The notes beneath the pieces are model-generated. The model did not search any database. It was not told the origin of the DNA and was given only the letters and a program-made list of their open reading frames with translations. Source: a virus. Taken from it: a stretch of 64,000 bases of DNA. The DNA lies in IMG/VR virus record IMGVR_UViG_3300045974_000429, positions 1-64,000 of that record. One strand, 5' to 3'. Both the position numbers and the translations under genes were made by a program. Every line of letters starts with the position of its first letter. Within the stretch, counting starts at the first letter, position 1. Below, piece after piece: positions 1 through 64,000 of the stretch.

Positions 1-88
1 GGGGCCTATGGTGGCGGTGGTGCTCGGCAACGAACGCCTTCGCGTCCTGAATCGAGCACGGGACCACGGTCAGCCGCTCGTCGCTCAC
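1..88 (-). CDS. XF1762-like phage protein, 5' part (runs off window edge)
   Basis: GTG at 88 after GGAGG; reads VSDERLTVVPCSIQDAKAFVAEHHRHHRP, resembling the FVxxHHRH N-terminus of this family; an in-frame GTG at 241 is an alternative start. Confidence 0.55.
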   Translation of the reverse strand, partial: MSDERLTVVPCSIQDAKAFVAEHHRHHRP

Positions 89-165
89 GCCGCCTCCGTC
101 GCGCGCTTGGCGCTCCTGGCGATCTGCTCGCCGATCCATCTCATCACCGGCACCGCCATGCTGTT
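85..165 (-). pseudogene. Relic C-terminus of a C5-cytosine DNA methyltransferase
   Basis: Reads NSMAVPVMRWIGEQIARSAKRATEAA*, resembling the terminal GNSMAVPVMRWIG motif; no upstream catalytic motifs. Confidence 0.5.
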
Positions 166-237
166 CCGCTCGGCCGTCGCTTCCGAGGTTGCCCAGGTTG
201 AGCCAGTCCCTGGCGCCCGGCTTCTTCTTGGGGGCTT

Positions 238-804
238 TCACGGCTTCCACACCAGCGGACGGCCGATGCCGCCGCCTCCGGCCAGACCGGAGCCCCAGAT
301 GAACACGCCGTATTCACTGGCGTCCGTCCTCCCGTCACCCGTGAAGCTCGGCCTGCCGGCGATGGGGATGAGCCCGACGAGCGGGTGGGCCTCGTAGAGC
401 GGGACGCGCCCGACTCCGGCGGAGAAGGACAGGCGGAGGATGAAGGCCAGGAGCCCGCCGGGCCGGAGGCGCTTGATGGCGGCCTGCACCTCGTCCTCCG
501 CGACGCCGAAGGGTGGGTTCCCGAGGACGAGGTTGAATCCGCCGCGGTAGGAACCCGGCGGCGCGTGACCCTGGAGGTCCTCCGAGCAGACCTCGGCCGC
601 GGTCCAAATGGCGCGAGCCGCCGTCACGAAGGCCCCCGCGCCGGCGTGCGGCTCCAGGATGCGGTCCGGGCGCGCGAGCGCCTGGAAGCCGGGCGAGGCG
701 GCCATCTCCTTCAGGCGCTGGCAGATCGCCATCGCGAGGGCTGGCGGGGTCATGTAGGCGTCGCGGGGGACGCGGGATTCGGGCGGCTTGAGGAGTGGGC
801 GCAT
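238..804 (-). CDS. N6-adenine (amino) DNA methyltransferase
   Basis: DAYMTP, ILEPHAGAGAF (SAM-binding) and GNPPF (catalytic) motifs; ATG at 804 is 6 nt after the 27-bp motif. Confidence 0.85.
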   Translation of the reverse strand: MRPLLKPPESRVPRDAYMTPPALAMAICQRLKEMAASPGFQALARPDRILEPHAGAGAFVTAARAIWTAAEVCSEDLQGHAPPGSYRGGFNLVLGNPPFGVAEDEVQAAIKRLRPGGLLAFILRLSFSAGVGRVPLYEAHPLVGLIPIAGRPSFTGDGRTDASEYGVFIWGSGLAGGGGIGRPLVWKP

Positions 805-810
805 GCCTAG

Positions 811-837
811 ATCCTTGCGCGCCTCGGGCGATTTTAT
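811..837 (-). promoter_or_regulatory. 27-bp phage promoter-like motif, copy 1 (degenerate)
   Basis: Minus strand ATAAAATCGCCCGAGGCGCGCAAGGAT-N6-ATG. Confidence 0.55.
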
Positions 838-1037
838 GCTTCGGCGTGCCGCACGTCTGCACAAGCCAGATCGTGGGCGGCGTGAAGCTGCCGCTCCGCG
901 AGGTCGCGCCGGCCATCCCGGACGGCCTGGGCGGCCCTTCGCAGGCACATCTCGACGCGAGGGTTCGCGGCCTCGGCGGTCGCGAGGAGATCGAGCTGGT
1001 CTGCGAAAAGCTTCTGAAAGCTGATGGCGCTGCCCAC
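834..1037 (-). CDS. Small hypothetical protein (67 aa)
   Basis: GTG at 1037 preceded by GGAGG; helical-looking sequence. Confidence 0.5.
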   Translation of the reverse strand: MGSAISFQKLFADQLDLLATAEAANPRVEMCLRRAAQAVRDGRRDLAERQLHAAHDLACADVRHAEA

Positions 1038-1108
1038 TGGGTGGACCTCCTGGATCCACTGACAAGATGCCAGAGGAGCCAAAGATGTGCAAGCTTGTGC
1101 ATGGCGCG

Positions 1109-1123
1109 CGCACAACTTGTGCG
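1109..1123. promoter_or_regulatory. Palindromic operator-like site CGCACAA-C-TTGTGCG
   Basis: Perfect 7-bp inverted repeat in the gap after terL; extra CTTGTGC half-site at 1094-1100. Confidence 0.4.
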
Positions 1124-1140
1124 TGAAGGAGCGGCGGCGC

Positions 1141-2673
1141 CTATCGCCGGAGGGTCGCGACGCGCATGGGTTCAATCGCCTGCATAGCGCCAGCCCTGGC
1201 GGCCTCGCGAGCGAACCAGCAGGCCATTAACCTGTCGCCGACGTGGGCCTTGGGATCGTAGTGGAGCATCTCGTCGATCCACTTCCCGACCTCCGGGCTC
1301 GTGCGCCCCCCGTCGTTGGGGATGGCCCACTTGCCGCCATACATCTCGGTCGCCAGGGACTCCACGCCGAACTCGGCGTTCTTGTTCGTGCCGGTCGTAA
1401 AGCTGCGGATCGGAATATGTGCCGCGTCGTTCCGCGTGAACTGAACGATAAATTGCTGCGCCGCGTTGCTCTCCACGTAGACGACGGAGTTGTACCTGCG
1501 GTGCGCCTCGCGGATGCGGTTCACAATATCCGGCCCCGACCAACGCCCCGACTCCAAGTCGACGACCTCGCGGGTTCCGGCGGGGAGCACGGAGCCCGAA
1601 GGGTGGACGAGGATCGTGAACAGGGCGGTCAGGTCCGCGCTGGCCTTCTGAGAGACGGCGAGATCCACGCCCGTGTAGGTCTTGTAGCCGGGCAGGAGCT
1701 GCGGGAGGCCGAGCGGCATCATGCGCCGCCCCTCTCCGAGCTTCAGGGCGCGCTCGATGTACTCGCGCTTGAAGCGGGCCGCGTCGTCGTCCCGCGCGAT
1801 GCAGAGCATCTGCCGGGCAAACTCCAGGGGGGAGCTTTCCGCGCGGCGGCGCGCGACGCGCTCCAGGGGCCACCGCTCCGGCCAGTGGCTCTGCCCGTAG
1901 GTGAGGCTCGCCGGGTCGTCATCGATGACCGGGAATCGAACGGCTGCTCCGGGGTCGTGCGCGCTCCATCTCTTGGCCAGGACGTGGAGGAGATCCTCCG
2001 GGTGCCACGCCGTCCCGATGCAGAGCACGCGCGCCCTGTGTGTGAGGCGGCCGAGGAAGGTGGCGTCGTACCAATTCACGAGCCCCTCTCGCTGCGCAGG
2101 CGTCAGGGTATTTTCGTAGTCGAGCACGTCGTCCAGGATGAGCCGGTCGAGGCGAGCGCCGAGGACGTTGCCGTGGACGCCCAGCGCCTGGATGGAAGGG
2201 TCTTTCGCCACTGTGCTCCGCTTGACCGTGATCGCCGAGGCCGTCCAGGGCAGCGCGGGCTTCAGGTCGGGGAATACCTTGTGGAGCTTCTCCGACTTCT
2301 GAATATACGCGGAAATGATCCTCAATATCTTCTGCGCCTGTCCGGCCGTGTTCGAGCAAATCGCGAAACGGAGTTCGGGATTTCTGCCCAGCTCCCATAT
2401 GGTCCGAGCCACCGCAGCCTGCGAGGTTTTGGCCGCCTCCACGTGCGCCCATATCAGGAGCCGGTCGTGCCTGTCGGCAAGCTCATGCCAGCGTTTATGC
2501 GGCCAGCTCTGCATGATGCCGTGCCCTGTGGACTCGTCCTGGAGAACGTACTCGCAGAATGAATTAATATCCCTGCGAGCCATTTCCACGCGGAGGCCGT
2601 CGAGGGCTCGCAGGCGCGCCGCGATTTCCGCGTGGGGAAGCGGCGCGGGCATTTCCTGCACAAGTTGACTCAC
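1141..2673 (-). CDS. terL: Terminase large subunit
   Basis: Walker A-like AHVEAAKT, Walker B LILDDVLD, coupling motif IGTAWH, RNase H-like GVDLA...D and C-terminal GDRLMA. Confidence 0.9.
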   Translation of the reverse strand: MSQLVQEMPAPLPHAEIAARLRALDGLRVEMARRDINSFCEYVLQDESTGHGIMQSWPHKRWHELADRHDRLLIWAHVEAAKTSQAAVARTIWELGRNPELRFAICSNTAGQAQKILRIISAYIQKSEKLHKVFPDLKPALPWTASAITVKRSTVAKDPSIQALGVHGNVLGARLDRLILDDVLDYENTLTPAQREGLVNWYDATFLGRLTHRARVLCIGTAWHPEDLLHVLAKRWSAHDPGAAVRFPVIDDDPASLTYGQSHWPERWPLERVARRRAESSPLEFARQMLCIARDDDAARFKREYIERALKLGEGRRMMPLGLPQLLPGYKTYTGVDLAVSQKASADLTALFTILVHPSGSVLPAGTREVVDLESGRWSGPDIVNRIREAHRRYNSVVYVESNAAQQFIVQFTRNDAAHIPIRSFTTGTNKNAEFGVESLATEMYGGKWAIPNDGGRTSPEVGKWIDEMLHYDPKAHVGDRLMACWFAREAARAGAMQAIEPMRVATLRR

Positions 2674-3101
2674 GGCTCCTCGACGAGCAGCCAGATTTTA
2701 CCGCCTCGGCGGAGAAGGTCGAACGCCTGCCCCACCATTTCCGGGTCGAAGAGAGCGGGCCGCAGGTCCACATGAAGCTGGGTGGGCTGTGGACCCGTGT
2801 TGGTGCTCCCGGCCGCGTAGCCCTTCACCCCGATCTCGCCGGGAATGAATGCGCCGAGCGCCCGGCACCCATTTAATTTCGCCCAGCCGGCGAGCGCCTC
2901 CGAAGCCTCGTCGGCAGACGCTTGGTCCACTCGGCCGCCTGGGAATATCGGCGTGACGGGCGCAGGCGGACTCTGAATGACGGTGGCGCCCTTCGGATAC
3001 CCGAACCCGACACCCCCTGGAGTATTCGGCCAAAGCTGAACCGAGGTCGCCAACGGGGGCGGAACCTGCGTCGTGCCGCCGCCCCAAATATTCTGAGCCA
3101 T
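2670..3101 (-). CDS. Hypothetical protein between terS and terL
   Basis: ATG at 3101 after GGGAG; stop overlaps the terL start (GTGA). Confidence 0.65.
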   Translation of the reverse strand: MAQNIWGGGTTQVPPPLATSVQLWPNTPGGVGFGYPKGATVIQSPPAPVTPIFPGGRVDQASADEASEALAGWAKLNGCRALGAFIPGEIGVKGYAAGSTNTGPQPTQLHVDLRPALFDPEMVGQAFDLLRRGGKIWLLVEEP

Positions 3102-3113
3102 TTTCACTCCCGG

Positions 3114-3812
3114 CTAATTCTGCATTTCCTGGGGCGGGCTGGAGATATTCTGGCCGGGGGCGAGCCCCAATTCCTTCGCGCGGTCGAGCGCGTTGGCGGC
3201 GGCCTTCAATTCCCGCTCCATGTCCGCGAGGGTGAGCGCGTCGTCGTTGGAGAGGCCGGCGATGGCGATGACGTCGGAGGGCTGCCCGAGGCGACGGCGC
3301 TCCATGACCTGGGCCATTTCCGCGATGCTCGCGACACGGGCGGCGGAAGTGATGAACCGCTGGAGGACGAGCATCGCGGCGGTGGGGTCGCCCTTGAGCC
3401 TGCCGGCCTTGACGTCCTCCACGATTTGTTTGCCCAGCTCCTGGGCAGCGGGGAAGACCAGGGCGATGACGCCGAGGGAGGCGGAGGCGGCCTGCCGCAC
3501 GTTCCTGACGAGCTTGGCCTCTTCCGCGAGCTGCGTGGAGGCGTCCTCCACGACGGCTTTCGTGCGGGTCATCTCCTGCTGCGCGTAGGCGAGCTTCTCT
3601 CTGGCGCGCTGCTGCTCTCCCTCCAGGGTGGTCTTGATGGGGACGGCCCACGGGGTCGTGGCCTGGGTCCAGCCGGCGAGCCACGCCTTCTTCGCCGTGC
3701 GCTGGTCGCAGCCCGAGACTTGTGCTGCGTGGCGGTAGTTGCCCGGCTTGTTCTTGAAGGCTTCCATCAGCCGATCGTACAGATCCTGCGTGATTTTCTT
3801 ACGGTTTGGCAT
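3114..3812 (-). CDS. Putative terminase small subunit
   Basis: N-terminal HTH-like segment (YRHAAQVSGCDQRTAKKAW), helical body, upstream of terL. Confidence 0.6.
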   Translation of the reverse strand: MPNRKKITQDLYDRLMEAFKNKPGNYRHAAQVSGCDQRTAKKAWLAGWTQATTPWAVPIKTTLEGEQQRAREKLAYAQQEMTRTKAVVEDASTQLAEEAKLVRNVRQAASASLGVIALVFPAAQELGKQIVEDVKAGRLKGDPTAAMLVLQRFITSAARVASIAEMAQVMERRRLGQPSDVIAIAGLSNDDALTLADMERELKAAANALDRAKELGLAPGQNISSPPQEMQN

Positions 3813-3885
3813 GGTCGGCGGATGATGCCACACTTGTGCTCCGCCTGACAAGCCTTATGCAGCGCCCAAAAAAACTTGTGTCAGC

Positions 3886-4197
3886 TTAGGTCGGGATCCT
3901 GCGGAAGACGTAGAAGCGAGTGAGCGTCCTGGGTTGGCTGCCCGGAGGGCTTTCAGGTCTGGTGACGCGGACGCAGCGAAAGAGGCCCTTCACGGGTCGC
4001 GTGGGCTCGGAGGAATCTATCTCCCGGAGGAACCTGCGGCGCCAGACGAAGGCTGGGACGCTCGCCGGCTCCAGGCGGCGCTCCGCGAGTCTGCCGGACT
4101 CCGTCCGCCACCTGATGCGGTTCGCCAGCGTCAATGCCGCCTTCACGGCGTTCACGGCTTCCCGAAGGGTTGGCTTCCAGGTTTCTTGCCTGGGCAC
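3886..4197 (-). CDS. Small Arg-rich protein, LRxxVxAxKA array member 6
   Basis: TLREAVNAVKA near N-terminus, GLFR, C-terminal FYVFRR; AGGAGG RBS. Confidence 0.7.
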   Translation of the reverse strand: MPRQETWKPTLREAVNAVKAALTLANRIRWRTESGRLAERRLEPASVPAFVWRRRFLREIDSSEPTRPVKGLFRCVRVTRPESPPGSQPRTLTRFYVFRRIPT

Positions 4198-4198
4198 G

Positions 4199-4504
4199 CT
4201 AGTCCCTCCTGAATCGGTAGACCGTCAGGCGGTGCCGGAACAGCTTGTCTTTGGCCCTGTCGCCGCTCCACTTGCGCCGGTGGGTGGCGCCGCCCTTGAA
4301 GATGCCCTTGAGCAGCCCCAAAAGCGATCCCGTCTTCGGATCTCGTCGGAGGAACATGGGCCGGAGGCGCCAGGGGCGCCGCAAATCGGTGGAGCAGTAG
4401 GTGCGCCACAACCTCCCATCCACCCCGAGGGTGGCGGGTGCGCTCGCGGTCATCATGTTCATCAAAGCCTTCACGGCGTTCACGTCTTCCCTCAAACTCG
4501 ACAC
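4199..4504 (-). CDS. Small Arg-rich protein, array member 5
   Basis: GTG at 4504 after AAGGAGG; SLREDVNAVKA, RLRPMFLR, VYRFRR. Confidence 0.7.
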   Translation of the reverse strand: MSSLREDVNAVKALMNMMTASAPATLGVDGRLWRTYCSTDLRRPWRLRPMFLRRDPKTGSLLGLLKGIFKGGATHRRKWSGDRAKDKLFRHRLTVYRFRRD

Positions 4505-4794
4505 GAGAGCCTCCTTCGCAGGATGTTCCGGCTGCTGGCGCGGCAGAAGCGTCCCGGGAAGGGGAGGCTCTCGCCCCAATCTCCCCAGGCGCGGACGTAG
4601 GATTCGGGCTCCTCGAATCGGAGGAGCCACTCCCAGGTGTCGCGCTTATGCTTGCGGGGGCGGAAATTCGCCGGCGCGTTGGACAGGAAGGCGCGCATCC
4701 CGAGGGCGTGAGCCAGCTCCGGGCCGGATGGATTTCCCAGGAGCTTCACGAGAGCCTTGGCGGCGTCCACGTCTCGGCGGAGGGAGCGCCTCAC
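4492..4794 (-). CDS. Small Arg-rich protein, array member 4
   Basis: GTG at 4794 overlaps the upstream TGA; SLRRDVDAAKA. Confidence 0.7.
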   Translation of the reverse strand: MRRSLRRDVDAAKALVKLLGNPSGPELAHALGMRAFLSNAPANFRPRKHKRDTWEWLLRFEEPESYVRAWGDWGESLPFPGRFCRASSRNILRRRLSCRV

Positions 4795-5201
4795 GGGGTC
4801 TCCTTCAGGCCGGGCAGCAGCCGGTAGGCTTGCCGGATCCGCTTCCTGGGCTTCCTGACCGGGTCGTCCAAATCGAAGACGCGCGTGAGGCAGCAGAGGT
4901 GCTCCGCGCACCGGGTCGGCAGATGGTGGCGCCCGAGAGACGGGTTCTTGGAGTCCCAGGCGCGGGTGTGCCTCCTCCGGCAACGCTCCGGGACTTGGTG
5001 AAAGAACTCGTCCAGGATAACCTCCACGTCGAAACGCTCGGGTCCGGCCTTCCTGACGCACTGCGGCGCGAGGCGCTCCCTGAAATGCTCCTCCGGCGTG
5101 CGCAGCCCGACGAAATTGTCGTTGGGGTATCTGGAATATAGCCTGACGCCGCGCAGCTTGGCCGTTGCCTTGATGGCGTCTATGAGCTGGCGGAGTTTCA
5201 C
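4791..5201 (-). CDS. Small Arg-rich protein, array member 3
   Basis: GTGA overlap; KLRQLIDAIKA. Confidence 0.7.
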   Translation of the reverse strand: MKLRQLIDAIKATAKLRGVRLYSRYPNDNFVGLRTPEEHFRERLAPQCVRKAGPERFDVEVILDEFFHQVPERCRRRHTRAWDSKNPSLGRHHLPTRCAEHLCCLTRVFDLDDPVRKPRKRIRQAYRLLPGLKETP

Positions 5202-5521
5202 CTCACCCTCCTGAACCTGTAGACGACGTCTCGGAGCCCGCGGTGGGAGATGCCGGCGTTCCTGAACAGCCCACTGCGGACTCCCTGCGCGGCGACGGAG
5301 CGCAAAAACATGGGGCCGAGCCTGCAGCTTATCTCCCCAGGAAGGCGCCTGACCGAAACGAGCCTGCGCCCCTCCACCTTCACGAGCCCGGAGACGACCA
5401 GGGCGGTGAATACCGCATCCACGTCCCGGCGGAGAGAGGGCCTATCGCTTTTGATTGCAGAAACCTGATGCCGCTCGGGATTTTCTGGAGGCGCCCCTGT
5501 CGGTTTTGATTTCCGGCTCAC
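5198..5521 (-). CDS. Small Arg-rich protein, array member 2 (5' end carries iteron copies)
   Basis: GTGA overlap; SLRRDVDAVFTA, RLGPMFLR, GLFR, VYRFRR. Confidence 0.7.
   Translation of the reverse strand: MSRKSKPTGAPPENPERHQVSAIKSDRPSLRRDVDAVFTALVVSGLVKVEGRRLVSVRRLPGEISCRLGPMFLRSVAAQGVRSGLFRNAGISHRGLRDVVYRFRRVR
5441..5514. repeat. Two distant copies of the origin iteron
   Basis: 5441-5461 is identical to 25973-25993 (21 bp); 5496-5514 matches 26174-26192 at 18/19. Confidence 0.85.
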
Positions 5522-5769
5522 TTGGTCCTCCAGATCAATTTCGGGCCGCGCCGGTAGGTTTCCACGTACCCCTGCCTAGAGAAGAATTGCCGCGTGAACC
5601 GGCAATTATCGTGCGCCCTGAGAAATCCGGGCCGGAGGCGGAGACCGATCTTGGCGCCGTTGAAATTGTGCTTCTGCGTCGCCCGGTAGAAGGCGATGCT
5701 CTCCTGGATGGGCAGGAGAGCGATGGCGGCCTTGATGGCGTCCACCGTCTCCCGCAGGCTGCGCCTCAC
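5518..5769 (-). CDS. Small Arg-rich protein, array member 1
   Basis: GTGA overlap; SLRETVDAIKA, RLRPGFLR. Confidence 0.7.
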   Translation of the reverse strand: MRRSLRETVDAIKAAIALLPIQESIAFYRATQKHNFNGAKIGLRLRPGFLRAHDNCRFTRQFFSRQGYVETYRRGPKLIWRTK

Positions 5770-6113
5770 GGCCAGCCTCCCGAGCGCTTCGAGGCCGTCT
5801 CCCGGTCCGGGATGAGGGCGGCGCGCAAGACCTCCACCTGATCGCCTCCCAGGCGCGCGACCGCCGAGGCCGCGAGCAGCACCTCGTCAGGGAGCAGCGG
5901 TTCGCCGCATCGGTAGCACTCCGGCCCGGCCGAGATGAAGACGTCCAAGGCGGCGTAGGTGCCGCACTCGCAGACGAGGATGATGGGAGACACGAGTCCG
6001 ACGCCCGGAGCCGCGCGACCCTGCGGGCGCTGCCAGGAGCGACGTGGGCCGCCCCCCTTCGCGGCGGCGGGCTTCCCGTCGAGCGTCCTGATGTAGAAGA
6101 ACTTGGCGGCCAC
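5766..6113 (-). CDS. Zinc-ribbon protein
   Basis: CECG...CYRCG; GTG at 6113 is 6 nt after the 27-bp motif. Confidence 0.6.
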   Translation of the reverse strand: MAAKFFYIRTLDGKPAAAKGGGPRRSWQRPQGRAAPGVGLVSPIILVCECGTYAALDVFISAGPECYRCGEPLLPDEVLLAASAVARLGGDQVEVLRAALIPDRETASKRSGGWP

Positions 6114-6119
6114 GATCCA

Positions 6120-6146
6120 ATCTTTGCGCGGCCGCGCGGGAATTAC
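6120..6146 (-). promoter_or_regulatory. 27-bp phage promoter-like motif, copy 2
   Basis: Minus strand GTAATTCCCGCGCGGCCGCGCAAAGAT-N6-GTG. Confidence 0.6.
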
Positions 6147-6844
6147 TCCAGGCCCCAGAGCTTGTGGAGCTGCGCTCCCAGGCGCCACCTGGGGTGCGCC
6201 TGCACGAACTCCAGGCAACGGGCGAGCGCGGCCGAGTAGGCGGGCAGGGACGCCTCGCCTGGGGCACGGAGGTGGGTCGCCTCAAGCACCTGCGAGGTGA
6301 GCGGGTCGCGGGGCTGAACGAAGTAGTGCGCGGCCGGGAGGGCCACCTCCAGGGCCAGGAGCGCCTCGTCCGCCCAGTCATCCGCGCCGACGACCACCTT
6401 GACCTCCTCGCAAGCGCGAACCACCAAGGGAGGCGCTGCGAGCTTCGGGCTGACGGTCAGGTGATCGACGTAGGCCGGGAGCGGGCGGGTGCCGTTCGTC
6501 TCGACGGCGATCCGCCACCCGTTCCCGTGGAGCGCCTCGACGAGCTGCGCATCCACCTGGAGCAGCGGCTCGCCTCCCGTCAGGACGCACCAGCGGTCTT
6601 CTCCCGAAGCCTCCGGCCAGCGAACCTCCAACTTCGCCAGAATGTCCGCCACGGAGAGCTTGTCGCCGCCCAGAAAATCCGTGTCGCACCAGTGAGCGCA
6701 GGCCCCGGAGCCCTTTTCGCGGTCTTCGGGGCGCCCGCTCCAGAGGTTGCATCCAGAAAATCTGAGGAACACCGATTTCGCTCCCGCGCGAGAACCCTCG
6801 CCCTGGAGCGTGCAGAACACCGACTTGACGAGGTAGGTTTTCAC
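6143..6844 (-). CDS. queE: 7-carboxy-7-deazaguanine synthase (radical SAM)
   Basis: F.TLQGEG..AG...VFLRFSGCNLW, extended CX16CX3C cluster motif, LTGGEPLLQ, ETNGT, VSPK, QLHK. Confidence 0.93.
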   Translation of the reverse strand: MKTYLVKSVFCTLQGEGSRAGAKSVFLRFSGCNLWSGRPEDREKGSGACAHWCDTDFLGGDKLSVADILAKLEVRWPEASGEDRWCVLTGGEPLLQVDAQLVEALHGNGWRIAVETNGTRPLPAYVDHLTVSPKLAAPPLVVRACEEVKVVVGADDWADEALLALEVALPAAHYFVQPRDPLTSQVLEATHLRAPGEASLPAYSAALARCLEFVQAHPRWRLGAQLHKLWGLE

Positions 6845-7206
6845 GGCCGGTACTCGCAGCGGCTCGTGCAAGTTTCCTCGATGGCGACCGAGGCGAGGCA
6901 GGGGAGCGCGGGCGCGAGCTGATCGAAGATCCAGCGCGCAAGTTCCTCACTCGTGGGGTTCTCCAAGCCGGTCGTCTCGTTGAGGTGCCAGTGGTCGAGC
7001 TTGGCGTCCACGAGGGGCTGGAGAGCGGCCTTCATCTCGCCGTAGTCCAGGAGCATCCCTGCGCGAGGACCGGAGGTGGCGAGGCCCGAGCCTTCAACCG
7101 CGACCTCCCCCACCCAGGAGTGCCCGTGGAGCCTCGCGCACTTGCCGCCCTGGTGCGGGAGCCTGTGAGACGCTTCGAACCGGAACTTCTTCGTGAGCTT
7201 GAACAT
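6841..7206 (-). CDS. queD: 6-carboxy-5,6,7,8-tetrahydropterin synthase
   Basis: FRFEASHRLP...KCARLHGHSW, LDHWHLN, ENPTSEELA, IEET. Confidence 0.95.
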   Translation of the reverse strand: MFKLTKKFRFEASHRLPHQGGKCARLHGHSWVGEVAVEGSGLATSGPRAGMLLDYGEMKAALQPLVDAKLDHWHLNETTGLENPTSEELARWIFDQLAPALPCLASVAIEETCTSRCEYRP

Positions 7207-7937
7207 CACGCCTCCTGGACCTTGGGAGACTTCTTGGAGCCCTTCTTCTTGGGGGGCTCCTGGGGCAGCGGAACCAGCTTGGAGACAGCCGCAGCCTCGC
7301 AGAGCGCGACGAAGGCGCCGGCCGCGTTGCCTGGGCCGGTCATGCCGAACACCGCCAGGACGGCCTTGCAGGCGTCGGCCTGCGGGTCCGTCTCGACCTT
7401 GAAGACGAAGCGGCGCTCCTGGGCGGCGAGCCCCTCCGCCACGGCCGCCTCGTCGTTCTCGGTGGGAAGCGCGGCGGTGGCAGCGACCTCGGCCATCATG
7501 GAGGTGATGTCCTCGACCTCCGGCATCGTGAAGCCGGACAGCTCGATGTCGAGATCGGGAACCTGGGACAACCCGGAGAGCAGCTCGCCGAGCTTGTCGT
7601 AGTCCCACTCGCCGGAGATTTTATTGAGAGCGAGGTTCAGGAGGCGCGCTCGCTCGTCCGAGATGCCCGAGAGGAGCACGACCGGCACCTCGTAGGAGGT
7701 GATCTCCTTCGGAGACTTGCCTCCCTCCGCGAGCAACTCCCGGAGGGCCGCGAGGCGCTGGTGGCCGCCGATGAGGAGGCCGTCGTCCTCGCGCGCGACC
7801 GCGGGCTGAACGAACCCGAACTCCTTCAGGCTGTTCTTGAGCTTCTCCATCTCGTCGCCGCTGATCTGGCGCGGGTTGAGCGGGTCCGCTTGAAGGAACC
7901 CGAGGGGGCGGCTCTGCGGCTGCGGGAGATGAATCAC
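7206..7937 (-). CDS. ParB/Srx N-terminal domain protein within the modification cluster
   Basis: NPRQI...LKNSLKEFGFVQP...LIGGHQRL...LNLALNKISGEWD; GTG at 7937 overlaps the dpdA stop. Confidence 0.85.
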   Translation of the reverse strand: MIHLPQPQSRPLGFLQADPLNPRQISGDEMEKLKNSLKEFGFVQPAVAREDDGLLIGGHQRLAALRELLAEGGKSPKEITSYEVPVVLLSGISDERARLLNLALNKISGEWDYDKLGELLSGLSQVPDLDIELSGFTMPEVEDITSMMAEVAATAALPTENDEAAVAEGLAAQERRFVFKVETDPQADACKAVLAVFGMTGPGNAAGAFVALCEAAAVSKLVPLPQEPPKKKGSKKSPKVQEA

Positions 7938-9082
7938 GGCGACTCCTTCTTCTTGAGCGAGCGAGAGATCGAGGGCAACGAGTTCGGCGCGTCGCCGCTG
8001 ATGGTGGCGAGGTAGACGCTCATCCCGTTGGAGACGCAGGTCGCCGTGCCGTCGCCGTGCCCACCCATCGGCAGCGCGCCGCACGACAGGTAGAGGTTGT
8101 TCTTGGCGCGCCGCTTGTTCAGCCACTCCTCGGCGCGCTGCCACGCCTCCACGCTGGCGCCGCAGATCAGGTCGCGGTCGTAGCTGCCGGCGTGGCACTG
8201 CGACGGCCGGAGGCGATATTCGGAGAGAAGCGGCGCGGCCTTGAGGAGCGCGCGGTGATCCCGCATGTCGAGCTTCTCCCAGGCGCTCCGCTGGGAGTTG
8301 AACAGGGGCAAGCTGGCGTAGCGAAACGGCGCGGTCCAGGAGGACGAGTCCACGCTGTACCAGGGGAAGTTCTTGAGTGTGTTCCAAGAGGTCATCCCGA
8401 AACCGTGAACCCGCACATCGGGTGGCAATTGGGCGAATGACTGCCGCAGCCACGCAGCCACGAAATCGGGCCGGGCGGAATGCGGCACCATCCCGCCGAA
8501 GGCTAGGTAGTCGGTTCGTCCGAACCAATGCTGTAGATATTTCGGATCTTCCCCCAGATGAAAAACCGGCAATATCTGAACGCAGGACACCCGGCGGAGC
8601 AATTCCTCCGTGGCCCACTGCGTGGCCGCGGGGTCTCCAATTACGTCGAACCCGGCCGCGCAGGTGAAGAGATGCCCCCACCGATTCAACCACTCGGCGT
8701 AACCATCCAACCCAACCGGAGTTCCCGTGGTGAAAGCCGAGAATGCCCCAGAGTCGGCGAAGAGGTCCACCTTCCGATCCGGGAAACAGGCCGAGAGCAG
8801 CGCCTGAATATCCTCATCTCGGTAGTAGAAATAGGAAAGGAGCAGGCGAAGCGGGCGCCGAGGAGGGGCGCGCCCAATATTCGGCACGTCGCGCTGAATA
8901 GCTGGACCCGTAGGCATTCCGAAGTAGATCCGCCCTCCAGAGGCCAACGCCTGCTCACATTGGGTGGGCGGCGCAAGCGCCTCCATGGAACCGCCGCCAC
9001 GCCCCAAATAACCCGGCGTATCGCTCATGGCGCGCATATCAGCCCCCCCCCGTCCCTGCGCGTCACCGAGATAGATTTGCAC
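7934..9082 (-). CDS. dpdA: DpdA/TGT-fold deazaguanine DNA transglycosylase
   Basis: LFADSGAFSA, FDVIGD, ILPVFH, LAFGGMV, VHGFG, YSVDSSSW; embedded among que genes; GTG at 9082 after AGGAG (start uncertain). Confidence 0.8.
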   Translation of the reverse strand: MQIYLGDAQGRGGADMRAMSDTPGYLGRGGGSMEALAPPTQCEQALASGGRIYFGMPTGPAIQRDVPNIGRAPPRRPLRLLLSYFYYRDEDIQALLSACFPDRKVDLFADSGAFSAFTTGTPVGLDGYAEWLNRWGHLFTCAAGFDVIGDPAATQWATEELLRRVSCVQILPVFHLGEDPKYLQHWFGRTDYLAFGGMVPHSARPDFVAAWLRQSFAQLPPDVRVHGFGMTSWNTLKNFPWYSVDSSSWTAPFRYASLPLFNSQRSAWEKLDMRDHRALLKAAPLLSEYRLRPSQCHAGSYDRDLICGASVEAWQRAEEWLNKRRAKNNLYLSCGALPMGGHGDGTATCVSNGMSVYLATISGDAPNSLPSISRSLKKKESP

Positions 9083-9165
9083 AACCCACTCCTGATGCTC
9101 TGAGGTGACCCGTCGGCGCCCAATGAGTTGGGATGCGAATAGGTGCAGCCAAGATATATTATCAT
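9025..9165 (-). CDS. Short ORF (46 aa) coupled to queC, overlapping the dpdA 5' end
   Basis: ATG overlaps the queC TGA; MIIYLG start resembles the QIYLG/RIYFG/SVYLA segments of DpdA. Confidence 0.4.
   Translation of the reverse strand: MIIYLGCTYSHPNSLGADGSPQSIRSGLCKSISVTRRDGGGLICAP
9043..9051 (-). repeat. G9 homopolymer in the 5' region of dpdA
   Basis: Nine consecutive C on the + strand. Confidence 0.9.
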
Positions 9166-9848
9166 CTCTCCGCTGGGTCCGACTCGCCGGCCTCTGCGAA
9201 TCCCTTGGCGCGCAGCACGCAGGCCGCGCAAACGCCGCAGCCGGGGCGCTTGCCCTCGTAGCAGGTCCGCGATAGCGCGAGCGCCTCCCAGCAGCCGGGG
9301 AGCCGCCTCGCGAGCTTCACGGACTCGGCCTTGGTGATGTGCATGAGGGGGGTGTGGATGCGGAGCGGGCCGGCGCTGGATGGCATCGCGAGCGTGAGCG
9401 CCTTCTCCATCGCGTCGATGAACTCGCGCCGGCAATCCGGGTAGCCCGAGTAGTCGGTCTGGCAGACGCCGGTGTAGATGTCTCTCGCACCTTCCCGTAC
9501 CGCGATGGCCGCGGCGACCCCGAGCAGGAGCGCGTTGCGCCCCGGCACGAACGAGGAGGGGAGCCCCTGCGGCATGGCGGCGTCCGGGATGCCTCCTTCC
9601 CAGGTCAGCGGCTTGGAGGCGTCGGTGAGGGCGCTGGAGGTGGTGAGCTTGCCGAGGGCTTCCAGCTCCACGCGCTCGAAGGGAACCCCGGCCAGCTTGG
9701 CGATCTCCTCCGCGGAAGCGCGCTCAGCCACGTGCCGCTGGCCGTAGCCGATGCTGACGGCGTGGACGCCGTCGTGCAGCGTCTTCGCGAGGTAGAGGGT
9801 GGTGGTGGAATCCTGGCCGCCGGAAAGCAGAACGACTGCGCGCGTCAT
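9162..9848 (-). CDS. queC: 7-cyano-7-deazaguanine synthase
   Basis: AVVLLSGGQDS, YGQRH, FVPGRN, SGYPDCR, TCY...CGVCAACVLR. Confidence 0.96.
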   Translation of the reverse strand: MTRAVVLLSGGQDSTTTLYLAKTLHDGVHAVSIGYGQRHVAERASAEEIAKLAGVPFERVELEALGKLTTSSALTDASKPLTWEGGIPDAAMPQGLPSSFVPGRNALLLGVAAAIAVREGARDIYTGVCQTDYSGYPDCRREFIDAMEKALTLAMPSSAGPLRIHTPLMHITKAESVKLARRLPGCWEALALSRTCYEGKRPGCGVCAACVLRAKGFAEAGESDPAER

Positions 9849-10486
9849 GCGAGACTCCTTGTGAGCAGGGAGAGAAGCTCAGCTCTGGCCGGTGCGTCGC
9901 TGCGGAAGCAGCCGAGCATGGTCGAGGTGGTGGTGATGTGGCCCGGAGCCTTCACACCCCTCATGCTCATGCAGAGGTGCTCGGCCTGGAGGATGACGCC
10001 GACGCCCAAGGGGCGGAGCTGGCACTGGAGGTGCTCGGCGACCTGCTCCGTGATCTGCTCCTGGGTCTGGAAGCGGTGCGCGAAATGCTCCACGACTCGG
10101 GCGAGCTTGGAGAGCCCGACGATCTGCTTGCTCTCGCCGGGCAGATAACCCACCGCCGCGGATCCCACGAAGGGGAGGCCGTGGTGGGCGCAGACCGAGT
10201 AGAACGGGATCTTGCCGACCGCAATGATCGCGTCGTAATTCCCGTTCGGGAACGTCGTCAGCTTGGGAGGCGTTTCCCGCTGCGTGTGCCAGGAGAGCAG
10301 GAACTTCGCCACGCGGTCGGGGCTGTCCTTGAGATGCGGATCTTGGAGGTCGTAGCCGAGAGCTTGGATGATCTGCGCCCAAGCCAGGGCGATGACGGCC
10401 TGCCGTTCCGCGTGCGGGTCTTGCACCATGCCAGAGCACCTCTTGCCGGAAACCTTAGCGCGCTTCACGCGCCCGTGTCTAGTCAT
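9845..10486 (-). CDS. folE: GTP cyclohydrolase I
   Basis: SPDRVAK, FYSVCAHHGLPF, VGLSKLAR, QTQEQIT, AEHLCMSMRGV. Confidence 0.95.
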   Translation of the reverse strand: MTRHGRVKRAKVSGKRCSGMVQDPHAERQAVIALAWAQIIQALGYDLQDPHLKDSPDRVAKFLLSWHTQRETPPKLTTFPNGNYDAIIAVGKIPFYSVCAHHGLPFVGSAAVGYLPGESKQIVGLSKLARVVEHFAHRFQTQEQITEQVAEHLQCQLRPLGVGVILQAEHLCMSMRGVKAPGHITTTSTMLGCFRSDAPARAELLSLLTRSLA

Positions 10487-11108
10487 CTGCGCCCCCTTCC
10501 GAATAGCGAGTATTGCCGCCGCGCAAGATCCAACGGCGCAACAGTCACAGCGAATCGCGAGGCTGAGGTTCCATCGAAGCTGTCTGCTCCAGCAGCCGCG
10601 CACCGCGCGATCCTGCGCGCAGTATTCACCCGCCCAACGTGGAGCCAGCAACCCCGCTCCCGCGCGAGGCTGCCCCAAGCCTCCATCGTCGAAAGCTTCC
10701 AATCAGTGCTGCCTCCAATAAATATTCCAACTCGCGGCCCGAGGTACGGCCGCACATCCGCAGCGCGCATTCCATCCTGCACAGCCAGTAGAGCCTTCGG
10801 AGCACTCCCAAGAACTCGGTCAACCCAAGAAATTGAGAGAGAGAGAGAGAAGCTGAACCGCCGGCTACAATATCGGGAAGAACTACCCAATCAGCTCCGG
10901 CTCCGAGGACGCGCAAGCTTCTCTCGAACCCGACGAAGTCGAACTCTCGCTTCTGCTGGTAGGCAGACCACGCTCCATTATCCAGGGCATAGAGAAACCC
11001 AGCCAAAGGCTTCTGGCGCGTCTGAGGCGACATGAGAAGGCGCCAACCGGCCACTCTCAACGCTTGGAGATTTCGCCTCGTTCCGGTGATTGTGGCATAA
11101 GCAATCAC
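10483..11108 (-). pseudogene. Second TGT-fold/DpdA-like gene, frameshifted at (TC)8
   Basis: 5' half has YALDNGAW and LPDIVAGG; 3' half in another frame has AVQDGM, IFIGGST, HVGRVN and DSFDGTS; removing one TC gives a single 207-aa ORF overlapping both neighbours. Confidence 0.8.
10835..10850. repeat. (GA)8/(TC)8 microsatellite at the frameshift
   Basis: GAGAGAGAGAGAGAGA on the + strand. Confidence 0.95.
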
Positions 11109-12775
11109 GCCACGCTCACGCGGCCCTTGTCTACCGTCAGCCGCAGCTTCGCGGGGAGCCGCTCCGCCAGCTCGGGACTGTGCGTGATGACGACCACGCA
11201 GCGGGTGCGCGCCAATTCCTCCAGCGCCTCGGACACGGCCGCCAGTCCGTCCGGGTCCAGCGCATCGGCGACCTCGTCCAGGAAGAGCGTTCCGGGCGCC
11301 TTCCCGGCCGCGGCCGCCGCGATCTCGGAGAGCGCCAGGAGCAGCGCCACGTCCACGCGGCGCCGCTCGCCGCCCGACAGGGAATCGTATTCCCGGAGCT
11401 GGCCGCCGACCGGCCCGAGCTTGATGGACAGGACATCCGACTGCCCGCCGGCCTTCTTCTCGGAGTAGGCCGAGAGCTTCATCTCCATCGCGCCGCGAGA
11501 GAGCCTGGACAGCCAGGAGGCGCCCGCGCTCTCCAGGCCGGCGAGCGCGCGAGCGAGGACGTGGGCGCGGGCGCCCTTCATCCCGAGCACCTTATCCACG
11601 GCGCGCAGCAGGTCGGCCCGAGCCTGCTCCGCGGCCACGCGCGCCTGAGCGCCCGCGCGGTCTTCCAGAACGGCCAACCGGGCGGTGGAGGCGCGCTGCA
11701 GGGCTGCATCCGCGCGAGCGTGAGCCTCCGCCCGAGCCGTCACGGCCGCCACCTCCTGCCGGAGCGCCTGCGCGCGCCGCCGGAGGGCGTCGGCCTCCTC
11801 GTCCAGCTCCTCCGCCTCCTGGCGGGCCTGGGCGGCCTCCTGGCGGGCTTGCTGCTCGGCTGCTCGGGCGCGGGTGGCCTCCGCGGCGACCAAGGCCGTG
11901 AGCTGCTCCACGAGGTCCGCGGGGACGTGCTGGCGGCACGTCGGGCACTCGGCCTTGCCGGAGAGCGCCCCGAGACGCTGCGTGAGCCCGCGGAGGTCCG
12001 CGCCCTTGCCGGCCATGCCGGAGAGCGCTTGCTGCTCCCTGCCGCGAGCCGCGCGGGCTTCCTTCTGGGCGTCCGCGGCGAGCTTCTCCTGCTTGGCGGC
12101 TTTCTCCTGGAGCAGCTCCTTGTCGAGCGCGGGAGGAGGCGCGGCCTGAACTTCTGCGGCGGCGGCGGCGACCGCCTTCTCGGCGGCCTCCAGCTTGGCG
12201 GCAGCCACCGCGAGGTCGCGCTCCGCGATGCCGGCCTTCGTCTCCGCCTGCGCCAGCTCCGCCCGGCAGCGGACGAGGGCGGCGTCGAACCTATCGATGC
12301 CGAGCAGGCGCTCCATGAGCCGCTTGCGCTCCGCATCCGTGGCGGTCGAGAAGTGGGCGGCGTCGGAAGAGGAGAAAACGTGCGTGCGGCGCCAAACCTC
12401 CCACGGCCCAACGATCTGCTCCAGGGCCTCCTGCGCCTTGGTGGCCGTGTCGTAGATCGTGGATTGCTGGCCGGGGACCGTCCAGAAGAGAGAAGTTTTC
12501 CCGCCGTCCGAGCGGTCGCGCTGCGCTTCCAGCTCGCCGATGCCGCTCGACATCAGGGCTCCGGCCTGGACCGCTGCCTGTCCCTTCGCGCCATCCCGCC
12601 AGGGGGCGGAGCCGCGCAAGCTCTTGCCCCAGAGCGCGGCCGAGACGGCTTCCACGAGGCTGCTCTTGCCGCTGCCGTTGGGGCCCGCGACCGTGACGAG
12701 GCCGGCAGGCGGCAGCGAGATGATCGTCCGGTCGTGGGAGGTGAAGCCGGAGAGGGCGATCTTGTCGATGTTCAC
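11105..12775 (-). CDS. sbcC: SbcC/Rad50-like ATPase
   Basis: GPNGSGKSS Walker A, coiled coil with CPTC hook, LSGGE signature, LFLDEVADALD, VITH. Confidence 0.92.
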   Translation of the reverse strand: MNIDKIALSGFTSHDRTIISLPPAGLVTVAGPNGSGKSSLVEAVSAALWGKSLRGSAPWRDGAKGQAAVQAGALMSSGIGELEAQRDRSDGGKTSLFWTVPGQQSTIYDTATKAQEALEQIVGPWEVWRRTHVFSSSDAAHFSTATDAERKRLMERLLGIDRFDAALVRCRAELAQAETKAGIAERDLAVAAAKLEAAEKAVAAAAAEVQAAPPPALDKELLQEKAAKQEKLAADAQKEARAARGREQQALSGMAGKGADLRGLTQRLGALSGKAECPTCRQHVPADLVEQLTALVAAEATRARAAEQQARQEAAQARQEAEELDEEADALRRRAQALRQEVAAVTARAEAHARADAALQRASTARLAVLEDRAGAQARVAAEQARADLLRAVDKVLGMKGARAHVLARALAGLESAGASWLSRLSRGAMEMKLSAYSEKKAGGQSDVLSIKLGPVGGQLREYDSLSGGERRRVDVALLLALSEIAAAAAGKAPGTLFLDEVADALDPDGLAAVSEALEELARTRCVVVITHSPELAERLPAKLRLTVDKGRVSVA

Positions 12776-12978
12776 GCGCCCTCCAGCCGCGCAATGATCT
12801 CCGCCGCGATCTCGATGACGGCCTCGCCGGGGTCGGCCGACACCATCAGGAGCCAGCCGGCGAACAGGATGGCGTCCTCCTTGGAGATCGGAACACATGC
12901 CGGGGGCGGCTTAAGGATCAAGACCTGCCCGTGAGCCTTGCCGCCGCGCGCCACCATGTACTTGTTGAACGTCTCCAT
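12772..12978 (-). CDS. Small hypothetical protein (68 aa)
   Basis: ATG at 12978; start and stop overlap both neighbours. Confidence 0.6.
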   Translation of the reverse strand: METFNKYMVARGGKAHGQVLILKPPPACVPISKEDAILFAGWLLMVSADPGEAVIEIAAEIIARLEGA

Positions 12979-13367
12979 CACGCCCTCCAGTTGAGCACCG
13001 GCAGGACGAGGCCCGGCGCCGTCTCGGCGATCACCGCCATCTTGGTCAACTCCGGCAAGTCGAACACGGCGACGCCGTGCTCCAGCATGACCCGGAAGAG
13101 GTCGCCGGCCGAGGCCGCGAACTCCACCCGCCGAGCCTGTGCGTTCTCCCACGCCCGCAGCTTGCGAGCCTGTCGATCTGAGAGCAGCGCCCGAAGAGCC
13201 ATGAGCACGCCCCGGATGTGCTTGCAGTCCTCGCGGCGCGCCGCTCCGCGGGTCCAGGCCGGGCACGAGCACCCGATCTTTCCCTGCTCCGCGCCTTCCG
13301 TCTGCAAGCAGATGGAATACGGCTTGTCGGCGGTTCCGTAGACGTTCGCGATGTGCGCCCAGGCCAT
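12978..13367 (-). CDS. SWIM zinc-finger protein
   Basis: GCSCPAW...DCKH; GGAGG RBS. Confidence 0.75.
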   Translation of the reverse strand: MAWAHIANVYGTADKPYSICLQTEGAEQGKIGCSCPAWTRGAARREDCKHIRGVLMALRALLSDRQARKLRAWENAQARRVEFAASAGDLFRVMLEHGVAVFDLPELTKMAVIAETAPGLVLPVLNWRA

Positions 13368-13381
13368 GAGTTTCCTCCGGG

Positions 13382-14074
13382 TCAGTTGTCGAAGAAGAAG
13401 ACCACCCGCACATTGCTCACTCCACCGCTGGCGCCCGCGATCTCCTCCAGGCGCGGCATCAGCGCGGAACAGAACTCGCGCGCCAAATGCTTTCTGGACA
13501 CAGTCCAGGAGACGTTGACGGCCAGGGTCGGGTCGAGCTTCTCCAGGGCCTCGGCCGCTTCCCGCCGCTGATCACGCTCAAGCGGCGTCCCGCGGTAGGT
13601 GGCGAATCCGTCTTCCTGCTCGTCGGCGGGCCTCTCCGGCCCGGCCTTGTCGGAGATCAACGCCAGCAGCTTCTCGTGCGAGAGCGAATCGCGCTGACGC
13701 CCCCACGCGAGCACATCGCCGGGGGTGCCCGTCTCCAGCCAGCGCAGGAACCCCGCCGGCCCTACCTGCGCCTCCAGCTCCTCTGCCGATGCGAGCCAAT
13801 CGTAAGCGAGGAGCTGCGCGAGCGTGTGGTGAGAGTGGGAGTGGGAGTGCCCGTCCATGCCCCATGCCTTCACCGCATGAAGGTACTCGGCCGAGGCATC
13901 CTCCGGCACGCCGCGCGGCTCCGCGATGGCCGGGAGTCCGTCCCGCCTGACGGCCGCGAGCATCCCGAAGAGTTGATAGTTGCGCCCGAAGTTGCACTCC
14001 GGGAGCCTAACCATCTGCCAGGGAGCCTTCTTGCTCTTGCGCCGCTCGACGAACAGGTGGATGTCGCAGCCCAC
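13382..14074 (-). CDS. Conserved phage hypothetical protein
   Basis: MGCDIH start, RNYQLFGMLAAVR, PRGVPEDAS, C-terminal RVVFFFDN pattern. Confidence 0.75.
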   Translation of the reverse strand: MGCDIHLFVERRKSKKAPWQMVRLPECNFGRNYQLFGMLAAVRRDGLPAIAEPRGVPEDASAEYLHAVKAWGMDGHSHSHSHHTLAQLLAYDWLASAEELEAQVGPAGFLRWLETGTPGDVLAWGRQRDSLSHEKLLALISDKAGPERPADEQEDGFATYRGTPLERDQRREAAEALEKLDPTLAVNVSWTVSRKHLAREFCSALMPRLEEIAGASGGVSNVRVVFFFDN

Positions 14075-14075
14075 G

Positions 14076-14441
14076 CTATTCGCCGCCCTGAAGGGCGCCC
14101 TCGTCGGCGATGAGTTTGTAGAGGAGCAGGTAGTTGATCATGTCCACGAGGCGCCCCTCGATGGGCTCGCTCTCGACCTGCCCGTCCCGCGCGTGCTTCA
14201 TCACCGCGGTCCAATGTTTGTGGGCGTAGACCGCCCAGACCTGCCGCATCGGCAGGCCCAGATCGATTGCCGCGCCGCGGAAATTGCGGACCCGGTCGAG
14301 ATGCCCCTGGCCGACCGTGTAGTCCGCGCCCTTCGCATCGAGCACCCTGGCGCACTCCTCCAGGAGCGCCTGCATCGCCGGCTCCCGGAGGATGACGCCC
14401 TGCTTCGCCTTCTGCACCGCGTTTCCCATGTTGCCTCCCAT
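14076..14441 (-). CDS. Nucleotide-modification-associated, MazG-like helical protein
   Basis: LDAKGADY...NF...KH...SEPIEGRLVDMINY pattern; ATG 6 nt after the 27-bp motif. Confidence 0.6.
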   Translation of the reverse strand: MGGNMGNAVQKAKQGVILREPAMQALLEECARVLDAKGADYTVGQGHLDRVRNFRGAAIDLGLPMRQVWAVYAHKHWTAVMKHARDGQVESEPIEGRLVDMINYLLLYKLIADEGALQGGE

Positions 14442-14447
14442 GCCTAT

Positions 14448-14474
14448 ATCCTTGCGCGGAGGGGGCGAAATTAC
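14448..14474 (-). promoter_or_regulatory. 27-bp phage promoter-like motif, copy 3
   Basis: Minus strand GTAATTTCGCCCCCTCCGCGCAAGGAT-N6-ATG. Confidence 0.65.
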
Positions 14475-14485
14475 GCGCCGGCGGA

Positions 14486-14836
14486 TCAGTTCGCGCCCTC
14501 GACCGGCCCGCCCGGCAGAGGGTTGAAGCTGGCTGGCTGCTGGTCGCTGGTGTACTCCCACAGCCGCTGCGCGTGGACGTGCAGGAGGTCGGCCGCCACC
14601 ACGGCATCGCGCAGGTGACCCGGCGCGAGGATCTGGCCGCTCGCGTCCACGATGGGACCGCGCGACTGCACGATCCGCGTCAGGCCACCGTCGATGCCGA
14701 CGATGCCGACCACGATGGCGAGGCAGTGACCCTCGCGGATGTCGGTCTCGGTCACCTCAATCAGGTGCCGCGCGAACTCTCGCGCCTTGTTGGTCTTCTC
14801 CACGTCGATGACGTACTTCGGATCGTCCACCATCAT
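14486..14836 (-). CDS. Hypothetical protein
   Basis: AGGAGG RBS; fills the gap after sbcD. Confidence 0.65.
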   Translation of the reverse strand: MMVDDPKYVIDVEKTNKAREFARHLIEVTETDIREGHCLAIVVGIVGIDGGLTRIVQSRGPIVDASGQILAPGHLRDAVVAADLLHVHAQRLWEYTSDQQPASFNPLPGGPVEGAN

Positions 14837-14845
14837 GTGCGCCTC

Positions 14846-15955
14846 CTATCCGGCAGCGAGAAACCGCCGGCACTCCGACAAGACCGCCTCCCGGCTCACG
14901 CTCTCCGGGATCTGCATCGCGCCCACGAATGCGGCGAGCACCTCGTCCAGCCCCGCGCCGCTGGCGGCCTGGGCGCGCTCCGCGGCGTTACGGGCGGCCG
15001 AGCGAGCGGCGCTCGCCCCGTCGCCGAGATCCAGGACGACCTCGCAGGCCCGGAGGCGGCCGGACTCCACGAGGTACTCGGCGCGCGCCCGGCAGGCGGC
15101 TTCCTCATCCTCCGGCCCGACCGACCAGCGGACATAGGCGTCTCGGGAAGGCGGCGGCTGAACGTGCTCCGGGTCGCAGGAGATACTCAGGAAGCGCGGT
15201 CCTGGGATCTCCTCCCTGGAGAGCTTGCCCGTCTTGGAGTCCCAGATCGCCAGCGTCCCGTAGCCCTCCATGCCGAAATTGTCCCAGCCGGTCGGGACCA
15301 GCGCCCCGATCTGGCAAATATTCCCCCATGCGTGGAACCCGTGCCAATTTCCCGCCAGAACTGCCGAGATGCCCTGCGCGGACAGTGCTTGAAGCGCCTC
15401 CAGCTCGACTGCGTCGTGCGCGTCGCGCAGGTAGGGCGGCGTGGCGCCCGTCACGATGCCAACATGCGTCACGAGCGCCCGAGGCTTCCCGTTCCCGGCG
15501 CCGAGCCCGAGGGCGGCCACGGACTCCGGGAGCCACTTGCGGGCGTCGCCGGGCTGGAACGGGACCAGGAGCAGGTCTGCCGAGCCGGCGGCCACCACGC
15601 GCGGCACCTCCACGACCTCGACGTGCGGCAGCGCCCGGAGCGGCCCGAGGGCGTTGTCGCCCTCCTTGGCGCTGACGATGTCGTGGTTGCCGGCGATGAT
15701 GAATGTCTTGATCGGGCGCTCCGAGGCGGACAGGGCCTCCTGCGCCCGGCGGACGAGCTGCGGGGACGGGCTGGCGGCGTCGAAGAGGTCGCCGGCGACG
15801 ACGAACCGCTCGCAGCCGGCGCGCTCCGCGGCCTGGACGGCCAGGGCCAGCGCGTTCGCGATCTCCTCCGCCCGCCGATTCAGCCCGGCGACCGTTTCAC
15901 CGCCGTGGACGCGGTGATTGGCGAGGTGGACATCGGCCACGCAGGCGACGCGCAC
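14846..15955 (-). CDS. sbcD: SbcD/Mre11-like metallophosphoesterase nuclease
   Basis: ADVHL, AGDLFD, AGNHD, THVG and GNWH motifs. Confidence 0.9.
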   Translation of the reverse strand: MRVACVADVHLANHRVHGGETVAGLNRRAEEIANALALAVQAAERAGCERFVVAGDLFDAASPSPQLVRRAQEALSASERPIKTFIIAGNHDIVSAKEGDNALGPLRALPHVEVVEVPRVVAAGSADLLLVPFQPGDARKWLPESVAALGLGAGNGKPRALVTHVGIVTGATPPYLRDAHDAVELEALQALSAQGISAVLAGNWHGFHAWGNICQIGALVPTGWDNFGMEGYGTLAIWDSKTGKLSREEIPGPRFLSISCDPEHVQPPPSRDAYVRWSVGPEDEEAACRARAEYLVESGRLRACEVVLDLGDGASAARSAARNAAERAQAASGAGLDEVLAAFVGAMQIPESVSREAVLSECRRFLAAG

Positions 15956-16158
15956 TAGATCCCCTCCTTCTCAGCCCACCACCCGTTCACGACCAACGTG
16001 CCCGCGTCGCCCGGCTTCCAGATTTCGCTGTCGTCGTGGATCTGGCTCTTCGGGATCCAAACCTCCCGCCCATCATCCAGGCAGACTAGCAGCGCCTTCG
16101 CCGTCTCCCGAATCACTCGACAACCCGCCCGCTCCTCCGGTTCCTGTCCCACGCGCAT
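15955..16158 (-). CDS. Small hypothetical protein
   Basis: ETAKALLV...EVWIPKSQI pattern; overlaps both neighbours. Confidence 0.7.
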   Translation of the reverse strand: MRVGQEPEERAGCRVIRETAKALLVCLDDGREVWIPKSQIHDDSEIWKPGDAGTLVVNGWWAEKEGI

Positions 16159-17171
16159 CAGGCTTCCTCCTTCTGAGCCGACACGACGTCGGCCTCCGCG
16201 GCTTCAACCGGCGCCGGGGCGGCGCCCCAGCCCAAATCCTTGCGCGCAGCCTCGTAGTTCGCGAGCGTGGGCCTGGAGGACTCCGGCAGGCAGCCCATTT
16301 CCTTCGCGTGCTCGCAGAGGCTCCACAGCTCGTCCCAGCCGCGGTCGAAGGTAAAGCGCACCTTCGCCTCCCGGTGGGGGACGGCGTGGCGGTTCTTGAT
16401 GGTCCTGAAGCTGGGAACCTGCCCGACCACGGCATCCTTCACCTTCAACTTCTCGCCGGGGTAGAGGCGCACCCGCAGGGAGCAGTGGAACTTGGGTGCG
16501 TCGCCGCCCGGCGTGTAGGTCGGGTCGCCGAAGGACACGCCCACCTTCTTGCGGATCTGGTTCGTGAACATGACGTGGGCGCGGGCGCGGAGCGCCACGG
16601 TCGTCAGGCCGCGGACGAGCTTCGCGACCTGCCCGGCCTTCTTGCCCATCGCGTCGCCGGAGGTGTCGCCCTCGACCTCCGCGTTGGTGGCGGAGCCGCC
16701 GATGGAGTCGTAGACGATCAGCGCTGGAACCGAGCCGTCGAGCGCGCCGGCCGCCGCGAGCATCGCCGGGACGTACTCCTCCAGCGTGTCGCACTGCACG
16801 AGCATCACCCGCGCCGGGTCCACGCCGAAGGTCTTCGCGCGCTCCTCGTTGAAGGAGTGCTCCGCGTCGCCGTAGATGCCGATGCCGCCCATGCGCTGAA
16901 CGCTGGCGATGGCCAGGAGGGAGAGGCTGGTCTTGCCCGCGCTCTCGGGGCCGGACCACTCGGAGGAGCGGCCGATGGGCAGACCGCCGGTGCCGATGAT
17001 CCAGCGGTCGAGAACGGAGATGCCTGTCGGGATGACCTCGCCGGCGCCGTCCCGCACGCCGCCTTCCGAGAGGCGGACGGCAAAATCGGTGCGCTTGAGC
17101 TTGGAGCGGACCGCCTCCAGCGCCGCATCGAGCGCGCGAGCGGCGGCCTTCGATGGATCTGGCTTGACCAC
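16158..17171 (-). CDS. recA: RecA/UvsX recombinase
   Basis: IPTG...LD...GGLP, GPESAGKT, DAEHS, YDSIG, TNQIR, TPGGDAPKF; GTG start at 17171 inferred. Confidence 0.92.
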   Translation of the reverse strand: MVKPDPSKAAARALDAALEAVRSKLKRTDFAVRLSEGGVRDGAGEVIPTGISVLDRWIIGTGGLPIGRSSEWSGPESAGKTSLSLLAIASVQRMGGIGIYGDAEHSFNEERAKTFGVDPARVMLVQCDTLEEYVPAMLAAAGALDGSVPALIVYDSIGGSATNAEVEGDTSGDAMGKKAGQVAKLVRGLTTVALRARAHVMFTNQIRKKVGVSFGDPTYTPGGDAPKFHCSLRVRLYPGEKLKVKDAVVGQVPSFRTIKNRHAVPHREAKVRFTFDRGWDELWSLCEHAKEMGCLPESSRPTLANYEAARKDLGWGAAPAPVEAAEADVVSAQKEEA

Positions 17172-17307
17172 GAGAACCTTCTTCCTGTTGAGGATGCTCG
17201 CGGCGGCCTGGCCGACCCGCCGCAAGCGTTGAGCCCTGTCGTAAGGTGCCCGGCGCGACCGGGGGGAGTAGCCGCGCCGCCTGACCTGCCGGGAGAGCGA
17301 GAGAAGC

Positions 17308-18084
17308 CTACTCCTCGGCGTCCTCGTCCGCCAAGTCCTGGGCGGTCCGCCTGGGCTGCGCGAGGGGGGCCGACGGCTTGGGCTTGGAGGCAAGCTGGCG
17401 CGAGGGCGGGGTCACGTCCCGCGCCTCGTCGGGATCCTCGCCGAGCAGCTCCAGGATCTCGGCGGTGGACCGCGGCATCGCGTACTGCGCGAGGTTCGCC
17501 TGGGCCTCGATCCACTCCAGCTCGCCGAGCGGGGAGGACTGCCGCGCCGGCGCCACGAAATACTCCGTGTCCATGCCCGAGCCCTTCCGGGTCAGGATCA
17601 CGTCGAACCCGTTGATCGGATCCGTGAAGTCGCCGCCCGCGTCCTCGTCGGTGCGGAGCTGGAGGAGCTGCGTCCAGACGCTCTTCCCGAAGGCGATCTT
17701 CTGCGGCCCCAGGTCCGGTGCGTTGCGGTTGATCACGTTCGCGAACACCCGCAACTTGGCTGCCATGTCACTGGCCGCCTTGCGGTCGGCTCCGACGCCC
17801 GTCGCCCGGAGCTGCTCGACCCGGTCGCAGGCCGGGCACTGCATCTTGGCGTGAGCCCGCGGGCAGGCGAACCCGCCCGACTTCCCCTCCGGGCTCTTGA
17901 TGAAGTGCTGCTGCACCTTCACGAACGGGTGCGCCTGCCCCTCCTTGGGCGGGAGGAAGCGCAGCACGTTGCGCCCCTCCTCGATCTTCATGAACTCCCC
18001 ACCCGACGCCTTCGCCGCCTCTTCGACGTCGCTGGCGGCCGCCTCCGGCGTCCACGTCCCGTACTTGATCATGCTCTGTCCCAT
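17308..18084 (-). CDS. gp32-like single-stranded DNA-binding protein
   Basis: LRFLPP, H...CP...CPAC zinc ligands, FTDPINGFD, acidic C-terminal tail. Confidence 0.8.
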   Translation of the reverse strand: MGQSMIKYGTWTPEAAASDVEEAAKASGGEFMKIEEGRNVLRFLPPKEGQAHPFVKVQQHFIKSPEGKSGGFACPRAHAKMQCPACDRVEQLRATGVGADRKAASDMAAKLRVFANVINRNAPDLGPQKIAFGKSVWTQLLQLRTDEDAGGDFTDPINGFDVILTRKGSGMDTEYFVAPARQSSPLGELEWIEAQANLAQYAMPRSTAEILELLGEDPDEARDVTPPSRQLASKPKPSAPLAQPRRTAQDLADEDAEE

Positions 18085-18170
18085 CGCTCTCTCCTCTAGC
18101 CTCTGGCCGTCTCGGGCCTGTGGCGCCCCTGAGTTTCCCGCGCAGCCGGGGCGAGCCGCGCGAGGTGCTT

Positions 18171-18695
18171 CTAGGCGTTGCGCGCCAGCGCGGAGCGCAG
18201 GAGCGGGTCCGACATCTCGCTACGCAACTTGGCGCCGATGCTCTGGAGCATGTCCTTCTTGGCTTCCAGCGCGGAGACGACGCCGCGGAGCCGGGTGCGC
18301 TCCACCTCGGCCTCCAGCTCCGCGAGCCGCACCTCGTGGTAGCGCGGATCGGACACCATCCGCGCCCGGACGATCTCGCCAGCCGGCTCCCTGCCCGCCG
18401 ACTCGCCCTTGTCCTTCGCGCCGGCGGAGGCCAGCTTCGCGGCGCGCCACTCGGTCAAGGCCGTCTCGCGGACCTCCAGGAGCAACACCGCCTCCGCGCG
18501 CTCCGCGTCGAGCTTCGCGAGGAGGTGCGCCTTGTGCGCCCGCGCGTACCGCTCGTTCCAGTAGGCGAGATCCGCAGCGATGCGGATGAACTCCTCGTCG
18601 AGCGCCTCCGGTTCCACGTTGACGCTGTCGTAGAGGTAGGCATCGACTTCGACCTCTCCGCCCTTCGGCCCCAAGCTTCTGGTTGCTGTTCCCAT
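18171..18695 (-). CDS. UvsY-like recombination mediator (putative)
   Basis: Helical protein ending LEAKKDMLQSIGAKLRSEM, next to SSB and RecA; ATG 6 nt after the 27-bp motif. Confidence 0.55.
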   Translation of the reverse strand: MGTATRSLGPKGGEVEVDAYLYDSVNVEPEALDEEFIRIAADLAYWNERYARAHKAHLLAKLDAERAEAVLLLEVRETALTEWRAAKLASAGAKDKGESAGREPAGEIVRARMVSDPRYHEVRLAELEAEVERTRLRGVVSALEAKKDMLQSIGAKLRSEMSDPLLRSALARNA

Positions 18696-18701
18696 GACCC
18701 A

Positions 18702-18728
18702 ATCCTTGCGCGGTCCGCGCGAAATCAC
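18702..18728 (-). promoter_or_regulatory. 27-bp phage promoter-like motif, copy 4
   Basis: Minus strand GTGATTTCGCGCGGACCGCGCAAGGAT-N6-ATG. Confidence 0.65.
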
Positions 18729-21409
18729 TGCGTCGCTCGCTTGTGCGCCGACGCCGCGAGCCACTTGTCCAGAGGAATCATGCTCGCCCAGGTGAGCCCG
18801 GCCTTCACGTCCGCGTCGAGCGGCACCTCACCGGAGTCCCAGGAGAGCATCACCGCCTTCACCGTAGCAGCCACCTCCGACACGTCCGCGATCTTGCACT
18901 CCAAGAGCAGCGAGTCGTGGACCGGAAGGATGAGCTTCGCCGGCAGGCCCTCCTCCTCGATCAACCGAACGACCTCGCCGAGCGAGCGCAGGAGGAAGTC
19001 CGACCCGGTGCCCTGGATCGGCGTGTTGTAGCTGCTCCGCTCCGGCGTGCCGCGGCGCGCCTCGTCGGGGCTCCCGATGTCCCAGAGCGGGCGGCGGCGG
19101 CCGGGCCGCCCCTCCCACCACGTCTCGGCGTAGCCGTGCGTGCGCGCAAAGGCGAGCCGCTGCTTGATCCAGGCCCCGAGCACCCGGTAGCGCCCGAGGA
19201 TGGCGTCGAGCGCCGCCTGGGCCACCTGGACGCTCGTGCCGAGCGTGACGGCCATCGCCTTCGCCCCCTTGCCGTAGAGGGCGGCGAGGCCGACCGGCTT
19301 CGCCTCGTCGCGCTGGGCCTTCGTGATCTCGGCCTTCCCGTCGGGGCGGATTGGCGCCTTCGGCCACAGGTAGGGCTGGACGATCTGCGCCGTCTCACCG
19401 TGGAAATCGCGGCCCTCCACGAACACCTGTGTCAGCGCCGGATCGCCGGAGAGCAGCGCCGCGATGCAGGGCTCCAGGCGGGAATAGTCCAGCTCCAGGA
19501 GCGCGCATCCCGCCGGGGCCGCGATGCAGCGCCGGATCATCTCGCCGTCCTCCGACTTGGCGCCGGGCACGTTCTGGAGGTTCGGAGAAGCCATCGAGGT
19601 TCGGCCGGATCCGGCGCCGTCCAACAGGATGTAGCCGTGGGCGCGCCCGTCGATCCCGATGGCGCGCTCCAAGCCCTCGACGTAGGTGCCGAGCATCTTC
19701 TCGATGCGCCTGCGCTCCAGGAGGTCTTTGATCGCCGGGTGCCTGTCGCTGATCCGCGCCAGCGTCTCCTCGTCGGTCGCCGGCCGCCCGGAGTCCGTGA
19801 GCTGCGGGCAGGGGATCTTGAGCTTCTCGTAGAAGAGGGCGGCGACCTGGATCGTGGAAGACCAGTTGAAGCCGGGCTCGACGTAGGCCGCGAGCCGCGC
19901 GTCCACCTCCGCCAGCTTGCCGGTCAGGTGCGCGCGCACGAGATCCACGGCCGAGCGGTCGATGGGGACGCCCCACGCCTCCACGCGCTGCACCGCCGGG
20001 AGCGCGTGCCGCACGACCCTGTCCCAGATGCGCGCCGGGCCGGCGTTCTCCTCTCGGGCGAGCCGCTCCGAGCACCAACAGTAGAGCCGCGCCGTGGCGA
20101 GGGCGTCGCGAGCGTTGTACCGGGCGCCAAGCTCCCGCGGGAGGAGCCCGAGGGCGTAGGCGCGGACCTCCGTGCCGGACTGTGCCGCGAGCGTGAAGGC
20201 CAAGACCTCGACCCGCTCCGGGACGTGCGGGAACAGCCTGGGCAGGCAATAGTCCGAGATGTGTTGGTTGAGGAGCGTGCCCACGGCGTACATCTTGGCG
20301 CGAGCGCGGAGTTCCTTCTTGACCGCCTTCCCGATCCGCTCGACCTCCGCGTCGGCCTCCTCCTTGTGGCCCCCCATCCCGACGAGTTCGGCCATCGTGG
20401 CGATGTCGCCGTCCGCGTCGGCCTCCAAGAGCTTGCGCTGGAGGCGGACGTCCGCGTGCTGGCCGCGAACCGGGACGCCCAGGCCGCGCTCCACGGCGTG
20501 AACGTCCACAGGCAGGTTCGCGCCGACCTTGAGCACCCGACCGGATCGCATCAGGCGCTTGAGCGGCTCCGCTCTGCCATCTTGGAGGGACTCCAAAGGC
20601 CAGACCCAGACGTGCTCCGGCCCGTCGCGGTCGCAGGGGGCGCAGGCAATGTTCGTGAGGTGGAACCCCTCGCGGCCGTAGGGGCGCCCGATCCACTCGC
20701 AGTCGTAGGCGAAAATGCTCGCGTCTGCGAGGTCGAGGGCGGCCTCCTGCGCGTCGGCCTCCGTCTCCACGAGAGAGAAGGTCGCGGCCTCCGGCCCGGC
20801 AGGCACCTTGACGGAGAGCGCCCAGGCCAAGTCCTCCTGGAGCGCGAGCTGGAGGTGGCGGTTGCCGGCCGCTTGTGCCGGCGAGAGCACAACGAATACT
20901 GGGATGCCCTTCGCGGTACGCGCGAAGCTCTTGCGCGCCGAGAGCGGGGAAACCCTGCGCCCGAGAACCGCCTCCGCTGCCGCGGCACCCAGGCAGACGA
21001 TCCTGTCCGGCAGCTCGTCGTCCACGACCCAGGCGAGGTAGCCGCGGCAGGCGTCCAGGTGCTTCTCGGACACCTCCGCGGAGCCCGGAGCGCAGCGCAC
21101 GGCGGAGGTGATCACCGAGCGCCCGGCGCCAAGCGGCAGCACCCGCTTGAGCAGGTCGAACGCGGCGCCGTGCCCGAGTGCCCCGACGCGATCCTCCTCC
21201 CGACTCGGGCGCTCTGCGACGAACAGCGCGCCGCCGGTTCCGGGAGCCGTCTCGATGGGCGGCAGGCAGCAGCTCCTCGCGCCCTCCCGCAGCGAGCACC
21301 GGAAACACCCCTCGTCTCGCGGGAGGCGCGGCGCAACGTCGATGGCGGCGGCCGAGCCCCCTTCCGCGAGGGGCTTTCCGGCGAGGTAGAGCGGGAGGCG
21401 CGAGGTCAT
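18725..21409 (-). CDS. Family A DNA polymerase with N-terminal uracil-DNA-glycosylase-like domain
   Basis: CFRCSL...FVAERP...ED...SAVRC (UDG family 4-like), YDCE exonuclease motif, SPNLQNVP, LDYSRLE, K..GLAALYG, NTPIQGT, VHDS. Confidence 0.92.
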   Translation of the reverse strand: MTSRLPLYLAGKPLAEGGSAAAIDVAPRLPRDEGCFRCSLREGARSCCLPPIETAPGTGGALFVAERPSREEDRVGALGHGAAFDLLKRVLPLGAGRSVITSAVRCAPGSAEVSEKHLDACRGYLAWVVDDELPDRIVCLGAAAAEAVLGRRVSPLSARKSFARTAKGIPVFVVLSPAQAAGNRHLQLALQEDLAWALSVKVPAGPEAATFSLVETEADAQEAALDLADASIFAYDCEWIGRPYGREGFHLTNIACAPCDRDGPEHVWVWPLESLQDGRAEPLKRLMRSGRVLKVGANLPVDVHAVERGLGVPVRGQHADVRLQRKLLEADADGDIATMAELVGMGGHKEEADAEVERIGKAVKKELRARAKMYAVGTLLNQHISDYCLPRLFPHVPERVEVLAFTLAAQSGTEVRAYALGLLPRELGARYNARDALATARLYCWCSERLAREENAGPARIWDRVVRHALPAVQRVEAWGVPIDRSAVDLVRAHLTGKLAEVDARLAAYVEPGFNWSSTIQVAALFYEKLKIPCPQLTDSGRPATDEETLARISDRHPAIKDLLERRRIEKMLGTYVEGLERAIGIDGRAHGYILLDGAGSGRTSMASPNLQNVPGAKSEDGEMIRRCIAAPAGCALLELDYSRLEPCIAALLSGDPALTQVFVEGRDFHGETAQIVQPYLWPKAPIRPDGKAEITKAQRDEAKPVGLAALYGKGAKAMAVTLGTSVQVAQAALDAILGRYRVLGAWIKQRLAFARTHGYAETWWEGRPGRRRPLWDIGSPDEARRGTPERSSYNTPIQGTGSDFLLRSLGEVVRLIEEEGLPAKLILPVHDSLLLECKIADVSEVAATVKAVMLSWDSGEVPLDADVKAGLTWASMIPLDKWLAASAHKRATQ

Positions 21410-21412
21410 CGG

Positions 21413-22189
21413 CTAGGCTCCCACGACCTTGGAGTCGGCCTCGGAGCCCAGGATCTCCAGCATCCGTGTGACGCGGTCCTCCATGCGCGGGATCTTGGCG
21501 AGCTTCGGAACGTCCGCCCGGAGCGCCTCGCAGACGGCGGTGAGCATCCGCGGCGCCTTCACGCCCTGGTCCTGGAGGAACACGATGATCTCCTTGATCG
21601 TCGCCTCGACGAGCTTCGCCGCCGGGATCAGCTCCTTCACCGCCTGGACGCAGGCCGCGACGTCCACGTCCGCCGGCTCACCCTCCCTCGCGAGCCGCTC
21701 ACCCTCGGTCGGCTCCGCGGCGGCGGCCATCTGCGGGGCGGGGGCGGCCTGCTGCGCGACGACGGGCTCCGGGTGGGCCTCCGGGGCGGGCGCCGCCGGA
21801 ACCTCCGCAGACGCGACCAAGGGCGGCTCCTTGGGCTTGTTCTTGGATCCGGGCGGGCGGCCGGGTCCGCGCTTCACCGGCTGCTCCTGGGCGGGCGCGG
21901 GGGCGGCCGCCTCCGGCTGGGGCGCCGCGATGGCGGGCTCCGGGTGGGCCTCGGGAACCTTGGGCACCGACACCTTCACCTCGACGCCGCTCATCATCGC
22001 GGCGCGAGCGCCCTCCACCGTCCGCAGGATGAACTCCGCCTCCACGTGGTTCTGGACGAAGAACGTCAGCGTGACCGGGAACTCGTCATCGTCATCGTTG
22101 CCCAGCACCTCCGCGCGCCGGCACTGCACGTCGGCGCCCAACTTCTCCCAATCGATCTCGAACTCTGCTTCCAGCACCCGCATTTTCAT
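21413..22189 (-). CDS. Pro/Ala-rich protein with an AT-hook-like motif
   Basis: KRGPGRPPGSKNK; duplicated PEAHPEP; AGGAG RBS. Confidence 0.7.
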   Translation of the reverse strand: MKMRVLEAEFEIDWEKLGADVQCRRAEVLGNDDDDEFPVTLTFFVQNHVEAEFILRTVEGARAAMMSGVEVKVSVPKVPEAHPEPAIAAPQPEAAAPAPAQEQPVKRGPGRPPGSKNKPKEPPLVASAEVPAAPAPEAHPEPVVAQQAAPAPQMAAAAEPTEGERLAREGEPADVDVAACVQAVKELIPAAKLVEATIKEIIVFLQDQGVKAPRMLTAVCEALRADVPKLAKIPRMEDRVTRMLEILGSEADSKVVGA

Positions 22190-22217
22190 CTACGCTCCTG
22201 GTTGATTGCCTGAAATG

Positions 22218-22244
22218 ATCCTTGCGCGGTCAGTCGGAAATTAC
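22218..22244 (-). promoter_or_regulatory. 27-bp phage promoter-like motif, copy 5
   Basis: Minus strand GTAATTTCCGACTGACCGCGCAAGGAT, followed by a leader with its own AGGAG. Confidence 0.65.
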
Positions 22245-23084
22245 CCGCCGCGCCTCCTCGAAAAGCCAATTTCGATCCACTTGGTCGGGGTCTTTCTTCG
22301 GCGGCAGCCTCACGGAGCCGGCCCGGATCCCGTCGAGCCGCAACTTCATCGCCAGCGCCCACCCCTCCTCGTGCGCATCGCCGTCCAGAACCACGGCCAC
22401 GGGTCGGCGGGCGGTCGTCTTGATGATCCAGAGCTGCTCCTCGGTTGGCTTCCCGAGCACCGCCACGGCGTCGCCGACGAACGGGAGCGCATCGAACACC
22501 CCCTCGGTGATCATGACCGGGGTTTCCGTCTCCCGGCGCAGGGCATCCGCACCGAAGAGAACGTCGCCGCGCCAGTTGCCTCGCGCGTTCAGGTATTTTT
22601 TCTCGGCCTTGCCGGTGAAGTCGCGCGCGACCCAACCGCGCCAGTTGCCGTCCACCAGCACGGGAACGACCACTCGGCCGGCGTGGCGCCCGCTGCCGAG
22701 TACGCACCCGATCTGGAGCTTCCTGGCCGTCTCCGGGCTCACGCCGCGCTTCTGGAGGTACGCTCTCGCCGGCTTGGCCGAGAACGCTCGCAGCCCGTCA
22801 CCTTCACCCAGCGGCAGGAAACCATCCGGCGGCCGGCGCGCCTCCGAGTCGTCGGGGGGCGGAGTCTTGACGGCCTCCTGGAGCGCGTCGTCGTCAGCCT
22901 CCAGGCTCCCGCCGGTGTGACACCTGAAACAGTGCCAGTGGCCGGTGCTCGGCTGAATCGAGAACGTCGGATCTGGGCGAGCGGGAACGCAGAACGGGCA
23001 GGCGCCGCGCCACCACCCGGAGGCCCGAGGCTTAGCCTCCCTGGCCGCCGCGCGGGCTAGATCCAGCTTCTCCTCCAACCTCAC
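22230..23084 (-). CDS. DNA primase (zinc finger + TOPRIM)
   Basis: CPFC...HCFRC, KYLN, ITEGVFDA, LDGD, KKDP; GTGA overlap. Confidence 0.88.
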   Translation of the reverse strand: MRLEEKLDLARAAAREAKPRASGWWRGACPFCVPARPDPTFSIQPSTGHWHCFRCHTGGSLEADDDALQEAVKTPPPDDSEARRPPDGFLPLGEGDGLRAFSAKPARAYLQKRGVSPETARKLQIGCVLGSGRHAGRVVVPVLVDGNWRGWVARDFTGKAEKKYLNARGNWRGDVLFGADALRRETETPVMITEGVFDALPFVGDAVAVLGKPTEEQLWIIKTTARRPVAVVLDGDAHEEGWALAMKLRLDGIRAGSVRLPPKKDPDQVDRNWLFEEARRVISD

Positions 23085-23671
23085 CGATGCAGCTCCGGCC
23101 AGAGCTGCGCGAACGCTCGCGCGAACTCCGCCCGAGCCTGCTTCCAGGGTAGCGGCCGCACGTCGAACCGCACCGGGTCCAAGACCGCACCGAGCACGTG
23201 CCACGGCGCCGGCCGAGTCACCTCCGGGAAAAATTGCGCCGCCTCGGAGACGAGCAGGTCCAGGTCGGCCTGCTTCACGTCCGGCGGCTCCTCGCCGACG
23301 AGTCCGAACCTCTCCGCCACGGCCCGCATGATTTTTTCCTCGCAGCGCCGGAACTCGACCATCTCGGGCTGGCTCTTGAGCGGCTTCGGCATGTCGCCGA
23401 TGTACGCCTCCGCCGCATCGTGGAGCAGGCCCCAGCGGGCGACGTTGATCCGCTCCGCTTCGAGCATCCCGGCGGAGAGGCTATACGCCCGTCTGGAGAC
23501 GAGCACGCTGTGCTGTGCGACCGAGTAGGGCTCGGGGGCGTGGCCGTTGTAGCGGTTCACGCAGGCGAGCGCGTGGGCGATGTCGGGGAGCTTGATGTCT
23601 TCCGGCCGCGGGTCGAGCGGCCAGAACATGAAGCCGCGGTAGGTCTGGGTCCAGCTTCCTTTTCGCGTCAC
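23081..23671 (-). CDS. HD-domain phosphohydrolase (YfbR-like deoxynucleotidase)
   Basis: DIAHALA..NRYNGH, YSVAQHS, LLHDAAEAYIGD. Confidence 0.88.
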   Translation of the reverse strand: MTRKGSWTQTYRGFMFWPLDPRPEDIKLPDIAHALACVNRYNGHAPEPYSVAQHSVLVSRRAYSLSAGMLEAERINVARWGLLHDAAEAYIGDMPKPLKSQPEMVEFRRCEEKIMRAVAERFGLVGEEPPDVKQADLDLLVSEAAQFFPEVTRPAPWHVLGAVLDPVRFDVRPLPWKQARAEFARAFAQLWPELHR

Positions 23672-25047
23672 GTCGTTCCTCCCGAGGCCGCCGGAGCGGC
23701 GGGTCCGAACCTCACGATGGGGCCGATGGCGGCGCAGGCGAGATCGAGCGGGATCGGCCCGCTCGATCCGCACGCCTTGCCGGTGCGATTCTTCGGCAGA
23801 AAAAACTCGATGCTCATCTGGTCCTCGGCGATCTCCGCCACGAGGAGCTTGTCACAGACGCGCGCCTTGCCCATTCCGTCCGCGAGATCATCCGTCCCGA
23901 TCCGCTTGCGCTTCGCGCCTGTGCTGGACACGCCCTTGGGCTGGCTCACCGTCCAGCCCCAGCACTGCAGCTCGTCGTGGACGAGCCGGCGCAGCTCCGT
24001 GAACACCCGCTTCACCCGCTCGTGGCCGGGCACCTCCTGGCGCGTCTGCGGAATGGTCAAGTCGTCGGCCGAGTCCACGACGAGCAGGTCCACGTCCCGC
24101 CCCTGATCGCGGGAGAGGTCGCGACACCAGCGCCCGATCTCGCCGACGGTCGTCGCACCAGGCGTGAAGTAACGCACCGCCACGCCGCCCCCCGTCGCCG
24201 CCTGCCGCGCCTTCAGCAGCTTCGCGGCCCGGTCCCGCCCGTCGCCGGGCTTCAGCAGCGCGTCGATGGGGATGCCCGTCATGTTCGCGACGACCCGCGC
24301 GTGCCAGATCGCCACGCTGACCTCCGTCGTCGCCACGGCCACGAACCGCCCGTCGTAGGCCGCCTGCCCCGCGAAGTGCGCCAGGGTCATGCTCTTGCCT
24401 CTCCCGGTCGCGAGGGAGACGAGTCCCAGCTCGCGCTTCGGGAGGCCGCCGCCGAGCAGGTCGTCCAACTCCATCACGCCCGTGAAGAGCAGCGCCTGAT
24501 GCGCCTCCTCGTCGGCCTCCGCCCAGGCTGCCGCGTCGCCCAGGAGCACACCCGATGACTCCTCCGCGCTGCCCAAGCGCTCCGCCTTCTCCAGCAGCTC
24601 CGCGACGACCGCGAGCGGCTTCCTGTTCGCGTAGGCGTCCATCCCGGCCTTCAGGGCCGCCGACTCCTGGCGGCGCCGCAGCTCCTTCGCGAGCTGCGCC
24701 ACGACGGACTCCACGTCCGGGGGCGGGAACATCTCGTCGAAGGCGTCGAAGTAGGCGCCGGCCGCGGCGAGCTGCTCGTGCGTCGCCTTGCCCTCGTTCA
24801 TCCTCCGGCGGAGATGCTGAAGAACGTAGGTCGGCGAGCCGGGAACGCCGCGCTCCGCGGCGACCTCGTGCGCCGCCTGCGCGACGGTCTTCGCATCCGC
24901 GGAACCGAGGCAGGCCGGGTCGATGGCGTGGCCGACTCGGCGATAGAAGCCCGCATCCGAGCAGGCGAGCCCGACCGCCTCGCGCTCGAACTTCGGGTCC
25001 AGGTTGTAGGGGTCAGCTTTCGGGGCCTTCACGAGCGCGAGCGCCAT
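23668..25047 (-). CDS. DnaB-like replicative helicase
   Basis: FTGVMELDDLLGGGL, ATGRGKS, LLVVDSAD, TVSQ, KNRTG. Confidence 0.85.
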   Translation of the reverse strand: MALALVKAPKADPYNLDPKFEREAVGLACSDAGFYRRVGHAIDPACLGSADAKTVAQAAHEVAAERGVPGSPTYVLQHLRRRMNEGKATHEQLAAAGAYFDAFDEMFPPPDVESVVAQLAKELRRRQESAALKAGMDAYANRKPLAVVAELLEKAERLGSAEESSGVLLGDAAAWAEADEEAHQALLFTGVMELDDLLGGGLPKRELGLVSLATGRGKSMTLAHFAGQAAYDGRFVAVATTEVSVAIWHARVVANMTGIPIDALLKPGDGRDRAAKLLKARQAATGGGVAVRYFTPGATTVGEIGRWCRDLSRDQGRDVDLLVVDSADDLTIPQTRQEVPGHERVKRVFTELRRLVHDELQCWGWTVSQPKGVSSTGAKRKRIGTDDLADGMGKARVCDKLLVAEIAEDQMSIEFFLPKNRTGKACGSSGPIPLDLACAAIGPIVRFGPAAPAASGGTT

Positions 25048-25053
25048 ACCTCA

Positions 25054-26832
25054 TCACCTCCCAGCGGCACGATGTGCCGAGTCCCAGACGAATACGCCCT
25101 CTTCGACCTGCCGGCGAAGGGCCTGCTCGGATCCTTGCGCGGCCGCACCGATTTTCTTTCGCGCCGCCTCCAGGCTCGCGCACCCGTTGCGGAACTCCGC
25201 CGCGACCGCGGCGCGCTGCGCATCCAGGTCGCCCTCGGCGCAGGCGGACACCCCGGACGCCATCCGCCGCCAGCGGGCGTAGAGGGCCTTCGCCTCCTCC
25301 GTGCTCGGCAGCGGGGTGCCCCCCTCGCAGCGGTCGCGGTGCTCCAGCATCTCGTCGAGCCCGCGGCCCTCCATCCAGCGAACCATGAAAACGTTCTCCA
25401 GGCGCGGCGCGGTATTCGGGCCATTCTTTTCGCGGTGCTCGTTGAACCGCCAGTTGACCCAGGAAATTGGAGCCACCTCGCGATCTCGCAGGAGCTTGCC
25501 AGCCTGGAGCAGGACTGTCCTGGAGCTGGGGCGGAGCTTCAACCAGCATTTCCCGAGCCGATGCTGGTGGACGCACTGGTAGGCGGCGAAGAGTTTTTTG
25601 ACGACCTGCTCGTCGGAATCCGTCGCCAGGAGCCTCGGAGCCGGCGGGAGTTTGGCTCGCGCCGGGAATGGAAACTCCGGCGGCATGCTGAGACGAGCCA
25701 GCCGGGTGGGCAGCGGGGTGACGGGAATAACTGGCCGGGTGGGGGTCGGGCCGGAGATGCTCGGCGTGCTTTTAGCCCTAGCGACGGGCGCCGGATTTTT
25801 CGGCGCCTGGGATCTGAGCGTAGCGAAGATCTCTAGCTTCTTTTCTTTACTCGGGTCGCGGTTTTGATTCTCGATCAAGCTGGGCGCGGGTTTGCGCGCC
25901 CCCCCTTCCGGCGCGGATTCGGGGGGGATCGCCGGCACCGGAGCTTCCGGCCTTGTCGTCTTTGATTCCGGCCCTATCGCTTTTGATTGCAGATCCTCGG
26001 AAGCACGCAGCTTCCCGGGAAATGCCCCTATCGCTTTTGATTCTCGCGGGGGCGGCGCGGCCGAGCCGCGAGAAATATTCCAAGAATTGTTTTCCGCCTC
26101 TCGAACCTTTGATTCAGGCCCTATCGCTTTTGATTGCACCTCGCTGGAAGCAGGCGCTTTTTCTGAGTCGGGGCCTGTCGCTTTTGATTTCCTGCCAGCA
26201 CCCTTCCTGGCGCCGCCGGAGAAGCCGACCCCGGCGAGCAGCGCGGCTTGAGCTTTCGGGGGGAGGCGGACCCGGTCGTAGGGGAGCCGCTCGCCCATGG
26301 CCTCGACGCGGCGAACCCACATCATGCGGTGGCCGTCCGGGTGGTTCCGATCTGGCATGTCGAGGTAGGCGAGCCCGCGACCGGACGGCGCGTCGAGGTC
26401 CTGCGGCAGCTTGAAGTCCTTCGGGGGCGGCCAGAGATCCTTGTCCTTTGGAAGCTGTGGGCGGTACTCCAGCCAGCCGAGGCGGTAGAGCCGGGCATAG
26501 GCGCGGTGGACGGACGTCACGCTCATCCCGAGGATGCGCGCCACGGCCTCGTGGGTCTGCGTGCTGTAGGGCATGGAGAAGGTCTTGCGCCGCTGGAGGT
26601 GATCCCACACCCTCCAGGCCATCCTCTGCCACTTCTTGACGCCTGCTTCGGACAACTCCGAGCCGGCTTCCACTAGATACGGTGCTGGTGCGCCCACACG
26701 GCCCCTCCTTGAATGAGGACCGGACCGGATGGAACCCTTTGGGGCGGCAGGGCGGGCTAGAGTGGGTGTCGGCTGGCACCCTCTGGACCCTGACGCCTTG
26801 TGGACGATGGGTCCGACCCGGCCCTCATTCAA
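25054..26832 (-). CDS. Putative replication initiator (winged HTH) with internal iterons
   Basis: THEAVARILGMSVTSVHRAYARLYRLGWL HTH, upstream of the helicase, iteron-encoded SKAIG repeats; true start may be near 26622. Confidence 0.65.
   Translation of the reverse strand: MNEGRVGPIVHKASGSRGCQPTPTLARPAAPKGSIRSGPHSRRGRVGAPAPYLVEAGSELSEAGVKKWQRMAWRVWDHLQRRKTFSMPYSTQTHEAVARILGMSVTSVHRAYARLYRLGWLEYRPQLPKDKDLWPPPKDFKLPQDLDAPSGRGLAYLDMPDRNHPDGHRMMWVRRVEAMGERLPYDRVRLPPKAQAALLAGVGFSGGARKGAGRKSKATGPDSEKAPASSEVQSKAIGPESKVREAENNSWNISRGSAAPPPRESKAIGAFPGKLRASEDLQSKAIGPESKTTRPEAPVPAIPPESAPEGGARKPAPSLIENQNRDPSKEKKLEIFATLRSQAPKNPAPVARAKSTPSISGPTPTRPVIPVTPLPTRLARLSMPPEFPFPARAKLPPAPRLLATDSDEQVVKKLFAAYQCVHQHRLGKCWLKLRPSSRTVLLQAGKLLRDREVAPISWVNWRFNEHREKNGPNTAPRLENVFMVRWMEGRGLDEMLEHRDRCEGGTPLPSTEEAKALYARWRRMASGVSACAEGDLDAQRAAVAAEFRNGCASLEAARKKIGAAAQGSEQALRRQVEEGVFVWDSAHRAAGR
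25829..26192. repeat. Putative replication origin: iteron array plus AT-rich patch
   Basis: CCTRTCGCTTTTGATT at 25973, 26027, 26120 and 26174; degenerate copies at 25853, 25952 and 26099; AT-rich stretch 25829-25850. Confidence 0.8.
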
Positions 26833-26946
26833 GGAGGGACGGAAGCTACTCTAGTCCACCTCGACTCGCCGCGCAAGGGTTCCAATCCTGCGCCCGATCC
26901 GAAGATGTCTTTCGACCCTATAGCACCTCGCCAGAAAGATCTACCC

Positions 26947-28395
26947 CTACGCCGCCCCCTCCTCCGCCCGGAGGCGCGCAGCCTCGTCGGCCTTCGCGCG
27001 CGCCATCAGGGAGAGCTGCTCGGCGGGGAGCACGACGACCTCGTGTTTCTCGCGCCCGTAGGCCGCGAACCGCGCGAGGGCGTGCCGGTCGAGCCAGCGG
27101 TGCGTTTTGCGGTCGAGGACGTCCCAGACCTCGAAGGTGGTCTTGCCGGCGGCGACGCGCATCCCGCGCCCGATGCGCTGGAGGGCGGCGATGACGCTCT
27201 TCCCGGCCGTCCCGATGACGACCGAGGCTAGGGTGGGGATGTCGATGCCCTCTTGGAAAACACCCGAGCAGACGAGCACGTCCAGATCGCCGCGGACGAG
27301 GGCGCTGATCTTGTCCTGGCGTCGCCGCACGCTGTCGGTCCCGTGCGTGAAGCCTGTGCGGAGCCCGGTCCGCCCGACGAGCCTCTCCAGCTCCCGCCCG
27401 TGGGCGACGTGCTGCACGAAGAGGAGCGCAGGCTTCTCGGCCGCCTGGGCCATCTCGACCAGGAGGGCGTTGCGCTTGCCGGACTCGGCGACCAGCTCCC
27501 GGTACATTTCCTGATGCGTGGCGAGCTTGCGCCCGGCGACGGAGGGCTGTTCGCAGGGGATCATGCGGATCGTGGGCTTGGAGAGCACGCCAGCAGCGAT
27601 CAGCTCCGCGGCCCGCACGCGCGCCACGACCTTGCCCGTCGCAGCCGTCACGAGGAGGCTGCGCTTGTCCGTGCGGTCGAGCGGGGTTCCCGACATCGCG
27701 ATGCGGTAGTAGGCGCCGGTGAGCGCCATCACGGTTGCCCAGTACGTCTGGCTCGCGACGACGTGGCCCTCGTCGGCGATGAACCCGCCCACCGAGGCGG
27801 CGAGCGCTTTCGCTCGCGCGTGGTGGGGGTGGGAGTCGTTCACGAGCGCGTCTCGGAAACTTTGGAACGTGGTGCAGGTCAGCACGGCGCCCTCCGACCA
27901 CGTTCCGCCGCCGATGCGCCCGGCGATGCCGCTCGTGCGCTTCTCGTAGCGGTCCGCGACGTCGAGCACGAGCTGCTCCCGATGGACGAGGAAAAGCCAC
28001 TTGCAGTAAGGCGCGCGGCGCACGAGACCGACCGCGACTTCCCCTTTACCTCCTCCTGTGGAAATCCATATAATTCCCTGGCCTTCGGTGAGGGCGGAGT
28101 CCACGGCTCCGCGCTGGTAGTCGCGGAGCCATGCGAGGTCCGCGTTGATGTCGAGCGGCGGCCGCTTGCGGCGGTCGATGACCTCGACCTTCATCCGCTC
28201 GTCGACCGCTCCGCGCTCCACGAGGTGGAGGAACCCGCGCGGGAACGTCCCGCGCCACTTCTGGAACATGCGGATCTTGCGCCCGCCCCCCATGTAACTC
28301 CGGTCCTCGAACGCGAGGAACTCGGACAGCCATGCCGTCTCCGCCTCGCTGGCGGCGGCCACTCGGCAGCGCGCGTTCTCGACCTCGATCAGCAC
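26947..28395 (-). CDS. Superfamily 2 helicase (UvsW-like)
   Basis: LRDYQ, STGGGKG, ADEGH, SGTP, EGIDIP, QRIGRGMR. Confidence 0.9.
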   Translation of the reverse strand: MLIEVENARCRVAAASEAETAWLSEFLAFEDRSYMGGGRKIRMFQKWRGTFPRGFLHLVERGAVDERMKVEVIDRRKRPPLDINADLAWLRDYQRGAVDSALTEGQGIIWISTGGGKGEVAVGLVRRAPYCKWLFLVHREQLVLDVADRYEKRTSGIAGRIGGGTWSEGAVLTCTTFQSFRDALVNDSHPHHARAKALAASVGGFIADEGHVVASQTYWATVMALTGAYYRIAMSGTPLDRTDKRSLLVTAATGKVVARVRAAELIAAGVLSKPTIRMIPCEQPSVAGRKLATHQEMYRELVAESGKRNALLVEMAQAAEKPALLFVQHVAHGRELERLVGRTGLRTGFTHGTDSVRRRQDKISALVRGDLDVLVCSGVFQEGIDIPTLASVVIGTAGKSVIAALQRIGRGMRVAAGKTTFEVWDVLDRKTHRWLDRHALARFAAYGREKHEVVVLPAEQLSLMARAKADEAARLRAEEGAA

Positions 28396-28397
28396 CG

Positions 28398-28724
28398 TCA
28401 GCTCGCCTTCAGGCCCAGGAGCTTCGCGGCGGCCTGCCCGACGAGTTTCCCGAGGGAGGATTCCCGGACGTAGAACATGTGGCCGACCCGGACCACGTCC
28501 ACGCTCGGCTTGCCCGTGTCGTCTCCGAGCGCGAGGGCGCCGGTCTTGATCGCGCGGTGAATGTAGAGGACCGACTTCCCGATCTTGCTCGCGGAGATGC
28601 TGATCTTGTGGAACCCCTTCGCCTTGAGCAGCAGCTCCAGCGCGCTCACCTTCCTGGGGCGCCTACGCGCCTTGTCGGGTCTGCGCTCGTCCACTCGCCT
28701 CTTCGTCTGCATCTGCGCCGTCAT
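28398..28724 (-). CDS. Small basic HTH-like protein
   Basis: ISASKIGKSVLYIHRAIKTG; GGAG RBS. Confidence 0.6.
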   Translation of the reverse strand: MTAQMQTKRRVDERRPDKARRRPRKVSALELLLKAKGFHKISISASKIGKSVLYIHRAIKTGALALGDDTGKPSVDVVRVGHMFYVRESSLGKLVGQAAAKLLGLKAS

Positions 28725-28763
28725 GTTCTCTCCGATCTGGGGGTTCTGTGGTTGGTGGTGCGA

Positions 28764-29393
28764 TCAGTCCTCGGCCAGCGCCTTGAGGAGCCCCGCCTCC
28801 AGCGGGGCGCCCTTGCCGGCGAGTTTCTTGAGCCGGCGCTTCACGCGGTTCAGCTCCTCGCGGGAGGAGAACTCCAGCTCCAGCGCCCAGCGCGGCGCGG
28901 ACTCGTCCCGCACGTCCGGCTCGGAGAAGCTGTTCGGCAGCTCGTCCTCGGCGTCCCGATCTTGCCCAGCGCCGGCGCGCAGGAGCGCGTCCACCTCGTC
29001 GGACGAGAAGCCCGTCGCCGCGAGTTGCCCCACGTCCCAGCCGGCCTCCGCGAGCGCCTGGAACTCCCTGGCGACCACCGTCAGGTCGAGTTCGCCCCGG
29101 AGCCGGTTCATCGAGATCCGCAGCGCCCGCGCCTGCTCCGGCCCCACGTCGAGGACGATTGCTGGGATGTCGGTGAGCCCGGCGGCCTGGGCTGCCCGCT
29201 TCCGGTGCGAGCCGTCGATGATTTCGACGCGGTTCCCGCCCAGGTTCCGCACGAGCACGGGCTGAACGAACCCGTCTCGCCGGATGGTTCCGACGAGGTG
29301 CTCGAAATCCTCGGGCCGCATCACGTTCGGGTTTTCCTCCGCGGGGTCGGAGATGCTCCTGATGGGAATGATCACGCCGCCGTTCGTCGTCAC
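28764..29393 (-). CDS. ParB/Srx N-terminal domain protein
   Basis: NPNVM...IRRDGFVQPVLV...IIDGSHR...MNRLRGE. Confidence 0.85.
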   Translation of the reverse strand: MTTNGGVIIPIRSISDPAEENPNVMRPEDFEHLVGTIRRDGFVQPVLVRNLGGNRVEIIDGSHRKRAAQAAGLTDIPAIVLDVGPEQARALRISMNRLRGELDLTVVAREFQALAEAGWDVGQLAATGFSSDEVDALLRAGAGQDRDAEDELPNSFSEPDVRDESAPRWALELEFSSREELNRVKRRLKKLAGKGAPLEAGLLKALAED

Positions 29394-29986
29394 GCCGCCT
29401 CCTGGTATGCCTGCCTGAGAATCCGATTGCGCCGCAGCAGCGCCTTCGCCTTCGCCGTCGCGGCGTAGACCTGCTGGACGGGCACCCGCCGGTCCTTAGA
29501 CACGGAGGCCGGCTTCTGGCCAGCCAGGAGCACTTGAGCGGCGAGTCCGGCCGGGTCTGCTGCCTGGAGCGCGGCAGGCACCTCGCGGCGCGCAGCGGCC
29601 CGTCCTCGGGCCTCGCAGAGCAGCTCCTCCGGCGTCCGCGCGTCCACGAGCGCCGGCGGGAGGAGCGCCAGGGCCATCGCGGCCTCCGCGCTCTCGGTTT
29701 CGCGCGGCAGCTCGGCGCGCCGCGGAATGGGGCCGCTGCCCGCTCGGCGGAGCCGCGCCGGGCTGGAGGTCTGGCGGACCCACTCCCGGAGGTGGTGGTC
29801 CACCGCGCACTGGACCCACGTCGAGCGCGACACCCGGCCGACCGCGGGGTCGTAGGAGGCATCGGCCTCCAGGGCCGCCACCCACGCCTCGCCCTGGAGA
29901 TCGCGGAGGTCCGCCCACCACGCGATTCGCGCGGCCTTGCGCGCGTGGCAGGAGACGATGGAGGCGAGGAGTTGGTCGTCGCGCAT
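29390..29986 (-). CDS. Phage sigma-factor-like protein
   Basis: Region 2-like DLQGEAWVAALEA..SYDP..G...STW and C-terminal HTH-like segment. Confidence 0.65.
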   Translation of the reverse strand: MRDDQLLASIVSCHARKAARIAWWADLRDLQGEAWVAALEADASYDPAVGRVSRSTWVQCAVDHHLREWVRQTSSPARLRRAGSGPIPRRAELPRETESAEAAMALALLPPALVDARTPEELLCEARGRAAARREVPAALQAADPAGLAAQVLLAGQKPASVSKDRRVPVQQVYAATAKAKALLRRNRILRQAYQEAA

Positions 29987-29992
29987 AGTTGT

Positions 29993-30023
29993 ATTGTGTA
30001 GCATCTTTTTTCTCGGGTGTGAA
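29993..30023 (-). promoter_or_regulatory. Putative sigma70-type promoter of the sigma-like gene
   Basis: TTCACA, A-rich spacer, then TACACAAT; CACAAT lies 6 nt before ATG 29986. Confidence 0.35.
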
Positions 30024-30040
30024 GGGTTGAGAAGGGGGAT

Positions 30041-30064
30041 GGGCGCCCCCGCGAAGGGGCGCCC
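30041..30064 (-). terminator. GC hairpin downstream of 30083-31333
   Basis: GGGCGCCCC-N6-GGGGCGCCC perfect 9-bp stem; weak U-tract. Confidence 0.55.
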
Positions 30065-30082
30065 GAACGACCTCGCCGCGCG

Positions 30083-31333
30083 CTACTTCTTGGCGGCCTC
30101 GGCGGCGTCCTTCTCGGCCTGGGCGACGAGCGCCGCCGCCGCGATGGTCGCCTTGAGCTGCTCCAGGCGCGCGACGAGAGCAGGCATCGCCGCCCCGAGC
30201 GTCCTCCCGTACCGCTCGACCTTGGCGAGCATCGCCTCCGCCTTCTCGGCGCGGCCGGAGAGTTTGCGGGGCGACATCCCGCCGGCCATCACCTCGGCCT
30301 CCAGCTCCGCCGCCTCGCCGCCGGCCTCCTGCTCCAGCGCGTCGAGCACCGCGGAGACGGCGTCCTCGGTCCGCATCGCGGGAACCGTGGCGAAAACGTG
30401 CGAGGAGATGCCCTTGAGGACCGCCGTCCGCTGCGCCCAAGCGGCCGTGACGTCGCGCGGGAGGAAGTAGACGCCGCCGGACTCCCGGAGGCCGACCGCG
30501 CCCAAGCGCCGCGCCTGAACCGCGAGCCACGCCCCGAACGTCCCGGAGGCGTGCGCCTGGAGGGCGGCGGCGTAGTCTGTCGCGATCTGCTCGGCGGCCG
30601 GGTGGTCGGCCGGCTCGAACCGGAGCGCGTCCGCCTCGTCGCGGAGCACCTTCAGGCCGGTCGCCCAGGCGAGGTCGTTGGCGGCGGCGTCCGCGCTCTC
30701 CCGGACGATGGCCCAGCCGTCGCCGGTCGGGAGCGGGCGCGCCAGGACGTGCCGGGCGCGCTGGCCGTTCACCGCGGCCCGGAGCGCGTCCGCGCCCGAG
30801 GGCGGGGAGAGCAGCTCGTCCTCGTCGAGCCCGGCGGCCACCCAGGCCGCCTTCAGGATCTCGTGGTTGACCGTGCCCGAGAGGCGCCACCAGACGATGG
30901 CGCCCGCGGCGTCGCCCGCATCGGGGACGACCACCAACCCGCCCGAGCCCGCGACCGGGGACGGGGACGGCTTGGCCGGGGACGCGTTCGGGACCATCGG
31001 GGCCTCCGCGGCCTGGAGGACGGCCTCGTGCTCCTGCGCGCGCTCGACTTCGGCCTGGAGCGCGATGGCGGCGGCCTCCTCCGGCGACTCCGGGATCTGG
31101 ACGACCGGGTTCGGATCCTGCGGCCCGAAGAACTCGGCCGGCGGCTCGCCGTCCGGCTCCAGCTCGTCCTGGAGGGCCTTGCGGGCCTCCGCCTCGGAGT
31201 AGCAGGGGCGCTCGCGGGCGCCATCGATGGCGAACACGAACCCCTCGGGCGCGAGCACGAGGTGGGTGAGGCCGAGGGAGCGGAGGGAGGCGTCTTCGAT
31301 CTTCGTGAGGGAGGGGGCGGGGGTCGGGTTCAT
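30083..31333 (-). CDS. Conserved phage hypothetical protein (putative early gene)
   Basis: AAGGAG RBS below a promoter; IVWWRLSG and LRESGGVYFLP segments. Confidence 0.8.
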   Translation of the reverse strand: MNPTPAPSLTKIEDASLRSLGLTHLVLAPEGFVFAIDGARERPCYSEAEARKALQDELEPDGEPPAEFFGPQDPNPVVQIPESPEEAAAIALQAEVERAQEHEAVLQAAEAPMVPNASPAKPSPSPVAGSGGLVVVPDAGDAAGAIVWWRLSGTVNHEILKAAWVAAGLDEDELLSPPSGADALRAAVNGQRARHVLARPLPTGDGWAIVRESADAAANDLAWATGLKVLRDEADALRFEPADHPAAEQIATDYAAALQAHASGTFGAWLAVQARRLGAVGLRESGGVYFLPRDVTAAWAQRTAVLKGISSHVFATVPAMRTEDAVSAVLDALEQEAGGEAAELEAEVMAGGMSPRKLSGRAEKAEAMLAKVERYGRTLGAAMPALVARLEQLKATIAAAALVAQAEKDAAEAAKK

Positions 31334-31380
31334 CGGGTTTCTCCTTGGTCGATGCCGCGATGCGCAGCGGTGACAGAAGC

Positions 31381-31409
31381 AAGATAGGCTTTCTTCTCTT
31401 TTGCGTCAA
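31381..31409 (-). promoter_or_regulatory. sigma70-type promoter
   Basis: TTGACG-caaaagagaagaaagcc(17)-TATCTT. Confidence 0.75.
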
Positions 31410-31858
31410 GCTTTCTTTTCGCTCTGCGCCGCTTCCCGCGCGAGGCGGGAAATTGCGGCGGGTTCCGCTCCGAGCTTGTGGAGCGCGAGGCATGCCTGAA
31501 ACGCATCCGGGTGCGACAGGCGGAGAGCGAGGACGCGGCGCCTGGTCTCCGGGGTGAGGGAGGTGTCGCCGGCTAGCCTGACGACATCGCGGTGCTGCGC
31601 CGCCGCCCAGTGGCCCCAGAGCAGCTTGGCGCGCCTGCCCCGCATGCCCAGCTGGTAGCCGGTCACGTCGCGGACCAGATCGACGCCGGCGGCCTGGAGG
31701 TGCTCGCCCCAGGGAGTCGGCACGATGACCTCGCCGGCCGCGAACCGCGCGCGGCGGGTGGTCAGCGCCTGACACCGATCGCCGGCTCGGTGCTGGGCGA
31801 GCCGCGAGGTGGCAATCTCGGCGGTGCAGCCAGGGCAGATCGTTATTGGGTCGGTCAC
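31406..31858 (-). CDS. Zinc-finger-like hypothetical protein
   Basis: CPGC...H.....C near N-terminus; GTGA overlap with the VWA gene. Confidence 0.6.
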   Translation of the reverse strand: MTDPITICPGCTAEIATSRLAQHRAGDRCQALTTRRARFAAGEVIVPTPWGEHLQAAGVDLVRDVTGYQLGMRGRRAKLLWGHWAAAQHRDVVRLAGDTSLTPETRRRVLALRLSHPDAFQACLALHKLGAEPAAISRLAREAAQSEKKA

Positions 31859-33273
31859 GGCGTCGGCTCCCGGTCCACGAGGACCACCTCGCCGAACCTC
31901 TTGACGTCGTTGGTGTAGGTGCTCCCAATGAGCGCCCAGATGACCTTGGCGCCCTTGGGCTCCGGGCCGGGGTCGCCGATCATGCCGTCCGTCAGGACGA
32001 TGATCACGCTGGGCGGCGTCCTGGATTCCATGAGGAGCTTGAGGGCCGGCTTCATGTCGGTGCCGCCGCCGCCCTTGAGCTTGGAGGCCGCCTCCTTGGC
32101 GGACCTGACCTTGAGGAGCCCATCCGTGCCCGCGTCGATGGCGCAGAAGGTGACGTCGCCGCCGACCGCCCGGAGGATGCCGTCCACCTCGCCGAGGGCC
32201 TGCGCGAGCTGCGCGCCGCTCATGCTGCCGGAGGTGTCCACGACGACCGCGACGTTGGGCTTGTGGCCGTGGAAGCTCGGCATCAGCGGGCGGCCCGGCC
32301 CGTAACCCAGGCCCGCCTGCCGGCGGCTCGGCTTGGAGAAGCCCATGTCGGTGGCGCCGGAGGCCCGCATGAGCGTGCGCCGCACGAGGCGCTGGAGCTT
32401 GTCCTGCCACCGGACCTTGGGCGGCTTGATCTTCTCCTCCGCCCACCGCGCGAGCCCGCCGGGGACGCTGCCGCGCCCCTTCTGCGCAACGTGGGAGGCG
32501 ACCTCGCGCGCGACCTGCGCCCGGATGCGCTCCGCCTCCGCCTCGCCGACGCCCAGCGGGTCGCCCTGGGCGGCCTCGCCCGAGCCCTTGCCCGGCTGTC
32601 CCTGACCGGCGCCGTCGCCGTCGCCGGGCTGCGGCTTGTCCAAGCCCAACTTCTTCTCGATGTCGTGCGCGTTGCCGGCGCAGGAGCCGCACTGGCCGTT
32701 GCCAGGGCCGCCCTTGCCCGGCTGCCCCTGGCCCTTGTTGCCCTGCTTCTTCTGGGACTGCTTCTTCCGCAGCTCCTCCAGGTAGACCTGGGCGGGCTGC
32801 CCCTCCGGCATCCCGATGCTGCTCGGCAGCCAGAAGATGTTCTCCACCTGGGCCTGGGCGGCGTACTCCGCCTTCGTGAGCGGGCGACCGGGCAGTTTCC
32901 AGCCTCCGGCGACGAGGTCGTCGTTGTTCGCCATGTCGCTGGCGAGGTTCGCGTTGTGGTGCTGGCTCGGGTCCGCCTTGCAGAGCGCCTCGAACCGCTT
33001 GACGTCCTGCCGGATGAAGTGGAGCAGCTCGTGGACGAGCGCGCCGGCCAGCTCGTCCGTCGGCAGGCCCGAGACGAATGCGGCCGAGTAGTAGCAGACG
33101 TTTTGGTCGGTCATCCCGAGCGTCGAGAACCCGCCCGGCCGGACCGGCTCGCACTCGGCGGCCGGCACCTCCAGGAACACGGTCCGCGAGAGCGCCGCCC
33201 AGAAATAGGGAGCCTTCGTGCGGACCGCTCGCCGAGCGATCTGGATGCACTGCATCGCGGTCAACTTGGCCAC
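31855..33273 (-). CDS. Metallopeptidase-like (HExxH) + VWA domain protein, MoxR partner
   Basis: LVHELLH, N...D...N, Gly/Gln-rich linker, VDTSGSM MIDAS, GGGGTD, LTDG. Confidence 0.88.
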   Translation of the reverse strand: MAKLTAMQCIQIARRAVRTKAPYFWAALSRTVFLEVPAAECEPVRPGGFSTLGMTDQNVCYYSAAFVSGLPTDELAGALVHELLHFIRQDVKRFEALCKADPSQHHNANLASDMANNDDLVAGGWKLPGRPLTKAEYAAQAQVENIFWLPSSIGMPEGQPAQVYLEELRKKQSQKKQGNKGQGQPGKGGPGNGQCGSCAGNAHDIEKKLGLDKPQPGDGDGAGQGQPGKGSGEAAQGDPLGVGEAEAERIRAQVAREVASHVAQKGRGSVPGGLARWAEEKIKPPKVRWQDKLQRLVRRTLMRASGATDMGFSKPSRRQAGLGYGPGRPLMPSFHGHKPNVAVVVDTSGSMSGAQLAQALGEVDGILRAVGGDVTFCAIDAGTDGLLKVRSAKEAASKLKGGGGTDMKPALKLLMESRTPPSVIIVLTDGMIGDPGPEPKGAKVIWALIGSTYTNDVKRFGEVVLVDREPTP

Positions 33274-33275
33274 GG

Positions 33276-33590
33276 CTACCACCCACCGCTGTAGCGGCCG
33301 GAGGTGCTCCCGCGCCCGTCGCACTCGTCGCAGTGCGACGGGTGGCAGCCGGGGTAGCCGCAGGGGCGCCAGTTGCGCGGCGCGGAGCGCGGCCGCTGGG
33401 GGAACTGCTCCGCCGCCATGATCTCCGCCCCAGATTGCGGCGCGGCCGCCAGCGGCGCGGGGCAGGCCAAGTGCGCCGCCTGCGCGCCCGGCGCCCAGAG
33501 GATCTGCGTTCCGGCCGGGAACCGCGCCCCGCACTTCGCGCAGGTTCCCGGAAACTTCGCCGCCATCTGCCTCGTGCCCGTCGTCGCCAT
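33276..33590 (-). CDS. Small Cys-rich protein
   Basis: AKFPGTCAKCG...HLAC and CGYPGC....CDECD; GAGGAG RBS. Confidence 0.7.
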   Translation of the reverse strand: MATTGTRQMAAKFPGTCAKCGARFPAGTQILWAPGAQAAHLACPAPLAAAPQSGAEIMAAEQFPQRPRSAPRNWRPCGYPGCHPSHCDECDGRGSTSGRYSGGW

Positions 33591-33642
33591 CTTCGTCTCC
33601 TCGTGAGAGGGGGCGGCCGCGGAGGCCGCCCTCTTGAGTCTC

Positions 33643-33671
33643 TTTGTACGCTTCCTTTTCTTTCTTGTCTA
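33643..33671 (-). promoter_or_regulatory. sigma70-type promoter
   Basis: TAGACA-agaaagaaaaggaagcg(17)-TACAAA; GC hairpin at about 33608-33633 just downstream. Confidence 0.65.
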
Positions 33672-33675
33672 GCTT

Positions 33676-36051
33676 TTATTTCACGGCGACCAGGATCGGG
33701 TTGAGTTTGGCCAGTGTCTTCATCGACGCGGCGCCGAGCAGCCGGGCGCCGGCGAGCGCCCTGGCGGGCGCCTCGACCAGATCCGCGGCGTCATCCATCA
33801 GCGTCTCCAGGAGCGCCCACATCTTCGCGGCGCGCACCTTCTGGGAGGCGCCGGCGTCGCCGGTCACGAGCGCGGTGCAGGAGGAGAGGACCGCGTCCGA
33901 GATATCGAGGCGGTGAGGGTTGTGCTTCCACTTCGCCTTCCCGTCCAGGATCTCCGCCGGGTCCGGCAGGTCCATGTTCGTGGCGTAGGTCAGGAACTCG
34001 CCGGCGGGGCCGTCGCCGACGAAGGCTGCGACGAGCGTGTCCCGGTCGCCGGCCGAGAGGCCGTGGATCTTGGAGGCGGCGAAGGCCCGCGTGGCAGCCT
34101 CCCAGCTCCGGGGGGAGGGCCACGCCTGGGAGGCGGCCGGGCTGTTCGCCTCGGGCACCTTGAGGAGCAGGTCCGACTTGCGCTTGACGAACCCGGCGAC
34201 GAGGCCCCGAGCGGTCGCCCACGGCGTGCCCCAGGCGGCGAGCACCCGCGCCTCCTCGGCCGCCGGGTCGATGGGCGCGGCGGCGGCGCTCTCGCCACCG
34301 CCCAGGAGCCAGTTCGTCCACTCCTCGGCGGTCGGGGCCTCCCAGTTGATGTGGCCGAGTCGGTTGGCGACCGGCATCGCGAGGTCCCACCCGCCGGCCG
34401 CTTGGTCGGTCGGGTTCGCCGTGGCGAGCACCCGGACGCCCGAGGCGAGCGGCTGTCCGCCGATCATGCGCTCCTGGATGAGCCCGAGGAGCGGCGGCTG
34501 GAGCGCGGGCGGGGCGCAGTTGTGCACCAAGGTGCCGCCTGCCCCTGCGAAGAAATTGTGGTCGCGTTCGACGGTCAGGTCGTAGACGATGCAGGAAACG
34601 GCGTTGCGCTGGATTCGGTGCACGCGCACGAACGCAGGAAGTTGCGGATCAGCGCCTCCAGTGCGTCCGGAGTCCGGAGAAGCTGCGCACGAACCCGCAA
34701 GGTCCGCCAGCCCGCCGCGCGATAGTCTTGTGCTTCCAGCAGAGGCTCCGAGGGCGTTAAGCGGTCTAGCAGAATCGCCGCGCGCAGCGGCAGATCCGCA
34801 AAGTCCGGCACCCGCCAGTTTCTGCGCCCCCCCGGCGGGATCGGTACCCGCAAGCTTCCATCCCCCGTGTACGGCAGCGCGATCTTGCGCGCAGTGAGAA
34901 ACGTGATCATCTCCCGTTCTGTTGGCGTCGGTTTCGCCATGCGGAACACGCACGGGATCCGCCCGGAGATCGTGTGCGCGCGGTTCTTCGCTGCTATCGA
35001 GTCCATCTGCCCGTGCTTCCAGGCCGCCAGGAACTTGGTTGACGCCATCTCGCGCCCCGCAGCACTGCGCCAGAACGCTCCCGCAGCCCGCCCGCCCATC
35101 TGCGATAGATTTGGATGGATCTTCCGAGCCGCTGCAGCTGCACGCGATGCCGCTGCGGCCCGCTCCGCCGCGGTCGTCCTCGCGAGGAACGTTGCCGTGC
35201 TCTTGCGCTGAATTATTGCATTCACTTCGAGCGAAAGCGTTGCACGCATCTCGGCCAGCCTCGTTCCGTGCGCACGCTTCTCCGCAGCAAACGCTGGATC
35301 CGCCATCCGTGCGCGCTGCGTTACCGCCGCAGCCGCCCCGCGCCTTGCTGACATCTGCGGGTCCGCCAGCAGTGCTGCAGGGAACCGCGTGCGAAACTCC
35401 GCTACCGTCATCCCATGCCGCTTCTGAAGATGCGTCGCTGTGAGGACCCACATCGGCAGCAAGCAGATCGCGCAGCGCAACGAGGGTGCTTCCAGCGCGG
35501 AGCTGCTCTGCTGGGATCCAGCGTCCTTCGCTGTAGATGGGGTGGTCAGGGGTGCAGCGGATCGTCGTGCCATCGGTCAGCTCCAGGGTGAGCAGCGCCG
35601 TGACGCGGCGCTGCATGACTCCAGAAACCAGATTAGCGCGGCGCATCCCACGTTGCAAGGCGCAGGACCAGACGGCGTCACCGACCCGCAGCTGCTCGAT
35701 TGGCCGCTGGCCTTGTGGCGTGTGGACCGGCGTGCCTGCGGGGAAACAGGAAATCTCGTCGATGATGACCAGCCCCCTCTCCGCCATCCCGAGCGTCCAC
35801 TCGGGCGCGGGGTAGGAGAGGAGGGTGCGCCCGTTGATCGTGGTCGGGACCGGGACGACGCCGAAGGCGCCCTCGCCGCGCTCGCCGGGGGAGAGGATCT
35901 CGACCTTGAGGCCGCCAGCCTTTCCGGCCGCCTCGCAGCTCTGTGTTTTGGCGACACCCGGAGGGCCGCGGAACAGGAGGGGCAGGCCCCAGCGGTTCCG
36001 GCTGATGGGGGTGAAGAGGGCTGCGTGGAGGATCTTGGCCTTGTTCGTCAT
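33676..36051 (-). CDS. MoxR-type AAA+ ATPase interrupted by an intein
   Basis: GPPGVAKT, IIDEIS|CAPPALQ across the intein, ATANP, ANRL, PSPRSW; spliced product about 381 aa. Confidence 0.9.
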   Translation of the reverse strand: MTNKAKILHAALFTPISRNRWGLPLLFRGPPGVAKTQSCEAAGKAGGLKVEILSPGERGEGAFGVVPVPTTINGRTLLSYPAPEWTLGMAERGLVIIDEISCFPAGTPVHTPQGQRPIEQLRVGDAVWSCALQRGMRRANLVSGVMQRRVTALLTLELTDGTTIRCTPDHPIYSEGRWIPAEQLRAGSTLVALRDLLAADVGPHSDASSEAAWDDGSGVSHAVPCSTAGGPADVSKARGGCGGNAARTDGGSSVCCGEACARNEAGRDACNAFARSECNNSAQEHGNVPREDDRGGAGRSGIACSCSGSEDPSKSIADGRAGCGSVLAQCCGARDGVNQVPGGLEARADGLDSSEEPRAHDLRADPVRVPHGETDANRTGDDHVSHCAQDRAAVHGGWKLAGTDPAGGAQKLAGAGLCGSAAARGDSARPLNALGASAGSTRLSRGGLADLAGSCAASPDSGRTGGADPQLPAFVRVHRIQRNAVSCIVYDLTVERDHNFFAGAGGTLVHNCAPPALQPPLLGLIQERMIGGQPLASGVRVLATANPTDQAAGGWDLAMPVANRLGHINWEAPTAEEWTNWLLGGGESAAAAPIDPAAEEARVLAAWGTPWATARGLVAGFVKRKSDLLLKVPEANSPAASQAWPSPRSWEAATRAFAASKIHGLSAGDRDTLVAAFVGDGPAGEFLTYATNMDLPDPAEILDGKAKWKHNPHRLDISDAVLSSCTALVTGDAGASQKVRAAKMWALLETLMDDAADLVEAPARALAGARLLGAASMKTLAKLNPILVAVK
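34519..35748 (-). mobile_element. Intein (410 aa)
   Basis: Starts CFPAGTPV, block B CTPDHPI, ends VYDLTV..HNFF...LVHN followed by Cys +1. Confidence 0.93.
34575..35573 (-). CDS. Nested +1-frame endonuclease-like protein inside the intein
   Basis: CAIC...THLQKRHGMTVAEFRTRFP zinc finger, basic helical repeats, PT..E...PDF...ILLD...GWRTLRV (Vsr/DUF559-like); GGAG 7 nt before ATG 35573. Confidence 0.75.
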   Translation of the reverse strand: MARRSAAPLTTPSTAKDAGSQQSSSALEAPSLRCAICLLPMWVLTATHLQKRHGMTVAEFRTRFPAALLADPQMSARRGAAAAVTQRARMADPAFAAEKRAHGTRLAEMRATLSLEVNAIIQRKSTATFLARTTAAERAAAASRAAAAARKIHPNLSQMGGRAAGAFWRSAAGREMASTKFLAAWKHGQMDSIAAKNRAHTISGRIPCVFRMAKPTPTEREMITFLTARKIALPYTGDGSLRVPIPPGGRRNWRVPDFADLPLRAAILLDRLTPSEPLLEAQDYRAAGWRTLRVRAQLLRTPDALEALIRNFLRSCACTESSATPFPASSTT

Positions 36052-36084
36052 GGGTTTCTCCGTCGAGTGCGGCGAGGTGAAGGT

Positions 36085-36113
36085 AAAGTAAGCTTTCTTC
36101 TCTTTCTTGTCAA
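36085..36113 (-). promoter_or_regulatory. sigma70-type promoter
   Basis: TTGACA-agaaagagaagaaagct(17)-TACTTT. Confidence 0.8.
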
Positions 36114-36283
36114 GCGTCGATCTGCTCGACCTGGAAGCGCCGAGCGGCGCGAACGAAGTCGCGCGCCAGGGCGCGGTGCTCCTCGGCCAGCTCCGCCGTC
36201 TCGGCGTGGCGAGCGGCGTCCACCTCGCAGCGGGCTTGGAGGCGGAGCCAGTTGAGCATCTGCTGCGGGGTCGAGAGTTTCAT
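36110..36283 (-). CDS. Small protein (57 aa), absent from the supplied ORF track
   Basis: GAGGAG RBS; MKLSTPQQMLNWLRLQARCEVDAARHAETAELAEEHRALARDFVRAARRFQVEQIDA. Confidence 0.65.
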   Translation of the reverse strand: MKLSTPQQMLNWLRLQARCEVDAARHAETAELAEEHRALARDFVRAARRFQVEQIDA

Positions 36284-36380
36284 CGGGTTCTCCTCTGCCC
36301 TCTCGGGCGGCCATCGTCAGGGGCAGCATCACCGCCCGACCGCGGCGCCCGGAGGCGCTGGCGGTTTCGGCCTGCGCGAG

Positions 36381-36623
36381 CTAGTCGAAGTGGAGGGCAT
36401 ATACGCGGCCGTCGATTTCCGCCCAGCGGTACGAGCCCCCGTCATCGATCTCCACCCCGCGCTCCGCGGCGGCGGCAAGGAGCTTGGTGATCATCATCGC
36501 TCCGGCCTTGGTCTCAGCGTCGTAGTACTTGCCGCGGCAGCCGCAGGCGCATCCCGGCTTCCCGCTGTAGGCGCGGACCGGACTCCTCGGCGCCGCGTTC
36601 GTCTGTTCCGTCGTCGTCGGCAT
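36381..36623 (-). CDS. Small hypothetical protein
   Basis: GAGGAG RBS below a promoter; YSGKPGCACGCRGKY. Confidence 0.75.
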   Translation of the reverse strand: MPTTTEQTNAAPRSPVRAYSGKPGCACGCRGKYYDAETKAGAMMITKLLAAAAERGVEIDDGGSYRWAEIDGRVYALHFD

Positions 36624-36668
36624 CTTCGTCTCCTCTGCGGGGGTGCCCCCCGCGCGGTTGATGAAAGA

Positions 36669-36697
36669 ACCTTACTCTTCCTTTTCTTTCTTGTCTA
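36669..36697 (-). promoter_or_regulatory. sigma70-type promoter
   Basis: TAGACA-agaaagaaaaggaagag(17)-TAAGGT. Confidence 0.7.
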
Positions 36698-36769
36698 GTC
36701 CTCTCTTCCTTTTCTTCTATTGCCTCGACGCCGCTGGTCTTTTTTTCCTTCCCGCGCTAGCCTCGCCGG

Positions 36770-37204
36770 ATGTCCTCCCCCACCTCTCGATCTCTGGACG
36801 AACTCCGCGGGCGAGGCTGGACCGCGCAGGTAGTCGAACGCTGGAACCAATACGCGCGGGTCCGGGTGGACCTGTTCGGCTGCATCGATCTGGTGGCGGC
36901 CGCGCCGCCGACCGCGCTGTGCGCCTGCCGACCGACCTGTCCGGGAGCGCGCTGCCGCAACGCCGGCGTCTGGGGGATTCAAGCCTGCGCGGGAGCCTCC
37001 CACGCCGCGCGGCGCACGAAGTCGTTGGCGGAGCCTCGGCTGCGGGCGTGGCTTGAGGCCGGAGGCCGGTTCGCGATCTGGTCCTGGGCACAGCGCCGCA
37101 CCGACGCCGTGCTGCGGGACGGTCGGCGGAGCCGCAGGAAGGTCTGGACGCTGCGGGAGGAGGAGCTGACCTTGGCGGACATCCTCGCAGAGGCCGCCGC
37201 CTAG
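36770..37204 (+). CDS. PD-(D/E)XK-type nuclease / resolvase-like protein
   Basis: LRGRGW...VERW...DLFGCIDLVA...GIQA pattern; only credible + strand gene. Confidence 0.65.
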   Translation: MSSPTSRSLDELRGRGWTAQVVERWNQYARVRVDLFGCIDLVAAAPPTALCACRPTCPGARCRNAGVWGIQACAGASHAARRTKSLAEPRLRAWLEAGGRFAIWSWAQRRTDAVLRDGRRSRRKVWTLREEELTLADILAEAAA

Positions 37205-37422
37205 CCTCGGGCGAGCCCCAGGCTCGCCAGGATGTCCGCCCCCTGGAGGCACTCGCCGGACCTACACCGCCGGTCGGCAGGCGTCTCCGCCCGCCCGGTC
37301 TTCCAGCCGCGCGATGTCTTGAGGGGGGCCAACTGGCGGTCCGCACACGCCGCGGGCGTGAGCCGGCACCGGAGGTGCCAGCACAGGAACGTCCGGTCTG
37401 CGAGGAATCCGGTGGCGTCCAC
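37201..37422 (-). CDS. Small Cys-rich protein
   Basis: FLC....C.L...AC..RQ...C....C..G; shares its CTAG stop with the convergent + gene. Confidence 0.5.
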   Translation of the reverse strand: MDATGFLADRTFLCWHLRCRLTPAACADRQLAPLKTSRGWKTGRAETPADRRCRSGECLQGADILASLGLARG

Positions 37423-37433
37423 CTAGTCCGAGG

Positions 37434-37847
37434 CTACCGGATCTCCAGCGTGCGGAGGCCGTTCGCGACCGTGCCCGCCACCGAGTAGCAGTAGAGCTGC
37501 GGGAGGGCGTCCGACCCGCGGTAGCCCAGGTCGAATGACGCCGTCGTGGAGGAGCCGGCGATGGGGAACCCGGTGCTCGTACTGGCGGCGATGGGCGAGA
37601 CGTAGATCGTGGCCGAGTCCTGGTTGCTGACGAACAACTGCGTCCGGCCCGGCAACGGGCTCGTGATGCAGGGAGTGGACGTGGCGCCGGCCGCCAGGGT
37701 CTTGGAGGTGACCTGGACCGCGGGCTGGGCGCCCACGATGGCGGCCTGAGCCGGAGGATCCTGGAGGATCAGCACGGCGGCGGCGAAGCCGACGAGCACC
37801 CCGAGTAGCGCCAGGAGGGCGCGAGACGCGGACGATGGTCTGGGCAT
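37434..37847 (-). CDS. Signal-peptide/anchor protein, paralogue B
   Basis: Hydrophobic N-terminus; PCITSPLPGRTQL...QLYC...LEIR. Confidence 0.75.
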   Translation of the reverse strand: MPRPSSASRALLALLGVLVGFAAAVLILQDPPAQAAIVGAQPAVQVTSKTLAAGATSTPCITSPLPGRTQLFVSNQDSATIYVSPIAASTSTGFPIAGSSTTASFDLGYRGSDALPQLYCYSVAGTVANGLRTLEIR

Positions 37848-37850
37848 GGC

Positions 37851-38258
37851 CTACCGGATCTCGATGAACCGGATGTCGCCGGTCGTGGTCGCGGACTGCC
37901 AGCACCAGAGCTGCCCGTAGGTCGTCGGGGGGCCGTAGAACCCGCCCGTGTAGGGAGTCACCCCCTGATACCAGTACGGCATGAACGGCGTGGTCGAGCC
38001 CGCGCCGAGGTACGCTCCGGTCGAGGAGGTCATGGTGGCAGCCGGTCCGAAATACAGCGTGCTCGTGGAGTTGTTCAGGATCTGGAGCTGGGTGCGGTTG
38101 AGCAGCGGGCTGGCGATGCAGGGCGAGGAGGACGCCGCCCCGAACGTGGCCACCGTGACCTGCATGGCGGGCAGGGATTGGGCCGAGGCCGGGTTGGAGA
38201 TCAGGAGGCCGGCGAGGAGCGCGGCGAGGCCGAGGAGCTTCTGGGCGGTGCGAGTCAT
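37851..38258 (-). CDS. Signal-peptide protein, paralogue A
   Basis: GGAGG RBS; MTRTAQKLLGLAALLAGLLISNPASA-Q; PCIASPLLNRTQL...QLWC...IEIR. Confidence 0.75.
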   Translation of the reverse strand: MTRTAQKLLGLAALLAGLLISNPASAQSLPAMQVTVATFGAASSSPCIASPLLNRTQLQILNNSTSTLYFGPAATMTSSTGAYLGAGSTTPFMPYWYQGVTPYTGGFYGPPTTYGQLWCWQSATTTGDIRFIEIR

Positions 38259-38382
38259 GTGTCCCTCCGAGGGATGAATGTTGTCGGGAGGCACCTTGCC
38301 ACCGACGAACGGAAAATGGAAGTCGGGCGGGGCGCCACCACGGCAACGGCGGTCAGGACGGTGCGCCATGGGCTGGGCTGGC

Positions 38383-40239
38383 TCAATTGCACACCCACGC
38401 GCCGTTCAGCCGCTTGGCGATGGCCCCCGTGCCTCCCGCTGCGCATGGGTTGGCGATCGTGCAGTCGGAGCAATAGGAGATCGTGCCGTTGGTTGTGACG
38501 CCCGTACCAAGACCCGAGAACGTTACCGGCGAGAGCGTGAGCTTGCCGTAGACGTCCACCGACATCGTAGACGTCGCGTTGTTCTGCACGAGGAGGCTGT
38601 AGCCGGCGGTTCTGGCGCCGCTGGACGCTAGGGTGACATCAGCACCCGCAGAGCCAGCAGCCAGCCCGCTCGTGATGGTCACCCGGCTGCTGTTGTAGGC
38701 GCCGGACAGGGTTCCCGCGTAGACGGTGCCGCCGCCGCCTCCCACGTTGATGGGGGCCGAGAACTGCTGCTGGAACGATGCGTTCATAAAAATATCCGCC
38801 CCAGAGTAGCCGCCATAGGTATTGATTTTCGACCCGGCCGGCACCACGACGCCGCCCGCGAACGTTCCCGTACCGGACTGGCTGATCGAGTAGACCGTGG
38901 TCGTGCTGTAGCCGCCAGCGACGAGGTTTGCCGACGAGATGTCGATTGTGTTGACGGAGTAGGAGCCGACCGCCTCCCACGGCATCGTCAGGACAGTGTA
39001 GATGCTAGAGCTGATGACCTGGACGGGGGTGCCCGCTCCTGTCCCGGCGGCGACGTTGAACACGCTCGACTCGATGACTACACTCGAGACGGCGGTGTCG
39101 ATTTGGAGGTCAGGATAGGTGGACGTGCCCGCCGTGCTACGCACCCCGCGAATGCTGACCTGACTGCCGCCGGCCACGAGGGGGCCCTTGCCGATGTAGA
39201 TCATCGGACGATTGGCGGGGTTCGGCTGGTCCCAGACCATCGAGTCGGAAATCTCACTCGTGATGCACGACAGGACCTTGATCGCGCCACCGCCCGGAGT
39301 CTCAAATGCCACGTCTCGAATGTGGTTCGCATAGCCGTAGCTCGCGTAGCCGTTGTTGGTCTGCTCCAGCCAGATCGCGTACGTGCCTGACGTCGTGCTC
39401 CCGCCATAGGAGTATGCGTGCTCGATCGTGATGTGCTCCGTCGAGGCGCTCGCCAGATTGAGCGCGGGCACCGTGTTGCCGGCCGCATAGGCAAACGAGA
39501 AGTCGTGAAGGTTGTTAACGAAGAACCCCATTGTGGTGCTGGAGGCGTTGATAACGGACTTGGCGGGGTTGGTCTGGACCATGACGACGTTTCGCCACTC
39601 AGACGCGGTGACGTTGCTGGCCGCCGTCAGGTTGAAAACGTGCCCGCCCGTGCCGAGCGCGGAGACCATCGTCAGCCCGTCCACGAGGACACCACTGATC
39701 GCCGCGTTCGATGACGCTGTGAACAGGTCCGACACGCTGTTCGTGATCAGCGATGGCCCAATGCCCCAGACGCAGCCGGGGTTGCTGCATCCGGTCCCCG
39801 CCTGTCCGCGCCCCGCGCCCCGGAGCCGGAGGCCCGACTTAATCACGATGGGGGCCGACGTCTTGTAGGTGCCGGCAGGGAAAAAGACCTCGCCGGTGGA
39901 TGCTGCCACGGCGGCGTTGATCGCGTTCGTGTCGTCCTCGGTGTGGGTGGTGCCGTCGTAGAGGCCGACAGCCCCGAAGTCTTTCACGGACACGGTGTCG
40001 GCGAATCGGTCCTGCAGTGTCCGCCCCGTCGTGCTCCCGGTGCTCGTGACGTGGGAGTCGTGGACGTGGTCGGCGCGCGAGAAATATAGGCTGGAGCCCT
40101 CCGAGGCGGAGGTGCCGAGTAGCCCGGTGCTCGTGGCGGTGAGCGCCTGCTTGGTGGACAGGCCGGTCGAGCCCGCCAGGATGCCTCCGGCGGCGAGGAG
40201 AATCAGGGCTGCGAGCGCGATGCGGGTGAAGGGGTTCAT
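38383..40239 (-). CDS. Beta-helix (pectate-lyase-like) depolymerase/tailspike-like protein with N-terminal signal peptide
   Basis: VSVKDFGAVG...DDTNAINAA...VFFPAGTY...LRGAG; starts MNPFTRIALAALILLAAGGILA; Cys-rich C-terminus. Confidence 0.8.
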   Translation of the reverse strand: MNPFTRIALAALILLAAGGILAGSTGLSTKQALTATSTGLLGTSASEGSSLYFSRADHVHDSHVTSTGSTTGRTLQDRFADTVSVKDFGAVGLYDGTTHTEDDTNAINAAVAASTGEVFFPAGTYKTSAPIVIKSGLRLRGAGRGQAGTGCSNPGCVWGIGPSLITNSVSDLFTASSNAAISGVLVDGLTMVSALGTGGHVFNLTAASNVTASEWRNVVMVQTNPAKSVINASSTTMGFFVNNLHDFSFAYAAGNTVPALNLASASTEHITIEHAYSYGGSTTSGTYAIWLEQTNNGYASYGYANHIRDVAFETPGGGAIKVLSCITSEISDSMVWDQPNPANRPMIYIGKGPLVAGGSQVSIRGVRSTAGTSTYPDLQIDTAVSSVVIESSVFNVAAGTGAGTPVQVISSSIYTVLTMPWEAVGSYSVNTIDISSANLVAGGYSTTTVYSISQSGTGTFAGGVVVPAGSKINTYGGYSGADIFMNASFQQQFSAPINVGGGGGTVYAGTLSGAYNSSRVTITSGLAAGSAGADVTLASSGARTAGYSLLVQNNATSTMSVDVYGKLTLSPVTFSGLGTGVTTNGTISYCSDCTIANPCAAGGTGAIAKRLNGAWVCN

Positions 40240-40685
40240 GCTGCCTCCAGGGAGTCGGGCGAGTTCCAGATGTCGATCTCCGCCTGCCGCCGCGCGAGCA
40301 GGCCGCGGTTCGGGATGCCCCCGATCTTGTTCCAGCGCAGAAGCTCCCGCGGCACCTCATCCCAGCGTCCGGCGTTCACGGCCTTAAGCAGCGTGCTCCC
40401 CGAGAACGCGCCGAGACCGACGTTGAAGGCAAAGACGAACAGCGCCGCCATCCTGTGCGCCCCGATGCCGATCTGCACGAGCCCGCGCACGCCGCGAGAG
40501 AACCGCGTGAGGTCGAGGATGAGCCGCGCATCGGCCTGGGCCTGCGTCCATATGAGCCCGGCGCGAACCTCCGGCCCGGTGTGCCCGTAACCGATGGTCC
40601 AGACGCCACCCTGGTCCTGGTAGGCGGCGAGGCGGCAGCCCTCCAGCTTCTTGAGGGCGAAGAACGCGATCTCGTCAGCGGTCAC
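40236..40685 (-). CDS. Endolysin, GH24 lysozyme
   Basis: EGCRLAAYQDQGGVWTIGYGHT, FNVG...STLLK, GLLARRQAE. Confidence 0.95.
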   Translation of the reverse strand: MTADEIAFFALKKLEGCRLAAYQDQGGVWTIGYGHTGPEVRAGLIWTQAQADARLILDLTRFSRGVRGLVQIGIGAHRMAALFVFAFNVGLGAFSGSTLLKAVNAGRWDEVPRELLRWNKIGGIPNRGLLARRQAEIDIWNSPDSLEAA

Positions 40686-41107
40686 AGGTCACCCGGTTCG
40701 ACGAGGAAGGGGCTGATCGGGACCACCTTGTCGATGCCGTAGGCGGTCCGGGACAGCGCGACCTCGTAGGAGTACCGACCCCACGCCACCCGAGTCGCCG
40801 GCAGGCTGGTCGCCGCGAACGTGAAGTCCATCCGGCCCGGCTCCGCCAGTGACGGCGCCGCACCGATCAGGGTCAGGATGGCGTAGCCAGCGGGGGTCGG
40901 CCGCTTCCTGACGGCGAGCTGGACCGTAGTCCCGACCGCGGAGAGATCCACGGGAGCGCCCGAGGCCGTCAGGATCTTGAGCTTCACGAGCAGGGTCGAA
41001 CCCTGCTGGTAGGAGATGGACACGCGCGGGTTCACGGGAGCGCCCGCGTAGCGCCGGATGAGGGGCGTTCCGTCCTCGACCACGCCGGTGAGTTCGATCA
41101 CGCGCAT
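40682..41107 (-). CDS. Baseplate/fibre-associated beta-sandwich protein
   Basis: QGST...PVDLS...GRYSYEV pattern; follows the fibre gene. Confidence 0.55.
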   Translation of the reverse strand: MRVIELTGVVEDGTPLIRRYAGAPVNPRVSISYQQGSTLLVKLKILTASGAPVDLSAVGTTVQLAVRKRPTPAGYAILTLIGAAPSLAEPGRMDFTFAATSLPATRVAWGRYSYEVALSRTAYGIDKVVPISPFLVEPGDL

Positions 41108-41110
41108 GTG

Positions 41111-42298
41111 CTAGTTCGCCCCGATGTCGATTGCGAAGGTGAGGTCGTAATATCCGCCGGCTCCACCCGTCATGGCGGTCAGCGAAACGCTGCACCACAT
41201 CACCGGCTGATTGTCCGGGAGGTTGAATTCCGGCGGGATGATGGTGCCACCGGACAGGTAGCTCCCCGCAATCGAGTGCATCGTCGAGGGAAGCACCGGC
41301 GTGGTGCCCGAGCCCAGGACCAACGCCCCGGTCGTGGGTGAAGCTCCTCCGGGACTGATCGTTCCCGTGAACACGGTCTTGTAGTTGGCGAACTGCCGTC
41401 CGCCCGCCGACACGTAGAACTCCATGCTCGGGGGATTGGTGCCCCCCGCCAGGAAGGCTCCCACGCGAACGCCTGGCGGAGCGCACAGATGCGTCAGCGT
41501 GGCTCCGAATATGGCGCTGGCGCTTGTGAGCGCGAAATTGAGCGACCCGGAGATGACGATTTGGTTGCCCGGGGCGGCGAGGTTTCTGAAGTCCCGGATG
41601 TTGCGGAATGCGACGCTGGTCGCCCCGGCGGCCACGTCGATCTCGGCGATCTTGGCGTAGCCGGAGGTCACGGAGGGCGCGACCGGAGAGGCGCTCGGCG
41701 CGCCGCTCTTGTACCCGATGCCGGTCGAGCTGGGCGTCGTCGGCCCGACGTAGCCCACCCGGCCGTCCAGGTAGTAGGCCAGTACCTTGTTGACGGTTCC
41801 GGCGGAGAATATCCCCGTGCTCGGGTTCAATGTGTCGCGGCTGGACGGCTGCTCCAGGCGTCGGTCAGCCTTGACCTCGATGATGTCGATTCGCCCGAAG
41901 GTGGCGTCCGCCGCCGGCACGGTGAGCGCCTGCGCGGCGGCCAGCACCAGCGGGTGAAGCGGCGAGAGGTCGTCGATGCCCGAGAGCCCGCCGATGGCGG
42001 ACGGCGTGTCGGCCGCGTCGTAGTAGAAGCCCGTCCCGGCCGTGAGCTGAACCCCCATCCCGGAAGTCGCGATTGAGGTGAAGGCGTCCCCCAGAAACGC
42101 CGCGTTGCCGCTCGGGTTCGTCCCGGAACCGAACAGCGGCTTGCCGGTCGAGTCGCCGGGAGAGGTCCGGGAGAGCAGCAGCGAGTTGACGAGGTGCATC
42201 AGGGAGCGATGGAAATTGCTCCCGATCTGGTTGATGTCGCTGGAGGCGGGGCGTTCCAGCGGGTTGATGACCATGCGATCAAATGGGCGGGTCGCCAT
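41111..42298 (-). CDS. Tail fibre-like protein
   Basis: VPAAD...RIDII...P....GY.KIAEI.V pattern; follows baseplate wedge genes. Confidence 0.65.
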   Translation of the reverse strand: MATRPFDRMVINPLERPASSDINQIGSNFHRSLMHLVNSLLLSRTSPGDSTGKPLFGSGTNPSGNAAFLGDAFTSIATSGMGVQLTAGTGFYYDAADTPSAIGGLSGIDDLSPLHPLVLAAAQALTVPAADATFGRIDIIEVKADRRLEQPSSRDTLNPSTGIFSAGTVNKVLAYYLDGRVGYVGPTTPSSTGIGYKSGAPSASPVAPSVTSGYAKIAEIDVAAGATSVAFRNIRDFRNLAAPGNQIVISGSLNFALTSASAIFGATLTHLCAPPGVRVGAFLAGGTNPPSMEFYVSAGGRQFANYKTVFTGTISPGGASPTTGALVLGSGTTPVLPSTMHSIAGSYLSGGTIIPPEFNLPDNQPVMWCSVSLTAMTGGAGGYYDLTFAIDIGAN

Positions 42299-42333
42299 CT
42301 CGTCTTCCTAGCACGCCCGGAGGGCGCGAGTCA

Positions 42334-43404
42334 TCACGGCCACGGGTGGACCACCCGCAGGGTCACGCCGCCAGCCAGCGCGTTTTTCAGCGCCGCCCAG
42401 AGCCCAGCGTAGAAGGCGTTTCGAGCCGGGTTCAAGCCGTCGTAGATCGGGTTGCCGTCTCCGCCGATGGCGTCCGTGGAGGCGGCCACCAGCGGGACGA
42501 CCACGATCACGGAGCCTCGCAGGTCGTCCTCGCAGAGCCACGCGCCCCAGAAGCCGGAGGCCGGAACGTTCGGGCCGCCCGGCACGCGCGGGTCGTCGTA
42601 GCAGCACACGGCGTTCAAGATCGGGTCCGCCATCGCCCCGGAAGTCGGCACGTCCCAGGCCGTCTGAAAGCTCGTGGACCACGGCTCCAACATCGCCGCG
42701 GAGTAGGCCGTGCCGTAGGCGGCCATGAAGGACACCGCGAGCAGCCGCCGGACGGCCGCGGGGCTGACCGAGTCCGGGAGCTGCGCGAGCCGCGCCCGGT
42801 AGGCGTTCAAGTCCTCGCTCGTCCCGCGCAGCTGGTCGAGGTCCGCCCCAAGCTGCCCGAGGTGGTCCGCGGCGCCGCCGGAGGCGTCCGCCACCTGGGA
42901 GACGGTGATCGTCGGGTCCGCGTAGTCCGGCGAGGTCACGAGCGAGAACACCTCGTCGATGTCCCCCGGAATGGTCGAGCCATCCGCGGCGGTTCGAGGC
43001 CCGCGGCAGTTGTTGAACTCGGCCGAGGGCGTGATGGCCGACACGGACACCGGCCCGGCGGATAGCGCCAGCGCCCCCACCGCGAGGTCCGACAGGAGGA
43101 CGAACTTCCTGCCGGTGGCCGAAGCAACCACGACCGTGCCAGCCTTGATCGTCAGGGCGCCGGCGAGCGCGGTGGGGCGGGAGAAGAGAACCTGCGCGGT
43201 CGCCAGGGAGGCCGTGCTGGCGGTGCGCGCGAAGGTCTGCGCCTCCAGGCCGCAGACGGCCTGAGAAACGCGGGCGCAGGCCGCCGCGTGCGCCTGGAGC
43301 AGCTCGTAGCCCGGCCCGGCGATCTGGAGCGGGAGCAGGTAGCCGTCCGGCAAGAACCGGGCGGCGACCGCGAGGAAGTCGTCTTGCGTGAACGGCGCGG
43401 TCAC
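42334..43404 (-). CDS. Baseplate wedge protein
   Basis: Follows baseplate J; IKAGTVV and L..LG...R...E...YRARL segments. Confidence 0.6.
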   Translation of the reverse strand: MTAPFTQDDFLAVAARFLPDGYLLPLQIAGPGYELLQAHAAACARVSQAVCGLEAQTFARTASTASLATAQVLFSRPTALAGALTIKAGTVVVASATGRKFVLLSDLAVGALALSAGPVSVSAITPSAEFNNCRGPRTAADGSTIPGDIDEVFSLVTSPDYADPTITVSQVADASGGAADHLGQLGADLDQLRGTSEDLNAYRARLAQLPDSVSPAAVRRLLAVSFMAAYGTAYSAAMLEPWSTSFQTAWDVPTSGAMADPILNAVCCYDDPRVPGGPNVPASGFWGAWLCEDDLRGSVIVVVPLVAASTDAIGGDGNPIYDGLNPARNAFYAGLWAALKNALAGGVTLRVVHPWP

Positions 43405-43407
43405 CGA

Positions 43408-44622
43408 CTAGCCTCCCGCGGCCGCGTAGTTGTCCGGGGACGTTCCCACGAGCACGGGCTGCGCGCTGCCCATCGCGGAGGCGGCGTACACGGCTCCGAA
43501 CCCGGAGCGGAGCACCTGGAGGGGCTTCACGGAGATGACGCCGAGCGGACTCTGGATCTCCGCGCCCGTGATCTGGAGCCCCGGCACGGTGCGGAGCACC
43601 GCCTGCAAGCTGGCCGGGTTGAGCGCGTCACCCGGCAGGAGCGAGTTGATGTAGTTCACGATGGCCGCCTTCGCGACCACCGCCGTGAAGTCCACGTCCA
43701 CGCCTGCGAGGAACGTCAGGTTCAGCGTCACCGGCTGCATGATGACCTGGGCCACCTGGACCTGGACGTAGATGCCGGCCGCCCGATATTCATCCAGGCC
43801 GGAATAAACGGACGCCGCGAGTTGCTGGCTCTGCGTCTGGTAGGCAAGCGGAACGACCGAATATGTGGCGTACTGGTCGGTATATTGGTCGGCGATCATC
43901 AGGAGGACCATCCGAGCCGGGCGCCCGAGCGCGTCCAGAACCTCGACCGCTTGGGCCGAGACGACGCCGGGGACGGAGAGCGCGCCGGCCTCCAGCGCGG
44001 AGAGGGTGCCGCGCCTGGAGGTGATGAAGAACCGCCGGCAGCGGTCGCGCAGGGAGGTGTCGCTCTCGTCGTCCGAGGCGCCGGCGGTGGCGAGGGTGTT
44101 GTTGACGGAGAGCCCGTCCGGCGCGCCGGCCACGGCGCCCACGAGCGCCGTGATCTGCCCGGCCTTCTCATTCTGGCCTCCGCCCGCCAGGGAAGAGCGC
44201 ACCGGAACGATCAGGGAGGATTGCACGGCGTTGAATACCGTATCGCCGATGGTCAGGAATTGGTTCCCGTCAAGCGCCTGGAGGGTCGTCCCGTCCGGGA
44301 TCGTGAACCCGACGACGGCCGGCGTGGGCAGCGAGAACGTCACGCTGCCGAGCGAGCTGCTGGCGCTCTTGCGGATGAGCCCGTAGCGATCCTGGGCGTA
44401 GCGGTCGAGCTGGTCGCCCGTGGCCGAGTCGAGAAACAGCCCGCCGGCGACGTAGGCGAGTTGCATAACGACCTCCTCCGACATGGCCGCCATCGCGGCC
44501 AGGAGCACGTTCACGTCCGAGCCGTCGCGGTTCACGGCGTCCTGGGAGATGAGCGCGTTTCGAGCTAGGATCTCGTCGCGCGCTATGCCCAGGAGGTCGT
44601 TCAGTTTTGGGAGGTCTGCCAC
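43408..44622 (-). CDS. Baseplate J-like protein
   Basis: DSATGDQLD, IPDGT, GASDDESDTSLRDR, GTLSAL...VPGV. Confidence 0.88.
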   Translation of the reverse strand: MADLPKLNDLLGIARDEILARNALISQDAVNRDGSDVNVLLAAMAAMSEEVVMQLAYVAGGLFLDSATGDQLDRYAQDRYGLIRKSASSSLGSVTFSLPTPAVVGFTIPDGTTLQALDGNQFLTIGDTVFNAVQSSLIVPVRSSLAGGGQNEKAGQITALVGAVAGAPDGLSVNNTLATAGASDDESDTSLRDRCRRFFITSRRGTLSALEAGALSVPGVVSAQAVEVLDALGRPARMVLLMIADQYTDQYATYSVVPLAYQTQSQQLAASVYSGLDEYRAAGIYVQVQVAQVIMQPVTLNLTFLAGVDVDFTAVVAKAAIVNYINSLLPGDALNPASLQAVLRTVPGLQITGAEIQSPLGVISVKPLQVLRSGFGAVYAASAMGSAQPVLVGTSPDNYAAAGG

Positions 44623-44625
44623 GGG

Positions 44626-46707
44626 TCACGCTCCTCCGAGAGAAACTTGCACGGTCTGCCCGCTCGTCGCGAGCGTCGCCGTGACCGAGATGTACAAGAT
44701 CCCGGCAGGGTCGAGAGAAATCTTCGCCCGCACCGTGGACACCTCCGGCTCCATCTTGACCTGCCGCTCGATCTCCGCCCGCAGCTTGATGAGGTCGTTC
44801 GGCTGGAACAATTGCTTGGCGGTGAGGAGTCCGAGCCCGTAGTTCGGGAGGTGCGCGAAGGCCCCCTTGGGCGTCGCCAGCCGGCGGTAGATCAATTTCT
44901 TCACGAGGTCCGCCCCGGTGACGTTGACGTAGTCGCCCCCCTTGAGCGCCAGCGTGCCGCCGACGTTTGAGGTTCCCGGAAGGCTCGCCTGCGGGTTCGC
45001 GAGGTCGGTAGTCACCCTCCGGCGCTGCGCCTCCTCTGCCGGAGCGGTGAAATATTCGTTCCAGGTGAGCCCCTTCACGTCCAGCGTGGCCGTCTGTGGC
45101 ACGCTCGTGAAGAGCAGGTTCTGGAAGCCCGCCAGCATCCCGACTAGATGAGAAGGGAACCGCTCCGCGGTCGAGATGTCGAACGTTGTCGAGTTGACCT
45201 GCGCGACCGCGACGGGCGTGAGGGAGGCGCCCGAGTCGTCGCGGGAGATCGCCCAGCAAGCCGGGTTCAGCGCGTCGCCGGCGATGGTCGGAAATTGCGC
45301 GGAGTCGGGCGCCGCGGATATTGAGATCCGCATCGTCCGCCAGTTGGTGGGAAATGCGGACACCACGCTCTGCACCGCCGTGGAGAGCTGGTAGCAGACG
45401 TCGATGGCCGCACCCGAGAGCGGAACCGCCCCGACCAGGAATTGGATCTGCCTACCCGAGAGCGCGTAGTCCACGCCCGGGATTTGGAGCAGCCGATCTA
45501 CGAACACCCACGCGCTGGCCGGAGCGCGCGTGAGGATCCATCTGGAACCTCCGAGCGCGGCCGGCGTCTCCTCCAAGTCGAACGGCGTGGCTGCCGCCGA
45601 GTAGTTCGCCCAGAGCAGCGCCCCCGCGGGCGGGACCGACCCGGTCAGGAACGCGATGGCAGCACCGGAGCGCGAGTAGTCCACGCCCGGCACCTGGAGG
45701 ATCCGGTCCACGAAGAGCTGGAGCCGCTGCGGGACGTAGGCCAGCGTGAAGTGCGAGTTGATGCCGTCCACGGTCCCGGTGGGGGCTTCGTCGTGCTCGA
45801 ACAGCGGCGCCGCGGTGCTGCGGTTGAAGCACCCCAAGACCACGGCGCCGGCTCTCGGCGTGGCGTCCGCGGTGAGGAACGTGACCACTGCGCCCGAGAG
45901 CGAGTAGTCCAGCCCCGGCGCCTGGAGCATCCCCTCGACGTAGAGCTGGAGCAGCGCGGGTGCGGAGGAGAACGTGAAGGTCTGCCGCACGCCGTCCGGC
46001 GTTTCCGCCGGCGCAGTCACCACGTCGAACGGCGCGTCCGCGGAGGAGCAGACAGCCACCGACGCGCCGGCCCTGGGCGTGGTCGCGAGTGAGGTGAACG
46101 TCAGGGTGGTGCCCGCGACGGAGTAGTCGGTGGTCGGCGTCGCCAGCGCGCCGTCCACGAAGATCACCGGCTGCGGGATGGCGTAGGGCAGCGCGAAGGT
46201 GAGGTTGACGCCGTCCGGCGCGGGAGTTGGCACGACGGGTGCGGCCAAGAACCGCGGGTGCCGCGCGGTCGTGCCGTAGCAGGCGCGGATGATGGCGCCG
46301 GACCTGGGGGCGAAAGACGTGAACGCGATCTTCCTGCCGGTGCGCGAGTAGTCGGTTCCGGGCAGCACGAGAGCGCGATCCACGAAGAGCTGGAGCCCGT
46401 AGGGGACGTTCGCGAGCGTGAAGGATCGGTTGGACCCGTTCGCGGTGCCCGCCGGCGTCTCGTGCGCGATGAACCACGCCGGCGTGATGGCGGGCTCGCA
46501 GGCGACGTCGATGTAGGAGCCGGCCGGAGGAGCGACCGCGAACGTGATCTGAAAGCTCGTCGCGGTGTAGGCGGCCGAGTAATCGGTGGTCGGGATCTGG
46601 AAGGCGCGGTCCACGAAGACCTGGGCGCGCTCCGGCACGGCGGCTCCCGTGATCGTGAACGCGGTCGTCGCGCCGTCCGCGGCGGGCGTGGGCGTCAGGT
46701 GGATCAC
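44626..46707 (-). CDS. Baseplate wedge (gp25/W-like) protein with six N-terminal ~75-aa repeats
   Basis: GTG at 46707 (GTGA overlap); repeats FTL...LFVD..LQ.PG.DYS..G..I.F; C-terminal RRLATPKG...PNYGLG. Confidence 0.75.
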   Translation of the reverse strand: MIHLTPTPAADGATTAFTITGAAVPERAQVFVDRAFQIPTTDYSAAYTATSFQITFAVAPPAGSYIDVACEPAITPAWFIAHETPAGTANGSNRSFTLANVPYGLQLFVDRALVLPGTDYSRTGRKIAFTSFAPRSGAIIRACYGTTARHPRFLAAPVVPTPAPDGVNLTFALPYAIPQPVIFVDGALATPTTDYSVAGTTLTFTSLATTPRAGASVAVCSSADAPFDVVTAPAETPDGVRQTFTFSSAPALLQLYVEGMLQAPGLDYSLSGAVVTFLTADATPRAGAVVLGCFNRSTAAPLFEHDEAPTGTVDGINSHFTLAYVPQRLQLFVDRILQVPGVDYSRSGAAIAFLTGSVPPAGALLWANYSAAATPFDLEETPAALGGSRWILTRAPASAWVFVDRLLQIPGVDYALSGRQIQFLVGAVPLSGAAIDVCYQLSTAVQSVVSAFPTNWRTMRISISAAPDSAQFPTIAGDALNPACWAISRDDSGASLTPVAVAQVNSTTFDISTAERFPSHLVGMLAGFQNLLFTSVPQTATLDVKGLTWNEYFTAPAEEAQRRRVTTDLANPQASLPGTSNVGGTLALKGGDYVNVTGADLVKKLIYRRLATPKGAFAHLPNYGLGLLTAKQLFQPNDLIKLRAEIERQVKMEPEVSTVRAKISLDPAGILYISVTATLATSGQTVQVSLGGA

Positions 46708-47441
46708 GGCAGCACCACGTTCTGGTCGAGGTAGGTGGCGGCCGAACCCTCGAACGTGCCGAGCGCCTGTGCGGCGGCCGTCGCGGCGGAGGCTTGGTTC
46801 GTGGCGGCAGTAGCCGCCGCCGTGAAGTTGGCTGCGAGCGGCGTGAGCGGAGGCGCCGAGCAAGCCGCGCCGAGCGCCGTCATGGCGGTGGCGAGCGCGG
46901 TGGACGCGGTGGCGAGCGCGGCGAGCTGCTGCTGGAGGGTCTGGTTCATCTTCGCCTCGCCCTTGCGGTAGTCCGTCCCGCGGACGAGCGCCTGCGTGCC
47001 GCCGGCAGCCTCCAGCTCGATCTTGTCCGCCACCAGCCGCAGGGTGGTTCCCGGCTGCGCCTGGAGGAGCGGGTCGTTGGTCGTCTTGGCCGCAGCCGCG
47101 ATGGCCGGAGGTGGGTCGGCCGCGGCCCAGAGGCGCGCGACCACCACGGCTCCGTGGGTGCAGTCGCCATCCGGGATCACGACGACCACCTCGTCGTCCA
47201 CGGCCAGCGGGGCGTGCAGACCCCAGCCGGAACCGGCGTAGGGCGACCCCACCCGCGCGGTGATCGACATCCCGGAGGGAAGCAGGGTCGCGTCGATGAA
47301 CGGGCCGTTGGCCGCGTCCACGTGCACGGCATCCACGCAGGCGGTGGACACCCACAGCCGCGGATCGATGCCGGGGAAGGATAGCGCCTGCCCGAAGCGG
47401 CGCGTGTCGAGAGAGGCGCCTGGCCTGCGGATTCGGCTCAT
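46704..47441 (-). CDS. Baseplate spike (gpV-like)
   Basis: ARV...AG.GWG...P..DDEVVV...GD OB-fold pattern; ATGA overlap. Confidence 0.8.
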   Translation of the reverse strand: MSRIRRPGASLDTRRFGQALSFPGIDPRLWVSTACVDAVHVDAANGPFIDATLLPSGMSITARVGSPYAGSGWGLHAPLAVDDEVVVVIPDGDCTHGAVVVARLWAAADPPPAIAAAAKTTNDPLLQAQPGTTLRLVADKIELEAAGGTQALVRGTDYRKGEAKMNQTLQQQLAALATASTALATAMTALGAACSAPPLTPLAANFTAAATAATNQASAATAAAQALGTFEGSAATYLDQNVVLP

Positions 47442-49243
47442 CGGTTGCCGCCCGCGGAGGTGAGCGGCGTGGTCTGAACCTTCGCACCGCCGCCCTTCCG
47501 CTTGAACACCGCCTTCTCGGCGGCGATGGCCGCGGCCGAGTTTCCATCCCTGGACTCGATGTAGTTCTGGAAGTCGAAGTCCACGCCGATGCCGCTGTTC
47601 TTGTCCCAGGCGAATCGCACGTTGGAGACGCGGTAGATGCTCTGCCGCTCCCGGATGCGCCCGAGGAGGGAATAGGCCACCACGCGGCCCAGATCGGCGT
47701 CGGAGAACCGCTGGCCGAGGATCATGGCGAGGGTCTGCGGGTCGGTCCTGAAGATGTCGCTCACGTCCGTGATGGGGGGCGGGTAGCTGTGCATCGCCCG
47801 GTCGTCCACCGTGAACTGCACCGGGTCGCCGGGGCGGAGGCGGAGGAGATCGGCGTCTTCCGTGCCCTCGGCCAACGAGGACAGGTCCTTGGTGGAGCAG
47901 GAGCCGGTCAGCTCTCCGCGTCCGATCTCCTCCCGGATGTCGTGGGCGATCTCCTCCAGGCGCTTCTTGTCCCGGATGCCGGGGATGGAGATGTAGATTT
48001 GCTCGTTCTGCACGACCGAGCCGTCGGGGCTGACCGTGGTCGCCTTGCTCGCTCCGCCGCCCTGGCCAGGCTGGCCCGTGGGCGGGGCCTTCGGCGGCCA
48101 CTGTGCCTCGACGTGCTTGCCCTTCTTCCCGCGCACCTTGGAGTCGGTGTCCACGGACACGCAGACCACGGTCGGCACCTTCGCGCCGCCGAGCTTCCGC
48201 TCCCGCTTGAGGGAGGAGATGTTCCTGCCCCAGGTCATGATTCGGATCTGGGTGGCGTAGACATTGCCGTCCGCGCCGCGGACGATGCGCGGCGTGCCGC
48301 CGGCGAACGGTGTTGGAAAGTTGGGGTCGAAGCCTGCCATCTTTGCCGGATCGTAGAGAGCGCGCGCCGGCCGGACGCGGAGCCCGGTGCCGACGAAATA
48401 CGGGACGGCGCCCACGAGCTGGCAGAGGTTCGAGATCAAGTCCCACAGCTTGATCTTCTGCGGAGGCGCAGCGGGCATCATCGGGCCGATCGAGCCGGAG
48501 CCCGGAGCGGCCTGTGCGCCGCCGGCGGCCTTCTGGTTGACTCTCGTCATCAGGGCCGGCGCGTTGGGGTGCGGCACCGTGCCGGAAGGCCAATCGTCCG
48601 CGCGAACATCGATGTGGACGCCGAGCGTCCTGAGGACCGGGGCGTTGTCCACAATATCCTGGATCACCTTGTCGATGGGCTGGTCCACGTTGAGCCGCTT
48701 GAGGACGTCGTGCTTGCAGACCAGATCGATCAGGATGCCGCGGAGGTCGCGCCCCTCGATGGAGACGGTGCCCCCCTTCTCGGAGTGCTCCACCCGGATC
48801 ACGTCGGCGACCCCGACGAGCATTTCGTTCTGCGGACTAGGAACGAGCGAGTTTCTAGTGGCCTTGCCAGCCACGGCGAACGCGGTGTTGTTCTTCGCCC
48901 AATCCGCCCCGTCCACGAGGTCGCCGTAGATGCGGACTGCGCAGGCCCGGATGATGTCCGGCTCGAACGGCATGTCCGTGAACGGGATCTCCAGCGTGAA
49001 CTTCCCGGCCTGCCGGAAGCCCGGCATGTCCACCGAGCAGCGCGTGGGCGTGACCAGCGTCTGGAAGGAGAGTCCATCCGACGCCGCCGGCTTGCTCTGC
49101 TGGAGCTGGACGAGCGTGGCCGGGATGGTGAAGTCGCCCGTCTCCGCGCTGACGGCCTGCGGGAGCGTGACGCCGTGGAGTTCCTCGTCGAACCGGAGCC
49201 CCAGCTCGACCGCGAACATCGGGTAGTAGATCGGCGCCGGCAT
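47438..49243 (-). CDS. Baseplate hub protein
   Basis: SIEGRD..GILID and LRPGD motifs; precedes the spike gene. Confidence 0.7.
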   Translation of the reverse strand: MPAPIYYPMFAVELGLRFDEELHGVTLPQAVSAETGDFTIPATLVQLQQSKPAASDGLSFQTLVTPTRCSVDMPGFRQAGKFTLEIPFTDMPFEPDIIRACAVRIYGDLVDGADWAKNNTAFAVAGKATRNSLVPSPQNEMLVGVADVIRVEHSEKGGTVSIEGRDLRGILIDLVCKHDVLKRLNVDQPIDKVIQDIVDNAPVLRTLGVHIDVRADDWPSGTVPHPNAPALMTRVNQKAAGGAQAAPGSGSIGPMMPAAPPQKIKLWDLISNLCQLVGAVPYFVGTGLRVRPARALYDPAKMAGFDPNFPTPFAGGTPRIVRGADGNVYATQIRIMTWGRNISSLKRERKLGGAKVPTVVCVSVDTDSKVRGKKGKHVEAQWPPKAPPTGQPGQGGGASKATTVSPDGSVVQNEQIYISIPGIRDKKRLEEIAHDIREEIGRGELTGSCSTKDLSSLAEGTEDADLLRLRPGDPVQFTVDDRAMHSYPPPITDVSDIFRTDPQTLAMILGQRFSDADLGRVVAYSLLGRIRERQSIYRVSNVRFAWDKNSGIGVDFDFQNYIESRDGNSAAAIAAEKAVFKRKGGGAKVQTTPLTSAGGNR

Positions 49244-49246
49244 TTC

Positions 49247-50584
49247 CTACCTCGCCGCCGGGATGCCGAAATCGGGGGGCGCGGGGAGCACGCGCGGGAC
49301 GAGGATGAGCTTGCCGGGCGCGGGCTGGCTCGTGGTGACCTTGTTGTACTGCGCGAGTCCGCTCCATGAGTTCTGCGAGCCGTAGTAGAGCGAGGCGGTG
49401 CGCCGGAGGTCCGTCGTGCTCTTGGACACGAACACCGCCAGCATCTCCGCGGGTTGAACCTGGGTGGCGAGCGCCGCCGCCTGCGTGACCGCGGTGCGCT
49501 TGAGGTCGCGCGCCGTCCGGCGCAGCTCCAGGTTGCGGGTGTCCGCGGCGAGGAGTTGCCCCATCGTAATGCCCGCAACCTGCGGGGCGCCCGCCGGCCC
49601 GAAGTCGGTCAGGTCGTCCGGCGTGAACAGGAGCGAGCGGGTGTTGAAGTAGTCGGTGGAGACGAGCGAGCCGAGGAGGTCGAGGAGCGCCTGGGCTTGG
49701 TCCGCGATGTACTGGAAGATGCCCAGCACGCGCTGGATGGCCTGAACGACGCCGTTCACAGAATTGACGATGCTCTGGACCGCGTCGCGCACGTCGTTGA
49801 TGGCCGAGTAGATCGAGTTCACGATGCTCGCGAGACCGCCCACGACGCCGGAGACGATCTCGATGCCGGAGGAAATCAGGGACAGCGCGTCCGAGAAAAT
49901 CGACAAGAGCCGGAAGAGCCCACCTGCCGCGGAGAGCAGCGAGTCGAACAGGCCGATCTTGCGAGCCGAGATCGAGAACGTGTCCACGGCGCCGCCGAGC
50001 GCGTCGGCAGCTGATTGGATGGAGGGTGGCGGGATGGCGAATGGGCCTGGGTCTTCACCCTGGCTGGCCCAGACGAACGTGATCTTCCACTCCACGTCCG
50101 TCTGCCGGAGCCAGTTGAACTCCGTCTCGGAGATGAGCCCGTGGCGGATGACCTGTCCCCACGTCATGCGCAGCGGCTGCGCCCGTCGGCGCATCTTGTC
50201 CACCTCGTCCACGAGATCCCAGACGGACAGCGCGTTCGCCGCGATGGTGCCGGGCGAGTCGGTGATCATCTGCGCGGGCGAGATGCCGCCAGGGTTGTTC
50301 CCGGCGGCGACGAACCGATCCTTCCAGATACCGTTGATCGTCGTGTCGCCTTCCTCCGAGCCGATGACTTGCTGCGTGGCGACCGGGTTGCCGGGGTAGT
50401 AGATGCTCTCGATCTTCATCTTCCCGACGACCTTAAGGCCCTGGTACGGCAGCGCCCGCCCGGTGAGGATGAGCTTCCGATACGGCGCCGTCAGCGTCTC
50501 CAGGGAGAAGCTCGGAGCGGTGGTGTCCGAAGCTCCGCCCTCGCCAGGAAAGGTGATGCCTGAACCTGTCGGAACGCCGGCCAT
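49247..50584 (-). CDS. Tail tube initiator/hub protein with LysM-like C-terminus
   Basis: DLRRTASLYYGS..SW..LAQYN...PGKLILVP; follows the tape measure gene. Confidence 0.7.
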   Translation of the reverse strand: MAGVPTGSGITFPGEGGASDTTAPSFSLETLTAPYRKLILTGRALPYQGLKVVGKMKIESIYYPGNPVATQQVIGSEEGDTTINGIWKDRFVAAGNNPGGISPAQMITDSPGTIAANALSVWDLVDEVDKMRRRAQPLRMTWGQVIRHGLISETEFNWLRQTDVEWKITFVWASQGEDPGPFAIPPPSIQSAADALGGAVDTFSISARKIGLFDSLLSAAGGLFRLLSIFSDALSLISSGIEIVSGVVGGLASIVNSIYSAINDVRDAVQSIVNSVNGVVQAIQRVLGIFQYIADQAQALLDLLGSLVSTDYFNTRSLLFTPDDLTDFGPAGAPQVAGITMGQLLAADTRNLELRRTARDLKRTAVTQAAALATQVQPAEMLAVFVSKSTTDLRRTASLYYGSQNSWSGLAQYNKVTTSQPAPGKLILVPRVLPAPPDFGIPAAR

Positions 50585-50589
50585 CGCGG

Positions 50590-52332
50590 CTACCCCTTGC
50601 TCGTCGCGCCTGCGAAGGCGGGCTGGAAGCCTGACATGGTGCCGCGCTCGCCTAGCGCCGCGAGGTCGTTCGTGAAGGCTGTAAGCACGCGGTCCGGGTC
50701 GAAGCCCTCCTCGAACTTCTGCGTGATGTCGAACCGCGAGCCGTAGAAGTTCTGGTTGAAGTCACCCTTCTTGGCCTTGGCGTTGTCGCCGGCGACCCGC
50801 GTGTGCGTCGTGCGCTCTTTCTTCCGGTTCTCGTTCTCGACGCGCACCTGATCTGCGATGGCCATGAAGCTCGTGGCCTGGGCGGCAGCCTCGTTCTCGT
50901 ACTGGAAGCCGTTCCCAACGCTCTTGATGATGCCGCCGATCCACCGGCCGATGATCGTGATCATGTCCACGACGCCCTTGATGATCTGCGTGATCGCGAG
51001 CAGCGCCGCTGGAAGCACGAGCTGCATGAAGGAGGAGATCGCGCTGCCGCCTCCGAGCATGTCCGTGAGCGGCGAGAACATGGTCTCGACGGAGTCGATG
51101 ATGTCCGACACGGAGTCGATCAACTCGTCCAACCCTCCTCCCACGTTGTTCCAGAGTCCCTGCACACCGGCGATGACGATGGGCAGCAGGAGAGCGATGG
51201 GGCCGAGGACGCCCGCGAACCCGCGCAGGAGGTTCAAGGCCAGCGACACGGCGCCGCCGCCCGAAGCCCCCGTGGCCATCGCGGCCGCACCGACCACGTT
51301 GGTCGCGACGCCCTTGGCGTAGCCATATCCGGCCTGCGCCACGCCGCCGATGCCCATGCCGGAAGCCTTCTGGAGCGCCGCGTTCGCCAGCAGGATCTTG
51401 CCGAGCGTGGTCGCGAGTCCGACGGCCTGCGTCAAGTGCATGTTCAGGAACTCCCCGAACCGCTTCGCCGGCTCGACCCACTTTTTGGCGCCGTCCGCGA
51501 CGTGCTGGAGCAACTTGGCGACCACCGGCAGCATCTCGCGGCCGACGAGGAAGGAAATGTCCTCCCAGGCGCGGCCGACGTCGATCTGCGCCTGCTTCAT
51601 CGCCTTGAAGGCCGCGATGTCGGAATCCACGACGCCGCCGGTGTCCTTCATCGACTCCCGGATGGCGTCCGGCCCGGTCTTCAAGACCTTCATCAGCTTA
51701 TCGGCCTCGTCGTAGGAGAGCCGCATCCCGCGAGCGAGGCCCGCCGTTTCGAGCTTGCCGTCTTGCACCCGCTTGGACATCGCGAGCATGGACTGCACCG
51801 GCCCCCTGCGAATATCCACACCGAGCATGGCGTAGCTCTGCCGCGCGCCCGACGGGAACATTTTCATGCGCTCTGCACTCAACACCATGCGCTGGAGGAT
51901 GCTACCGGATACGTCCGCGCCGACGCCCACCGCTTCGAATGTTTCGTTGAGGGCGGAGGCTTCCTCGGTCGCGAGGCCGGTGAGCTTCTTGAGCCGGATG
52001 GTGTCGCCGATCTTTTCGTTCACGACCTCGAACATCTTGTGGAAGCCCAGCGCGGCCCCCAACCCGGCACCGACCCCGATCAGGTTCGAGAGGCCCGCGG
52101 AGAGCCCGTCGAACTTGTTGGAGAGCGTCTGAAGGCCACCAGCGAGGCGCCCGACGCCCGTGGAGGCCGCGGCGGCGACGGGAGAGCCCGGAGCCCCCAC
52201 GGCTCCGGCGACGTGCTTCTCGGCGTTCTCCGCGGCGGCGGCGAGCTTCTCCGCCGTCTTGATGACGCTCTCCATCGCGGAGGACGCCATGTCCTCCACG
52301 GTGAACTCCAGGCTGACGCCTTGAGATGCCAT
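50590..52332 (-). CDS. Tape measure protein
   Basis: 580 aa Ala/Gly-rich helical protein after the chaperone genes. Confidence 0.8.
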   Translation of the reverse strand: MASQGVSLEFTVEDMASSAMESVIKTAEKLAAAAENAEKHVAGAVGAPGSPVAAAASTGVGRLAGGLQTLSNKFDGLSAGLSNLIGVGAGLGAALGFHKMFEVVNEKIGDTIRLKKLTGLATEEASALNETFEAVGVGADVSGSILQRMVLSAERMKMFPSGARQSYAMLGVDIRRGPVQSMLAMSKRVQDGKLETAGLARGMRLSYDEADKLMKVLKTGPDAIRESMKDTGGVVDSDIAAFKAMKQAQIDVGRAWEDISFLVGREMLPVVAKLLQHVADGAKKWVEPAKRFGEFLNMHLTQAVGLATTLGKILLANAALQKASGMGIGGVAQAGYGYAKGVATNVVGAAAMATGASGGGAVSLALNLLRGFAGVLGPIALLLPIVIAGVQGLWNNVGGGLDELIDSVSDIIDSVETMFSPLTDMLGGGSAISSFMQLVLPAALLAITQIIKGVVDMITIIGRWIGGIIKSVGNGFQYENEAAAQATSFMAIADQVRVENENRKKERTTHTRVAGDNAKAKKGDFNQNFYGSRFDITQKFEEGFDPDRVLTAFTNDLAALGERGTMSGFQPAFAGATSKG

Positions 52333-52637
52333 CAGCTCCCTCCCGAGGAACGCTGCGCGCGCTCGATGGCGTCGGACTCAGCCTGGAGCAATTTCCCAAC
52401 CGATGCGGCGAGCCGGTAGAGCCACCGCACGCTGCGATGGCGGGCGAGAGAGTCCGCACTCTGGTATCCGGCCCTGCCCAGGAATGCCAACAGGTCCATG
52501 ACCGCCTCCTCTCGACTCTCCGTCCACGACCGCCCTTCGACATGCGCCGCGTGCAGGCTGCCGAGGACCATCTCGGCGGACCCCGCACTCTGCCGGGGAG
52601 CGACTACACGCTCGTCGTCTCCCCTTCCAGAAAACCC
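52332..52637 (-). CDS. Tail assembly chaperone, -1 frameshift extension (GT-like)
   Basis: -1 frame is open from GGGTTTT to the TGA overlapping the tape measure ATG. Confidence 0.7.
   Translation of the reverse strand, partial: GFSGRGDDERVVAPRQSAGSAEMVLGSLHAAHVEGRSWTESREEAVMDLLAFLGRAGYQSADSLARHRSVRWLYRLAASVGKLLQAESDAIERAQRSSGGS
52595..52637 (-). other. Programmed -1 frameshift signal
   Basis: G GGT TTT slippery heptamer (52637-52631), 6-nt spacer, then hairpin GGGGAG(A)CGAC...GTCGCTCCCC. Confidence 0.75.
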
Positions 52638-53023
52638 GCCTCCATCTCCGGCGGAGGGTTGTGCAGCTTCTGGAACGCTCGGAGGAGGAGCGCCCGCGCC
52701 TTCGGGCGCATCGCCACCCAGGCGACCTCCAGGGATTCGTCGGCCGAGGAGACGGCCTTGCCGTCCACTTGGACAACGCTCGCCTTCGCGAGATCGTACT
52801 GCGCCTTGATGCCGGAGGCGACCGAGGCGGTCTGCATTCGGCGCATCACGGCCATTTCTTCGTCGGCGGTCAGCTCCACGAGTCCGATGCTCGCGAGCCC
52901 GACCTCCTGCCGGTGCTCCTGCGGGACCGTGAAGGTGTGGACGGGGCGGCCCGAGCGGGAGGGCAGCCGCATCCCGACCGGGATCTTGGCGCGCAGGTCT
53001 TCGATGTCATCGACTTCGTTCAT
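52604..53023 (-). CDS. Tail assembly chaperone (G-like)
   Basis: Between tube and tape measure; ELT..EE motif; AGGAG RBS. Confidence 0.8.
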   Translation of the reverse strand: MNEVDDIEDLRAKIPVGMRLPSRSGRPVHTFTVPQEHRQEVGLASIGLVELTADEEMAVMRRMQTASVASGIKAQYDLAKASVVQVDGKAVSSADESLEVAWVAMRPKARALLLRAFQKLHNPPPEMEAGFLEGETTSV

Positions 53024-53062
53024 GGATCACTCCTGTGGTTGGCGAGGGCTGGTGCTGCGGTG

Positions 53063-53497
53063 CTAGCTCTTCACGATCCTGGCGTTCGAGCCCGCGAAGT
53101 CGAGTTTCAGCGAGCCGTACTGCTCCCGGCCGCCGAACGACAGCGGAATGGCGCCGAAAAAGCAGTCGTTGCCGAAGAACTTCGGCCGGTCCCCGTTGGG
53201 GAACGCGAGGGTCGCCTGGATGTTGATCTTGATGTTCGTGTTCCGGCGGGAGGCCCGGTCCAGGATCGTCTGCATGAACCCGACGAAATCCTGATTCTCC
53301 AGGTGCAGCTCCATCGAGCCCTTGAAGCCTTTCGCGAGTTCGTCGAACCGCGGAGCCGTCTCGCCGAGGTAGCCCTCCTCCTGGCGGTCGAACTCCAGTG
53401 ACACCTCGAACGACTTCACGTCGTTCATGGTCGTCAACGGCTGCCCGTTGGCGACGATGGTAATCGTCACCTCCTGACCCCTGATCCTGGAACTCAC
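53063..53497 (-). CDS. Tail tube protein
   Basis: 144-aa beta-rich protein after the sheath gene; GTG at 53497. Confidence 0.75.
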   Translation of the reverse strand: MSSRIRGQEVTITIVANGQPLTTMNDVKSFEVSLEFDRQEEGYLGETAPRFDELAKGFKGSMELHLENQDFVGFMQTILDRASRRNTNIKINIQATLAFPNGDRPKFFGNDCFFGAIPLSFGGREQYGSLKLDFAGSNARIVKS

Positions 53498-53626
53498 AAA
53501 GGCCAACCTTTCTCGGCACTTAGCCGATGTTCGAGTCAAAAGCAAGAGGCGCGAGGCCCCGTCTCCGGGAACCCCGCGCCCCTATCCCCGTTGCCGGGTG
53601 TAGCCGCGTCGAGCCGTCGGGCTCGT

Positions 53627-53929
53627 TCAGGCGGCGATGGTGCCACCGCCCGAGCCAGCCGTCAAGGGGGGCGGAGGCGGCGGGAGGTTCTTCTCCCCGG
53701 CGCGGAACATCATGGCGATGCCGGCCACGATGACGCCCGCCAGCTTGATCTTGGCAGCGTGTTCGGGGGTCTGCATGAGCGCGGCGATCTGCTCGCTGAA
53801 AGCGACCGAGGAGAGTCCAGCCGCCATGAGGGCGGCCCGGATGTTCGCGACCGCCGCTCCGCCCATCTTCTCGAACTGCTGCTCGTCGAAGAGGAACGCC
53901 TTCAGCTTGTTGTAGATCCACTTGAACAT
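53627..53929 (-). CDS. Small membrane protein, holin candidate
   Basis: GGAGG RBS; two hydrophobic segments; poly-Pro tail. Confidence 0.5.
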   Translation of the reverse strand: MFKWIYNKLKAFLFDEQQFEKMGGAAVANIRAALMAAGLSSVAFSEQIAALMQTPEHAAKIKLAGVIVAGIAMMFRAGEKNLPPPPPPLTAGSGGGTIAA

Positions 53930-53940
53930 GACGCGCCTCC

Positions 53941-55974
53941 TCAGACCTGCTTGATGGTCACGCCCGGCCCGACGTCGGCCTGGAGGACGATGAAGTCTGC
54001 GGTGGCGAGCATCTGGACGGCGACCTTGATCACGAAGATGCCGAGCGCGAGCTGGGAGCGGGTGTTCCCGCTCTTGGCGTCCACGGAGTAGTCCGAGATG
54101 CGCTGCGCCGCCGGGTTGTTGGACGACTTCATGTCGTTCAAGAAGTTGTCGATCTCGCCCGTCGCCGCGTCGATGAGGGCGTTCGTCACCGGCAGCTTCA
54201 CGAAGGGCTGGAGCGCCTGCGCCAAGCTGTCCTCGATGAAGTCCGCGAACCGCCGCCGGTTGATGTTCGTCTGCCCGGACACGAGGCTGGTCGTGATGCC
54301 GCTGAGGATCTCCGGCCCGAGGATCTGGTCGAAGTGCAGCGCCGCCACGCCCTGGCTCCGCAGGTAGGAGTAGCTGTCGATGGTCAGGCCGGAGACGCCG
54401 CGCTGGAAGCCCGAGAGCACCGAGAGCACGCCGCCCGTTCCGCCGACCGGCGGAGCCGTCTGGCCGGGGTTGCGCTCCGGCGCCAGGACGGAGAGGACGG
54501 AGGCCACGAAGCCATCCATGCGGACGTCCAGGAGGCCGTCCGAGGTGAGCTTGCCGGAGGTCGCAGTCTGGACCGCGATGTTCGACGCCTCGCTGACGAG
54601 CATCTGCGCGCCCGGCCAGGAGTAGACCACCCGCTCGCTGCGGTTCGCCGCCACGCCCGGATCGGCCGATGCCGTAACCGCCGCCACGCTCTGCTGCGCG
54701 AGGTCTGGAGCCGCGACGAACATCCGGCCGCGCCCGCGCGAGCTGGCCGTGGCGACGTGCGCCGCGCCCGCCGAGCGGTTGTAGCTGGAGGTCCGAGCGC
54801 ACCAGACGATGTTCACGCTGCGCGCCGGGAGGTCGTCGGAGAGGAGCGCGTCGAAACAGGCTTGGTAGAACGGATCCCACGCGGCCGAGTAGGCCGCGTT
54901 GGGCGCCTGGATGGCCGCCGTATAGGTGATGGCGTTGGTGGCGTTCGTGAGGAACGTCAGGCCGGAGAGCGCCGCCCAGCCCGTGGCCGTGGGAGCCGCC
55001 GCTGGCGTCGTCGGAGCGACCACCGAGGAGACGGCGATGCCGCCCGTGTCCAGGGGCCGCGCCGGGACGGTGTAGGCCGCCAGGGTCGAGAAGGCCGCGC
55101 CCGGAGTGCTCGCCTGCCCGCCGGCCGCCGAGTCGTAGGTGGACGCGCAGTGGAGGCGCCACGGGATCGTGGTCTGGGTCGGGATCGCGAAGGTCGTCCC
55201 GTCGAGCTGCTGGATGGTGATGGTCGTCCCGGAGGCCGGGGCGGTGAGCACCCGGTAGCAGCCGTAGTAGCTGTTCAGGATGGTGGCGACGCCGTAGGTG
55301 GCGTCGCCGATCACGCCGAGGACGATGATGTCGCCCACGTTGATCTTCTTCGCCAGGAGCAGCGCGTTCAGGCTGGCGGAGGTGAACGTCTGGGACACGG
55401 CGGTGGTGGCCGAGGCGAGCGCGCCGTCCACGCCCGAGGCGTAGGCCGGCGTGTCCGTGAAGTTGACCATTCCGGCCGTGCGGACCCGCACGCCGCCCGA
55501 GGTCGTGAACTCGGTGCCCGCCGGGACGGCGCCGGCCTGCATGGCGACCGCGGGAGCCGGGTTGGTGGCGGAGGTGTTCGTCGGCAGCACGCGGACGAGC
55601 CGCCCGGCCTTCGCGGAGGCGATGTTCACCGCGCAGAGGACCAGCGCGGAGAACTGCTTGTTCTTGAGGGCGTCCACGTAGCCGTTGCCGCCTGAGATGC
55701 CGAAGTCGCCGATGGTCGGGTCGAAGCCGCCGACCTCGTTGACGGCGTCGGCCGCGGAGAACACCTGGGTCGGGACGATCTTCTGCGTGAAGCCGCCCGC
55801 GCCGTCCGGGAGGAGGCTGTTCGAACAGTCGGCGAACTCGCCGATGCAGCAAGCGACGCCCGTGCCCACACCCAGGATGCCGCCGGGCTGGGGCATGTCC
55901 GCGATGATGACACCCTCAATTTGCCCAATAACCTGCTGAGTCGGAAAGAAATTGTACCTGCGAACGAAGCCCAA
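53941..55974 (-). CDS. Tail sheath protein
   Basis: 677 aa; C-terminal TNINRRRFADFI...NT..QLALG...ADFIVL sheath pattern. Confidence 0.9.
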   Translation of the reverse strand: MGFVRRYNFFPTQQVIGQIEGVIIADMPQPGGILGVGTGVACCIGEFADCSNSLLPDGAGGFTQKIVPTQVFSAADAVNEVGGFDPTIGDFGISGGNGYVDALKNKQFSALVLCAVNIASAKAGRLVRVLPTNTSATNPAPAVAMQAGAVPAGTEFTTSGGVRVRTAGMVNFTDTPAYASGVDGALASATTAVSQTFTSASLNALLLAKKINVGDIIVLGVIGDATYGVATILNSYYGCYRVLTAPASGTTITIQQLDGTTFAIPTQTTIPWRLHCASTYDSAAGGQASTPGAAFSTLAAYTVPARPLDTGGIAVSSVVAPTTPAAAPTATGWAALSGLTFLTNATNAITYTAAIQAPNAAYSAAWDPFYQACFDALLSDDLPARSVNIVWCARTSSYNRSAGAAHVATASSRGRGRMFVAAPDLAQQSVAAVTASADPGVAANRSERVVYSWPGAQMLVSEASNIAVQTATSGKLTSDGLLDVRMDGFVASVLSVLAPERNPGQTAPPVGGTGGVLSVLSGFQRGVSGLTIDSYSYLRSQGVAALHFDQILGPEILSGITTSLVSGQTNINRRRFADFIEDSLAQALQPFVKLPVTNALIDAATGEIDNFLNDMKSSNNPAAQRISDYSVDAKSGNTRSQLALGIFVIKVAVQMLATADFIVLQADVGPGVTIKQV

Positions 55975-56034
55975 ATGGAACCTCCAGGTCTGTGCGCCGC
56001 GGCGCTAGATTCGGAACCTACACGAGCACAAGCA

Positions 56035-56742
56035 CTACGTCGATGGGGCGAGAGGATCTACCACCGGAACTTCCACCGTCACGCCGGCGTCCAGCTCGAC
56101 CCGGGGAATCATGGTCGGGAAGTCGTAGAGCTTCACCACCGCGATGTTCGCGTGGACCTTGAACACCGTGACCCGGAGCCGCTCCATCACGGACTCGGCC
56201 GTGTCCGGGTAGCCGGTGGACATGAGCTGGAAGTCGGCGTGCTGGCCGTAGTAGTGCGGCAGCGCGAGCCGGAACCCGAACATCCAATCCACCGGGTTCA
56301 TCGCGTCCTCGATGAGCGCCACGAGCCCCTCCCGCTCCGCGGGGTCGTTGCAGTGAAGCTCCGCCCGGATGTCCTGGGCGAGTTCCGCCCACTCGAACGT
56401 CCAGCGCCCGTCGGGCTGCTTGAGCCGGTCGGCCGGGGCGAACACGGGCGTGAGGTTCTTGGCCTCGTACTCCCCGTCGCCCTCCGGGATGCAGGCGAGC
56501 GCCGGGTAGATCGCGTCCTGCTCCGCCTCCGGCCACTGCCAGAAGCAGTTGTCCAGGCTGACGCGCCGCCCGCCGGGAAGGTCGAGGCTCAAGCCCTGGA
56601 GATATTCAGCCAGCCCGCGGCACAGCGCGGTCCGGGCATCCACCTCCCGGTGGCCGGTCGGAACGGGCCGCGTGGACGAGTCCGTGATGAGCTTGGTGCC
56701 GGTCTGGGCCGGCTTGCTGCCGGGAACCGTGTCGTAGCTCAT
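56035..56742 (-). CDS. Tail terminator/completion protein
   Basis: Directly upstream of the sheath; WP.....YPA motif; ATGA overlap. Confidence 0.6.
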   Translation of the reverse strand: MSYDTVPGSKPAQTGTKLITDSSTRPVPTGHREVDARTALCRGLAEYLQGLSLDLPGGRRVSLDNCFWQWPEAEQDAIYPALACIPEGDGEYEAKNLTPVFAPADRLKQPDGRWTFEWAELAQDIRAELHCNDPAEREGLVALIEDAMNPVDWMFGFRLALPHYYGQHADFQLMSTGYPDTAESVMERLRVTVFKVHANIAVVKLYDFPTMIPRVELDAGVTVEVPVVDPLAPST

Positions 56743-57230
56743 GGGCCACCAGCCAGTAGGCGGTTGATCTCGCGGAGCACCTCTTCCTCCACGACGGCCG
56801 TCAGCGGGCCGACCATGTTGCCGAGGACGTGCTTGGCCGGAATGCCGCGCTTCCCGATGGCGCGCGCGATGAGGAATCCGATGCCGGCGGCCTGCTTCTT
56901 CGGGACGTGGAGCTTGCGCTGCGCCCAGCGGGCGATGACGGCTGACGGGGGCTGGCGCGCGCCGGGGCGGCGTCCTTCCTCGATGACGGGCGCGTGCGGG
57001 GCGTCGTTGAACACGCGCGCACCCTTCGCGGTGGGCTCCGCCTTCCAGCGCATCCGGTAGGTGCCGCGGTCGAATATTTTCAGCTCCGCGGTCTTGTTCT
57101 GCATGACGACGCGGCAGCGCATCGCGCCGGAGATCATGCCGCGCTTCAGGGCCACGGGAGCCTTCTTCCCGAGCTGCCGGAGGAGGCCGGGCAGCTTGCC
57201 GGGCAATATCTTGGCGCCGAAGATGGCCAT
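56739..57230 (-). CDS. Neck protein (HK97 gp10-like)
   Basis: DRGTY..RW, APHA.VIEEGRRP, IARAI..RG. Confidence 0.7.
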   Translation of the reverse strand: MAIFGAKILPGKLPGLLRQLGKKAPVALKRGMISGAMRCRVVMQNKTAELKIFDRGTYRMRWKAEPTAKGARVFNDAPHAPVIEEGRRPGARQPPSAVIARWAQRKLHVPKKQAAGIGFLIARAIGKRGIPAKHVLGNMVGPLTAVVEEEVLREINRLLAGGP

Positions 57231-57760
57231 CAGCGCCGCACGTCCCCGCCGCGCTGGCGCTCTGCGTTCTGCTTGCGGAGCTGCACCTGCCACTGGAGCC
57301 CGCCGGCGTTGTAGTAGGGCGCGGAGGTCGGGAAGAACCGCCGCCGCTCGCCCGGAGAGCCGTCGCGCCGCGGGAAGTGGATCTCGTAGAAGAACTGCTC
57401 ATCGGCGTCGATGGCCGTGCCGTCAGGGGCGATGCCGCGAAGCTGCTCCTCGGTCATGGTGCCGCTGATCTTGGACAGCAATATCTCGCCCTGCTCCGCG
57501 AGGCCCGCCGGAGAGGCGATGGCAGCTACGCCGGTCATGTCCGCGATGGCCGGAGTCGGACGCAGGAGCGTCTCCTCCACCACGACCTCCTCGCCGACGC
57601 CGCGCCGCCCACCCGTCCAGCGCGTGCGGACGAGCGAGACGGTGTAGGGCCGGAGCCCGAATTCCGTCAGGAGCGCCCGCAGCCTGTCCGCGACGGGAAC
57701 GAGCCGCTGCCCCAGGCTGCGCCGCATATCCGGCGGGGATAGCGGGTCGTAGCGAGGCAC
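57230..57760 (-). CDS. Head closure/stopper protein (putative)
   Basis: Synteny between adaptor and neck genes; overlaps the next gene. Confidence 0.55.
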   Translation of the reverse strand: MPRYDPLSPPDMRRSLGQRLVPVADRLRALLTEFGLRPYTVSLVRTRWTGGRRGVGEEVVVEETLLRPTPAIADMTGVAAIASPAGLAEQGEILLSKISGTMTEEQLRGIAPDGTAIDADEQFFYEIHFPRRDGSPGERRRFFPTSAPYYNAGGLQWQVQLRKQNAERQRGGDVRR

Positions 57761-57764
57761 GCGC

Positions 57765-58181
57765 CTAGTTCCTCTTGATCATGGAAACGCCGCTGCCTCG
57801 GGAGTCCCCGGAGCCGCCGCGCAGCTTGTTGGAGAACCCGTAGAACGGGACGCCGAACACGTCCGCGAGCCGGGAGGCCCAGCGGCGATATTCCTCCTCC
57901 AGCCGCTGCGTGGCATCTTCCCGAAGCGACAGCTCCTCCAGCTTTTCGGCGATGAGGTAGCTGCGCGCCTCGGACATCGCGGCCTCGCAGGCGTCCAACT
58001 CTCCCAAGATGCGCTGGACGCGCGGGACCGCGATCTCCATGAGCTGGTTCATCGCCGTCTCCAGCAGGTAGCTGGTGGCGAGCGGGCGCGGGATGCCGAA
58101 TTGAACCGACGCGAGAGCGGACACCGCCGGGTAGCCCAGCGCGTATCGGCATTTTTCGCGTTCCGTGTCAGTCAACGGCAT
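57765..58181 (-). CDS. Head-tail adaptor protein (putative)
   Basis: Helical protein shortly after the capsid gene. Confidence 0.55.
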   Translation of the reverse strand: MPLTDTEREKCRYALGYPAVSALASVQFGIPRPLATSYLLETAMNQLMEIAVPRVQRILGELDACEAAMSEARSYLIAEKLEELSLREDATQRLEEEYRRWASRLADVFGVPFYGFSNKLRGGSGDSRGSGVSMIKRN

Positions 58182-58213
58182 GGGTCACCCATTCGCCATT
58201 CGCGAACCGCGAA

Positions 58214-58498
58214 CTACTCGAACTCTTCCGGCGGATCGACCGGCAGCAGGTTGAGCCCCGCCTTGCGGAGATCGTGGATGCCGCGGTGCGAGTAGTGCGC
58301 CGCGTCGAGAACCTGTCCCTCGTGGAACTGGATGACGACACCGCCCACGCTCACCTTCTTGCTGGTGCCCACCTTCCAGTGGCGGTGCGGGGGCGGAGCC
58401 GCGGGAGCCGGGGCGGCCTTGGCGGCGGGCGCGGCCTTGGCGGCCGGCTTCTTCGGGTCGAACGGAGAGGGCTGGATCGCGTCCACGGGGTCGGGCAT
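58214..58498 (-). CDS. Small protein after the capsid gene
   Basis: AGGAG RBS before ATG 58498; PAAKAA repeats. Confidence 0.65.
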   Translation of the reverse strand: MPDPVDAIQPSPFDPKKPAAKAAPAAKAAPAPAAPPPHRHWKVGTSKKVSVGGVVIQFHEGQVLDAAHYSHRGIHDLRKAGLNLLPVDPPEEFE

Positions 58499-58572
58499 CG
58501 TGTGTCTCCTGGCGAGAGGATGAAGTTTCATCCTGCTCCGCCGGCGTCCGAGCGTCAAGGACCAGAAAGTCA

Positions 58573-58604
58573 CGAGGCCGGGAGGCTTTCGCCCGCCGGC
58601 CTCG
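58573..58604 (-). terminator. Hairpin after the major capsid gene
   Basis: CGAGGCCGG...GGC-GAAA-GCC...CCGGCCTCG followed by TGACTTTCT. Confidence 0.6.
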
Positions 58605-58649
58605 CTTCCCTTCAGCCCTCGCCGGCCTCAGACCGAGAGGTGCAATTGG

Positions 58650-60068
58650 CTAGGTGTGTTCGACGCAAACCGCGCGCTTGTGGCGGGCCGAGTCGCCGGT
58701 GGTCGCGTCCGTGCGGAAGGTCCAGCTGCCCATCCAGAGCCACGTCGAGGACACCACGTCCTGGGTGCGGTTCTGCGGGGCGCGGAGGATCAGCTTCACG
58801 CCGTCCGAGTTGATCTCGATGCCGTTGTTCGAGATGTCGAAGTCGCCGACCTTCCCGTTCAGGCCCGCCATCGTGATCATCTCGTCCTGGTTCTGGCCGA
58901 ACTCCTGGAGGCCCCCCTGGCCGAGGAAGATCGGGCGGTGGACCACGAGGCCCGAGGTCGCGCCGTTCGTGTACAGCTCGCCCGCGAACGGGTCCGCCGG
59001 CGTGTAGGTGATGCCGTCCGACGCCACCGTGAGGACGGTGGAGGGGAGCGGGTTCTCGGTGTCGGTGAAGAATACCGTGCCCTGCATCGTCCCGAGCGCC
59101 AACTCCTTGTAGAGAACGTAGTCCGGGATGGACGCGTTGAGCCGCTGGAACTCCTGGTCGGCGTACAGCTGCGTCTCCGAGGTCGGGTCCAGGTGGCAGT
59201 GGTAGTAGCCCGAGCCCGAGAACGTGGGGACGTTCATCGTGCGGAGCCGAGCCACCGCGGCGCGGATGAGGCTGGGCGTGAAGATGGAGGCCGAGCCCAG
59301 CGCGTCGAGGGTGTTGCCGGCGGCCGCCCGGACGATGGCCGAGCGGTCGGACGCGATGACGTAGGACCGCGAGGCAAACGTCACCGCGGAGTCCACCGTC
59401 AGGGTGCCGGGACCGGTTTCGTCGCCGGGGTTGTCCGCGACGAAGCCGGTCACGTTCACGCTCTGCGGCGTGCCCGTGTTGTCGATGACGACCGCCAGCG
59501 GGTTCGTGGTGCTGACCGGGTTGAACGCCACGGCGGAGCCGCCGGACGCCGCGAGGTCGGGCCGGCGAGCGCGGGTGAAGCCGTTCAGGCTCTTGACCGG
59601 AACCGAGGTCACGCCCGAGCCCGAGGAGCCCGTCTTGACCACCGTCCAGCCGGAGAGGGCGGCGTTGTACGCCTGATCGCGGGCGCCGGTGTTCAGCGAG
59701 AGCGCCGCCTGGAGGCCGAGCTGCTTGGTGTTCTCGAGGAAGAGCTTCACGATGGACGCGATGTCGGTCGGCATGTCCGTGTCGATGGTGCCGGCGTACT
59801 TCTGGATCTGCGTGGACCACTGCTCGACCGGGTAGGTCTGCGGCAGCGGGTCCGTGCCGGGAACCAGCGGCGCGACGTTGCGCGGGAGCAGGCCCTTGCC
59901 GGTGAAGTACAGCGTGTCGCCGACGTGGGTGGGGAACTCGGCCGGGATGGCCTCCCCGCGGTAGAGGAGACGCGGGAACAGCGCGTCCTTGAACTCGCGG
60001 GTGAGAAGGCCGCTCTGGACGACGGCGCGGACCGCCGGGGTCTGCACAATACTGCTGAAGGAAGGCAA
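58650..60068 (-). CDS. Major capsid protein
   Basis: 472 aa after the scaffold gene; KYAGTI, LGLQAALSL, YHCHLDP features; terminator follows. Confidence 0.8.
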   Translation of the reverse strand: MPSFSSIVQTPAVRAVVQSGLLTREFKDALFPRLLYRGEAIPAEFPTHVGDTLYFTGKGLLPRNVAPLVPGTDPLPQTYPVEQWSTQIQKYAGTIDTDMPTDIASIVKLFLENTKQLGLQAALSLNTGARDQAYNAALSGWTVVKTGSSGSGVTSVPVKSLNGFTRARRPDLAASGGSAVAFNPVSTTNPLAVVIDNTGTPQSVNVTGFVADNPGDETGPGTLTVDSAVTFASRSYVIASDRSAIVRAAAGNTLDALGSASIFTPSLIRAAVARLRTMNVPTFSGSGYYHCHLDPTSETQLYADQEFQRLNASIPDYVLYKELALGTMQGTVFFTDTENPLPSTVLTVASDGITYTPADPFAGELYTNGATSGLVVHRPIFLGQGGLQEFGQNQDEMITMAGLNGKVGDFDISNNGIEINSDGVKLILRAPQNRTQDVVSSTWLWMGSWTFRTDATTGDSARHKRAVCVEHT

Positions 60069-60083
60069 GGGAATATCCTTTCG

Positions 60084-60749
60084 TTAGGCCGCGCCGCGGC
60101 CGCAGGTTGAAACTACGTGAAGAAGCCGATCCACGTCAACCCCGCGCTTCGCGCCCCACGTTCGCGCATCTCGCGCGTGCTTGGATGCGTTGCAGGGATT
60201 GCACGCCGGCAAGAGGTTGCCGATCTCGTGCTTCCCGCCATTGGAAATTGGCTGGACGTGGTCGAGCGTCTTAGCTGGTGCGGCCTTGCAATAGGCGCAG
60301 AGGCCGTCGAATGCGGCAAACAAGGCGTCGAGGTAAGATTGCGGGACCTCGATCTCGCGCAGCGCGGCATTGCGGCGCCGCATCTTGGCGGCGTGCTTGT
60401 CCTTGACCGCCGCGCGCCCTCGATAGAGCGCGCGCCAAGCGTGAAGCGCGGCAGCGTGAGACTTCTGGTACTTGGCTACCTTCGCGCAGCGAGCCGCAGC
60501 GTTTCGATGATAGGCGGCGCGGGCGTAGGCCCGGACCTTCTCCGGGTTCTTTGCCTGCCAGCGCCGAGAGGCCGCATTACAAGCTTCCGGCTTTTCCGAC
60601 CGGCGCAGTGCTGACGCAACAACGTCGCACGCCTTGCAGCGCGCCCGAGGCTTCCCGATGCGCCCGCGGCTCTGGTGGAGCGAATACTCGGAACGCGCCT
60701 TCGCGGCGCCGCACCCGGTACACGTTCGCATGTCGGGTGCGGCGTCCAT
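60084..60749 (-). CDS. HNH endonuclease
   Basis: CTGC...CKAC N-terminus; CAYC...TLDHVQPISNGGKHEIGNLLPACNPCNASK; AGGAG RBS. Confidence 0.92.
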   Translation of the reverse strand: MDAAPDMRTCTGCGAAKARSEYSLHQSRGRIGKPRARCKACDVVASALRRSEKPEACNAASRRWQAKNPEKVRAYARAAYHRNAAARCAKVAKYQKSHAAALHAWRALYRGRAAVKDKHAAKMRRRNAALREIEVPQSYLDALFAAFDGLCAYCKAAPAKTLDHVQPISNGGKHEIGNLLPACNPCNASKHARDARTWGAKRGVDVDRLLHVVSTCGRGAA

Positions 60750-60760
60750 CGCAGCGGCTC

Positions 60761-61696
60761 CTAGTTCTTGGGAAGCACCGGGCCACCCTGGCCGGCGCTC
60801 CGCAGGATCTCCTGGAGCGCGGCGTGCTTCTCGCGCTCGCTCATCATGTACTTGCCCGTCTTCGGATCCACGGTCAGCGCGTTCCGCGCCGCCGGATCCT
60901 TGCCCGCGCCGGGCTGCTGGTCGGGCGGGAGCGCGGAGGCCGTGCCCGCGCGGCCAGCCGGAGTGGATTCCTGGCCGCCGGTCGTGTCCACCGCGGCGAT
61001 CCGCTCGCCGAACAGGTAGGGGCGGTCGATCCGCAGCTTGGCGAGCCACGCATTCTCGTCGAACGCCTCCGCCTGCTCCGGGGTCATCCCGGCCGTCTCG
61101 CGCTCCAGGAGGCTGACCGCGTAGTCCAGGTCGCGGACGCCGCCGTTCACGAACACGCGCTCGATCTGGGCGCGAGCCTCGCGAGCCGCGATCTGCGCCT
61201 CGAACTCCCTGGCGCGCCGCTCGGCCTTCTGCCGCATCTTGCGTTCCTCCTCGACCTGCCGCGACAGCTCCCGGTCCTTCCGGGTCAGCGGCTTGGTGGG
61301 GTCGGTCGCGGGAGTCGCGGGCTCGGTCGCGGCGTCAGCCCCGGCCTTCTTCGCGGCGGCAGGAGCCTTCTCCAACCACTCCTCGTAAGTCTTGTAGCCC
61401 TTCGCCTGTGCCTTCTTGTTCAGCTCGCTCACGAACTCGTCGCGGCCGCGCCGGCGCTCCGCTTCCTTGAGCGCCTTCATCGCGCCGTTCGGGATGTAGT
61501 GGCCCGCCTTGGTCAGGTCGGGCGCCGGGTCGGTGCGGGACTGGGCTGCCGCCGAGGCCGCGTCTGCTGCGGGCTCCGCGGGCTTGGCCGCGGGAGCCGC
61601 CTGGGGCGCCGCGGGCTGGGATTGCTGCGATGTCGGGGCGGCTCCGCCGCTTCCTGCCTCCACTTCGGGGGACATCTGGATCTGGTTCTTGAGCAC
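60761..61696 (-). CDS. Capsid scaffolding protein
   Basis: Low-complexity N-terminus, coiled coil, RPYLF motif, upstream of the capsid gene. Confidence 0.75.
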   Translation of the reverse strand: MLKNQIQMSPEVEAGSGGAAPTSQQSQPAAPQAAPAAKPAEPAADAASAAAQSRTDPAPDLTKAGHYIPNGAMKALKEAERRRGRDEFVSELNKKAQAKGYKTYEEWLEKAPAAAKKAGADAATEPATPATDPTKPLTRKDRELSRQVEEERKMRQKAERRAREFEAQIAAREARAQIERVFVNGGVRDLDYAVSLLERETAGMTPEQAEAFDENAWLAKLRIDRPYLFGERIAAVDTTGGQESTPAGRAGTASALPPDQQPGAGKDPAARNALTVDPKTGKYMMSEREKHAALQEILRSAGQGGPVLPKN

Positions 61697-61847
61697 GGGT
61701 TCCTCGCTGTGGCCCTTGGATCGATTCCGGCCGTTTCACCGCCGCCGTCGCGTGGTGATCTTCCGGGTTTCGCTTGGGGTCCGTGGTTGGGTGATTCGGC
61801 GGGGCGCCAATTTCGGCGCCCGCCTACGGTTGAACGGCGTGAGAAGA

Positions 61848-62363
61848 CTACTCCGCGCCCATGCCGTCCTGGGTGCCCGCGAAAAGCTGGGTATCGATGT
61901 CGATGCCCTTCCAGACGCCGCCGGAAAGGTAGCTGCCCGGCTTGGCGAAGTACTCGATCACGAAGCCGGTGACCGCCGCCTGGAAGGTCAGGGTCTTGTC
62001 GTCGGTGCCGAGGAGGACGCCGTGCGCCGTGCCCGCGCCGATGGCGGTCGCGGTGCCGCCCGCGTCGATGATGATCGCCGGGCCGGCAGCCAGGGTGCCG
62101 GCGGTGACGCGGAGCGAGCGGACGAGGCCGATGGGCGGGAGGATGCCGCTGGCGCGCACGCCGGCCGGGCCTTCGTTGATCGTGATCTTGGCCGCCGGAA
62201 TCGCCGTGATGTCCGGGGTCGCCGAGGAAGTCGCCGCGGCGATGGTGGCGCGGATCTTCCGCATCGACGTGCCGATGTCGAGTTGGTTGATCGCGTTGTC
62301 GATGCGCGACGGATGCGCGTCGTCGAGCGCCTGACGGAGGGTGTATGCGGCGGACGTGGTCAT
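61848..62363 (-). CDS. Virion structural/decoration protein (putative)
   Basis: AAGGAG RBS; head region. Confidence 0.6.
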   Translation of the reverse strand: MTTSAAYTLRQALDDAHPSRIDNAINQLDIGTSMRKIRATIAAATSSATPDITAIPAAKITINEGPAGVRASGILPPIGLVRSLRVTAGTLAAGPAIIIDAGGTATAIGAGTAHGVLLGTDDKTLTFQAAVTGFVIEYFAKPGSYLSGGVWKGIDIDTQLFAGTQDGMGAE

Positions 62364-62390
62364 TTCGTGCTCCTTGCAGAAATTGCCGGG

Positions 62391-62795
62391 CTAGATTTGC
62401 CCGAGGAAGAGGTGAACGAACGTGTCATTTCCGGGCGTGCGGGTCAACGTCAGGGCCGTGATCGGGCTGACCGTGGTCGTGTGCAGCACGAACAGCGGGT
62501 CTACCGGGACGATTTGAGAAGCCCCGTCCGCCGTCGTGATGGCCGCCTTCACGCGCGGGCCGACCACCTTGATGACCACCACGTTCGCCAGCGGCGCGGA
62601 CGGGTTGGTCGAGGTCGGGCCGGGAAGCTGGACGGTGGCGGCCGCGTCCGAGATCAACTCGACCACCTGGGACGACTTGACCGAGAGCGTCAGAGCCTCA
62701 TTCAGCGGAACGTCGAGCGCGGCGATGCCCGACGAGAAGCCGCCCGAGATCGGGGCGACCGTGGCGTCTGCGATGAACGTGTAGGCGTCGGCCAC
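62391..62795 (-). CDS. Virion structural protein (putative)
   Basis: GGAG RBS; beta-rich sequence. Confidence 0.6.
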   Translation of the reverse strand: MADAYTFIADATVAPISGGFSSGIAALDVPLNEALTLSVKSSQVVELISDAAATVQLPGPTSTNPSAPLANVVVIKVVGPRVKAAITTADGASQIVPVDPLFVLHTTTVSPITALTLTRTPGNDTFVHLFLGQI

Positions 62796-62820
62796 GGGTG
62801 CTCCAGGTCAGGGAGAGGAA

Positions 62821-63012
62821 CTACTCGCCCTGCCCGTTGCCGCGCAGGTTCTTGAAGGGCGTCTTCGGCTCGGCCAGCGTGGTCGCGTTGACCGCCGTGT
62901 CCGTGACCGGGATCGGCGTGCCGCGGTAGACGCCGTGCTTCTGGTCGTACGCCTTGGTCGGGTGCTCCGGGTTCTCCCGGGCCAGATCCTCGTTGCTCAC
63001 GCTCTCGGGCAT
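62821..63012 (-). CDS. Small protein with C-terminal PFKNLRG
   Basis: GGAG RBS; motif shared with its neighbour. Confidence 0.7.
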   Translation of the reverse strand: MPESVSNEDLARENPEHPTKAYDQKHGVYRGTPIPVTDTAVNATTLAEPKTPFKNLRGNGQGE

Positions 63013-63036
63013 CGTCGTTCTCCGTGTTCAGCGCGG

Positions 63037-63279
63037 CTAGCTGCCGCGCAGGTTCTTGAAGGGGTTCTCGGTCGGGCGGTGCAGGGGCGCCGCGTTGGGA
63101 AGATGGCCGGGAGTCGCCTTGTAGGTTCCGCCCGAGACGGCGACCGGCATCGAGCCGCCGCCGATGGCGCCCTCGATGGGCGGGCTCTCGGTGAAGTTGG
63201 CTGGGTCGGTGCCCTTTTCCACGGCGAGGCTGCGGACGGTGCGGTGCGAGACGTTCACGCCCTTGTAGTTCGCGGCCAT
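63037..63279 (-). CDS. Small protein with C-terminal PFKNLRG
   Basis: Start overlaps the upstream stop; ends ENPFKNLRGS. Confidence 0.7.
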   Translation of the reverse strand: MAANYKGVNVSHRTVRSLAVEKGTDPANFTESPPIEGAIGGGSMPVAVSGGTYKATPGHLPNAAPLHRPTENPFKNLRGS

Positions 63280-63521
63280 CAGCGGCCCCCCTTCATGTTC
63301 TTGCCGACCTTGATGTCGGCCACGCGACCCATCGAGTCGTAGTTCTGGATCTCTCCGCCGCGGGCGGAGGCATCGGCCGGGCTGGGAACCGAGAAGCGCC
63401 CGTTGCCGGGAAAGTCCCGCTGCGCGTACCGCACGCCGGGCCGGATCTGAGCGACCCGGTCGAACGGGAATCCGCTCGCCAGGGTCGAAACCGGCATCCC
63501 GATGTTCTTGTTCTCTGCCAC
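63279..63521 (-). CDS. Small protein ending KNMKGGR
   Basis: GGAGG RBS before GTG. Confidence 0.65.
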   Translation of the reverse strand: MAENKNIGMPVSTLASGFPFDRVAQIRPGVRYAQRDFPGNGRFSVPSPADASARGGEIQNYDSMGRVADIKVGKNMKGGR

Positions 63522-63574
63522 GGCGAACCTCCAGGAAACTTAAACTACAGGCGCGGAGCGCCCGCGGTCAACTA

Positions 63575-64000
63575 CTACGGCCACGCCACAAGCTTGAACT
63601 TCTTGCCGGAGGTCACCGTCACGATGGCGTTGGTGGCGTCGTGGGTGCCCTCCGTGACCGTGAACACGCCGGCGGTGGCCGGGCTAGTATCGGTTGGGAT
63701 GCAGGTCACGCGGGTCGGAATGATACCCATGCCGTGGGCGATGCTCTGCGGCGAGCCCGTGCCTGTCTGCTCGGTGGAGATGAACTCGTCCAGGTTGGAG
63801 CCGCGCGAGCGGGCGGAGGACTGCCCGTCCGGGGCGACCGAGATCGAGATGCCGTCTCCGGGAACCGCGGAGAGCAGCGCGGCGACGTTCGCGACGGTGT
63901 CGTTGATCACCACGCCCGAAGAGTTCTTGACGTTGCCGCCCCCGTAGATGCCTGGAATGGGCAGCGGGCCCCCGGAGTTGTTCCAGACCAGGGTCGCCAT
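63575..64000 (-). CDS. Virion decoration/fibre-like protein (putative)
   Basis: SIAHGMGIIP..V motif; ATG at the window edge, so may extend further. Confidence 0.55.
   Translation of the reverse strand: MATLVWNNSGGPLPIPGIYGGGNVKNSSGVVINDTVANVAALLSAVPGDGISISVAPDGQSSARSRGSNLDEFISTEQTGTGSPQSIAHGMGIIPTRVTCIPTDTSPATAGVFTVTEGTHDATNAIVTVTSGKKFKLVAWP

Follow-up and report, generated by a model that had tools for sequence, protein, structure and literature searches.

A phage genome of 83,744 bases carries a gene for a compact DpdA/TGT-like transglycosylase that is broken between two reading frames at a run of eight TC dinucleotides. The gene, called X here, lies on the minus strand at 10483-11108 of the window, which is the whole stretch of 64,000 nucleotides that was analysed. 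X may well be a second, compact DpdA/TGT transglycosylase that slippage at a hypermutable tract has turned OFF, and the locus would then be a contingency locus. The probability of this reading is put at roughly 45%.

Frame break at a dinucleotide repeat

The repeat reads GAGAGAGAGAGAGAGA on the plus strand at 10835-10850; the coding strand, which is the minus strand, has (TC)8. It marks the site of the frame change, and the in-frame alleles would be (TC)4, (TC)7 and (TC)10. The original frame covers the 86 N-terminal codons of X, at 10851-11108, with the invariant Asp of the motif ALDNGAW and the PD of LPDIV. The 116 C-terminal codons follow in the shifted frame at 10483-10834, and these contain the motifs AVQDG, IGGST, HVGRVN and SFDGTS. 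Read as it stands, the DNA has two minus-strand ORFs that overlap at the tract, one at 10626-11108 (160 aa) and the other at 10483-10890 (135 aa). The N-terminal frame of this OFF allele continues to a stop at 10626. Both halves match phrog_15826, a profile of 212 positions: the N-half at profile positions 1-93 (E 8.8e-13) and the C-half at 88-191 (E 2e-28). Since these are adjoining parts of the same profile, the switch of frame can be located exactly at the tract.

If one unit is removed, X reads as 86 aa, then SLSLS, then 116 aa. The resulting 207 aa are the family's own length, and they align without a gap to 22 homologues, whose residues at this site are SL[E/D/A/R]L[S/T]. The gene overlaps each of its neighbours by 4 nt. 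GTGA at 11105-11108 combines the stop of an sbcC-like gene with the GTG start of X, and ATGA at 10483-10486 combines the stop of X with the ATG of folE. The conserved positions of the family are kept in X: 10 of 10 invariant columns, 26 of 26 columns conserved in at least 90% of members, and 44 of 45 conserved in at least 80%. The share kept is 0.98, compared with a family median of 0.92. Judged by these columns, and leaving the frameshift aside, X looks functional. An earlier note on this DNA had described a split exactly at (TC)8, a single 207-aa ORF with (TC)7, overlaps with sbcC and folE, and no other lesion. The ORF pair and the half-matches that meet at the tract, the gap-free alignment, the overlaps as read directly and the kept columns agree with it on each of these points.

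The tract is the sole dinucleotide repeat of more than four units in the window, where the earlier note had noticed no other long one, and the same holds for the whole genome, which also has (GC)4 and (GA)4 tracts. Runs of the GA/TC type with at least 8 units are expected 1.5e-5 to 1.6e-4 times in a genome of like composition (Markov orders 1-3), although the tract was chosen post hoc out of a very large scan, which weakens all such chance statistics. In a cruder count of all dinucleotide types, 3 of 200 simulated genomes reached 8 units, mostly of GC/CG. The choice of codons that turns SLSLS into a repeat has a probability of 3.6e-4 under the codon usage of the genome and 1.5e-3 under that of the gene itself. 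The tract is far beyond compositional chance. Eight dinucleotide units are nevertheless short for a classical contingency tract.

A second assembly reproduces the length of the repeat: in run X1, a Logan contig (5195 nt, depth 23.1) covers 9431-12500 with 0 differences and 0 gaps, (TC)8 included. X1 is possibly the source sample, and for that reason the second assembly does not count as independent. A further run, X2, contains identical phage pieces; none of its contigs spans 10521-10871, which includes the tract. The comparison is one of consensus contigs, which show the OFF allele alone, and the variant tables leave out 10826-10860. The real genome could have (TC)7 and an intact X, with the eighth unit being an artefact of assembly or sequencing. 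PCR-based libraries stutter at dinucleotide repeats, and some long-read chemistries are error-prone there. Such an artefact is improbable, because a second assembler arrived at an identical contig and because a tract of 16 nt sits well within a short read.

A compact relative of DpdA and TGT

X is a compact homologue, of about 205 aa, of phage DpdA and TGT, and belongs to phrog_15826. The assignment draws on a TIM-barrel model, on profile alignment with hhalign, on three invariant Asp and on the neighbouring QueC. The AF2 model of P0001, an intact homologue with 75% identity to X, is an eight-strand beta/alpha barrel (pLDDT 86.3, pTM 0.85). Its top PDB match in Foldseek is the TGT of Z. mobilis (E 7.7e-6, TMq 0.61). 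In a viral fold library, phage "queuine tRNA-ribosyltransferases" rank top, and DpdA3 of phage phiST comes no higher than rank 50 (E 8.8e-3). With VIA-align, TGT reaches Z 15.2, ArcTGT Z 14.9 and the bacterial DpdA 7UI4 Z 14.5, at an rmsd of 2.9-3.0 over 204-206 residues, and the barrels of pyruvate kinase and ribulose-phosphate epimerase tie with them at Z 14.4-15.4.

Homology to DpdA itself can be seen at the level of profiles. When 56 family members are aligned by hhalign with 20 homologues of the window's own DpdA, the match is 92% (E 6.6e-7) over 177 columns and runs motif to motif; a shallower alignment gives 75% (E 2.5e-5) over 60 columns. D47, D83 and D182 (P0001 numbering) are invariant in the 56 members, all three are found in the window's copy, and their aligned counterparts in the window's DpdA family are D95, D131 and D230. 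For bacterial DpdA, Asp95, Asp130 and Asp256 are described as general acid/base, as the residue for base recognition and as nucleophile (PMC10164549). The invariant Asp of the X family fit these three catalytic or recognition positions of DpdA and TGT.

Phage DpdA1 and bacterial DpdA (7UI4), as presented in PMC6884629 and PMC10164549, share with X a TIM barrel, three conserved Asp, a Gly-Gly loop and the association with preQ0 genes. They differ from it in length, at about 300-410 aa, and in having a base-reading His where X has Gln. This base-bonding His (His181 in bacterial DpdA) is absent from the X family, whose invariant Gln114 aligns to His160, itself invariant in the alignment of DpdA. 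DpdA2 is likewise described as being without it (PMC6884629). The term "DpdA-like" used in the earlier note is thus appropriate on the grounds of fold, of profile-profile homology to the phage's own DpdA family, of the catalytic Asp positions and of the QueC neighbourhood. X can be regarded as a candidate DNA base-exchange enzyme.

Curated models do not recover the family. The halves of X gave no match over cut-off in Pfam or NCBIfam, including PF01702 and the DpdA models, and weak matches to PF01702 are limited to 4 of the 56 members, of which the best has E 1.9e-4. When the PDB was searched by sequence, the profile of the family drew nothing but noise (E at least 0.8). DUF3151 was matched by 9 of 56 members, the best at E 0.0016, far under the cut-off, and was ignored. 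Membership in DpdA4/DUF6610 (PF20314) was rejected: none of the 56 members matches it at E up to 10, and the sole link is a feature neighbour in the ESM Atlas (0.89). The DpdA4/DUF6610 proteins of archaeal viruses, as described in PMC10516641, resemble X in being small, divergent TGT-like proteins, whereas X is found in phages and prophages of bacteria.

Switch or decay in a preQ0 cluster

X sits in a complete preQ0 cluster (folE, queD, queE and queC) beside an intact canonical dpdA, and all of these genes are on the minus strand. The sbcC-like ATPase gene lies at 11105-12898 (Pfam) and folE, for GTP cyclohydrolase I, at 9845-10486 (Pfam). They are accompanied by queC at 9162-9848 (PF06508, E 1.6e-63), dpdA at 7934-9082 (phrog_887, E 9.6e-42), queD at 6847-7197 (a match to the PTPS domain) and a queE-like radical SAM ORF at 6143-6871 (a weak match). 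At 367 aa, the database gene call for dpdA would start at ATG 9037, and a longer ORF begins at GTG 9082. A run of nine G at 9043-9051 of the minus strand, 5 nt upstream of ATG 9037, is the longest homopolymer of the genome; together with (TC)8 it makes up the genome's two longest simple repeats. A scan for promoters and terminators found one promoter-like site within X (11006-10977, 9/12) and one weak terminator-like site, and nothing was made of either.

Because the canonical dpdA is intact, switching X would not turn off deazaguanine modification as a whole, which the earlier note had overlooked. X is also compositionally foreign. Its GC content is 0.596 compared with 0.683 for the genome, its GC3 is 0.59 compared with 0.79-0.90 for its neighbours, and just 1 of 122 relatives deviates as much. 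With its redundancy and foreign composition, X looks like a recent import that the phage could do without and that could simply decay.

The preferred reading can be described as follows. A lineage-specific (TC)n tract would have gained one unit, from seven to eight, through slipped-strand mispairing. Past residue 91 the frame of X would then be shifted, and translation would not yield the barrel's second half, which includes the presumed nucleophile Asp. The frame would be restored if the tract lost one unit or gained two. ON and OFF genomes would interconvert at an elevated rate, and selection would pick between them. As canonical DpdA would remain on, switching X would alter the extent or the sequence context of deazaguanine modification without abolishing it. 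What is found at the locus is a simple repeat within a reading frame, a frame change that maps to it and a gene that is otherwise intact, as contingency loci have. Since the tract is a mutational hot spot, the rest of the gene is undamaged and the frame is restorable, the locus should act as one. We infer that X is reversible in the population and that this may bring some selective benefit.

The relatives of X have no such tract. At least five TC/CT units at the site (codons 89-98) occur in none of 241 relatives; the maximum is four, in 3 loci, and short runs of two to four TC units are found in 83. All 241 read through the site in one frame as a single chain, and a stop somewhere inside the in-frame match is present in two. 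A pattern of the site (D-[IV]-V-A-G-G, seven free bases, five TC units) was matched nowhere in the contigs of the viral, metagenome and genome collections; it overlooks relatives with other anchor residues. With at least five units in 0 of 241, the tract is not a conserved feature of the family. Regardless of this, the test is a weak one, because no relative exceeds 75% protein identity to X. The earlier note had proposed to check whether related phages keep a TC tract of varying length, and had itself counted its absence as evidence against a switch. Its proposal of a phase-variable, DpdA-like gene holds for the DpdA-like nature of X, for the break within the repeat and for the lack of other lesions, and is opposed by the absence of the tract from these relatives.

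One-way decay would account for the same absence. X would then be a recently imported, redundant gene that was frameshifted by a slippery tract born of chance, and would now be a pseudogene of recent origin that does not act as a switch. This is a tenable account, held at somewhat under even odds, with little to choose in likelihood between an evolved switch and a fresh pseudogene. The intact canonical dpdA in the same cluster and the foreign composition of X favour decay. So does the rarity of the pairing, as an X-like gene stands beside canonical DpdA in 1 of 80 DpdA-bearing viral loci (L189). The S-L-x-L-S motif alone favours short TC runs, as those in the 83 relatives show. On the other hand, no second lesion has accompanied the frameshift, at a depth of about 23x the consensus is an OFF allele that has not decayed further, and a perfect 16-nt repeat requires several specific synonymous choices and a substitution. 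Even in a decaying gene, the tract would revert at an elevated rate.

Two further explanations would make (TC)8 a working form. Full-length protein might be produced by programmed recoding, either through a +2/-1 ribosomal slip on UCU/CUC or through transcriptional slippage. A P-site tRNA on a dinucleotide repeat could find a perfect match again 2 nt further downstream, and a shift of just this kind is required. Recoding is very improbable all the same, as a stimulatory RNA structure was not found in the 90 nt downstream (z = 0.13; 105 of 200 shuffles fold as well) and none of the 241 relatives has a frameshift at the site. Alternatively, the two half-barrels might be made separately and then assemble into a split enzyme. 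In the modelled barrel the break does lie after beta4 and before beta5. The only start of the C-half ORF is, however, TTG 10890, buried within the N-half ORF, the N-half bears an out-of-frame tail of 69 aa, and every one of the 241 relatives is single-chain, so that a split enzyme is scarcely credible.

Repeat-driven switching is known from several systems. The phase-variable DNA methyltransferases of bacteria, or phasevarions, have slipped-strand repeats in mod/hsd genes that are turned ON or OFF by repeat number modulo 3. They resemble X in having such a repeat within a DNA-modification gene, and differ in being bacterial, in acting through methylation, in their regulatory consequences and in having tracts that vary among sibling strains, whereas X is known from one allele. 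In Campylobacter phages, polyG tracts in receptor-binding genes lead through frameshifts to population heterogeneity; unlike the tract in X, these are homopolymers and act on host recognition instead of DNA modification.

A close parallel is the agt gene of phage T2. Its A9 repeat is described as a contingency locus that reverts about 1000-fold faster than a point mutant, and loss of the modification is described as a trade between two kinds of restriction (Gomez, Barrick and Waters, bioRxiv 10.1101/2025.10.21.683753). In T2 agt as in X, a simple repeat in a phage DNA-hypermodification gene leads to frameshifts. The agt repeat is a homopolymer in a glucosyltransferase gene and was shown experimentally, whereas that of X is a dinucleotide repeat in a DpdA-like transglycosylase gene, seen as a single allele in a genome whose second, canonical enzyme is still on. 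A trade-off upon loss of dpdA, with restriction enzymes on one side and Dag glycosylases on the other, is reported from recent experiments with the Dag1 glycosylase (bioRxiv 10.1101/2025.10.29.685425).

If the tract in X does switch, phage contingency loci would extend from the homopolymers of T-even glucosyltransferases to a dinucleotide repeat in a 7-deazaguanine system. Phages could then vary the pattern of a hypermodification, and not only its presence, by toggling a second transglycosylase. An unlikely extension is a two-enzyme system gated by repeats, in which X is switched by (TC)n and canonical DpdA is tuned or switched by G9, giving several heritable and reversible states. Were this true, such states would serve as a hedge, with ordinary restriction enzymes on one side and, on the other, defences that target modified guanine, among them Dag-type glycosylases and enzymes of type IV.

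The wider family of X

Regardless of the switch, X defines a large family of DpdA-like proteins of about 205 aa that is not covered by curated models. At 50% identity, 2965 clusters match it at E up to 1e-3. In the literature searched, neither the family nor a repeat switch in dpdA is described; the homologue tables of PMC6884629 and PMC10516641 may already list members.

QueC was found in the flanks, mostly adjoining the X homologue, at 35 viral loci out of the 81 examined and at 17 metagenome loci out of 80. The neighbour representatives for Pfam were picked by greedy ORF calling, a crude method for DNA of high GC content. Ten viral records yielded no canonical DpdA; of these, 7 are at least 85% complete and 5 are rated 100% complete. 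In them the phrog_887 model found a TGT-fold signal solely inside the X homologue. These matches are weak (E 4e-4 to 1.3e-3, in 3 of the 10). In phages that have QueC and no known DpdA, the missing transglycosylase could be a member of this family.

Prophage-like regions of Paraburkholderia, Caballeronia, Pseudomonas and sphingomonads often carry members of the family. An intact member is also encoded by Erythrobacter phage vB_EliS_R6L, as gp10. Three close protein relatives of X (P0002, P0010 and P0055) are short forms that begin at an internal Met.

Gene X and its relationship to DpdA

The virus record is a single linear contig of 83,744 bases with 68% G+C and a CheckV completeness of 88%; the window covers its first 64 kb. 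Gene X (10483-11108, minus strand) lies in an operon-like row of minus-strand genes in the order sbcD-like, sbcC-like, X, folE, queC, canonical dpdA (7934-9082), ParB-like, queD and a queE-like radical-SAM gene. Its GTG start overlaps the stop codon of the sbcC-like gene (GTGA), and the ATG of folE overlaps the stop codon of X (ATGA). The ParB-like gene between dpdA and queD (7206-8015, minus strand) is recognized from its N-terminal domain by a weak match (E 6.5e-4).

Neither Pfam nor NCBIfam has a match for X. Its family comprises 1204 proteins, mostly of 202-212 aa, in a word-indexed search with E up to 1e-3, and an exhaustive search matches 2965 cluster representatives (50% identity). P0001, the closest intact homologue (75% identical to the C-terminal half of X), was modelled in place of X. 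The AlphaFold model, a confident one, is an eight-strand beta/alpha barrel (pLDDT 86.3, pTM 0.85). Its top Foldseek match in the PDB is the Z. mobilis tRNA-guanine transglycosylase (E 7.7e-6, TMq 0.61), and in a viral structure library phage 'queuine tRNA-ribosyltransferases' come directly behind a 499-aa fusion relative. The VIA-align top ten includes TGT (Z 15.2), archaeosine TGT (14.9), the bacterial DNA preQ0 insertase DpdA 7UI4 (14.5) and Cap10 (14.4). These four show the smallest rmsd, but TIM barrels of no relation to them, pyruvate kinase for one, score equally well, so the fold alone is not decisive.

The predicted relationship to DpdA is settled by sequence evidence. When 56 diverse X-family members and 20 sequences homologous to the window's DpdA are compared profile against profile, they align over 177 columns (92% probability, E 6.6e-7). 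The paired motifs (X family/DpdA) are DNGAW/DSGAF, PDIV/DVIGD, VQDG/FHLGE, GG/GG, HVGRVN/HGFGMT and SFDGTS/SVDSSSW. Within these motifs three Asp never vary in either alignment, and they correspond in order to the Asp residues described as serving bacterial DpdA as general acid/base, in base recognition and as nucleophile (PMC10164549). The base-reading His of DpdA is an invariant Gln in the X family.

Genomic context agrees with this assignment. A genuine QueC (PF06508, E 1.6e-42 for one representative) accompanies X in 35 of 81 viral loci and in 17 of 80 loci from metagenomes; it falls within the flanking sequence retrieved and is in most cases the immediate neighbour of X. The profile alignment, the invariant Asp and the QueC neighbourhood uphold the earlier note's view of X as DpdA-like, and its family is best described as a putative compact, so far uncurated DpdA-like subfamily. 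DUF6610/DpdA4, which the ESM Atlas places closest to it among named clusters (0.89), was rejected as its identity: the Pfam model matches 0 of the 56 members.

The consensus of the 20 DpdA homologues carries two short N-terminal 'YLG' segments ahead of the barrel in this clade. Canonical DpdA and X are rarely combined. Homologues of the window's DpdA were examined in 80 viral loci, and an X-like gene accompanies them in one. This locus (L189:1569-11661), the sole other one found with both, has its X-like gene (30% identity to P0001) directly after queC, with folE nearby.

The frameshift and its tract

On the coding strand, positions 10835-10850 are (TC)8. The ORF upstream of the tract (10626-11108, 160 aa) matches positions 1-93 of phrog_15826, and the ORF downstream (10483-10890, 135 aa) matches positions 88-191. 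With seven units the two pieces join gaplessly in an alignment with 22 homologues, which read S-L-[E/D/A/R]-L-[S/T] where the window would read SLSLS, and the restored protein has 86 + 5 + 116 = 207 aa. Repeat numbers of 4, 7 and 10 are in frame; 8 and 9 are out of frame. The gene split between frames at (TC)8, and the single 207-aa ORF with (TC)7, had thus been described correctly in every detail.

Apart from the frameshift, X is in perfect condition, as had been claimed. It keeps 10/10 invariant columns, 26/26 conserved at 90% or more and 44/45 conserved at 80% or more, a share of 0.98 (family median 0.92, range 0.82-1.0). The frameshift, in an accessory DpdA-like gene, is genuine; slippage produced it, and the tract concerned is a hot spot in its own right.

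The tract is the only dinucleotide repeat of more than four units, not just in the window, as already noted, but in the whole genome. Under Markov models (order 1-3) trained on this genome, the expected number of eight-unit runs of the GA/TC type is 1.5e-5 to 1.6e-4. With all dinucleotide types pooled, 3 of 200 simulated genomes attain eight units, nearly all via GC/CG runs. Given the peptide SLSLS, perfect-repeat codons have a probability of 3.6e-4 under genome codon usage and 1.5e-3 under that of X itself; all these odds call for caution, since the tract was chosen out of a very large scan and the family motif S-L-x-L-S itself promotes short TC runs (two to four units in 83 of 241 relatives).

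The proposed check for a TC tract of varying length in related phages gave a negative result. All 241 relative loci (81 viral, 80 metagenomic, 80 genomic) are covered across the site by a single in-frame match, and no TC/CT run in their codons 89-98 exceeds four units, a length reached in 3 loci. A site-specific tract pattern had no match in three collections. The closest relatives are at most 75% identical in X and 50% in DpdA. Comparison with them shows that the tract is specific to this lineage, but not that it is stable.

Contingency locus or decaying import

Our leading reading, held tentatively at a probability of about 45%, is that X is a contingency locus, with both states present and sorted by selection. 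It is favoured by the improbability and uniqueness of the tract, by the lack of any further lesion and by the kind of gene affected. Redundancy with canonical dpdA, foreign composition, the absence of the tract from all relatives and the single observed allele weigh against it. X may instead be a young pseudogene of a redundant import, which we regard as a serious possibility. By composition, X looks like a recent import: its GC is 0.596 (genome 0.683), and each of its halves has a GC3 of 0.59 versus 0.79-0.90 in six neighbouring genes (0.85-0.90 in folE, queC, queD, sbcC and sbcD; a lowish 0.79 in dpdA). In relatives of X, gene and flanks usually agree in composition (median difference -0.002); a deviation this large occurs in just 1 of 122.

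An artefactual (TC)8 is improbable. A 5195-nt Logan contig of metagenome run X1 (depth 23) is identical to the window across the tract; X1 is possibly the source sample, and such contigs show the majority sequence, which makes (TC)8 the majority allele rather than a quirk of one assembler. Recoding and a split enzyme share the small remaining probability, and a check for recoding found no RNA structure downstream of the tract. Run X2, another pond metagenome and part of a separate study, contains short contigs identical to the phage at depth 2-4, none of them over the tract, which places the phage in more than one sample. Within 9000-12500, pieces with 0 differences include 9505-9658 and 10325-10475.

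Such switching has a precedent. Loss of dpdA frees a phage from the Dag1 glycosylase at the cost of restriction sensitivity (bioRxiv 10.1101/2025.10.29.685425), and the A9 repeat of T2 agt has been demonstrated to be a contingency locus that serves this kind of trade-off (bioRxiv 10.1101/2025.10.21.683753). Because canonical dpdA is intact, switching of X would change the extent or motif coverage of modification, not turn it off. Of the earlier note's picture, the DpdA-like gene broken in a repeat is upheld; the proposed toggling of one base-exchange enzyme is amended, as it would leave modification as a whole on.

The genome's longest homopolymer, a G9 (9043-9051, minus strand), precedes by 5 nt the ATG at 9037 that the database gene call gives for dpdA, and is in frame within a longer dpdA ORF from the GTG at 9082. 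Markov models predict 0.2-3.2 C9/G9 runs per genome, and by itself the G9 is unremarkable at that expectation. Even so, each of the two transglycosylase genes holds one of the genome's two longest simple repeats. After T2 agt, the repeat-switch concept no longer counts as new. What would be new is a dinucleotide tract in a putative 7-deazaguanine transglycosylase, and a two-transglycosylase cluster in which the gene of the other enzyme also begins at the longest homopolymer.

The X family in other genomes

The X family (phrog_15826, about 205 aa) has a wide distribution. The phage DpdA model phrog_887 found no canonical DpdA in ten X-bearing viral records, five of them rated 100% complete; its sole weak signals fall within X itself. 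In the five complete genomes X is the only TGT-like gene that this model detects, and three of these also lack QueC. Among 80 loci in bacterial genomes X mostly stands alone, and one has QueC close by. The hosts include Paraburkholderia, Caballeronia, Pseudomonas and sphingomonads, and the regions are prophage-like. The family is a useful by-product, and the supplementary tables of two Hutinet/de Crecy-Lagard papers may already list members.

Two cultured phages carry members with 52% identity. The gene is a 'hypothetical protein' in Erythrobacter phage vB_EliS_R6L (gp10) and is filed under 'DarB-like antirestriction protein' in phage ZS04. Around R6L gp10 the annotation of a 14-kb stretch lists no que gene; next to gp10 lie a PAPS-reductase-like gene and one for a DNA methylase. 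The X domain also stands at one end of fusion proteins, namely P0127 (912 aa), P0199 (556 aa), P0266 (607 aa), P0169 (447 aa) and BFVD A0A0F7L9Z1 (499 aa).

Follow-up and report, generated by a model that had tools for sequence, protein, structure and literature searches.

We analysed a window of 64,000 nt, positions 1-64,000 of IMG/VR record IMGVR_UViG_3300045974_000429, which is a metagenome-assembled viral contig. On its minus strand lies a single long reading frame for a predicted AAA-type ATPase that carries an intein, and a second gene, for a putative homing endonuclease, is nested in the +1 frame of the intein-coding region.

An intein in a phage ATPase gene

The host gene, the intein and the nested gene are laid out as follows.

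33676..36051, minus strand: host gene, precursor of an AAA-type (MoxR-like) ATPase, a 791-aa ORF with the intein included
35749..36051, minus strand: N-extein, residues 1-101, with the Walker B motif at its end (frame-0 GC3 0.85-0.97)
34519..35748, minus strand: intein of 410 aa, gene residues 102-511, directly after Walker B (Pfam and splice-site residues)
35461..35748, minus strand: N-terminal splicing region, intein residues 1-96 (AlphaFold pLDDT 86-97, beta-rich)
34654..35460, minus strand: 'shadow' linker, intein residues 97-365, stop-free and without predicted fold
34519..34653, minus strand: C-terminal splicing region, intein residues 366-410, blocks F and G (pLDDT about 90)
33676..34518, minus strand: C-extein, residues 512-791 and the stop codon (frame-0 GC3 0.88-0.97)
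35581..35584, minus strand: candidate ribosome-binding site GGAG, 7 nt upstream of the ATG at 35571-35573
34575..35573, minus strand: nested putative homing-endonuclease gene, +1 frame, 332 codons and a stop (ORF and homologues)
35385..35480, minus strand: Ros/MucR-type zinc finger, nuclease residues 32-63 (motif Cys-x2-Cys...His-x3-5-His)
34965..35360, minus strand: seven-helix array, nuclease residues 72-203 (secondary structure, pLDDT >90)
34620..34934, minus strand: Vsr-like / DUF559-like nuclease domain, residues 214-318 (structure matches)

The Walker A and Walker B motifs can both be read by eye in the host translation, and PHROG 1297 ('ATPase') matched residues 511-724 of the host protein with an E-value of 4.4e-23. 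No Pfam AAA match to the window ATPase was found at E<=1, and the homologue P0043 gave AAA and AAA_5 matches slightly under the cut-off. The ATPase's own ATG has a GGAG 6 nt upstream. The gene directly downstream encodes DUF2201_N and VWA-like domains, which we take to be the usual partner of such an ATPase; the label 'MoxR-like' rests on this neighbour.

The boundaries of the insert were read directly in the sequence, with Cys1 at 35748 and a terminal His-Asn at 34519 that is followed by Cys+1. Block B reads Thr-Pro-Asp-His, fitting Thr-x-x-His. Two Pfam families scored above their cut-offs, Intein_splicing (PF14890; E 1.5e-11, 44.8 bits versus 35.8) and PT-HINT (PF07591; E 8.4e-9, 36.2 bits versus 27.7). 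The N-terminal splicing region aligns with the HINT blocks of P0038-P0042, and the C-terminal one is conserved with P0039, P0041 and a second metagenomic locus, L010, described below. The C-extein is 33-40% identical to those of seven related viral ATPase loci (L002-L008), and in all seven the intein site is uninterrupted. The 410-aa intein that the preliminary description had placed after Walker B is thus borne out by splice residues, profile score and intein-free homologues. On these grounds the insert is a real intein, and its splicing is predicted to leave an ATPase of 381 aa. A search for further long alleles of this ATPase that bear an intein returned only P0043, with a different intein at another site, and no further inteins were found elsewhere in the IMG/VR record.

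The middle of an intein is normally occupied by an in-frame endonuclease domain. Here, AlphaFold placed intein residues 97-365 below pLDDT 50 throughout, with both HINT parts at about 90, and no Pfam domain was found in this linker. The featureless, stop-free middle claimed earlier therefore holds as to fold and stops, but it is 269 residues long rather than about 280. Across gene residues ~180-480, frame-0 GC3 drops from about 0.9 to 0.55-0.70, and the GC-rich position becomes the third position of the +1 frame.

The protein encoded in the +1 frame

The predicted structure of the 332-aa +1 product has a mean pLDDT of 88.4, with 263 of the 332 residues at or above 90. Low values are confined to the ends, residues 1-30, which are predicted to be disordered, and 325-332. 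Profile searches and structure prediction run on both frames thus agree with the coherent +1 protein that had been proposed at 35573-34575: the +1 frame folds, and the middle of the intein frame does not.

The protein has three parts. Near its N-terminus, the zinc finger matched Pfam ROS_MUCR in the window copy at E 0.0017 (18.8 bits, under the 25.4 cut-off). The same model matched 9 of 24 nuclease family members at E<=0.1 (best 4.3e-7), and the family profile matched the Ros structure 2jsp at E 0.0062. The seven-helix array that follows is presumed to be a DNA-binding arm. For the C-terminal nuclease domain, the top Foldseek match was 3r3p_B, the catalytic domain of I-Bth0305I (E 2.9e-3, TM 0.68). 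VIA-align gave Z 10.2 against 3hrl, Z 10.2 against 3r3p_A (rmsd 2.3 over 90 residues) and Z 8.2 against Vsr, 1cw0. Of the 24 family members, three have a Pfam DUF559 match and two a Vsr match. A sequence profile search of the PDB with alignment A1 matched neither 3r3p nor Vsr even at E<=10, so the tie of the nuclease to these proteins is structural only. The model confidently assigns the +1 protein a Vsr-like / I-Bth0305I-like fold.

The family-invariant columns include P215, E219, P256, D257, F258, L268, D270 and R293, and the window nuclease keeps all 14 invariant residues. The zinc-finger and Vsr/DUF559-like motifs quoted in the preliminary description are present and lie on family-invariant columns.

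Conservation of the frame relation and alternative explanations

A HMMER search over 1.84 billion representative proteins gave 22 matches at E<=1e-10, one of them the window's own product. The 21 relatives are all separate ORFs of 214-349 aa, and no long in-frame fusion of intein and nuclease was found among the matches. A metagenome scan with the nuclease returned two loci only, L009 and L010. DNA-level context, nested or fractured, is thus drawn from these two, and the other ~20 members are represented by their protein tails only. The nuclease had no tblastn match in 50,697 phage records, and nothing further was found in scans of IMG/VR for more family DNA (queries: the ORF, alignment A2 and P0010) or in a scan of genome contigs. 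The sole match in a word-based protein search was the 243-aa product of the window itself. The protein collection lists this shorter nuclease, which starts after the zinc finger, and the 791-aa precursor is absent from the protein searches; gene callers mis-handle the nested locus.

L010 comes from a different metagenome and has 69% GC. Its frame 1 encodes the C-terminal end of a homologous nuclease, and its frame 3 is open across the nuclease and continues into intein blocks F and G and a homologous C-extein. Judged from its sequence, L010 has its intein at the same site of a homologous ATPase, with the same relation between nuclease and intein frames as in the window. Over 101 gaplessly aligned codons, the window and L010 share 39/101 identities in the nuclease frame, versus 18/100 in the intein frame and 19/100 in the non-coding third frame. 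Because the frame relation is shared at only 39% protein identity, we take the arrangement to be old and the nuclease frame to be constrained. Among the seven A1 sequences, window included, with 25 or more residues ahead of the finger, five (the window, P0002, P0007, P0008 and P0013) have Thr-Thr at the same or an adjacent column, which may represent the block-B Asp-His codons (GAC CAC) read in the +1 frame. L009, at 44% GC, differs in layout: there the nuclease ORF stands alone, starting 14 codons ahead of the finger and ending at a stop of its own, and with the other frames closed no open intein frame surrounds it.

The preliminary description had made its dual-frame reading depend on the fold and conservation of the +1 ORF, and the nuclease fold, the 21 homologues, the shared frame relation in L010 and the absence of indels (see below) now support it. 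It had also asked whether selection acts on the +1 frame while the intein frame only avoids stops. The first part stands on the 39/101 versus 18/100 identities, but support for stop avoidance proved modest in both the window and L010. In naive synonymous shuffles, the intein frame was still open in 276 of 20000 trials. However, the 29 control ORFs in the window are already depleted in T-ending codons before AA/AG/GA codons (48/2069 versus 507/8528 elsewhere), and we therefore give stop avoidance less weight as proof. After correction for the control ORFs, by our own arithmetic, P is about 0.1 for the window and about 0.27 for L010 (0/29 versus 8/69). Thus the stop-free intein frame exceeds chance only weakly once codon-context bias is taken into account.

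These comparisons bear on whether the intein is decaying, that is, whether an in-frame endonuclease was displaced by two real compensating indels that left the nuclease dead, with the need for a working ATPase alone keeping the host frame open. The frame switches do fall exactly at the borders between splicing regions and nuclease, as expected if the ancestor was a fusion, and long alternative frames are cheap in GC-rich DNA, the -1 frame of control genes having a mean of 1.3 stops per 288 codons. We nonetheless consider decay improbable: no in-frame relative of the nuclease appeared among the 1.84 billion representatives, L010 has the same frame relation and a constrained nuclease frame, the window copy has lost none of the family-invariant residues, and the nuclease of L009 stands alone.

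The acidic residues E219, D257, D270 and E280 are invariant across the 24 sequences, as expected of a metal-dependent nuclease. The 24-sequence family alignment contains no invariant His matching the EDxHD motif in the nuclease domain, so catalytic mechanism and activity are putative. The missing histidine, together with a Ros/MucR finger of the kind that is a hallmark of regulators, would fit a domesticated Ros/MucR-type repressor with an inactive nuclease fold in place of a homing enzyme. We give this idea little credence, since the invariant acidic residues speak against it, the gene occupies the canonical endonuclease slot of an intein and a proven homing endonuclease is its closest match in fold.

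The start of the +1 ORF bears on how the nuclease would be made. One codon upstream of its ATG lies a stop in that frame, the ATG being the first start to follow it, and the GGAG 7 nt before the ATG, noted earlier, is confirmed in the sequence. Such SD-like 4-mers precede 156 of 1191 ATGs (13%) across the window by chance, so the GGAG is suggestive only, and weak evidence. A promoter scan found no sigma-70-like site in 33500-36500, and nuclease translation would therefore depend on internal initiation on the ATPase mRNA. No RNA run containing the ATPase/intein stretch was found. Alternatively, programmed recoding, with a +1 shift close to where the N-terminal HINT part ends and perhaps a shift back before block F, would place the nuclease within the intein polypeptide. 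This would account for a structured part that starts no more than about 8 codons from the N-terminal HINT end and reaches about 15 codons into the C-terminal part, and for the predicted disorder of the first 30 codons from the ATG. Recoding is nevertheless very unlikely in our estimation: it requires two shifts, no slippery or shift-prone motif was noticed on reading the junction sequence by eye, the L009 homologue has a normal stand-alone start, and the +1 ORF has an ATG of its own directly after a stop, with GGAG upstream.

The locus was also compared with independent data. A Logan assembly of run X1, which may be the source sample of the contig, showed 0 differences and 0 gaps over 33600-36100 (2501 bases, depth 23). 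Pieces from a second study, X2, were identical where they cover the region, both frame junctions lying outside them. The compensating indels that the preliminary description had allowed for are thus absent, and two compensating sequencing errors are excluded because the independent assembly shows no indel. That sequencing or assembly indels displaced a normal in-frame endonuclease, conceivable in a metagenome-assembled contig, is effectively refuted by these assemblies, by the same frame offset in the unrelated contig L010 and by family members that are all called as separate ORFs.

Proposed mechanism and comparison with known systems

We consider it likely that a phage MoxR-like ATPase gene hosts a true 'non-canonical' intein here, whose mobility enzyme is encoded by a separate same-strand gene in the +1 frame. 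In such an arrangement, frame-0 translation of the ATPase mRNA would read across the entire insert. Joined by a disordered linker of about 270 residues, the two HINT halves (intein residues 1-96 and 366-410) would assemble, and the intein would splice itself out to give the 381-aa ATPase. Ribosomes starting at the internal ATG (35573, GGAG 7 nt upstream) would produce the 332-aa nuclease. The nuclease would cut intein-free alleles near the Walker-B codons, and repair would copy in the intein together with the nuclease gene.

As to origin, a free-standing endonuclease gene likely invaded a mini-intein. In this DNA of ~66-70% GC, few stops occur in the -1 frame of a coding sequence, so the host frame could have stayed open, or been easily cleared, and the gene left unfractured. 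This suggests that high GC lets endonuclease invasions occur without breaking the host gene, and the locus supports a 'splicing first, endonuclease invades later' view of intein evolution. The compact, apparently modular nuclease, which combines a Vsr-like core with a Ros/MucR finger and a helical arm, could interest enzyme engineers.

We also entertain, tentatively and with more doubt than belief, the idea that Ros/MucR-finger Vsr-like nucleases make up a homing-endonuclease family not described before, one that evolves together with a single intein lineage in a fixed register; a literature search on inteins with MucR and a homing endonuclease found no paper. If so, the nuclease start would be built into the block-B Asp-Gly (GAT GGC read as ATG) and its stop would lie in block F, with short stretches that are truly dual-coding. 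The family would also occur in AT-rich DNA with the other frames closed, as in L009, possibly in a fractured gene. GC content would then decide between a fractured host gene (the Dassa model, below) and a tolerated read-through 'shadow', and this dependence would link both published arrangements in one natural series.

Out-of-frame intein endonucleases were reportedly described as early as 1998, in Gorbalenya's 'Non-canonical inteins', which Phillips et al. 2026 cite. The novelty implied by the preliminary description does not hold, since out-of-frame and antisense intein endonucleases are the subject of two preprints (Gosselin et al. 2025; Phillips et al. 2026), and because the layout is already described, the locus opens no new field.

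Gosselin, Arsenault & Gogarten (bioRxiv 10.1101/2025.01.02.630785, preprint) describe non-canonical actinobacteriophage inteins with the endonuclease in a second, overlapping ORF. Like ours, these inteins are contiguous, their in-frame middle has no recognisable fold, and they include a VSR-like endonuclease with a long helical stretch matching 3R3P; the proposed origin, a free-standing endonuclease gene invading an intein, is also the same. The VSR-like genes that they describe are antisense, whereas the window has its own in the +1 frame of the sense strand; their same-strand example, in frame 3, is endonuclease VII-like and not of the Vsr-like type found here. The genes that host those inteins encode DNA polymerase, minor capsid, terminase and thymidylate synthase rather than a MoxR-like ATPase, and the Ros/MucR finger sets the window nuclease apart from the cases described. 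Phillips, DeSimone & Gogarten (bioRxiv 10.64898/2026.09.14.751524, preprint) report a cyanobacterial dnaX intein with an out-of-frame LAGLIDADG endonuclease. There too, the overlapping endonuclease ORF is on the same strand, the intein-frame region is predicted to be disordered, the endonuclease frame is under purifying selection, and secondary invasion of a mini-intein is proposed, as here. The nuclease type, the dnaX host and the cellular setting differ from those of the phage locus.

The fractured genes with split inteins of Dassa et al. 2009 (PMC2677866) contain a free-standing Vsr-like endonuclease gene. As in the window, this gene has its own start inside the intein-coding region, lies mostly in phage-like DNA and overlaps the downstream intein part at its end. 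However, the Dassa host gene consists of two ORFs joined by trans-splicing, whereas the window host frame is one 791-aa ORF. A fractured gene with a split intein is ruled out for the window by this uninterrupted frame, and cis-splicing is to be expected.

I-Bth0305I, the EDxHD homing endonuclease of Taylor et al. 2011 (PMC3239194) with structure 3r3p, shares the catalytic fold (Z 10.2) and a bipartite build, with an N-terminal DNA-binding region and a C-terminal nuclease. Sequence identity to the window nuclease is only 16-18%, and the family described here has no invariant EDxHD His. The N-terminus of I-Bth0305I carries NUMOD motifs instead of a Ros/MucR finger and helices, and its gene resides in a group I intron rather than an intein. 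The hidden out-of-frame HNH endonuclease of ShiLan-type phage methylases (PMC11855218) is likewise a zinc-finger endonuclease ORF inside a stop-free host ORF. Unlike the window, that insert has no splicing domains and is thought to be retained in the protein, and the nuclease is HNH.

A sense-strand, out-of-frame, Vsr-like intein gene was not found in the available parts of Dassa 2009 and Gosselin 2025; the supplementary tables of the two preprints may list more. We conclude that the locus is a clean addition to the small set of inteins with a separate, overlapping mobility ORF, and that what is new here is the host protein, the sense-strand +1 arrangement of a Vsr-like gene, and the nuclease family.

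The intein and its host gene

The IMG/VR viral record whose first 64 kb form the window is 83,744 bases long; CheckV estimates its completeness at 88. The locus has the following features.

33676-36051, minus strand: ATPase precursor, a single open reading frame (ORF) of 791 codons
34519-35748, minus strand: intein (gene residues 102-511), with Pfam Intein_splicing and PT-HINT matches
34575-35573, minus strand: nested +1 ORF of 332 codons, starting with ATG
31855-33534, minus strand: downstream neighbour gene, with a DUF2201_N metallopeptidase-like domain (E 1.2e-23) and a VWA-like DUF2201 domain (E 2.9e-18)

Judged by sequence, the ends of the 791-codon ORF belong to a phage ATPase, with Walker A and Walker B legible in the N-terminal 101 residues and a match of residues 511-724 to PHROG 1297 'ATPase' (E 4.4e-23). 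Proteins with DUF2201_N and VWA-like domains are the usual partners of MoxR-type ATPases, and the downstream neighbour and the ATPase make up an ATPase/VWA pair in a phage. Just past the ATPase stop codon lies a GC-rich hairpin of 12 pairs followed by a T-rich tail (33607-33635, plus strand); the terminator-like call there is on the strand opposite to the ATPase gene.

The preliminary description placed an intein with Cys1, TxxH and HN/C motifs directly after Walker B, and this placement holds. The Intein_splicing match exceeds its cut-off (E 1.5e-11, 44.8 bits vs 35.8 bits), PT-HINT matches at 8.4e-9, and the motifs are present: Cys1, Thr-Pro-Asp-His as the block B motif and, at the C-terminal junction, His-Asn then Cys. 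In all seven related IMG/VR ATPase loci (L002-L008, 33-40% identical to the window ATPase over the C-extein), Walker B runs directly into the next conserved motif without an insert, so the insertion site and both intein boundaries are secure. The spliced ATPase is predicted to be 381 aa long.

In P0043, a homologous ATPase (48% identity over the C-extein), an intein unlike the window's occupies a second conserved site, which lies further downstream, and the ATPase family is thus a repeated intein target. Within the P0043 intein, a LAGLIDADG-like domain lies in frame (PF14528, E 1.9e-4, narrowly short of the cut-off). Splicing blocks resembling those of the window's intein are also found in inteins of a SNF2 helicase and a large terminase (P0039 and P0041). 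The long middles of these two inteins contain no Pfam endonuclease domain and have a 'shadow'-like composition; they may hide further out-of-frame endonuclease genes.

Two reading frames of the same DNA

Codon-position GC content assigns coding to different frames along the ORF. Frame 0 has a GC3 of 0.85-0.97 in both exteins and is also coding in the intein ends, but from about gene residue 180 to 480 the GC-rich position shifts to the third position of the +1 frame. We ran AlphaFold on both frames with small alignments, as the preliminary description had proposed. Residues 1-96 and 366-410 of the intein frame are beta-rich with pLDDT of about 86-97, and all of residues 97-365 (34654-35460), the open but 'featureless' middle noted earlier and here called the shadow linker, fall below 50. 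The +1 frame, in contrast, is predicted confidently (mean pLDDT 88.4, with 263 of 332 residues at 90 or above); its low-pLDDT residues are only 1-30 and 325-332, which overlap the intein block B and block F regions.

One codon upstream of the nested ORF's ATG lies a stop, after which this ATG is the first start; the GGAG reported 7 nt before the ATG is read at that spacing. The ATPase's own start has GGAG 6 nt upstream, and a Shine-Dalgarno-like 4-mer accompanies 156 of the 1191 ATGs in the window by chance. A scan of 33500-36500 found no promoter-like site. That the +1 frame is instead reached by programmed frameshifting has a low probability. For the nested gene, the publicly available call (P0001, 34575-35306) is a 243-aa product starting at Met90, a start that would remove the zinc finger, and the 791-aa precursor is absent from the matches in protein-collection searches; evidently, automatic annotation has mishandled the locus.

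The separately encoded protein has three parts.

Nuclease residues 32-63: probable Ros/MucR-type zinc finger (Pfam ROS_MUCR, E 0.0017 in the window copy, below the cut-off)
Nuclease residues 72-203: helical array of seven helices in the predicted structure
Nuclease residues 214-318: nuclease domain, by Foldseek and VIA-align structural matches

Matches to ROS_MUCR at E<=0.1 occur in 9 of 24 family members (best 4.3e-7), and a profile of the nuclease family matches the Ros structure 2jsp (E 0.0062). For the nuclease domain, the best Foldseek match is 3r3p_B, the catalytic domain of I-Bth0305I (E 2.9e-3, target TM 0.68). VIA-align returned 3r3p_A with Z 10.2 (rmsd 2.3 over 90 residues), the DUF559-like protein 3hrl with Z 10.2 and Vsr 1cw0 with Z 8.2; weak Pfam matches to DUF559 and Vsr occur in 3 and 2 of the 24 members, respectively. 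The description of this protein as a zinc finger, basic helices and a Vsr/DUF559-like end was therefore correct. Residues invariant in the 24 aligned sequences include E219, D257, D270 and E280. None of the histidines in the nuclease part of this alignment is invariant, so placement in the EDxHD group depends on the fold and not on a motif. We consider it improbable that the protein is a domesticated regulator.

Relatives of the nuclease and constraint on each frame

An exhaustive HMMER search with the +1 protein against 1.84 billion representative proteins gave 37 matches at E<=0.001, of which 22 reach E<=1e-10. Among these 22 is the 243-aa gene call of the window itself; the remaining 21 have lengths of 214-349 aa and are 32-44% identical to the query, and no long protein with the nuclease in frame inside an intein was found among the matches.

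Two relatives, L009 and L010, were compared at the DNA level. L010 (1297 bases, 69% GC) carries the final 100 codons of a nuclease homologue in frame 1, and its frame 3 is open across the nuclease and on through intein blocks F and G to Cys+1 and a homologous ATPase C-extein. Host family, insertion site and frame offset (the intein in the nuclease frame minus one) all agree with the window. In L009 (44% GC) the homologue is full-length and starts at an ATG of its own, 14 codons ahead of the finger. Both remaining frames contain many stops, so the gene there is not nested in an open frame. A short upstream ORF (positions 1-41) ends 8 nt past the nuclease ATG, its last residues resembling the end of an intein N-terminal part, and a promoter-like pair, TTGACA and TAACAT spaced by 17 nt, follows the nuclease stop (916-1009). 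This AT-rich locus, a short contig of 1009 bases, may represent the same element in a fractured-gene form.

Two compensating indels, which the preliminary description had named as a finding that would overturn it, were not seen. Run X1 is a pond metagenome, possibly the one that yielded the window contig itself; in its independent Logan assembly, one 64,047-base contig spans 33600-36100 at depth 23 with no differences and no gaps. The contigs of X2, a second study, are short; they match the window exactly over 34862-35364, 35556-35777 and further segments, with the two frame junctions lying outside their coverage. Given these identities, the same offset in L010 and a family composed entirely of separate ORFs, an artefact is excluded for practical purposes.

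Over 101 gapless codons, the window and L010 share 39/101 identities in the nuclease frame. The intein frame gives 18/100, and the third frame, interrupted by stops, gives 19/100. The nuclease reading is therefore constrained, and the intein-frame reading resembles non-coding sequence except that it is open. A decaying, frameshifted endonuclease domain is unlikely. Traces of the overlap also appear in the family alignment (A1). Thr-Thr, the +1-frame reading of the block B Asp-His codons, stands at the same or an adjacent column in 5 of the 7 sequences that extend 25 residues or more beyond the finger on its N-terminal side, the window's included. Ser/Phe-Thr-Thr, the corresponding reading of the block F Tyr-Asp-Leu codons, is found in the C-terminal tails of the window protein, P0005, P0007 and P0013, and ends the tail in the window protein and P0007. 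At the level of protein sequence, these residues suggest that the nuclease family is nested at a fixed register.

The intein frame may also be kept open by selection. Synonymous shuffles of nuclease codons 31-318 left it open in 276 of 20000 trials (mean 3.8 stops), and T-ending codons precede AA-, AG- or GA-starting codons in 0/41 cases vs 35/246 elsewhere (Fisher one-sided p 0.003; in L010, 0/29 vs 8/69). However, in 29 high-GC3 control ORFs from the window the context bias is the same (48/2069, 2.3%, vs 507/8528, 5.9%) and the -1 frame has a mean of just 1.3 stops per 288 codons, so such stops are generally rare in this phage, whether through dinucleotide bias or selection. After scaling for this bias, about 2.3 stops would be expected in the window, where the chance of none is about 0.1, and about 1.3 in L010, with a corresponding P of about 0.27. 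Thus, of the two kinds of selection envisaged earlier, that on the +1 frame is supported, and stop avoidance in the intein frame is suggestive but not proven. An open shadow frame is cheap in GC-rich DNA, which is probably how such a layout can arise.

Proposed mechanism and comparison with known inteins

We conclude that the nested-ORF observation is confirmed and that its original interpretation is supported: the arrangement is most likely an intein with a separate nested nuclease, for which we infer the mechanistic steps. Translation of the precursor would continue across the shadow linker; the HINT halves would associate and then splice. Internal initiation at 35573 would produce the nuclease, which would cut intein-free alleles and so drive homing.

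Gosselin, Arsenault & Gogarten (bioRxiv 10.1101/2025.01.02.630785) report actinophage inteins that carry antisense LAGLIDADG, antisense VSR-like and frame-3 endonuclease VII-like genes. The VSR-like genes match 3R3P and have a long helical stretch; the in-frame middles are unstructured, and invasion by free-standing endonuclease genes is the proposed origin. A tblastn search of 50,697 phage records with our nuclease gave no match, and a close relationship to these cases is thereby excluded. Other reports describe an out-of-frame LAGLIDADG gene under frame-specific selection in a cyanobacterial dnaX intein (Phillips, DeSimone & Gogarten, bioRxiv 10.64898/2026.09.14.751524, who credit Gorbalenya 1998), Vsr-like endonuclease genes that stand free between the halves of split inteins (Dassa et al. 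2009, PMC2677866), the characterisation of I-Bth0305I (Taylor et al. 2011, PMC3239194) and hidden out-of-frame HNH genes in phage methylases (PMC11855218). The available portions of Dassa et al. 2009 and Gosselin et al. 2025 include no sense-strand out-of-frame Vsr-like intein gene, and we found no intein-linked homing endonuclease with a Ros/MucR finger in the literature. A sense-strand out-of-frame Vsr-like gene in a contiguous intein, a Ros/MucR finger on a homing endonuclease and this ATPase as host of such an intein all appear to be unpublished. The overlapping out-of-frame endonuclease layout is already known from other inteins, and the window adds a further case.
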